The notes under the pieces are model-generated. The model had not been told where the DNA came from. It saw only the letters and a program-made list of their open reading frames with translations, and did not search any database. The position numbers were made by a program, and so were the translations under genes. From NCBI GenBank assembly GCA_013115125.1, contig JABANN010000335.1, forward strand, positions 1-38,065: a stretch of DNA of 38,065 nt, given 5' to 3'. Positions within the stretch are counted from its first letter, which is position 1, and each line of letters opens with the position of its first letter. This DNA is from Perkinsus olseni. Taxonomy: Eukaryota. Below, piece by piece: positions 1-38,065 of this stretch.

Positions 1-439
1 CCCTATAGGGCGAAACGCTTGGATATCAATAGTAAGAAATGCAAGAGTAGAAGTGGAGCTCTTCTTGGTCACATGTCGTGCAGTCTATGCCGATCCTATC
101 ATCTCCAGTTTTCCAATGTTAAGCTTCCAGGTACGATGATTGGTACAAATTGCCAAGTACTGCTGCTGCTATTAGCAACTAAGTCCATCAGTTGGATGCT
201 GTGCCAACGGCTCTTCCAATACAGTAGCACCCTCTTGGACGCCACCGCTGCCGTCATTCTATTTACTATCTACTGTTAAGAAGCATGATTCAGGTTACGT
301 TGACGCTTCACTGTTATTAATGTTGCGTTCTCGGGGTGGGAGGATCATCAGCTGCCGAGTAATCTGTATGGTAGTGGATCCGCTTCCCGAATTGCGTGAT
401 GAACTCTTCTCATCTTCAGTACTGTCACCAGCCTCTTCC

Positions 440-3035
440 ATGTCCGCATTCTCGAGGCCCGATGATCAGAGGCAGCAGCAGCAGCAACCCCCGGCCTTCC
501 ATAGTAGTCTGGCGTATGGCAATGCCGAGGATAGAAAGGTACAACTGGAGGGATGGAGGATGGGGCTTTCAGGGAGGCAAAGGAGACCCAAGATGATACT
601 GTTGCTATTGGTCGACGCTCCGATCCTGTCGTGATTTACTGTAGGGTCTTATGATCGCACTCTGTTGATCTGATCGTTGTGGTTTAGTACCACCTGTTTG
701 CTGCCTTGAGTAGTTGGGATGATCGTGTTAGCGTCGACAAGGCGAATCTTACGCCGCTACTGCTGTTGCTGTTCAGATCTTTATGGGCGGGCTGCCGCAA
801 GAGATCGATAAGCAGTACATTGATGCTTACTTCTCACAGTTTGGTGCGATAGAGGATTCCATAGTGATGATCGATCGTGCTACTGGACGGTCGCGAGGCT
901 TTGGTTTTATCACGTTCCTGCAGCCACAGGATATGGAGGTAGCGCTATAGCGACACAGGAAGCCCTACCCTCCTCCTTCTGTTCAGGCCTGCTTGGCGAA
1001 CGGTCCCCATGTTGTTATGGAGAAGGTTATTGATGTTAAGCGGGCTGCTGATGGCAAGAAGCAACACACACCTGCCAATGCTGGGCCAGTGTCACGAGGA
1101 AGGGGTATGACGATATCACGACCAGATCCGGATAGATACGGTACTACTCTGATGAGCTCGTCTGAGTGCCAGCCTACTGTTGTTGCCGTCTTCAGGTCAT
1201 TTTCATAGGCAAAGTGTCATGGATGATCACCCCGGTCAAGTAGTGGCTGATGATCCACGCAAAGTATTCATTGGTGGGATTCCAGTTAGTGGTGATAGAG
1301 GTAGTAGGGGTACCTGAGGCAGCAGCAGAATCATCGGGGTCTGGATAACCCTACATCTCCTTGATGTCGTAGATAAACTCATCGCCTTGTTATCCCGGTA
1401 TGGTAACGTAATTGACTGTGACATCATGTACGATAAAGAGACGGGCAGGAACAAGGGATTCGGCCGAGCGACCTTCTCGTCACCCGAGGAGGCTGCTGCT
1501 GCCATGAGGGGTGGGGAGAGGAATATGATAGATGCCAAATGTGTACGCAGCATTGCCGTCATTGCCAGTGGTGTATTCCTTGGTGATAGGTTGATATCAA
1601 GCCGCTATTGAGGCCATCGGATAGTCACAACAACAGTGCTCACGGCAGTCACCATCAACGCGATTATCAACGACGTGATTCCTTTACAAGGTAGCAGCAA
1701 TAGCTTTTGTGTGGGTAGTTGATGATCTAACCCTGCTCCTGCTCAGCGACCCTGCCGACGCCTCATGTAAACTGTTCCTGGGTGGTATTCCTCAATCTGC
1801 TGATGAAGGTAGTAATGACCTGGCTGCTGCTGTTATTATTATAACGGGGCTGCCTGTGTCCCTTCAGATAAGCTCGCCCATCATTTATCTCGGTATGGTA
1901 GAGTAGTAGATGTTAGAATATATCAAGACTTAGAGACAGGGCGACATAAGGGGTTCGGGTATGCAGTCATGGGTACTCCAATGGAGGCTCAGGCCGCGTG
2001 TAATGGTGGCAATAACAACTACATCGATGCTAAATGGGTGAGTACAGCGGTCACAACAACAGCAGCAGCGGTATGGCTCATCAGCATACTTGTACTGTCG
2101 TTAGGTCCAAATCAAGCCATTCTGTAGCCCTACTCCTCACGACCGTTATCCGCGCAATCCACAGCAGCAGCACACCCCTACCCCTCCTCCACCAGCGGGT
2201 GGTGCGCCCCCGCCCCCTCCTCCCCCACCTTCCAGTGTGAATGCTACGGGACTGCCTGTTGGCAGTAATACTCGCGGTGGTGTCTATCCGCCACCACCAT
2301 CACTGGGAGAACTAGCCAACTATGCTCGAGGATCGTATGTATCCTCTCGACCTCCCGTGAACTATCCAGTACCACCCTACCAACGACAACAACAGGATAA
2401 TTTCAGTACATCCCTGAATAGTAGCCCGTACCGCCCCCAACAACAGACGATGATGATGGCAGGGCCTGCACAATCACTACCACCGCCACGGCAACAGTCA
2501 GCTCAACCCTATCAGCAACAGCAGCCACAACAATCTCAAACGCCGCCATCAAGTACAGGAGGGAATACGATGATTATGTCAATGCAGTAATACTCACCAT
2601 GGCTCTTATGGATCTTTGACCGTCACCTTTAGGGATTACCACAACCCGTACATCCGCCACCAACAGCAGCAACAGGATAGTCGTACATCACCATCTAGTA
2701 TACAACAGACTGCCACTCCGACATCATACCCTCAACAACAACAGGCAATGTTCACCACCTTACCAGCACAAGGGACAGTTGCAGGGACGTATCCACCAGC
2801 CATGTATCCGATTAATCCTTCGGCAATGACGGCGGGCCCGGCGCGACCATCGGCCATTACTCCTACTGCTGCTGTTGGTCCTGCTATGACGTCACCTGGC
2901 ACTAGCCCTGGTGGGTATGCTTATCGAGGCTTCGTGGGGAATACCACATCACAGCCGTCGATCTACAACCCGATGTCAGCCTATCAACGTCCCACACACT
3001 ATGTTACAGGGACCCATAGGACTATGCCTTATTAG
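440..3035 (+). CDS. Multi-exon RNA-binding protein with three RRMs (hnRNP A1/Musashi/DAZAP1-like), Q/P-rich tail; paralog 1
   Basis: ATG at 440 (MSAFSRPDD), intron 539-776, exon 777-938 IFMGGLPQE...GRSRGFGFITF (RNP2/RNP1). RRM2 is VFIGGIP...NKGFGRATF and RRM3 is LFLGGIP...HKGFGYAVM. GT-AG introns restore the frame across the RRMs. Ends HRTMPY* at 3035. Confidence 0.9.
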
Positions 3036-4217
3036 TGGTAATAGCGGGTAGCATGTAGCGATTTCGGCGTGCTTGACGGCGGCTATTCGGTGAGATAGAA
3101 CGTTACTTGTGTGCTTCATTACTACAATGCTTTCCAAGAAATAAGCATCATTTTGATGATCGCTCCGCCTCAGCTTTATAGGTGTGGCTAGTCTGCTGTT
3201 ACCATTTCGCATACAGGATAGTAGACGACGCTGTGTGACGCCATGAGAAAGTGATTGGCGGTATCATCAGCTTGTCGTTTGGGAGTGTTTGTCTTCCACA
3301 GGTCTTTTTCATCGGTATATGCCTCTAACGTATATAAGTTGATGGCTATAGACATGAATAGGGGTGATAGCTCAACAACAGCAGCAGCTCGCAACATCAT
3401 CGTTATTATTATCTTTTCCCATCATGGTAGCATATTCTATGAATATCTTCGCCGTGTATATGTAGTTCTAATGGTTTATGGTCATCATGAGGGTTATCAT
3501 TAAATAAGGTTTCTATGGGCGTGATATCTGTATTATTATTATGGTTACTATTGTATAGCATAAGAGCCGTCAGTAGTACTACCACTATTCCAACAGTAGC
3601 GTAGCGTTGAGAGTTTCTACATATTCATTAGGGTATAGTATCATCAGCATCAACAACAGCGAATGTATCAGGACTCCATCGCTATGCTGTCCCATCACCA
3701 TTGTAGCTCTAAATCCCTCATGTCAGCAAGAAAGGAGAGAATAGTTGGGCATGGTTTGGTATTGGGGATTATGCATAATAATGAAAGATAATTATAGTAT
3801 AAGTTTGAGCGCATAGGTACATTACGGGGTAAGGGTAGATTGTCGTTCGTGTGGTACTATCTTGGACGTTCCTGCCACCACGCTTTTTGAGGAATATACA
3901 CTTTGTATTGGTGCCATTCAGGTCAGTTCAAGGATCACGTCACTGCTGCTTGGGCTGGGCTGTTGCTGCTACCGCCTCGGTTGAGGATGTTCTCGGGCTG
4001 CTTCATTTCTTTTCATGATCTTTTTGGACCGCTTCCACCACGTCGGATATCTTTCCTTTTATTCACCGTTTACCCGTGTCTCCTTCGTCAGCACAGCTTT
4101 TGCCTCCGAATACTTGTTTGTTACAGTGAGTCTAATGGTGGTGGCCAATCACTCATCGACAGTCATGGCTTAGGCTGTTCTTTTTCTACTTCTTCTGCAA
4201 AATACCACTCCTTCAAG

Positions 4218-4461
4218 ATGTTAGTTGCCTCGTCGTCCCCTACACCAACTTCAATGGTTATTGAGGATACGACAGCATTAGCGACAACTACGCCGGTAGA
4301 TGGCGACGCGGGGCTTGCCAACACTGCGGCTACTGCTGACGATGGTGATGGTCATTCACAAGCAGCAGAAGGGGAACGACGGAATACATGGTCGATCATG
4401 TCGGCACGAAACACTTCTAAGGAAAGACCCCATGCTGCATCAGAGACGCTGACTGAACAGC

Positions 4462-4498
<37 letters not shown>

Positions 4499-6220
4499 GC
4501 CGAGTGCGGGGAAATGCAGTACGTGTGTTGACCCTCCTGCCTCATCACCACAACCAGCAACACGTGCACCGTCGTCATCGCCAACACCACCCTCTCCATC
4601 ATCCACGTCATCATCATCATCGCCTAGTCCCCAAAAGAAGAAGAGTTTTCACCGTCATCATAGCCGTGATTATGATGGTGATTCCCCAATGCTAAAGATG
4701 GAGGAGCGGAAGGTACTACTGTCCTTTATACTATAGTTGCTATTATCGACATCTCAGTTGTTTCTCGGTGGCCTGCCCCCGAACTGCGATAAGCAGCAAC
4801 TAAGGGAATACTTTTCACAGTTTGGCGCGATAGAGGATTCTATAGTCATGATCGATCGTGCTACTGGACGATCGCGAGGCTTCGGTTTTATCACGTTCCT
4901 GCAGCCACAGGATATGGAGGTACTACCATACCGTCGGCGTTGCAGGGTTCGATGATGATGTTGTCTACTTATTCTTAGGTCTGCCTCGATCATATGCCCC
5001 ACGTGATTATGGATAAAACCATAGACGTTAAGAGAGCTGTCGAGGGCGGCCTTGGTCCCCGTGTCACTCGCCATCGACAACAGGGTAGTTATACCAGCAT
5101 GGGGATAGTCGCATTAGGAACGCCACTTCAGGGCCCATGAAAGCTGCTTGGACGAATAACGATAATATCTACTACTATGGGGGCAGTAGCAGCAGAGGCG
5201 GTGGTAGCTACAGGGGATACTCGGGAGGCAAGTGGAGTACATCATCATCGTACACCCTACCTTATCGAGTTCCCGATGATCCGAGTAAAGTTTTCATTGG
5301 AGGCCTACCAGCCTCCGCCGATGAAGGTAGTGATAGCCCTTGTAACAGGGTCCGCCACCACCTCCTACTACCCTCAGATAGTTTGACTGATATGCTTGGC
5401 CAATATGGTAACATAGTCGATTGTAATGTCATGTTTGACAGAGGCACTGGCCGTAACCGTGGCTTTGGTTATGCTACCTTTTCAACCCCTGCCGAGGCTA
5501 ATGCTGCTTGCCATGGTGGTGATAGCAATGTTATGGACGGCAAATGGGTGAGTACAGTATTGCGTCGATGGTAACTAGCATAGCTTAATAGTTCCGGACG
5601 TGTCACAATGATTGTTGCGTCGATGACATCAGGTGGAAGTGAAGCCCTGTACACGACTGGAGTTCCCTACTTCTACTCCTCCTCCTCCTACCACCACTAA
5701 TACGGAGACGTTCAAACCCACGTCGGGCGCTGTGTATGGGTCGTACCAGCAACAGCAGCAGCGGGGTGCTTATTCGACCCAGCAAGCACAGAAGCAACAA
5801 CAACAGCCGAAGTGAGCTTTCGTCGATCATCTGATGGTGGCCCACAGTCGTCTTTTCTCCAGGCTCTCTGACAACCCCTGCAAAGTCTTCCTTGGTGGCC
5901 TCCCTCAGTCAGCTGACCAAGGTAGCTATGCGACTGATTCACCTGCGATGCTTGTGGTGGTGGTGGTGGTGATGATGAATCATTGATGATGCTCAGATCG
6001 TGTTACCGAGCACCTATCCCAGTATGGGAATGTACTGGATGTTACCGTCATGTATGATCGGGACACTGGCCGGCATAGAGGTTTTGCATATGCAACGTTC
6101 TCCAACAACGAAGAGGCCCAGGCAGCAATCAATGGCAACAGCAATAACGTTATAGACGGCAAATGGGTAATAAGGCTTCAGGCGTGACCCTCCGTGAGAT
6201 GCCATCTGGGAGGAGCCTTT

Positions 6221-6284
<64 letters not shown>

Positions 6285-7858
6285 CGCGTCGGCAGCCTGT
6301 ATTATTGTAAGGTACAAGTGAAGCCCTCTTCCCGCAGTATGGAACATGTGGGTAAAGCCTTCCAAGTTACCCAACAGCAACAGCAGCAGGGTAGTGGCGG
6401 TGGTCATTACCGTAATGGTGCTAGTAGTAGCAGCAGCAATACTAGCCCTAGAACCGGTGCCTATTATCAATCACAACAACAACAACAACGCCACCAGCAG
6501 CAGCAACGTACATCACCCTCACCATCACCATACAGGCGACCGGGTGGCCGCTCCTCGGATACCTACACTACTGGGTAGGTATTACTCTTGCTGCTGCTTA
6601 TCCTCGTCCTAGCAATGCTTGATACTAGCCATCGATGCTGAAGGCCTATGAGGCTTCACCAGTCTCTCCGTGTGGTAGGTATACGTCGGGGAAGAGGCGG
6701 GACGATAAGCAAGAACGCACTCTTGTTGGCTACAGTCGTTATCAGAGTAGTCTAAGGCCTAAGGACCAGCCAGATCATCACGGTACATCGGATGCTGGCG
6801 ATGATGAAGATCAACAACAGCAGGAACAGCACGAGGCCCAGCCAGAACTAAGGCAGCAAGAGCCGCCGCCGCCGCAGCAGCAGCAGCAGCAGCTGTCGCC
6901 GCATAGACAAGAAGAAGAGGCAGTGGTTGAAGACCGAAAGTACTCGCAGCCCGAGCAACGAGTGGAGGATGCTGGCAATGAGCAGCAGCAGCCGCCGCTA
7001 CAGCAGCGACAGCAGCAGCAGTCTTTGGGGGGTCCTCAATATGAGCAGCCTACGCCCGACCAGGCCCTGCACCAACAACAACAGCACGGCTTGATGCAGC
7101 AGCCACAACCAGAGCAGCGGCAGCAGCAGCTGTCAACTCCGCCACCCGGTACGTTCATCCCACTCAACAACAGCCAACAGCAGCAGCAGCAGGCGACTCA
7201 AGGCTTTCCTCCACCTCCACCACCACAGTACGGCATGGTGATGACCACACCGCCAGCTTCTACCCCTCAACAGTAGGTAATGAATGCTCATACACTCCTC
7301 ACTCTTCTCGTGCTCAGGTCGATGATGCCTCCTCCTACTACTACTGGGCCAGTATACAGTGGTGGCCTACCCATGGGGACTGGGACGACTGCTAATACTG
7401 TTGCCTTCTATCAGCATCACCAAGGGTACAGAGCACCACCGACTTTCGTTCCGATGCCTCCACCTCCCCCTTCGTACCCACCACAACAAGCACCCCCACC
7501 TGGGATGATTCCAGCCTCCGCAGTTTTGTCACAGCAGCCGCCGCCGCCGCAGCATCAGTATCCGTTCAATCAGCAGCAGCAGCATATCACTTCACAGCAT
7601 GTGCAGCGGTTAACGCCGACGACGTCATTCCCCTGCCCCCCTGTCGCACCAATGTCCACCCCTCCGCCATCATCGTCGATGGGTGGAGGCGCCGGCTTTG
7701 GCTTCGTGCCCCCGATGGGGATGTTTGGTAGATTCCCTCCACAGTACATGCAGCAACAACAACAACAACAACAACAGGAACAGCAGCAGCAGCAACAGCA
7801 ACAGCAGTTCCAGCAGCAGCAGATGGCAGCCCAGCAGTATCGCTCTGGCCCTTACTAA
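4218..7858 (+). CDS. Multi-exon 3xRRM RNA-binding protein with poly-Q/Pro low-complexity regions; paralog 2
   Basis: ATG 4218 (MLVASSSP). RRM1 LFLGGLPP...RGFGFITF, RRM2 VFIGGLPA...NRGFGYATF, RRM3 VFLGGLPQ...HRGFAYATF. Long Q/P tail ends YRSGPY* at 7858. Start codon is a best guess. Confidence 0.88.
4461..4497 (+). repeat. (CAA)n coding poly-Q tract
   Basis: Directly visible in exon 1 of RRM paralog 2. Confidence 0.9.
6221..6283. repeat. (ATC)21 microsatellite inside an intron of RRM paralog 2
   Basis: Directly visible. Confidence 0.97.
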
Positions 7859-8320
7859 CCTTTCCTCACTTTGTATTATACCTCAGCAGATCGTGCTCAT
7901 TCTACTGCTACTACAACGCCAACCATGTCACCAGTAGCACGGATCCACGGTTGTTTACCAAGGTTTCATAAGAACCATCATAAGGCGATACCTTTGTCAT
8001 CATTGCTGTTGTTGTCCTTGTCGTTGTCCATTCTTTTCATTGGCTACCGCCGCTGCTGCCGCGGCTGCATTCGGGGAGCATCGGCATATAGACGACTGTT
8101 GTAGATGCTGGGGCTTTGGTGCTGCTTTAGCGTCGCCCTCCGCTGGCCCTCCTCCTCCTCATCATCACCATCGTCGTCGTCGTCGTCGTCCACTGTAACC
8201 ATTTCTTAACATCGTCATCATTGCGAGAAGTACACTACTACTGCTTGTGTTGGGCAAGGAGAGCATGCTAATACCATCAGCCCTCCTGCTGTAGGTGGCA
8301 TATTATTATCATCATCTTCT

Positions 8321-10945
8321 ATGTCGTCATATCAACAACAACAACCCACGTCAACGACAGCAGATGACGGTGACGGTAATGATAATAACTGCAGCCTTCC
8401 TCCACCTGGATACGAGAGTTCGACCACAACGGACGCCCCTGTTCCTCTTCCCGGCACTACGACTGCAGTGCCGCCATTACCGCATGAGCCTCCCGTAGGC
8501 GATGCATCTAGTAGACAGGAGCGAAAGGTGAGTAGCAGCTGTACATCGCTACAACGCCACTACTGCCTTCTTCTGTCTGTAGTTGTTTGTGGGAGGCCTA
8601 CCATCAAGCTGCGATAAAGAACAATTTGATATGCATTTTGGTCAGTTTGGTAGCATAAAGGACTCTATAGTGATGACTGATAGAGTCACAGGCAGGACTA
8701 GAGGCTTTGGCTTCGTCACTTACACGACTCTCGATGCTACTGAGGTAGTAGCAATGAGCATGATATGGCTACTACAACGATTCCCTCTATCCTCCATCTC
8801 CCCTCAGTTATGCCTAGCAAGTGGCCCTCATGTACTGATGGACAAGATGGTCGATGTTAAGCGAGCTACGATACAAGGGCCGCCTCCGCCTCAACACTCT
8901 AACCGTGGTGGTGGTACGAGAGTCTTCCCTTACTCACCATACCAACCCTCAAACTTTTTACCTCAGATTTCATGTCTCCTCCCAGTGGTGGTATGTTTGG
9001 TGGCAGCGATGGTGGAAGGTAAGGCCTACTCCTTTTTATACTGCGTATATACTATGGTAGATATACTCCTAGTATGGGTAAAGGCCGGGGGCCCTCGATG
9101 TACGATGATGGTTATGGCGATATGTATCCTCCTGCTGCTGGGGGTCGTGTATCTATGCCCCCTCCCTCATCACCATTCAATGATGGTAGTGGGTATAACC
9201 CATGCAAGCTGTTCATTGGTGGTATACCATCAGACATGGATCAAGGTAAGTATCAGTAGCACTTGGACCTGTGACTGCTTATCCTCGTTTAGTACGACTG
9301 GATCAGTTCTTCTGTCGTTATGGGAATATAGTAGACTCGGTTGTGATGAAGGATAGGATAACTGGCAGACCTCGAGGCTTCGCCTACGTTACCTATTCAA
9401 CCCCTGAGGAGGCCCAAGCCGCTATGGATGCTGGTGATGCTAATGTTCTTGATGGCAAATGGGTAATAATAACAACAACGGATGAATGATAGGCAGTAGT
9501 ACGTGGACAGGAAGGCTCTTGCTGTGAATCATACAGCAGGTGGGATCATATAGCAATCAGGATACATTGGTATGATGGATACACTGCTATTGTCGATAAA
9601 TGTCATTACTAGCCACGTGAATGACTGCAGTAGAGTGTTCAGGAAACCTTGTGAACCCGAACCTCAGTCTGTGGTCTCTGGTGTGATGATAGGGTATTAT
9701 CAGGGTCGTCCGATAGTATTTTTCTTATTTCATCGTCGTCGTCGTCGTAGTGACCGTCGTCGTCTAGGTTGATGTTAAGATAGCTACTCGAGGTTCAAGT
9801 GCTCCAGGATCAGCATCATCACCATCGGGTCCGCCTCCAGGGTAGGTAGTTATCAACAACAATAACAACAACCATACTAGGATTACTTAGTACAGTCTAG
9901 ACTAGTTTATGTTACCCTCCCGTTATGAGCGTGATGCTTGTGCTACTTTGCTTCCCTTATGTCATTCACGACTGGTTATACTTTAGGTTCTCCCCTCTAC
10001 CCTTCCATCGTGGCAGTTCCGCTCCGATCGACACCGGCTCAGGCCCTGGGTAGTAACAGTAGTGCTATCATCACCATACGATGGTTGACACCCTTCAGAC
10101 CGCTACGACATTACCCTCAACCTCGATCATCATCAGGGCCCCCTCTGCCTGATGGTAGTGGTAGTGTTGCTGGAGATAATCCCTCTAAAGTCTTCATTGG
10201 TGGTGTACCAACCTCAGTCGATAATGGTAGTAGTACTGCAGTAGTGCTAAGCACCGTACCTCGATCATCATCATCATCATCAGGTCAATTACAAGAGGTA
10301 ATGTCACAGTATGGCAGTGTGGTAGACTGTATCATTATGACCGATCGTATGACTGGTCGTCCGAGAGGCTTCGCCTACTGCACCTATACCACTCCAGAGG
10401 AGGCTCAAGCAGCCTGTAATGGTGGCAGCAACAACTCTATCGATGGCCATTGGGTAGGATTGAGAACATCGAGGCAATCGTGAACCTCCACCTGTCATCA
10501 TCGTCATCAGCTTGATGTGAAACCGGCTACGAGAGATCCAGCCATCTGTGGTCCAGGGAGATCATCATCCAGGGGCGGACGACCACCAATGGACCATCAC
10601 GACCATAATCGTCATCAATTCGGGTAAGTGCATTACCGACAAAGCCAATGTGAGGTCTATGAGTAGATACCAAGCACGTGGTTTTGGATCTCCCTATGGC
10701 CAGTCAAGAGGCGAAGGCTCCTTTGGTCGTGATGGAAGGTAGTAGTGGGAACTTATCGTAACGATGATGACGACTATTCTATGCGTTGTGGATGTAGGTA
10801 TGACATGGCGTACAATAACCAGGGTATGTATCCCTACCCGCAGCAGTACCCTACTCGGACGCCTTACGGAATGCCACAACAACAGCAGACGTCTCCCTAT
10901 CCCCCACAACAACAGCAGCCACAGTATCGTGCTTCCCCATACTAG
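8321..10945 (+). CDS. Multi-exon 3xRRM RNA-binding protein; paralog 3
   Basis: ATG 8321 (MSSYQQQQ). RRM1 LFVGGLPS...RGFGFVTY, RRM2 LFIGGIPS...RGFAYVTY, RRM3 VFIGGVPT...RGFAYCTY. Ends YRASPY* at 10945. Confidence 0.9.
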
Positions 10946-11199
10946 AGAACTATCTAAGATGCAACCAATCACGTGTGTATTTTGATATCCCTTCCTGCAC
11001 TACTGTTTGCCCTCATCATCATCAACATCATCACTACTAATTGTAGTATTAGTAGCAGTAGTAGTCCTCTGTGGGGACCGAGTGTTTCTGTATTTCTCAC
11101 GTAATAACATATACGGCTTCACGGTCTTGCGTTCGGCTTCCCCTGTACAAGTAGTTCTCGCTCTCAGTTGTTCTCTCATCCCCCTCCAGCTCTCTTCCG

Positions 11200-12789
11200 A
11201 TGTGTCCTCCCAGGGCTATCCATCCTGCCTCGGTAGTCTGGACATCATCGTCATCGTCGTCGACAACTGCCCCTGCCCGCCGCAGTGTCCTCGATAATCA
11301 CCACGAAAGGTTATTCCATATACGCGGCGATACCTTCCGTGAACTGGGAAGGAATCTATCCGCGGCTGTTGGGAAGAGGACTAGGAAAGCCTTCCAGGAT
11401 GATCTGGAAGTATGGACATCTTTGGACTTGGTGAAGAAGTGGCAGACTATCGCATCAGCCGCAGCTCGGGCAACCAAGCACCTTTCACCATCACTTTATG
11501 ATTTCTTCGAGGGCATGGATGAATCTTTGAGTAGCCCCGAGGTTGGTCTAGGAGGCTCGGTATGGCAGTTGTTGACTATGTACGAAATGGACATGTACGT
11601 GTATCGGTATGCAGCCAGGTGCTCAGTGTGCTCCAGTAGGATCATGGATATCCCGCGGAGGAAGTGCATGTGCAGGTCATGGTGTAATAAGTGCTATAAA
11701 GCGGCTAGCAAACCCCAATTCTGTGATATATGCAAGTTTGCTGTGAGGGAGGTACACCAGATAGAACCTAGTAAGAAGATGGGGACGGAGGGAGTCGACC
11801 AGGCCTCCACAACCTTACTCCACGATAAAACTGGGGGTGCCAACTGTTGCTGTTCTCCTCGAGTGGTGAAGGGTAGATGTACTGGTTTTGGTTCCCCAAG
11901 GAGTGGTATCTGTGCTCAGACAGTTGATATGAGTTGTGACACGTACAACCACGGAAGGGATGATGCATGCTACCTCATTAATCTACCTACTGGTCATCGA
12001 GACTGGGCCCTTGTCTATGATGTAGGCTGTATAGCCAGTCCCATTGGTATCAATAGTAGAGGGGTCGCCATGTGCCTCTACAACCTGTATAATACTGCAG
12101 GTCATGGGTATGAGCGTGCTCTTGCAGACTCATCGACCAAGGAGTCGGCTGAAGTGCTGCCCATGGCTGTGTTACAGTGGGCTGTTTTACTGGGAGAGTT
12201 GGATACCATTGAGAAGATAGAGGGCATGCTGAGGAAGGCACTGAGGGACATAGGGCTCTATACGTCCGCTGCACTGGTCATTACATGTACTAATAATCCT
12301 GGTGAGGTGCTCGAGGCTGAGATGGCTGGGAATGATATCTGGACGCGGGTGGTGGAGGCAGCAGGGGGAGATGAAGATAAGGAGAAGGGGATGGTCATCA
12401 GGGCTAACCACTCACAGCCTACCTCATCAATCAAGCCAACTGAGGATATCCCAAAGGACGTCAGTGAGTCATCACATGATAGGCTGACTAAGCTCACTGA
12501 GTCGTTGGTAGCAGCAGCACCGGCTGGGGCGACGAACGAACATCAATGCAATAAGGAGCCTCGGCTATCAACGGATGGTGTGGTACCAGCTAATATATCA
12601 GCCCGGGAAGTACTATCACAGGAACCAATTCAAGAGGATGATACACTTGCCACTGTAGTGCTACGCCCTAGGGAAGGTATCATGGATATACGCTTTAAAC
12701 TGGGTACTAGGATAAAGGTTACCATCAAAAGGGGTACATGGCTACAGTTCGGCGGTGGCGATGACAACAACGTCCATGGTGGGGATTGA
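11200..12789 (+). CDS. Peptidase C45 (acyl-CoA:6-APA acyltransferase-like) Ntn-hydrolase precursor with inserted RING-like Zn finger
   Basis: Uninterrupted 529-aa ORF. Alpha-chain-like motifs G-D-T-F-R-E-L-G, FEGM and LLTMYEM. Putative nucleophile GR/CTGF (Cys227, nt 11878-11880), followed by AQTVD, GINSRGVAMCLYNL, IRANH, SSHDR and TLATVV in the order typical of C45. Cys8 motif at nt 11620-11733. Confidence 0.75.
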   Translation: MCPPRAIHPASVVWTSSSSSSTTAPARRSVLDNHHERLFHIRGDTFRELGRNLSAAVGKRTRKAFQDDLEVWTSLDLVKKWQTIASAAARATKHLSPSLYDFFEGMDESLSSPEVGLGGSVWQLLTMYEMDMYVYRYAARCSVCSSRIMDIPRRKCMCRSWCNKCYKAASKPQFCDICKFAVREVHQIEPSKKMGTEGVDQASTTLLHDKTGGANCCCSPRVVKGRCTGFGSPRSGICAQTVDMSCDTYNHGRDDACYLINLPTGHRDWALVYDVGCIASPIGINSRGVAMCLYNLYNTAGHGYERALADSSTKESAEVLPMAVLQWAVLLGELDTIEKIEGMLRKALRDIGLYTSAALVITCTNNPGEVLEAEMAGNDIWTRVVEAAGGDEDKEKGMVIRANHSQPTSSIKPTEDIPKDVSESSHDRLTKLTESLVAAAPAGATNEHQCNKEPRLSTDGVVPANISAREVLSQEPIQEDDTLATVVLRPREGIMDIRFKLGTRIKVTIKRGTWLQFGGGDDNNVHGGD

Positions 12790-12949
12790 CGACGAGGAGG
12801 GGCTAGGAGCTCCATCATTTTCACGTTGTTGTCATCATTGTATCATTCCTGATTCATCCATGCTTGTGTGTCAGTGGGTGAGGTTATACGCAGCAGCATC
12901 GTCATCGTCAATATAGTAACGTTTTCATGATGCTGTTGATACTCCTTTA

Positions 12950-14650
12950 ATGTCATATAACAACCCGTATAACCTATCCAATCCCAATCAGACAACACAA
13001 CCACAACCACAGCAGCAGCAGCCTCTGCCGTTTGGTCCCCACCCTGCAGCACCACTCACACAGCAAGGGGGTGGGGCAATGCAGCCGCCGGGACTACCGA
13101 CCCCTATGCCGATGCCATACCCTGCCATGCCCCCTTATGGTATGATGCCCGGCCCTCCTTTGGTACCTAACGCTGCAATGGTCTACCCCAGCGGATACCC
13201 TGGTAAGGAGAAGGAGTGCAAATCGTTATCGTGTGGTATGGGCCAAGGTGTTATTATTCCCTCAGGATTCCTTATGGGCGGCGGTATTCTCATGCAACCA
13301 CAGCAACAGCAGCAGGGCCCAGGCAATCGAGTAAGGGTTAGTTACCACTGGTCGTGGTCGTTTATTACGAGAAGTTCATCAGGCAACTATGACTGCCCCC
13401 GCTGGTGTTATGCCACATAATCAAATGCCGCAGTATCTGGCCAGTACCACTCCATCCACTACCACCAGTGGTCCTACTGGGGTCAATGCAATTCCAACAA
13501 CTATCATGAAGACTGAAAGCTTGGCAGGGCCTCAGCTCGGTAGTATCAACAGCAGCAACAATAACGAAATTAAAGGCTTCGAGGTGTAAGTTGGGCTTCA
13601 GCTGAGGATTCATCGAAGCTCCTGTCTCTTTAGTGATCGGTGTGCTCCAGGCAGTGGGAGTGGAGGTGTAGATTACGTCAAAGCTGACCCGAACCCCAAG
13701 GTACAGGAATCAAGCCATGGGCCATCTAAAGTAGAGCCCACGATGAAGGAGGAGGATCCTAAGGATAAGCCGGCTTTCAAGGAGCTCACCTTGGATGATC
13801 TAGTGGCCCCACCCGGGTATATTACATCTTGCATCACCTCGGTCTGGATCATCATGTGATGTTTTAGACCGGCATGTGCCCTAGACGATCCTAAGTTGAA
13901 GGCTGCTTATGATTACTGTGATACCACAACTGCCGCGGTCATTGACGTGGCCATCAGGTAGTGCTACTGCCACCGACTATCAGTCATTATAGCTCTCCTG
14001 GTGTATGTCAGGCAGGCAACGGCCCTCTGCGAGCGAGGTATAGAGGAGCAGTTTGAAGTGGCTGAGGCTGAGCTTAGGGTTGCCATGATAGAGGCGGAGA
14101 TGGAGGCGTATAAGTAATCAGTGCTACCCTACCACCACGGAGATCTGTTCATTGTTAGAGCGGCGATGGCGATATCCAAGGATCCAAGTGATATTGAAAA
14201 TAAACGCCGAAGAGTGGCGATGTGAGATCCCAATAATAGTGGAGGATGTAGGATGGTGCCTGCCTCAGATACGGTGGTACTCTTTCTCCTACTCAAAGCC
14301 CACGCGATACAGGTCAAGCCTCGCCTGAGAGTCCGGATACTAACGTATGGGGTGGAGGGCTCAGTGCGGGCCAAGGCCGCAACAACAGTCCCGAACCGGT
14401 AAGAAAGAGCACATTAGACGCGCGCGATTACGATCTCCACGATATAATGTCTCGCTGTTAGGGCTCCCTCCACAGCGCTGATCAGGACCCGGCTAAGCCC
14501 ACCCTCCCACCACGTTTTGGTGGAGGGGTGCGGCATCACCGGCGAGCCCATCTCTCTACTGGTGCGGCGAACATGAGTACTCCTGAGAATGGCAGCCCGG
14601 CCATATCCCCTCCGAGTACCACCAGTACTGATAGTTCACCTGCTGAGTGA
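12950..14650 (+). CDS. Multi-exon hypothetical protein, Pro/Gln-rich N-terminus, helical middle, Ser/Pro-rich C-terminus
   Basis: ATG 12950 (MSYNNPY) and a series of short GT-AG introns linking frames (DDPKLKAAYDYC, EEQFEVAEAELRVAM). Last exon 14462-14650 ends SSPAE*. Confidence 0.65.
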
Positions 14651-14869
14651 TATCGAGAGTATCATAACGTTATATGATTGTACTGTAACATTTGCCGATA
14701 GTTAATGATTGAGTTGTGAGTTGGGAGGGAGAGTTGTTCATTGAGAAGACCGGCCCCTAACATGCACGAACAAAGCTACGAACACAACAAGTAATGTTCA
14801 CGGCCAACGTACAGAAAGCGGCATGCTACTATGACACTTCAGAGCGTTATTCATCCTTGATGCTTCGTA

Positions 14870-17518
14870 TCATCAACTGCCTTCGTTTCCATATGCAAGC
14901 ACCGCATGAGCTGCGTGTGAGGCCGCGGTTTCAAGCCTTGAAACCCACTTGAGCGTCCTCAAACTCAATAGTTTTGACTCGGGGGATGGATTGCCCCAGC
15001 TGTGACCTCTCATCTCTGGCCTTTGTCTCATGCCATTCATTCCGCAACTCCCTTATGTCTTGTCTATAGCATTCCAGAGTTCGGCGTAGTTCTTTGACCT
15101 GAAAATTTATTATGGAATAGCGTTCCTGGGTTGCAAGGAGCCACCCAAGACCAAGGCACCGACAGGCATGTCACCTCTGCGGCGACCACGGAAGCATCTT
15201 CTTGGTTATCCATCTCAGGAGGCACCTCCTCTCCGGATTCCGGCTCACGAAGGTCTACTGTCCTTGCATTATCTAACTCCTCCGTAGCCTGTTTCAGTGT
15301 GACCAGCAATGCCTGTAAATATCCTCTTCATGATAAGGTCCTTCCTTTCGATACACAATGTTCACCTCCCTCTCCTCCACTAATTTACCAAGGTGGTCCT
15401 CCGCCGTTAGCAGCCTCTCCATCAACATCACTGAATGTGATTCGGGTTCTCCATCGCTCAAACTCGTCTCTTGTAAACCACCCTGCCCACTCTTCTGTAG
15501 GACGCTCCCGTCCACACCGGTAGAATCCTCTGAAGACCTTAACATACCGAAGGCGGCGATGGCGGCCTACCCTCGTGAGTGGTGCCCGTGGCTCCTCGAA
15601 GAGTCTCATGCAGTGGAGCGAGGAGATCCATTCTTTCATCGAGTATCCTCAGAATCCCTCCAGCGACATTAAGCAAGTTATTCTTATGTGTTAGCTCGAC
15701 CCTTAAGGTCTTAGCCTCGGCACTCGCAGCTCTCGTCGCTCTGTTCAATAGGATATGGTTGAGTCATGCTGGTGTCCGTGGTATAATCCCCAGGGCTTAC
15801 TCCTCGATACCCTCCCTTGTTAACTGCTGTTGGCCCTCGCCCCCGAGGTGAGTTGAAAGCGTGCAGCCCTCCTGAATTATCGGCCAGAGCCTTGGCGATC
15901 GTAACGTTATTCAGTTGAGATCACTGCGCGCAATCAGTAACAGCGCTTCATCTATACTCAATCGAGTGGAAGACTTATCACCTCGGCTGCTGCTATTTCC
16001 TGTTCAAGTGCTTCGAGAGTCTCCCTCAACGTGTCGACCTCCGACTGCAATGCGTTCCCCACTCTACTCCTCGCCAGTGCAGCAGGGCCATCGTGCGGAC
16101 GCGACAACCCATCCTCTGCGAGATCGCTACGCAGATTGGTTAGAGTCTATTCATTCATGCAATCTCACCAGCACGATGCGACGTTACCCTCATGAGCTCT
16201 CGCTCAAGAGTTTTCAAAGTAACCTGTTCTCTGACAGACTGTATAAGGGCATCTGGACCATCATCACCACCATAATGGCACCTATCATGATCAATTCCCC
16301 CAATTCAGCTGATGAGCAAGCATCACTTCTCGGCCTCAACCGTTGCTTGTCGTGTATAGTCGAACTCTCTGTTCTTCTGTTCCTTCTTTTCCGCTGCCAA
16401 GACACAAACCCTTCGCACAGCCTCATCCAAGGTACTCAACTCATTCTCCAGTTCACCTGAGGATAACCATAACAGCAGCAGCGCGAGCAAAGGGGAGTGG
16501 CCGTAGCGGAGTCTACCAAGATCTTCCTTAAGAGCTCCGTGCCTTTCCCAGCTACGAAAAAGCCTCTCCATGGCGGCAGACCTGCTCTCCGAGATTACGC
16601 ATTACTTCATAGTGTACAGTATATAGTCTGACTTGCCGGCGCCATCCTCCGCCCTGGGTGCTGCGCTGTAGCCCCTTGTCCTCTGCGTGAGGTCATCTCG
16701 GGCTTTAACAACGGATCGCCTCAGCCTATTTAATGCCTGCACGAAGCAGTGCGAAGGAGGAGGAGGAGTTGGCTGCCATAATAACCCACCGAGCCAGATT
16801 CTAAAGTGTACTCGTCTACACTATCTGCAAGATCTGCATAAGCTGTGACGTCTCCCAGTGCATCGCTGCTCATACTGGACGATCTCGATAGACGAGCAAA
16901 GTTTGTCGTAGAATCATCCTCATCTGAGAGGCCCCCAGTGACGAAATAAAGCCTCCAATAGGGTTAGCAATCAGTAATGGGCAGGGCCTGCCCGGCAGGC
17001 TACCGCGCTCGTCGACGGCCCTACATCCGCGTGCCATTGAGTTGAGTATCTCCTTCGTTGCCTCTCCACGCCGCTCGGCGTGACTATCTGATCGAAACAA
17101 GGGCTACATTGGTCTCTAAGGAGATGTTTCACACATAATAGCGCAGCGCATTGACAGCTCTGAGCCCCACATCAAGAGAAAATCACGAGGCCTTCAACCT
17201 ACGCAAGTCCTCCACGAATCCTCTCCGTTTCGCGTTATCTCGAGCAGTATCCTCAGACTCCCGATGACTCTCACGGTCGCCATCATCATTCTCAACTTTG
17301 TCCAGCAGTTCCCTCAATCGACTCGAAATCTTCCTCAAATCTACTGCACTAGTGCTCATCTCAACCGTCGGTGAGAGTAGAGCGTTGCGAGGATGGCCAT
17401 TCTTGGGCATCATCCCCTCGTCATCATGCGAGGAGTGAGCCTCACTTCGTTTCATAGATCGAATGGCAGCTTCAGCACCGCCCTCACTATCACTGTCGCC
17501 AGCAACAAGCCGCGGCAT
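14870..17518 (-). CDS. Multi-exon hypothetical coiled-coil protein (3' end approximate)
   Basis: ATG 17518 (MPRLVAGDSDSE). Chain of minus-strand E/R/L-rich frames (LRELLDKVEND, ELENELSTLDEAVRR, LKQATEELDNAR) separated by intron-like segments. Stop position not resolved. Confidence 0.6.
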
Positions 17519-17737
17519 TTAATGACTATCGATTTCCTCCAGTGGACTGCACGGCCCCGGTCCTCCTTCCTCCAGCCTCTCGTTCACTACTATATAACAC
17601 AATTACTCTTGTGGACTTGGAAGATAGAAAATCACTGTAATTAGCAGACCGTCATAGAGAGGAGGAGATATCGCCATAGACATCTATATAAATATAACTT
17701 AATACATGAACAACTGAACAACACCATCAACGATAGT

Positions 17738-19120
17738 CTAGTTGACGACCTTGTTAAGCACTTCCTGAACCTCTTGAGCGCACCGGTCAAGCTTGGGATA
17801 ACGATCGTGGATCATCCCCGCGTTGTGTGTCTTCCCAGGAGCGTTGCACGTACAAGCAGGTTCACCTCTAGCTCTGCTGGGGCAACCGAATACGGCTTGG
17901 GTTGCCACACTCATAGAAAGCTTACACAATCTGAAATGAGCAACGACTGAATCAACACTAGCCATGGGACTGCCGGGGCCTCACCTTTCTGGGTTCTTCT
18001 CGCCAGCAGCAAGCATGGCGGCCAAGCTGCCAACCATGCAGTCGCCCGCTCCTACGGTGGAAGTGCAGTACTTACCCTTATCCGAGGGGGCACTCGGGCA
18101 TGGCAACGCGCCGCTACTCCCATCAGTGCATGCATACGCACAACCGGCACCACCTAGGCTCACGATACACAACCACTTAGTCCCAGAAGTCTTCAGCAGC
18201 CTATCCGCCAAGGCCATTGCTGCTGTGGGGTCCTTGGTCACGTCAGAAGGAGAATCGTTACTGCCGTTTAGCAGACGGTCCAACGCCGCTGCCTCCTCCT
18301 CGTTGACGACAAGAATATCGACCATTTTGAAGGCCTCCCGAGGCAGCTGCTGTCCGGGTACTACAGGAGCTGGGGCCGCATTGAGCAGCGAGAGAGTGTT
18401 AGAAGACCTTGACGCGACTTTCAAGGACTCCACTACAGCATCTACAGGAACTTCACATTGGAGAACCAACACCTAGGGAAGAGAACACATGGAAAGAGCG
18501 TCAGCCGATTCGAAGACTACCTTAGAGTTCTCTATGGCTTGGGATACCTCGCTACGCCTTCCAATCTAAGAGAATAAACGATTAGAAGAGCACGCCCACT
18601 ACGATTAGTCGTGGAAGGGTGATACCACCATCCTACTACCATGTCTGGAGTTAGCATCCCGTTAGTGCCAGGCACCACTACAATGTTATTCTCAGCATCA
18701 GCCGCCCCTGATACCACAATTCCCGCAACACCAGTACCTGATACGCGCTGTGATAGTATAATACCGTGTGTGACAGTGCATGATCTTACTCGTTCCAGGC
18801 AGAAGATTGAGATAATCCACGCCAACGCCGGTGTCCTTAAGATGATCCCTATAAGCAGTTCCCAGCCCATCATCAGCACTCACGCAGCCTATCATCTGCA
18901 CCCTGGGTACATCACAGCCGGGGGTGGTGAGCAAGGTTCCAGCAGCCACTGCTTGATTAGCTCCCTTACCGCCCCAACTCTGAGTGAACTTGTCACCAGA
19001 AACAGTCTCACCAGGCTTCGGTAGTCTGGGCAGCCTGCAGCGGAATGTAAAGTCTGCACTCAAAGAGCCAACCACAGTAACTAGAGTGCTGCCATCTTGG
19101 TCGCAACAGTGGGTAGGCAT
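17738..19120 (-). CDS. RBKS: Ribokinase (PfkB carbohydrate kinase family), multi-exon
   Basis: VTVVGSLSAD, LPKPGETV, GGKGANQAVAA, ENNIVVVPGTN, LQCEVP, LNAAPA, VVNEEE and STVGAGD (catalytic GAGD) motifs. Confidence 0.92.
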
Positions 19121-19360
19121 TTGGTAGCAGTAATAATAACAACAAATAGAAACTGATCACACGTGAGTGTAGCATACTACGATAACTTTAATGATGGTAT
19201 ACACGTGTGAACGTTAACGCTAGATAAATATGTCACAATAACCCTGTCCCGATATCACCACTTGTTGCCTAGCGTGTAAGGTAGCACCGCTGATTCCCCA
19301 AGGACCACCCTCCATGCATCTGTATCTTTCGAGAGTAGATGCCGCTTATCACCCTAAATC

Positions 19361-19440
19361 CTCTTTTCTGCCACAATTCTCTTCCTTCTGCCACAGTTTT
19401 CTCTCTTTCAACACAATTTCCTCTCTTTCACCACACTTTC
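19361..19440. repeat. Degenerate 20-nt pyrimidine-rich minisatellite, 4 units
   Basis: ctcttttctgccacaattct / cttccttctgccacagtttt / ctctctttcaacacaatttc / ctctctttcaccacactttc. Confidence 0.7.
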
Positions 19441-19842
19441 TCGCACATTCATCAGCGGTGTGGCAGTCCAAGCTCCGGTTCTACAGATCGTAACTAGACT
19501 TCCTTCCCATTGAGACGTCGCCAATTTCAATTTGTGAATTTGGGGTCGCGACTCCTAAAATTTGGGGGCAAGCCCTCTAAGGTGGGAATTTGTCGCTCGC
19601 GAGCGACGTCTTACTCCTCCGGGCAGGATCAATTCCCCCAAATTCGAGAAGTATTGCTACTATCGGATAGTGTCTTGTCGTACATGAGGTATCTCGAGGT
19701 CAGAGAAGGGGCAGTCTAGGAGGCTATTTATCATTAGCAGCCAGGGGGATTGGTCGTCACGGACCAGCAATGGACATTTCCCTCAAAGGTATCTCTATTT
19801 ATATTTTTACCGCTGATCATTCAGTCAACGCTAGTCACCCAA

Positions 19843-20730
19843 ATGTCGGTTCAACAGTTCATCATCGGAGCTTCAGTTGCTGTGTTGGTTTCGAACATAC
19901 CCGGCGGTAACTGCATCGGCACACTAGCTCCAGTTGGGTATGCGCGCCGTGCCACTGATGTGAGACCATTGACCACTCCTCGGATGTGTGTTATCTCACT
20001 TGTAATGGACCGTGTTTCTCGTGTGTAGCTTCGGTGATCGCAGCTTCATCACGTGACAGAACATGCCCGTCCTTCAATGTCAGGTTTACTCTTCGTACAA
20101 AACTGCGAAGTTCAACAGCGTAAGAAATGCTACTCTGTGCTCTTATAACGATCGCAAGACTAATCCAGAGCTTTTGGCGAAACTGGAATTCCTCGTTACG
20201 GCCAGCATGGTGCAAACACAGTCTGTGAACTGTCCGAAGGATCCCGCTTACGGCAACGCGTTCAGGACAACGTAAAGCATACACGAGGGGTCGTCTCCTC
20301 TGAGCAACGTTGCTATTCTCGTTGCAGTTACTGGGGGAATCCCTCCCTTGCGACCTATCAGTCTGATTATCCGAAGAGTCATCCTTTGCACGATTTTAGT
20401 GTGACTGGACCTCCGAACAACACTGGTTTGGATCCGCTCCGAAGGCTTGACCAATCATCCTTTCGAGGGGAAAGGGAGTTGGTGTACGTGGCTGCTCGCA
20501 CAGTTGATCTCGAACGAGACGATTATTACCCAGTCCACGAGGAGGAGCTGGATGATGCTGCGCTGGACATGGACTGGGAGGTGAAGGGCCTCTGCGCAGC
20601 GGTGTTCAAGGCTGTTAAGAAAAAATTTCCAAACTTCAAAGATCTTTGCACCGAGTACCACGATGAATCCGAGGCTGCCGTTAGAGGCATTCCAGTAGTT
20701 TCCAGAGAGGAGATAGTGACCCGCAATTAG
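19843..20730 (+). CDS. Small multi-exon putative secreted protein of unknown family; copy 1
   Basis: ATG 19843 MSVQQFIIGASVAVLVSNIPG is a signal-peptide-like first exon. Later exons include KFNSVRNATLCSY and YWGNPSLATYQSDYP...GLCAAVFKAVKK...LCTEYHDESEAAV. Confidence 0.6.
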
Positions 20731-20959
20731 TGGGTACACCTTTAGTTGGACACTGCTTGGAGGTGATATTCTTTATCAATTCTCCTGACCACTATTACAA
20801 CATCGATGGGCGTGAAAGTGTCGGCCATAATAGGTATGATGATGAATATGATGTTGTTATTACTATCATGCAACCACGATGATTGATGTGATGTTGTTGT
20901 TGGATGTGTTCCGATTTGGCTGTTGTATTCCTGATGGCGTACAAAAAGAGGTGTGGCCA

Positions 20960-21539
20960 AACATGCACAACTTTCGCTCTCAGGATTACCGTGGGAACAA
21001 AGTTTCGAAGTTCAACCGCGCGAGAAATGCTACTCTCTGCTCTTATAGCAATGGCAAGCCGGAGACGGAGCTAAGGTTATCCTCGTCGTTGCAGTTACTG
21101 GGGGAATCCCTCTCTTGCGACCTATCAGTCTGATTATCCTGAGAGTCGCCCCTTGCACGATTTTGGAGCGGCCGGTCCTCCGGATAGCACTGGTTTGAAT
21201 TCGCTGCGAAAGCTTGATCAGTCATCTTTCCGGAAGGAGAGGGAGCTGGTGTACATGGCTGCTCGTACAGTTGATCTCGGGCGAGATGATAACTACCCAG
21301 TCCGCGAGGAGGAGCTGGCTCATGCTGCGATAGACATGGATTTGAAGGTGGAGGGCCTCTGCGCTGCGGTGTTCAAGGCTGTTAAGAAACCATTTTCAAC
21401 CTATACAGAGCTCTGCACGGAGTACCACAATGAATCCGAGGCTGCCGTTGATGCTGCTCATAAAGAGGACTGGACGTTCTGGGAGGATAAGAATGGCATT
21501 ACAATAGTTTCGAGGAAGCAAACCTCGGCACGACTGTAG
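20960..21539 (+). pseudogene. Tandem paralog of the preceding gene, 5'-truncated and internally deleted
   Basis: High similarity to 20060-20730. No signal-peptide exon, and about 150 nt (exon end plus most of an intron) is missing near 21075. The unspliced frame stops at 21133, and rescue would need a 19-nt intron. Confidence 0.6.
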
Positions 21540-22102
21540 TCGGATACTGTTTGGAAGTGTTATTCTCTATAAATTCTCCTGCCCGCTATCGCAACGTCGA
21601 TGGACGTGAGCCGGTCAGCCGTGAGAGAGATGACGATGAATTTAAAATTGGTTTCATCATGTGCCGCGATCAGGGTGATCGATGTGATGTTGTTATCTGA
21701 TGTGTTCCGATTTGGCTGTTGTATTCTTGTAAGTCTAAATGAGCTGTTCACCTGAAGTTGTCATTCTAAAACTTGCGGACTCTTCGCTGATTGTCAACAT
21801 TTATAGAGGATCTACCGCCAATGCCTGGAGAGCGCCCAGTAGCGACCGCTAGGAAGCTTCCGTGACGAATAATTGGGTTCATAGCTACATGCACACAGCT
21901 CCGAGACACTGAATAGTTCGGCAGAGAGTCAACAACAACTTGCAGATCACAACAGTTTCGGGAGATTGGAACATCACACCCGGCAGAGACCAGTCACAGA
22001 CGAAGCGTCCGTCGCTTGTCTCCAGAAGCTCGTACTGACGGCGAGCTAGGCAGGTCTCACTTTGTGTGTCACAGAGACTCGCCGAAGTGTGCCCCTTCTA
22101 GC

Positions 22103-22560
22103 TCATCTGAACCAGCTGCCTTCTGGAATGGTCGTAGGGCAGTCGCACTGGTCCCCGCAGTGCTGTGGTACAGGACCACCGCGCAACAGCCGAGGCTGAA
22201 GCTCTGGCGTACAGCTACCCAGATGCCTTAGAGTAATCAGTTCGAGTTCGGCGAGGGTATCGTGGGGGAGAACGTCTTGCTCCCGCTGGACTTCCGATTG
22301 AAGGGTGTTTATCATACTCGAAATCTCTGACAACTCTAGCACTGACCACCCTCGGCTACTCGATCTCCTGGGATTCGGCCGTAATTGACAATCACACTAC
22401 ATCGTTCAAAGAAAAACTTGTAAAGCATATGGACGGCTGCTTTGTCTACGAAACAACAACAATCCGTATAGCTTGATGGAATGGAGGGGCGAGCTAACTC
22501 CAGAATGTAATAGGCAGGAAGATGAGACGCAACAGTACGCAGGGTATACACTGCACCCAT
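22103..22560 (-). CDS. Small multi-exon hypothetical protein (3' end uncertain)
   Basis: ATG at 22560 (MGAVYTL). Splicing gives ...SYTDCCCFVDKAAVHMLYKFFFER-LLELSEISSMINTLQSEVQREQ... Confidence 0.4.
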
Positions 22561-22606
22561 CAATAGCAGCAATAGAAGCACGAACAATGACACTAATGGA
22601 GTGATG

Positions 22607-22607
<1 letters not shown>

Positions 22608-22670
<63 letters not shown>

Positions 22671-22680
22671 AAGTAGTAGT
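22608..22680. repeat. (TAG)n microsatellite, 21 perfect units plus tail
   Basis: Directly visible in the gap between the OMT stop and the next gene. Confidence 0.97.
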
Positions 22681-22722
22681 ATTCTCGTCGTAGTCGCCGT
22701 TGTCGTCATTGCTGCCGTGAAA

Positions 22723-23567
22723 TCACTGTTTCTCGTCAGGACCTCTCTTCCTCACGATAGAGACTCCATCACAGATACATAGCATAGAATTCTCTACGCG
22801 ATCGTCAAGCATTATTTTCTTATTCAACCTGTCTATAGCTGACCCGTCTGCGTGTTGCCCATCGAGAACGGTTCCATGGAAGAAGGTATTATCAACAGCG
22901 ATAATACCCGTGGTAGGCTTGGCCAGCTTCAGAGCTAACTCATAATAGGTATCATAATCGGTTTTATTGGCATCAATGAATATGAAGTCGAAGGTGTTGG
23001 CAGCATCTTCGTCCTCGATCAACTTCTTCATACCAGCCACCGCGTTACCAATCCTTATCTCAATACGATCAGCAACGCCGAGTTCTCGCCAAAAGTCCTC
23101 AGCCTTCACTTCATCCAAAAACTCTTTACAAATATCCAGTCCGATGACTTTGCCGTCCTCACCAACACCTTGAGCAAGATACGCCGTGGTGGAGCCACGG
23201 AAGACACCTACCTGAGCAAGTTTGAGTGACACAGAACGAAAGAAACCGCCAGCTTGATTCGATGCGTTGCTCACCTCGAGAGCCTTTTTGGCTCCCATAG
23301 CCCGCAGAAATAGGCTAAAGAACTGCGCTTCATCGGGCCCACCAGCCATCACAGCCTGATCCCTCGAGGCAATCCTATCGTAGAACTGACGTTGTAGATC
23401 GGTTGCCCTGGAAGTGAGAGGCAGGGTATAGACGAAGCGAGAGCTGGTGTATGAAGAACCTCCTTCTTGTTGTGCTACCTAATCGAGTTGTCGTAATAAT
23501 ATTGAGTCAACTCGGGATGCTTGGCTATAGTGGGAGGACCAGCTGATTTGAGTTCTTGAGTGCGCAT
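22723..23567 (-). CDS. SAM-dependent O-methyltransferase, caffeoyl-CoA OMT / COMTD1 type (Methyltransf_3)
   Basis: ATG 23567 (MRTQELK). GPDEAQF, AKKALE-VGVFRGST (SAM motif split by intron 23274-23212), FDFIFIDANKTDY and GIIAVDNT metal-binding motifs. Confidence 0.9.
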
Positions 23568-24017
23568 ACTCGAACGTGGAGAATACAGGAAAGAGAGACC
23601 TACAGTTGTGGCACGGCCGTGAGATATGCCCAACGCCCAACATCTCGCTTCTTGTGCATCCCCATCGGACTTCCCCGGCACGCGTGCATCCGAGACCCTT
23701 CAATGAGGAATATTGGCTAGTAATCGTCCCAAAGTTACTCGAGGTCGCGGACGAAAGGCTAGGATTTTAGTGACCGATACATTCCGTTTTTCGGGGGGAA
23801 AACCAAGGTAGTCCGCTGCAGGAGACAGCTGTGTGTGCGTACGAAGCCACATGTGGAGGGACACGATGCTGCGTATTCAATGCACTTAATCTAACGCAGC
23901 ACAAACGACAGGACCAAGATCGGGATTACATAACAACAACATCGATAATCATCATCATCGCACCACAACATGTATGTATCGCATCGCCAAGGACGCGATA
24001 GCGCTAGTGTTGGCATG

Positions 24018-25617
24018 CTAGTCCCGCCGACTAGACTTCTTCGAATGCCGTCTGCACTTGCGGCAAAGCACTTTTCTGCCATCCGTTGACGGCACGTCAG
24101 CTTGTTTGAGCTCATCGGCTTGTTGGCCCTGCTGTTGCAGTAGCTCGGGTGTGACCGCCTCTGTTGCAGACTTCGCCTCTTTATCATCGTCAGCTCCCAT
24201 CGAGTTCTCTTGCTGAGCCTGTTTGGTCTTCTTTGATCCTATCTTCGTACAATGGTCATCATCAGCCTTGAGCGGTACCTGAGGGACAGTATACTACTGC
24301 ATTCGGAACACACGAATAGGTGAGCCTAGAGCTTCGAGGGCGGGGATACTCCGAATCACCCCGCCCGCAAGATTCAACGGTTGCAACATGCACGCACGAC
24401 CAGCAAACACGTTCTGCGCGCAGCGCACACTATCAGTCCCAAAACCCGTTGGGCACCTTGCCGGCCGACAACATCCGATAGGCTCCCAATATCAAAGGCC
24501 TCGCCGGGGCGGAAGGAGTGATTTCGTTGCTTGCTGCATCGTGAAGCATGTCTGGAAGACTTGCGTTTCGTTTAATAGGGTGCAGCACTGTTTGGAAATC
24601 ATGGTTGAACTGATGAAGTTGCCCGTCCTTAGTTGATCCACCTCCACAAGGTGATACCACGTGGACCTCCCTGAGAGAGAATTGAGAGCCACCACAGCAG
24701 TAGGAGGGGATATGCAGGGACCGGAAGACGGCCAGTGACGAGCCGACCTTACTCAGTGATCCTAGGGAGCGATTCCACACCAATAGGCGTAGCCATTGTT
24801 GGAGCCTTGGTTGCTGCCAACAGCCGAGCCTTGGCTGTGCTTCTCTTTTTCTTCTGTGAGTAGTTCTCACAACATGCAGCCGCCAGAGGATGACCATCGA
24901 ATTTGGTGACCAAGTTGTTGCACAGGTCCACCGTCGATCCCCGGCTAAGGGTACTCATGTTTGAGACAGATCGAGCAGGAGCTCTATCGCCGCTTGGTTT
25001 ACGGAATATCTGAGGCGAGCACGACAGCTCGCTACGGTATAACATCGTGGTATGCAATCCCCTCAATAAATCAGTCGCTCGATATATGGCAGGAAGTATG
25101 ACTTGATCTTTATTGCAGGTAAACTGAATCGCATGACCCTGTCAGCCGGATCTCGTTCGCGCTATTACAGCGGAAGCATTTCTATTCAATGCTATATGTG
25201 CACAATAACGGGCCATCCCTTCTTCCACCGAGAAACATGGTATGCAGAACCGCCCCAAGGTGGCGAACACGTTGATAGATGAAGCGGCAGCATTGCACGT
25301 CTACGGGGGGGTTGGGGTACTCCCTCGTGCTCACCGTGTGCTGCTCGCCTGGTAGTCCAATGACACATCTAGCCAAAGCTGCTTTCCTAGTGAATCCTCC
25401 AATGGGCCAACCACAGAATCTAGGCTTCCACAACCCGCCTTGTCCAACAACCTCTTCCCTAAATATTGAAATACTCTCAGCTGTGTTGATGGACATGGGC
25501 CTACCTCTCAGCCAGGTCGTTGAAATTGACAGAGTTTAGAGGCTCATGGCCCTCCGTCAACGATCCTCCGAAATTGGAAGCGCCCAGGTGAAGCTGCAGA
25601 GACTTGCGATAAGCCAT
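24018..25617 (-). CDS. Multi-exon hypothetical protein
   Basis: ATG 25617 (MAYRKSLQLHL). GT-AG introns join LAER-GKRLLDKAG and YQASST-RRAMLPL. Last exon ends CRKCRRHSKKSSRRD*. Internal structure is incomplete. Confidence 0.55.
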
Positions 25618-25794
25618 TTTAAGAAGATGACAGTCTTTGATGTAATAATTCGTCGGACTGATCGAACCCGTGGTTTGGTGGCCCCTCGAGACTAGACAAC
25701 TCGGAACTCCCGCTCTGTGACGATACTGACGAACTGGGGTGGTTACTCATACCACGATACGATTGAGACCATAACAAGAACCCCTACAGTAGTA

Positions 25795-26747
25795 ATGGTG
25801 AGCAATGGTGAGAGTAAACGGCCGCGGATACGTTCACAGACACTCATTCCCCTTAAGGGCGGGGTAAACAGATCGTGCGATCGATAGGAAGACAACAGCT
25901 ATCATCAGATCTTGCGCACTTCAGCATCTTTCCATAACAGTCTTCATATCGCGATGCGCACAATCCATAATATCGATCGTAATGGCGCGCGCAATTATTC
26001 AGCGCAGTTCGTGCGGACGTGTTCAAGTTGTAGGGATAACTCTAAAATCACATTGAATATACTTCCGTGCAGTCAACTCATCTCGTGTATCGACAGCTAT
26101 GTGAGGACTCCTCAATGGCGCGTAATAGAATATCCAAGTTGGAGACTCTAACCCCATTGCAGATTTGATAGTGATGAATGAAAAATCCGAGAATGCAGTT
26201 CTACTCGTGGAGTTGCGGACTTTTGGTTCGTAGGGAGGGGTTGTTTCTTCGTCCGACTGCCTGTCAGTGAGAGACTCCCGTTAATTGATCCAACGTAATA
26301 TATCCTTCGTCTGAGTCAACTCTAACTTGTGATCTGGGTCTCCAGCTGGGCTGACTTCTTTCAGACACTGGGAGCTGCTATAGACGATCCGACGTATTAC
26401 CGCTGAGCGTGCAGCTGAATATACCTATCACGCTTCGGCACAATATCTGCTCGTATTCACGAAGCCAACGCTTGTTCGACGACCGAATCGCTCCAGCCAA
26501 CAGGATGATCCTCTGGGTTTCGTTTTTCCGACAACCATGGTCAACCAGTACACCCCAACTGAGACTATATGCTTCGATGTCATACTCAATGAACCCGGGC
26601 TGTGGTTTCCTGGTGTAACTAGCTGTCGTGTTGAGTCGTACATCAATATTTCGGCGTCTGTGTGCTCAACGCAGAGGGAAGACCGACAATGGAGGTTTAC
26701 CCATGCCTATAGTTCTTGGAAACCTTCCTTGCTGTGATGCTGAGTAA
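25795..26747 (+). CDS. Possible small multi-exon hypothetical gene
   Basis: Short plausible exons flanked by GT/AG (NEKSENAVLLVELRTF, WADFFQTLGAAIDDP, YTPTETICFDVILNEPGLW). No family recognised and boundaries are uncertain. Confidence 0.3.
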
Positions 26748-28460
26748 TGGCTACCGCGTTCATTCGAGCCCTCCTCGTCGACCGCCACCGCCGGCTCCGT
26801 CTACAGTCAATCCTCCCAGAGGGTACCAGACCGATACCTACAGCCGTCGGGATATGGGACAAGCTTTCCCTGATCGTAACGAGTACGATCATGGTAGCGT
26901 CTCCTCGGTGAGCATCATGTCGAGCCCTCCCGTGAACGATATGAGGGGTATGGAATCGGCTCCACGGCGTGGTGCCTCTGAGCCATATCGACAATTCGAG
27001 GCTGGGAGTTACGCTAACGGATTGATGGGGGATAGAGGTAAGGGTGACAGCGGGGGAGTCTAAAGTTATTCGGAACGCCAGCTGTTGCTCATTGATTCAT
27101 CCCGAATCATCGATATCTAGCTCAGAGGATAGGGAATGGCCCACTCAGTTCCTTACACTTCGGGGCAAGGAATCGCCTACCACCATCGTAGAGGCCCGGC
27201 CTACATGGAACAGGTACAACCAGCAGATTGTTCGGCGTTCCAATGCAGCGCATTCCGACTTAGGTCGCAGGGACTCTGGACGAGCGATACCCCGACATGC
27301 GTGGTCTTTACCATACCGCACTCTCACATGATCACTACCGTTCCGCGGACGCTCTCACCGACAGGGTAGCTGAGTATCATCTCCAACCTCGGGGCTTCAC
27401 TGGGAGGGCTGTGGCTGGTGGCTATGAGGTGCTACGACAAGAGCCCGTAGCGTCCTCGTACCAGAGGACGGGTCTGGAGAATAGCTCGAGGCGGAGTAAT
27501 GAGTTGCCAGCCACCGTCCGGAGGAAGGTAGAGGAAGATCCCTACGCATCTTCCCTCAAATACCAGGGTGAGCCCGACGGTGAAACGGATCCAGCCTTGA
27601 GGAACGGCTTCGATGATCGAGGAGAGGATGATGATAATGATGTCGACGATGGACGTGGTGATGCCTCTCACGTGAGCTGTTTCCCTCTGGGTTGGTCTAT
27701 TGCGACAAGGCTGATACCGTCTGGAGCCGTCAAGCGAGAATATGACATGTCAAGCAGCAGGCCAGGGTCGTCAGTCGATAGAGTCCGCCACGAGGCTATC
27801 AGATTCTTTCAAGTACTGATGTCTCCTGAGTCCCCTCACTTCCAGTTTACGGGAGATGGGTGGACCTTGAATGGCTTTATGTATCGCCTTACTAGAGATG
27901 ATGATGTTGGAGTGGTGGTACGACAGGTGGACGACGACAGCAAAGACTCCGATGGTGAGGGGGCTGCCCGAATACTTCTGAGTGTGATAACAAGAGATTC
28001 TAAGATGGAGAGAGGTCCATCGCCGAAGATGTTATCTGCGATTGATGCATGGGACTATGCCCTTCGACAGCTCGTTAATGGAGCTAGAGCACCCACGGTA
28101 GGCAGTCTCCCGGTGGTGTTGATACCATGGTTCAAGAATACTCCTGGTGTGTAACCATTGCTAGTTTTGACTCTCTATCAGGTACGGTCGGAGCGTAATG
28201 GAGCCTTCCGTATTTACCTGGATCAATACTACTTCCCCGGTATACCCGCCAGTGCTCTCCCGCCATGGACCAAGCTTAGCCGACCACCCAGTTCGGATCA
28301 ACCTGAGTATCTCACTACACGACAACTCACAGTTCCCGACCATATTCCAGCCCCTGCTGTAACAAATCCCCCTGGCGCCGGAACGTTCGTGAGGCTGGGT
28401 GTTAGTGATGCTCCCGGAGCATCTAGCTACGATGAGTACAAGGTGTGGTATGAAAAGTGA
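26737..28460 (+). CDS. Multi-exon hypothetical protein, low-complexity N-terminus and globular C-terminus
   Basis: Long plus-strand frames 26716-27063, 27297-28154 and 28158-28460 joined by intron-like gaps. Ends YDEYKVWYEK*. Confidence 0.6.
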
Positions 28461-29059
28461 TTGGCATTGGTGATAGTTTCAGTGTGTTACATGTTGAGCC
28501 AACTGTAGCCGTTCAGGTCTCGTGGTCCTCGTCTTGAGCCCATGTCTGGTGCTTGCTCTGCCGCTTCTCTGAGTCTCGTTATGCTCTCCGTTACGTACAC
28601 ACAATCACCGTTGAACCTGAGGTAGAGGGGACAGAGCCCATTCTACTACCTGCATCACTGCAGTGTCGTCAGGATGCGCCCTATGAAAATTGATCACTTT
28701 TAAGCCACAACGTGACGAAGGATATAACCCGCTCTCTCAGGGGTCCTATGGTGACAGTAGCAGGTTTGGTATCTCCTCGGTGATTGTCTCCCACTTACTA
28801 TATGTGCCTGTTTCATGTCACAGTTGTTGTTGGGTTCTCGGAATACCCCAACGCTGTGTCAATTTATGAATCCTGGAGTGACTACAACGAGGAGGACTTC
28901 AGTGGAGTCCTCCTCGACAAATAATACAAAAATACAAAATTTGTATCCTTGTATTATTCGCACTAGTGAGAGTGCGACTCATCTCAGTACGATTCGTGGA
29001 TTACAAATAAATAATACAAGACTGCCTATCTTGAACTACGAGCAGTTTTATTGAATAGC

Positions 29060-32000
29060 ATGACGGCTCCTCAAAATTCAGCAGAATTATCCGCTGAAAG
29101 CTCCGGAACATTGAACCCTACAGATGAGCCCGCTCACTATGTCTGGCAGGTGACGCATCCTTGGGTATCCTTCATGGTTGATCTCAGCCGATTTAGGTGC
29201 CAGAATACCCGAAGGTTGATAGATTGGACGGAGTCAAGAGATGCTACGTTACTGAGATTAGAGTGAACAACTTCAAATCGTATCATGGCGAGCATGTGTA
29301 AGGACCACCACCACCTAGGTAATCATCTTATCTCCAGCTTCTCTCAGGATACCTCTTACCATACCAGCGATTCCATTGATCACACAGAGCTCATCCACTG
29401 GTGACGATCGATCTGCTAATGAAGAAAGAGTGCCTCTCGCTCTGACGGGTGTCATAGGCCCTAATGGGAGTGGCAAAAGTGAGTTCGTACTCTGCCGCTC
29501 CCTCCTAGAGTGGTCCTCAGGCAACCTTCTCGATGCGGTGTGTTTCTGTCTATGTGTGGGAGCAAAAAGGCTTCGCAATGATCGGCTTAGAAGCCTTGTT
29601 AATAGTAACCGTACTATGGAGTCACAGGGGGACTGCACAGCCAGTGCATCCCTCACAGTGAGGATTGAGAGGGAGCTGCCACCAGGGGAGGGAGATGCTT
29701 CGATGTAGGGTTAACAACTGCAGTGTGTCCCTCTTCCTGTTGGCCCCTGCTGGTGTATGCACTGGCCCTTGTCCATTCAGGGAACATACCATAGTCTCGC
29801 ATACCACCTTTACCCGATCGGTTACCATAAAATCTGCGGATAATAACCCTGACCGGGGTGCGGATGACGAGACGCACCGTAATGACGATCGCGGTGCGGC
29901 AGGGGCGGCGGTCGGCTCCGTCTATCGGGTCAATGATAGGGCATGCACGCAGGCACAGTACAAGGAGGAACTCTCCAAGTAGTGGATTACTCTAGTATAT
30001 GACTTAACCCTTATCCATGCTCAGACACCATCTCGACGCCGATGCCTCGTTCTTTCTCGTGTTACAGGGCCAAATAGACAAGTTGCTCTCAAAGGATGAT
30101 GTATGCTAGCAGCACTCCTCATTGTGGTCGAGCACCTGGCTGACAGTGCCTCACTTGTGTAGCTTTAGGCGATGTCTATTACGAAGGCTATCGAATCGGC
30201 ATCGGGATCCTGGCGATACCGCAAGGATTATGATATTGTAGCCAAGAAGAAGGAGCATGCTCAGGACAATGTCACTAGGCTCACCGCTAAAAGGAAGCAG
30301 AGTAGATATCCTTCTACCCCTGCAGCTACAATGTACCCTAATGCTGCTTTAGTCAATCAAGAGCTCAATGCCTTGGCAGCTCAAGTACAGGAAGCGGACC
30401 GGTATAGGGACAAGAGGGCCGAGTTGGAGAGGAAGCAACTCGATAAGGTCACATACAGCCTATATGAAATTGAGAAGGTGGGGGGTCGTTACTTGATGAC
30501 CATCCTCTGATTTGTGGACTTCTTCAATAGGAGGCAGACGCCTTACTGGAATCCAGTGAAGGGTTACTGGAGAGTTATGAGGATGCTAAAGCAGCAGTAC
30601 AAGAAGCGAAGAGAAAGGAAAATGCCGCGGGAGAGGAGACGAAACTCTTGGCTGAGGAACATAAGCGCCTTCAGAACAGGTGACAATGAGTGTGTTGCCT
30701 GGCCGCTAGGAGAGAGTGGAGGCTATGGGCATCCTAGTATCTCATCTCGAAGTGCTTTGTTGGTTGTAGCCTGGAGAAGGTGCGGAAGAAGCAGGGGGAA
30801 GCGGAGATCACGGCGGCGGAATTGAGAGGGAGGAAGAAACAGCTTGTGAGCATCATCGGTCTGTAGTAGGGTTTGTATTCACCTCACGAACCGTACAGCA
30901 CGTCATTCTAAGAGGAAATTGAGAGTCACGCCGTTCTCCATCTTAGACAGTCAACGAAGCAAAGGCTGCAGCGGGGTTAACTGTTACCCGGGAGAAGCTA
31001 CAGAGCTTAGAAGAGAGGCTGCAGAATATTGATGATGAATCCGCCGAGGTCGGGAATAGTAGCGAGTTGGTGATGACAGTCAGTTGTTCAGATCGAAGCC
31101 TGTTTGGAAGCCTTGGCCGTCCGTCGGGATACGATAGATGATGAGATCGGTGGCGGCGTATTGACCGAGGAAATAGTCGAGGAGTGTGGGCGGATCAGCG
31201 AGACAGCTCAGGAAGTTGCTGGTAGGGCTCATGCTGTCTCGACGAGTTCACCAATTGAGCTTACCATTTCTGTCGCCACCATTGTTCTAGTGTGCTCGCG
31301 AGTACTGTTTCTCAGCCTCTATTGAGAGCTCCATTCGAGTAAGTAGGGAGCAGAGAATCTTGTTGGACCAATACATTGACGAGACGAAGGCAACGATCAC
31401 ACGCTTGGAGGAAACCCAGGGCATTAGACAGCGGGAGTCCCATGCTGCAGAGGCTGATATGAACGCCTTACGAGAGAAAATAAATGCAAGAGAGCTAGCC
31501 GTTGCAGAGGAGAGAAGGGAAAGAGGGGAGAGGAGAGAGGCTAAGAGCATGCTCAAGGAGCGGCTAGAGAAGACAAAGCAAGAACGCAGAGAGATCGTCG
31601 ATGAACTCTCGATAATGAGGGCTAATCATCGCGAGAGTGACAGGGCAGCTAAACTCAGGACCAATGTGAGTTCCCTGGGGGCCAGTACCCGTCTTCCCCC
31701 GCGACTTGGATCATGCTATATGGTGTCGCAGTTTGAATACTGATTCATGTCCTGGTGACGCCGGCTCTACCGCAGGTTGACCAACTCATTAAGGAAGGCC
31801 CAGTAGCGCGTCCCGACGCAAACTCGCTCAATTCGGCTGGGGGCGGTGATGGCCTGATCTTGGGGTTAGTATCGGATCTCGTACACCCATCACATAAGAA
31901 ATACTATCAAGCTATCCGAGCTGCTATCGGTCGGCAACACTTGGAGGCAGTTGTGGTGGGGAGTCGGAGGGATGCATTGGCCTGTATCCAATGGTTGAAG

Positions 32001-35000
32001 GAGAAGCAGGTTCCCCCAATGACATTCATTCCTCTCAAGGTAGGTCGCCGTTCTATTGGTGCCTCCTGCCCATTGGTCATGATTTTTCTTCAGGACATGG
32101 AGCTGCCGCCTCGCATGTTGTCAAAAGAAGATATACCACCGAACTCAGGTCTACGCCGTGCTGAAGACTGCGTCAAAGCTGCCAATCATGTAGTGGCAGG
32201 CTAATGGGGGCACCCTCGTTCATTTAACACCAGCGCTCTTGATAGGTGCCGTCTCACCTACAAGGATCCCATGCATCTCATAGAAGTATCATTGAGCTGA
32301 TCCAGAAGCTTCATAGATGGCTGTTGGGTAAAACCGTGGTAGCAGACTCTCTAGCCCAGGTACTGCTATAACTGATTCTCCAGTGCTCTCCACGGGGACT
32401 TCTCGGCCCTTCTCAGGCTCGTTCGGTATTATATCACAGTGGGCGAAGAAACGCTCCAGCAATGCCGTCTGGGATGAAGGTGGTTACCCTGGATGGAGAT
32501 AAGATCGCTAAAAATGGTAATATGAGCAATGGACAGGGTGCATTGCCTGGCGATAGCGGGGATGTTTGGGATGCTCAGCACGTAATACCGAGCTACTTGA
32601 TACTACTCATCGGCCATGTTTTTGCAACATCGTTAGGTTGACTCTATTAAAGCTGAGCTTGCACAGAAAGACGGAGAGATCGCTAGGATTGGAGAGGAAC
32701 TGAGGGGACTTACTGGCACTGATGGAGTGAGTGATGAGGCTGTTGGCGATGACGATGACCCAATGGACGCCAGCCTAGAGGTGAATAGTATTCTGTGTTG
32801 GTATGATGGGTGAGCTGGGCTCTCCGTGTATTCAGATGTCGCGGGTGGAGATGGGTTCCTTGGAGGAAATCAAACGGGTAGCGGATGAAGAGTAGGGATT
32901 TCTCTGGATAAAAGTGTGATAGTATGAATTCTTCGTCGCATTGCTCAGGGTCAATCGCCTTGGGGCCAGTATTGAAGCAAGTCGAGGTACTCTGGCTGAG
33001 CTGGAGGTGCAGCGGGATGAGGCTGTAAACCATCTGAGGGAGCTCGAGGAGGAACTCAGTGACAAGACCAAAAGCTTTTATGACGATATCAACAGGAGGG
33101 TCTTTGGAGAGGATGACGGCAGTGGGGGCGGCGATCGTACGCGGGATGTGGTAAGGCGTCTGCGATGGAATTGGTGGGTGCATCATGTGATTGGGCAGAT
33201 GTCGCTGATAAGAGAACGGAAGGAGGTACTGGATACTATCGAGGGAGAAGTATGCAAACTACGCCAACAGAGGGACACACTTCGGGGAAAGCGTGAAGCG
33301 TTAGAGGCCGACGTGAGTCAGATGCATCGTTTTACGGTGATCGTTAGCATACCACCTCAGTGCATTAGCATTGAGGATACCGCTCAAACTTGAGCTTGTG
33401 ATGAAAGTTCACAGCTCGGCTCTAGCGAGTTCGAACCCCGGTTAGGGTATGTTTTCCGAATTATGTGAGGTTCGCTAGCACGAGACAGCTTTGGCTGTTG
33501 GATCGCGGAGAGTGATTGTAGGTAGAATCCTGTTTTTCCTCGTGAAATACACATGCCATGTGCTTGCCAATAATATGCGTCTCTTGAGTGTAATCTGCAT
33601 ATTCGCGGGGAAAAATTTCGAACGAACGGACGGAAGTCCGAGAGCCGCAGAAGTGACAGTGTATGCTCCTAGCTTGGCTCGCTCTGCAATTTGATCGTTC
33701 AGTTGGATCGGGCGAGGGCAACGCTCACCTCTCAAGAATCGAATCTAGAGGAGCTACGCAGAGCCCTGGAGGAGATAATCGATGAAGAAAAAGCGATGGA
33801 GGCTGAGCTAGCAGCGGCAAGAGAGGCAGGGGAAGGAGCTGCAGAGGAGCTAGAGGCAAAGGTGGCAGAAGCAGCTGCCCGGAGGGAGCAAGCAGCTACT
33901 CGATGTAATAAGGCTGGTGGATGTCGATGAACTCCTACTCATGTGATATAACTGGTCTCGCAAGTCACCGCCTTAGTTCATGAAGCTGGCCAGCAATCGA
34001 AGGGCATTGTTGATCGGTGTAATGAATTGAAGGCGGCTGTAACCAAGGAGGAGCACAGATTACAGCAACTCAGATATCGTCATATGCAACTGGTGAGATT
34101 ATGGTAATGGGAGTGCATTGTAAAATATCGGAGCTAAGGTCTCCACCTGTCCGAAGACTTCGCTCCATTCCCTATATACATTCGTAGTGACAGTGTGTGC
34201 GATTCGTGCATGGTAATCGAGCAATCACTATAGATTGGGACGTCAGGTAAGATCTATCTTATCACAACCGAGGAATCAGCAGCAGCAGAGCGTATCCGTC
34301 ACACAAGAGGAAGAAGAGGAGGCGGCCGATAGACTTCCTTTTGAAAACGCTGCCGAGGTCTTGCCGTCACTGAAAAGGATCCTTTTTGGCCGGAGCGATA
34401 GTGATGAGGATGACAGCACACAGGATACTTTGGATGAATACGACGCTTTAGAGCTAAGGGTTGATGAAGGGGTGGTAGGGAGGATTCTATCAGAGAGTGC
34501 ATCGAGGCGAGGAGCCAGAGCAGGAGCCAGGGAGGTGGTTGCTGTGCTCGAAGATGAGATAGAAAGGCTTCAAGAGATAGTCACACACATGAAGCCCAAC
34601 CTCAGAGCATATGAGCGTAATGAGGAAATGACTAGGGTAAGATGGGGCCGTAGGGGTAGTTCTGGCCTGGATAATGCGGTACACGGATCCAGCACGTTGA
34701 ATGTCAGTGGCTTCACCGAATGCCCGCTTCTTGGTTAAAACGGAAGCCGTCAACATTTTGCCCAGGCACTTGGAGAAGCCACACGTAGCCTCGAGGCAGC
34801 TAAGCTGGAGGCCAGTGAAATTGGGCAGCATTTTGAAGCGTTGAAAAATGCACGGAAGGGCCGGTAGTGGGTTATCATCGATAGCGTGCTCAGTGGACAT
34901 TTGCTCTTCTCTAGATTTAACGAATGTTACGAGTTCGTCCGGGAGCGTGTCATGACTTACTACCGCCAATTGACGTCCCGGGCCGCATCTCATGATCGGA

Positions 35001-35701
35001 CCGGAGCAGGCGGCGAGACACCAGAGGATCCACTGCTAACTCCTGATGCAGCTCATCGAGGGAGGCCAACAGCCTTCACAGGTCAGCGTCGAGGTGGAGT
35101 GTTAAATCAGGATGTTGGGGGATCTGTATACTTGGATGCTGAGAACGTAGATGAGCCGTAAGTATCTCTTGAAGACGGGACGGCCGCTCATGTGATCCAC
35201 CACCATTTCATAGTAGTTGGAAGGTACTTGGGCGTGGTGCAGTTCTCCGCCCATCCAGAGAGTGACCGCTTCGTTGACAGCCAGCTCCTCTCTGGCGGGG
35301 AGAAGACCATAGCCGCAGCAGCACTGCTCTTTGCCATATTCGCATGGCAAAGGCCAGCATTGGTAGCATTTGTCAATTTGGTTTTAATTTGAGATCAGCT
35401 ACGGTGTTTCATGTCTCCATAGATACTACTGGATGAGGTTGACGCAGCTCTGGACAGGCGTAACTTGTCAACACTTTCGGACTTTGTTCGGGAGCACACC
35501 TCGGACTGTACGAGCCCTGATGATCTACTGCAAGTAGGATGGGGCATGCCTTGCCTTCCCGCCCACCGATCCTTTGGTATTCAGGTCGTTCTTGTGAGCT
35601 TGAAGGAGAGCTTATACGGCCAAGCACAGGCTCTCGTCGGAGTATACAAGGATCCCATGAAAGACGTCTCTCGACTCCTCTCGCTTGACTTACGACCGTA
35701 A
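29060..35701 (+). CDS. SMC1: Structural maintenance of chromosomes protein 1 (cohesin subunit), divergent, many introns
   Basis: NNFKSYHG, Walker A GPNGSGK-SNLLDA (split by an intron), Q-loop LVLQGQI, coiled coils, hinge (GLVSDLV, CIQWLKEK, TFIPL, LGKTVV, VTLDG), signature LSGGEKTIAAAAL, LDEVDAALD and VSLK. The NLLDA, IAAAAL and SLK variants favour SMC1 over SMC4. Confidence 0.9.
33382..33661 (+). ncRNA. Candidate structured intronic RNA (H/ACA-like 3' end) in SMC1 intron 33313-33702
   Basis: Series of hairpins including CGGAC-GGAA-GTCCG, an ANANNA match at 33570-33575, and ACA at 33656-33658 directly after a stem. Confidence 0.35.
34109..34237 (+). ncRNA. Candidate hairpin-hinge-hairpin (H/ACA-like) RNA in SMC1 intron 34093-34246
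   Basis: Two hairpins, each with lower stem, internal loop and upper stem. Boxes are non-canonical. Confidence 0.3.
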
Positions 35702-35719
35702 CAAGGCTTGTTAAACAAG

Positions 35720-38065
35720 CATCGAGAGGCGCATGCGCTACTCGTGCGGAGCGGTCTCCCCGCAGATACAAAGAAGGTGTTCCAACCAATGACGCTTTCA
35801 CAGAAAGCAGCTTCTCCGGAAGGCCAACCAAGCGGAATGATAATTCCCGAAACGATTTGTCGAACAGTCTTCTTGGCCGCACGGGAGGATAGCGAATAGT
35901 CATCGACCGGCATGTTTGCAATCACAACATCTTCGTATAATAATTAGCTACTTGAATAGGGTTTCTCACTATTACTTGATTAGGGTTCCGATTGGACGGC
36001 GCGCTAGTGGAGTTGTGGGTTGTGATATCGGGGTTTAGATCTGCGAATGTCTGAGACATTATGTCTTTCCAGTTTTAGTCGTATTAGGGTTCCTCCTTAT
36101 TACTCCTCAGCCCATCAACAAATACGCGTTTGGTCCCCTCTGATTATTACGTGTATCAGTCTGGCGGCCAGACCCTGGCCACTAGCTTCCGGTAAATGAG
36201 GCGCATGTAATAGTATGAAGTCGCGCGGCTTCACGTTTTTTATAACAGTCATACTGTTACAGTATAGGTGCTTACTACAATATCCGCGCCCGTCGCTAGT
36301 TTGAATTCTCTTTGCTGCCTCGGACCATTGGCCACTCGACTAGGTTCGACTGCGTGGCTCTATTGGCTACGTACTACTACATCTATTCGCTAAGATGCCC
36401 TCCTAGTGTTGTTTGCCCGTGGTTCCTGAGATTATTCACGCACCTTAAAAATCGTTGAGAAGTGTTCGAAGGCTTTCAAATGTTCTAGGAATTCGGGATC
36501 CATCCGGTTCTCCTGCTACTTCGTTGTTGTGTACTGATCGCCGATACAACGTGTACTCGACAGTGGTTTCACTTGAACTCAATATATTTAATTTAGTCTG
36601 TTCATTCTGCGGTCCCACTTTTTCCTCCAAGACTTAGTCTTGGAGACTATGGAGACTAGGTCAAGTACGTTTTTACGAGATGGCTTCCCCAACAGACAGA
36701 TATGTTTTGGCCCAAAACTTTTGGGGGCGAGACTGTCGAAGCCATGTCGAAGATGACTTGCCGCACATTGTGCGGCTAGCACATCATTCTGGTGTTGCTA
36801 TGTTGTCGTAAAAATTAGTGGTAGATGTCCTTACGCTAGGTTCCATTCTATGTGCAGTTTCTATAACTGTAATTCTATTCACCTGAGAGAGTCATCTTCA
36901 GTAAAGACGGCGAAGGTGAGGGGCATATAGCCGCTATACGTCGTATGTGGGCTATATTGTAGCCCATATACGACGTATAGCATCCTTCGTATCCTAGAAT
37001 GCACCGCTTTCCCCGTGTAAATTATAACGAATAGAGTACAAAGTCAGCACTAGTCTTCCGCAGATGACTTTGGAACCGGCTATTACCCCAGCCAGGGCTT
37101 TGCTGGGTCCGCCAGCGCTTGCGCGCCTTTATCGGAGCCCTGAGAGTTGCCATTTTTGCTCACTGCTGCTTACTGTTGTTTATGAGTATCGCTCACGTTA
37201 TGTCCCGTGTCTTTTCCTACATTCTCGTATGACAATTCAATTTTGCATGCTTGACAGTACTGCCGCAGCTGTTTCCCTACGGAAAATGCTCTCGTGCAAA
37301 ACTACACTCACGAACACTACTTGGTACTCGCTGGCCCATGAACGTGATGCACAGTTCTTCAGGCCCTGGGTTCCTCTTATCCAGATCTGCTGCTTTACTG
37401 TCCTCTGTGTTGTTCTTCACAAGAAACTGGGCCATCTTCAATCTGGCCACGGTGAAAGATGACGTTAAGGCGTCTAAGCGCTCCTCGATCTTTTCAAGTT
37501 GCTCTTCGACTTCGAAAAGTATTCGCGATTGCTGAGCATGCTTAATACCAGCTATCGTTGAGAAGGATATCGCTGGATATCTGGATATTGGACAAGGCGC
37601 TGGATATTGGTGGATATCGCTATCCAGCCATGTTGATAACCCGAACTTCTCCAGGATATCGCCGAGGAGTGAGCTACGGCAGGACTTGGGCCTTGGAGTA
37701 CAAGTCGGAGATAAGACGGAAGAGAATGGATAGGCTGCAGCCCAAAGGTGAATGCCGGTGACGACCTTTTTCGTATATCGGGCGTTATGGAGGGTCCCAC
37801 ACTTAGTGAAATTACAATGCAGTTAGTTGGTGACACTGCGGGTGTCATCACCAGTCGGCGAATTTGGACTGCAGTATGATTAGACGAAATTGTGGTGCAG
37901 CTGCACTTGACGAACTAGAGACGCAGCATGACTTGACGAATTCGAAGTGCAGCATTTCTGGAATTTTCTGCACCCCAATTTCGCCCACTGGTGGTGACAG
38001 TAGGCTGCAATTTAACTTCGTTCGAACTGTCACCCCCGCGCCCCCTGGACAATGTTAGCCCAATG
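35720..38065 (-). CDS. 3' part of a multi-exon hypothetical gene entering from the right edge (ends approximate)
   Basis: Minus-strand exon-like frames bounded by AG/GT: RNAALRIRQ, RILFEVEEQLEKIEERLDAL, KQLRQYCQACKIEL, ENRMDPEFLEHLKAFEHF and YEDVVIANMPVDDY. No family recognised. Confidence 0.45.
36933..36981. repeat. 22-bp near-perfect inverted repeat (hairpin)
   Basis: gctatacgtcgtatgtgggcta-tattg-tagcccatatacgacgtatagc, with one G-T pair. Confidence 0.9.

What the first reader, a model, noticed from the sequence alone, without database searches (positions are those of the whole stretch)
11200..12789. C45 Ntn-hydrolase with a RING-like zinc finger inserted just before the autocleavage site
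Seen: between the alpha-chain-like end (LLTMYEM) and the predicted nucleophile (GR/CTGF) lies C-x2-C-x11-C-x-C-x3-C-x2-C-x9-C-x2-C (CSVC...CMCRSWCNKC...CDIC, nt 11620-11733). This is RING spacing with Cys in place of His, followed by a CCC cluster. Known: C45 precursors such as the fungal isopenicillin N acyltransferase self-cleave before the catalytic Cys and normally have only a short linker here. Inference: after maturation the RING would cap the alpha chain beside an amidase/acyltransferase site, suggesting an E3-ligase/amidohydrolase hybrid or a zinc/ubiquitin-controlled zymogen. I do not recognise this architecture.
Basis: partly seen in the sequence, partly recalled or inferred. Interest (0 to 1): 0.78.

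Follow-up and report, generated by a model that had tools for sequence, protein, structure and literature searches.

The report
Self-cleaving hydrolase with inserted zinc finger
A Perkinsus (oyster/clam parasite) gene encodes a penicillin-acyltransferase-like self-cleaving hydrolase that carries an eight-cysteine zinc finger in the linker ahead of its catalytic cysteine, a rare but real variant whose finger cannot be shown to be a ubiquitin-ligase RING.

Summary
ORF 11200-12789 (+) encodes 529 aa. Its modelled fold matches precursor isopenicillin N acyltransferase (IAT, peptidase family C45): Z 34.5, rmsd 2.8 A, 329 of 356 residues. Cys227 aligns with the first residue of mature Cys-Ntn beta chains. 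NCBIfam C45_proenzyme matches at E 2.5e-14 but below its cut-off. An 88-residue insert (139-226) lies between the alpha-like domain and Cys227 and holds the Cys8 motif C141-C178.

The insert is not an intron. RNA-library contigs run colinear across it. Between the window protein (closest to P. olseni) and P. marinus, the finger is better conserved (26/30) than the catalytic domain (130/174). All five full-length non-Perkinsus relatives of the same clade carry an eight-ligand finger at the same site.

The RING/E3 reading is not supported. RING spacing occurs only in Perkinsus (0 of 5 relatives). Matches to RING and ZZ profiles stay below their cut-offs. The finger could not be modelled. The CCC cluster is not conserved, and 48 poorly conserved residues separate the finger from the cleavage site.

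Best reading: a probably cytosolic C45 proenzyme with a lineage-specific two-zinc accessory module that stays on the alpha chain after cleavage. It is a new variant of a known kind, and its substrate is unknown.

The parts
11166..12851 (+). Transcript span, colinear with the genome and with no intron
   Evidence: Contigs X1 rec3 cover 11166-12840, X4 rec14 cover 11166-12806 (then adapter), and X2 rec11 (library on record as RNA) cover 11181-12851. No joints and no gaps were reported. Neighbouring contigs stop at 11098/11115 and restart at 12915/12916.
11200..12789 (+). Coding sequence, 529 aa plus stop. 11200 is the first ATG of the transcript.
11200..11304 (+). N-terminal extension (residues 1-35), Ser-rich, with no hydrophobic signal-like stretch
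   Evidence: sequence. pLDDT under 50 for residues 1-32. Not aligned to IAT (model range starts at 36).
11305..11613 (+). Alpha-chain-like helical domain (residues 36-138)
   Evidence: model 36..529 aligns to IAT precursor 1..347. Helices 46-138 are in the model. The LLTxYE motif is conserved in the family.
11620..11733 (+). Cys8 finger, C141-C178 (inferred to bind two zinc ions)
   Evidence: P. marinus identity is 26/30 over residues 149-178, with all six Cys in that stretch kept. An eight-ligand motif sits at the same site in P0004, P0005, P0019, P0024 and P0025.
11734..11877 (+). Linker/propeptide (residues 179-226), poorly conserved except for the LHD-x-TG-x-AN stretch and the last 7 residues. 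It includes the CCC cluster at 216-218.
   Evidence: residues 187-219 are 11/33 identical to P. marinus and residues 220-226 are 6/7. pLDDT is under 50. Alignments.
11878..11880 (+). Codon of Cys227, the predicted N-terminal nucleophile. The predicted autocleavage site is R226|C227.
   Evidence: C-T-G is kept in every family sequence that covers the column. 31 of the 50 rows start their alignment at model residue 227, matched to the first residue of mature beta chains or mature enzymes.
11878..12759 (+). Beta-chain-like alpha-beta-beta-alpha Ntn hydrolase domain (residues 227-520)
12400..12411 (+). R-A-N-H motif (residues 401-404). N403 is nearly invariant in the family and aligns with the T-N-H of IAT.
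   Evidence: N403 in 90% or more of sequences. (profile alignment to 2x1d residues 245-247).
11595..11876 (+). Candidate in-frame GT..AG intron (282 nt) that would remove the whole insert. Considered and rejected.
   Evidence: Boundaries read. No joint was seen in any of the 4 runs, and X14 contigs 11316-11778 and 11750-11938 cross both boundaries.

Best explanation
The gene encodes a probably cytosolic proenzyme of the C45 (IAT/Tan-like) branch of the cysteine N-terminal-nucleophile hydrolases, in Perkinsus olseni or a very close relative. Shown: the fold, the alpha-like and beta-like halves, the conserved Cys227/Asn403 positions, the transcribed intron-less ORF, and a conserved eight-ligand Cys motif at the alpha/beta junction in one clade. 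Inferred: the precursor cuts itself between Arg226 and Cys227, as IAT does at Gly102-Cys103. This frees Cys227 as nucleophile for an amide hydrolase or acyl-transfer reaction on a still unknown N-acyl substrate. The ancestral short pro-linker (18-31 residues in one dinoflagellate clade) has been expanded in this clade into a two-zinc Cys8 module. The module starts directly after the last alpha-domain helix, and a flexible tail follows it and leads back to the active site. After cleavage the module would remain at the C-terminal end of the alpha chain, next to the active-site entrance. There it most likely acts as a zinc-stabilised docking or regulatory module for a partner or substrate, not as a catalytic RING E3.
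For: Fold: the AlphaFold2 model has pLDDT 71.2 and pTM 0.75, with core blocks at 85-96. The Foldseek top hits are IAT 2x1d/2x1c at E 2.5e-11 to 1.6e-9. VIA gives Z 34.5, rmsd 2.8 A and 329 of 356 residues against precursor IAT. Acid ceramidase (Z 27.9), NAAA (26.7), PVA and BSH follow.

Sequence: NF040521 matches at E 2.5e-14, and 9 of 10 relatives hit NF040521, with P0007 at 85.6 bits against a cut-off of 85. Pfam AAT passes its cut-off in relative P0014 (24 against 23.2). The family profile hits IAT 2x1d at E 1.9e-4, aligning A-N-H with T-N-H.

Nucleophile: 31 of 50 rows start at residue 227.

Transcript: colinear contigs in 4 of 4 runs laid, 2 of them on record as RNA, with breaks at the intergenic gaps and adapter at the ends. 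The contig of the next gene carries GGCTCA before a genomic AG. That is the 3' end of the Perkinsus spliced leader as given in PMC3101222 (passages read).

Finger under selection: 26/30 identical to P. marinus, against 11/33 in the following linker and 130/174 in the beta domain. The family motif is present in 7 of 7 full-length clade members tested. The finger-bearing group is one side of a branch with support 99/98.

Variable junction: the insert is 18-31 aa in clade c, 75-168 aa of Ser/acidic low complexity in clade b, and 83-96 aa in three clade a members.

IAT, IAL and Tan self-process at Gly-Cys (PMC2692852 and PMC10194958, passages read).
Against: No experiment shows autocleavage, zinc binding or any activity. 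P0001 itself is below the curated cut-offs of both C45 models: no Pfam AAT hit, and 53.4 bits against 85 for NF040521. The residue before the nucleophile is Arg, not the Gly of IAT and Tan. The finger and linker (139-223) are modelled at pLDDT under 50, so its fold, its zinc topology and its position relative to the active site are unknown. A cytosolic location rests only on the absence of an obvious signal sequence, read by eye. The docking/regulatory role is inference from position and conservation only. Contigs drop rare variants, so a minor spliced isoform is not excluded.
Confidence: 0.55

Rival explanations
1. The finger is a true C4C4 RING. The mature enzyme would then be an E3-ligase/amidohydrolase hybrid, or its zymogen would be controlled by ubiquitin.
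For: The Perkinsus spacing fits the RING consensus exactly, with Cys at ligand 4. The full length of Pfam zf-C3HC4_3 (positions 4-48 of 49) aligns at E 0.013 when the finger is scanned alone. phmmer aligns residues 139-185 to the MUL1 RING 6k2k at E 0.89. A distant clade of the same family carries an N-terminal UBA-like domain: P0011 scores 23.2 bits on UBA_4 against a cut-off of 21.8. That is a weak hint of a ubiquitin link.
Against: All RING scores are below cut-off: 11 and 15.7 bits against 27. 0 of 5 non-Perkinsus clade members fit RING spacing. They have C-x2-C or C-x4-5-H at ligands 3-4 and 19-29 residues between ligands 4 and 5. The Pro usual at the seventh-ligand C-P-x-C is absent (recalled feature; the sequence reads C-D-I-C). 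No fold model is available.
Confidence: 0.12
2. The finger is a ZZ-like cross-brace domain that reads a free N-terminus or peptide and brings a protein or peptide substrate to the hydrolase.
For: Relative P0005 matches Pfam ZZ at E 0.04 on the full length and E 0.0013 on the finger alone. The finger profile aligns its first half (the K-C-x2-C...R-Y-x-C-x2-C region) to the dystrobrevin ZZ 9c3c/2e5r at E 0.43 and 1.3. That ZZ domains bind N-terminal peptides is recalled knowledge, not tested here.
Against: Only 1 of 6 fingers hits ZZ, and it is below the 21.4-bit cut-off. The last ligand pair is C-x2-C, not the H-x3-H of ZZ. There are long loop insertions between ligands 4 and 5. SprT-type and double zinc-ribbon profiles score about as well (2 of 6 each, best E 4.4e-4 and 0.034).
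Confidence: 0.12
3. The protein is a non-processing pseudo-enzyme or single-chain enzyme. The finger-plus-linker would then be a permanent lid, possibly zinc- or redox-sensitive, over the active site.
For: P1 is Arg instead of Gly. Fungal IAL self-processes yet has no detected penicillin-related acyltransferase or amidohydrolase activity, so family members need not share IAT's activities (PMC2692852). The linker is long and partly conserved just before Cys227 (6/7).
Against: Cys227, Asn403 and the Q-T-x-D/E stretch after the nucleophile are kept across all three clades. Other Cys-Ntn hydrolases cleave after non-Gly residues (recalled).
Confidence: 0.15
4. The Cys-rich segment is an unspliced in-frame intron (11595-11876, GT..AG, 282 nt) or a gene-model artefact.
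For: GTACGT at 11595 and AG at 11875-11876 would join in frame. 69.2% of 104 Perkinsus genes examined have introns (PMC3101222 abstract).
Against: There are no joints in 4 of 4 runs, and contigs from two libraries on record as RNA cross both boundaries. Identity to P. marinus at protein level is 26/30. The finger is present in 5 distant relatives.
Confidence: 0.03

Closest known systems
Acyl-CoA:isopenicillin N acyltransferase (IAT, penDE) of Penicillium chrysogenum, peptidase family C45, PDB 2x1c/2x1d/2x1e
   Same: Whole-chain fold, both the alpha and the beta part: Z 34.5, rmsd 2.8 A, 329 of 356 residues. Cys at the start of the beta part. A/T-N-H motif aligned. IAT self-processes at Gly102-Cys103 into 11 and 29 kDa chains (PMC2692852).
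   Different: Only 11-15% identity. An 88-residue insert with a Cys8 finger replaces a short linker. P1 is Arg, not Gly. No peroxisomal ARL tail (the C-terminus reads ...HGGD). A 35-residue N-terminal extension.
Drosophila/insect Tan (N-beta-alanyl-amine hydrolase) and fungal IAL, eukaryotic C45 members
   Same: Eukaryotic C45 members. Tan self-cleaves at Gly121-Cys122 and hydrolyses a small amide (PMC10194958). IAL self-processes but has no detected penicillin-related acyltransferase or amidohydrolase activity (PMC2692852).
   Different: No zinc finger at the junction is described in the passages read.
Dinoflagellate C45-like proteins (P0010 Durusdinium trenchii; P0014 Prorocentrum cordatum / Polarella glacialis, named 'Peptidase C45 hydrolase domain-containing protein' by UniRef)
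   Same: Same family by phmmer (E 1.6e-6 and 8.2e-5), with the same LLxxYE, G-C-T-G, N-S-x-G and R-A-N-H motifs.
   Different: At the junction they have either a short linker (18-31 aa) or a Ser/acidic low-complexity insert (75-168 aa), with no Cys8 motif. Some carry an N-terminal UBA-like domain instead.
RING fingers of the zf-C3HC4_3 type (e.g. MUL1 RING, PDB 6k2k)
   Same: Eight-ligand spacing identical in Perkinsus except Cys for His at ligand 4.
   Different: Scores are below cut-off. Relatives of the same clade do not keep RING spacing (0 of 5). No evidence for a cross-brace fold or for E2 binding.

Membership tests
Peptidase C45 / IAT-like Cys-Ntn hydrolases (Pfam PF03417 AAT, NCBIfam NF040521) | Profile match at or above the curated cut-off | tested here: inconclusive
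   P0001 has no Pfam AAT hit at E up to 10. NF040521 scores E 2.5e-14 and 53.4 bits, under the 85-bit cut-off. Family relatives pass: P0007 at 85.6 against 85 and P0014 at 24 against 23.2 on AAT.
Peptidase C45 / IAT-like Cys-Ntn hydrolases | Alpha-beta-beta-alpha Ntn fold with an N-terminal helical alpha part as in IAT | tested here: met
   Predicted model against 2x1c_B: Z 34.5, rmsd 2.8 A, 329 of 356 residues, model 36-529 to chain 1-347. Foldseek E 2.5e-11. This is a predicted structure, not a solved one.
Peptidase C45 / IAT-like Cys-Ntn hydrolases | Nucleophile Cys at the first position of the beta part | tested here: met
   31 of 50 listed alignments begin at model residue 227, opposite the first residue of mature chains: acid ceramidase 143, human NAAA 126, PVA/BSH 1-2. 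C-T-G is kept in all family sequences that cover it.
Peptidase C45 / IAT-like Cys-Ntn hydrolases | Conserved Asn of the T/A-N-H motif and an acidic residue 16-18 positions after the nucleophile | tested here: met
   N403 is in 90% or more of the family and aligns to the IAT T-N-H. Q240-T241-x-D243 is conserved as Q-T-x-D/E. The catalytic roles of these positions in IAT are recalled, not read here.
Peptidase C45 / IAT-like Cys-Ntn hydrolases | Autoproteolytic processing into alpha and beta chains, and amidase/acyltransferase activity | not testable with these tools
   Needs protein expression and mass spectrometry.
RING finger (C3HC4/C4C4) | C-x2-C-x9-39-C-x1-3-[CH]-x2-3-C-x2-C-x4-48-C-x2-C spacing, kept among orthologues | tested here: not met
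   Met in the two P. olseni-type proteins but in 0 of 5 non-Perkinsus clade members. The regex was written from recalled consensus.
RING finger (C3HC4/C4C4) | Profile match above the curated cut-off | tested here: not met
   zf-C3HC4_3 scores 11 bits on the full length and 15.7 bits on the finger alone, against a cut-off of 27. 2 of 6 fingers hit at all.
RING finger (C3HC4/C4C4) | Cross-brace two-zinc fold | tested here: inconclusive
   Residues 139-223 have pLDDT under 50. The partner fold was also uncertain.
RING finger (C3HC4/C4C4) | E2 binding and E3 activity | not testable with these tools
   Needs an in vitro ubiquitination assay.
ZZ-type zinc finger (PF00569) | Profile match above the curated cut-off | tested here: not met
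   P0005 scores 14.2 bits against 21.4. 1 of 6 fingers hits, at E 0.0013. The Perkinsus finger gives no ZZ hit.

The most novel reading that the evidence does not exclude
The finger is a working cross-brace (RING- or ZZ-like) recognition domain, and this alveolate C45 family acts on proteins rather than small molecules. Its members would then be self-processing Cys-Ntn amidases recruited to ubiquitin-system components or to protein N-termini. Recruitment would run through the junction finger in the Perkinsus clade and through the N-terminal UBA-like domain in a dinoflagellate clade. That would be a new class of ubiquitin- or N-terminus-directed amidase, or an E3/hydrolase hybrid.
Probability: 0.1. 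Interest if true: 0.8.

Novelty: new variant of a known kind. Interest (0 to 1): 0.45.

Why it matters
Ntn hydrolases are activated by cutting a linker that plugs their own active site. Here that linker has been rebuilt into a conserved metal-binding domain. This offers a natural case for asking how an accessory domain at the cleavage junction affects zymogen activation or substrate choice. Its three clades decorate the same enzyme with three different add-ons: a zinc finger, an acidic low-complexity insert, and a UBA-like domain. That pattern suggests regulation through protein contacts. If the finger proved to be a ubiquitin-system module, it would link two enzyme worlds not known to be fused. 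If not, it is a modest domain-architecture novelty in a mollusc parasite.

Tried and rejected
1. In-frame intron 11595-11876: rejected.
2. First AlphaFold2 run with 3 sequences: unusable (pLDDT 29.6).
3. The search for homologous proteins with the clade alignment returned only the two Perkinsus proteins, not even its own query members. The word index was probably swamped. The region search added P0024 and P0025.
4. The genome search 'own': no genome is held for this window, so paralogues and P. marinus DNA (for dN/dS) could not be examined.
5. ESM Atlas on the finger: no usable hit.
6. PDB profile search with the finger alignment: the best hits were a cytochrome c (E 0.31) and a formate dehydrogenase Fe-S subunit (E 0.39), taken as Cys-driven noise. 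Dystrobrevin ZZ scored E 0.43 and the cIAP2 RING E 6.4.
7. Complex prediction (alpha core + beta core + finger 139-190 as partner + 2 Zn): no verdict, score 0.00. It is not used as evidence either way.
8. Earlier findings of this scan: nothing found by place, sequence or words.
9. Literature: 0 papers for Perkinsus + Ntn hydrolase. 1 irrelevant rice paper for 'peptidase C45' + 'zinc finger' (listing only). 0 for the AAT name + dinoflagellate. 0 for Ntn hydrolase + RING finger + insertion. So no description of this architecture turned up in those four searches. Subscription journals and supplements were not searched.
11. Neighbouring ORFs show no ubiquitin-pathway context.
Full report
WHAT IS THERE. 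The window is eukaryotic. The 529-aa product of ORF 11200-12789 (+) is 96% identical to a hypothetical protein of Perkinsus olseni (P0002). It is 68-72% identical to a truncated P. marinus gene model (P0003) that begins at Met149. The window therefore comes from P. olseni or a very close relative.
- LLTMYEM is residues 124-130.
- The Cys8 motif C-x2-C-x11-C-x-C-x3-C-x2-C-x9-C-x2-C is residues 141-178, nt 11620-11733.
- CCC is residues 216-218.
- R226/C227-T-G-F follows.
A RING-consensus regex, written from the recalled consensus, matches once in the protein. It matches in 0 of 5000 composition-preserving shuffles.

IS IT A C45 NTN HYDROLASE? Yes at the level of fold and superfamily, with a caveat on the curated cut-offs.
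- Pfam finds no AAT domain in this protein.
- NCBIfam NF040521 'C45_proenzyme' matches residues 218-494 at E 2.5e-14 and 53.4 bits, under its 85-bit cut-off.
- An exhaustive phmmer search of 1.84 billion representatives found 17 proteins at E up to 1e-3.
- 9 of 10 relatives scanned hit NF040521. P0007 reaches the cut-off (85.6 bits), and P0014 passes Pfam AAT (24 against 23.2).
- UniRef names two of the relatives as C45/AAT proteins of the dinoflagellates Durusdinium, Prorocentrum and Polarella.
- A profile of the 20-sequence family alignment hits IAT (2x1d) at E 1.9e-4 and aligns the family's A-N-H with the IAT T-N-H.
- AlphaFold2 failed with 3 sequences (pLDDT 29.6). With 20 sequences it gave pLDDT 71.2 and pTM 0.75, with the core at 85-96.
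- The Foldseek top hits are the IAT entries, at E 2.5e-11.
- VIA-align gives Z 34.5, rmsd 2.8 A and 329 of 356 residues against precursor IAT, with model 36-529 aligned to chain 1-347. Acid ceramidase (Z 27.9), NAAA (26.7), cephalosporin acylase, PVA and bile salt hydrolases follow.
- In 31 of the 50 rows listed, the alignment begins exactly at model residue 227, opposite the first residue of mature beta chains or mature enzymes. This places Cys227 as the N-terminal nucleophile.
- C-T-G, Q-T-x-D/E, N-S-x-G and R-A-N-H are conserved across the family.

IS THE CYS-RICH SEGMENT REALLY PART OF THE PROTEIN? About 69% of 104 Perkinsus genes examined have introns (PMC3101222 abstract). A GTACGT at 11595 and an AG at 11875-11876 would remove 282 nt in frame, so I tested splicing.

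Of 24 runs listed for the stretch, 20 hold it and 2 are on record as RNA. I laid 4 of them: X2 and X14 (RNA on record) and X1 and X4 (RNA guessed). No joint, gap or differing letter was reported.
- X2 covers 11181-12851.
- X1 covers 11166-12840.
- X4 covers 11166-12806, followed by adapter.
- X14 contigs 11316-11778 and 11750-11938 cross both putative splice sites.
In three runs of three studies the neighbouring contigs stop at 11098/11115 and restart at 12915/12916. This is the pattern of separate transcripts, not of genomic DNA.

The X1 contig of the next gene carries adapter plus GGCTCA before a genomic AG at 12915. This equals the ...GGCTCAAG 3' end of the Perkinsus spliced leaders (PMC3101222, passages read). 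The contigs are therefore mRNA-derived, and the gene is intron-less with its first ATG at 11200. The caveat is that contigs can hide a minor isoform.

Independent support comes from conservation between the window protein and P. marinus:
- finger, residues 149-178: 26/30 identical, with all six Cys kept
- following linker, residues 187-219: 11/33
- last seven residues before Cys227: 6/7
- beta domain, residues 227-400: 130/174

THE FAMILY AND THE JUNCTION. The relatives fall into three groups, each one side of a well-supported branch (supports 99/98, 100/100 and 100/99). The tree used 16 full-length or near-full-length rows. The fragments P0006, P0009, P0013, P0015 and P0017 were left out, and the tree is unrooted.
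- Clade a holds Perkinsus plus the unnamed environmental sequences P0004, P0005, P0019, P0024 and P0025. Every full-length member has an eight-ligand motif at the same junction: C-x2-C-x11-C-x1-2-C (or C-x4-5-H), then a 3-29 residue loop, then C-x2-C-x4-9-C-x2-C. It is present in 7 of 7 tested.
- Clade b is dinoflagellate. It has a 75-168 residue Ser/acidic low-complexity insert with no such motif.
- Clade c is also dinoflagellate. It has a short 18-31 residue linker. Two members carry an N-terminal UBA-like domain: P0011 scores 23.2 bits on UBA_4, above the 21.8 cut-off, and P0010 scores 15.7 bits, below it.
So the alpha/beta junction is a hot spot for insertion in this family. On this sample, the finger needs only one gain.

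WHAT KIND OF FINGER? This is unresolved, and RING is not supported.
- The Perkinsus spacing is RING-like. It aligns to the whole zf-C3HC4_3 model, but at 11 bits (full protein) and 15.7 bits (finger alone) against a 27-bit cut-off. It aligns to the MUL1 RING at E 0.89.
- The five other clade members fail the RING regex. They have 19-29 residues between ligands 4 and 5, where RINGs have 2-3.
- Among the six fingers scanned alone, the hits scatter: SprT zinc ribbon 2 of 6 (best E 4.4e-4), zf-C3HC4_3 2 of 6 (0.0058), double zinc ribbon 2 of 6 (0.034), ZZ 1 of 6 (0.0013). All are below their cut-offs.
- The finger profile finds nothing convincing in the PDB.
- Residues 139-223 of the model have pLDDT under 50.
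- The long variable loop between ligands 4 and 5 is as compatible with two sequential zinc knuckles as with a cross-brace.
- The CCC cluster is not conserved: P. marinus has S-S-C and the other relatives have none.

HOW IT MOST LIKELY WORKS. Shown:
- a transcribed, intron-less gene
- a C45/IAT-like fold with alpha-like (36-138) and beta-like (227-520) halves
- conserved nucleophile and Asn positions
- a conserved Cys8 module that starts three residues after the last alpha-domain helix
- a poorly conserved tail that leads back to Cys227
Inferred from established C45 biochemistry (IAT Gly102-Cys103, Tan Gly121-Cys122, and IAL self-processing; PMC2692852 and PMC10194958, passages read): the precursor cleaves itself at R226|C227. 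The alpha chain (about 25 kDa, ending with the finger and tail) stays bound to the beta chain (about 33 kDa), and Cys227 then attacks an amide or thioester substrate. Inferred from position and conservation only: the finger binds two zinc ions and serves as a docking or regulatory module at the mouth of the active site. The lack of an evident signal peptide, together with an all-Cys zinc site, suggests a cytosolic, reducing location. The substrate is unknown. I put this composite reading at about 0.55. The rivals are a genuine RING E3 (0.12), a ZZ-like peptide reader (0.12), a non-processing lid or pseudo-enzyme (0.15) and an intron or artefact (0.03).

COMPARISON AND NOVELTY. By fold it works like, and belongs with, the C45 branch of Cys-Ntn hydrolases. 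By curated sequence thresholds the protein itself falls short, while its family relatives pass. What is new is the conserved eight-ligand zinc-type module in place of the short pro-linker. Four literature searches and the scan's own notes turned up no description of it. Subscription journals, supplements and InterPro architectures could not be searched. I rate it a new variant of a known kind, with interest 0.45. The architecture is real, conserved and rare, but the striking E3-hybrid interpretation is unsupported and the function is open.

Noticed in passing
window 12915-12916 and 11166-11167: Both this gene's contigs and the next gene's contigs begin at a genomic AG. The X1 contig at 12915 carries non-genomic GGCTCA just before it. 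Together with the AG this gives the 3' end of the Perkinsus spliced leader as published (PMC3101222). These are probable SL trans-splice acceptor sites.
   Followed up: partly
window 8583-9353 and 9938-10480 (+), continuing to about 10945: Two ORF pieces with RRM_1 domains (E 8.6e-14 and 5.8e-11), followed by Q/P-rich ORFs. This is probably one intron-containing RNA-binding protein gene whose transcript contigs end at 11098-11115.
   Followed up: no
window 22726-23352 (-): ORF with a class I O-methyltransferase domain (Methyltransf_3, E 1e-39), of the catechol/caffeoyl-CoA OMT type.
   Followed up: no
window 12950-13420 (+): Downstream Q/P-rich ORF with no Pfam match. It is transcribed as a separate unit starting at 12915.
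   Followed up: no
proteins P0010 and P0011 (dinoflagellate relatives): An N-terminal UBA-like domain (P0011 UBA_4 at 23.2 bits, above cut-off; P0010 at 15.7 bits, below) is followed by a C-x2-C...C-x2-C-W motif, ahead of a C45 domain with a short linker. This is a second, different accessory architecture in the same family.
   Followed up: partly
proteins P0007, P0008, P0012, P0013, P0014, P0018: A dinoflagellate clade with a 75-168 residue Ser/Asp/Glu-rich low-complexity insert, preceded by a charged helical stretch, at exactly the same alpha/beta junction.
   Followed up: partly
protein P0003 (P. marinus PMAR014798): The public gene model starts at Met149, inside the finger, and lacks the whole alpha-like domain. 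It is probably a truncated model rather than a truncated gene.
   Followed up: no
window residues 207-215 of the protein (nt 11818-11844): A short stretch L-H-D/E-x-T/S-G-x-G-x-A-N, lying 4-12 residues before the nucleophile, is conserved between Perkinsus and the other finger-bearing relatives. It may be the part of the propeptide that occupies the active site.
   Followed up: no
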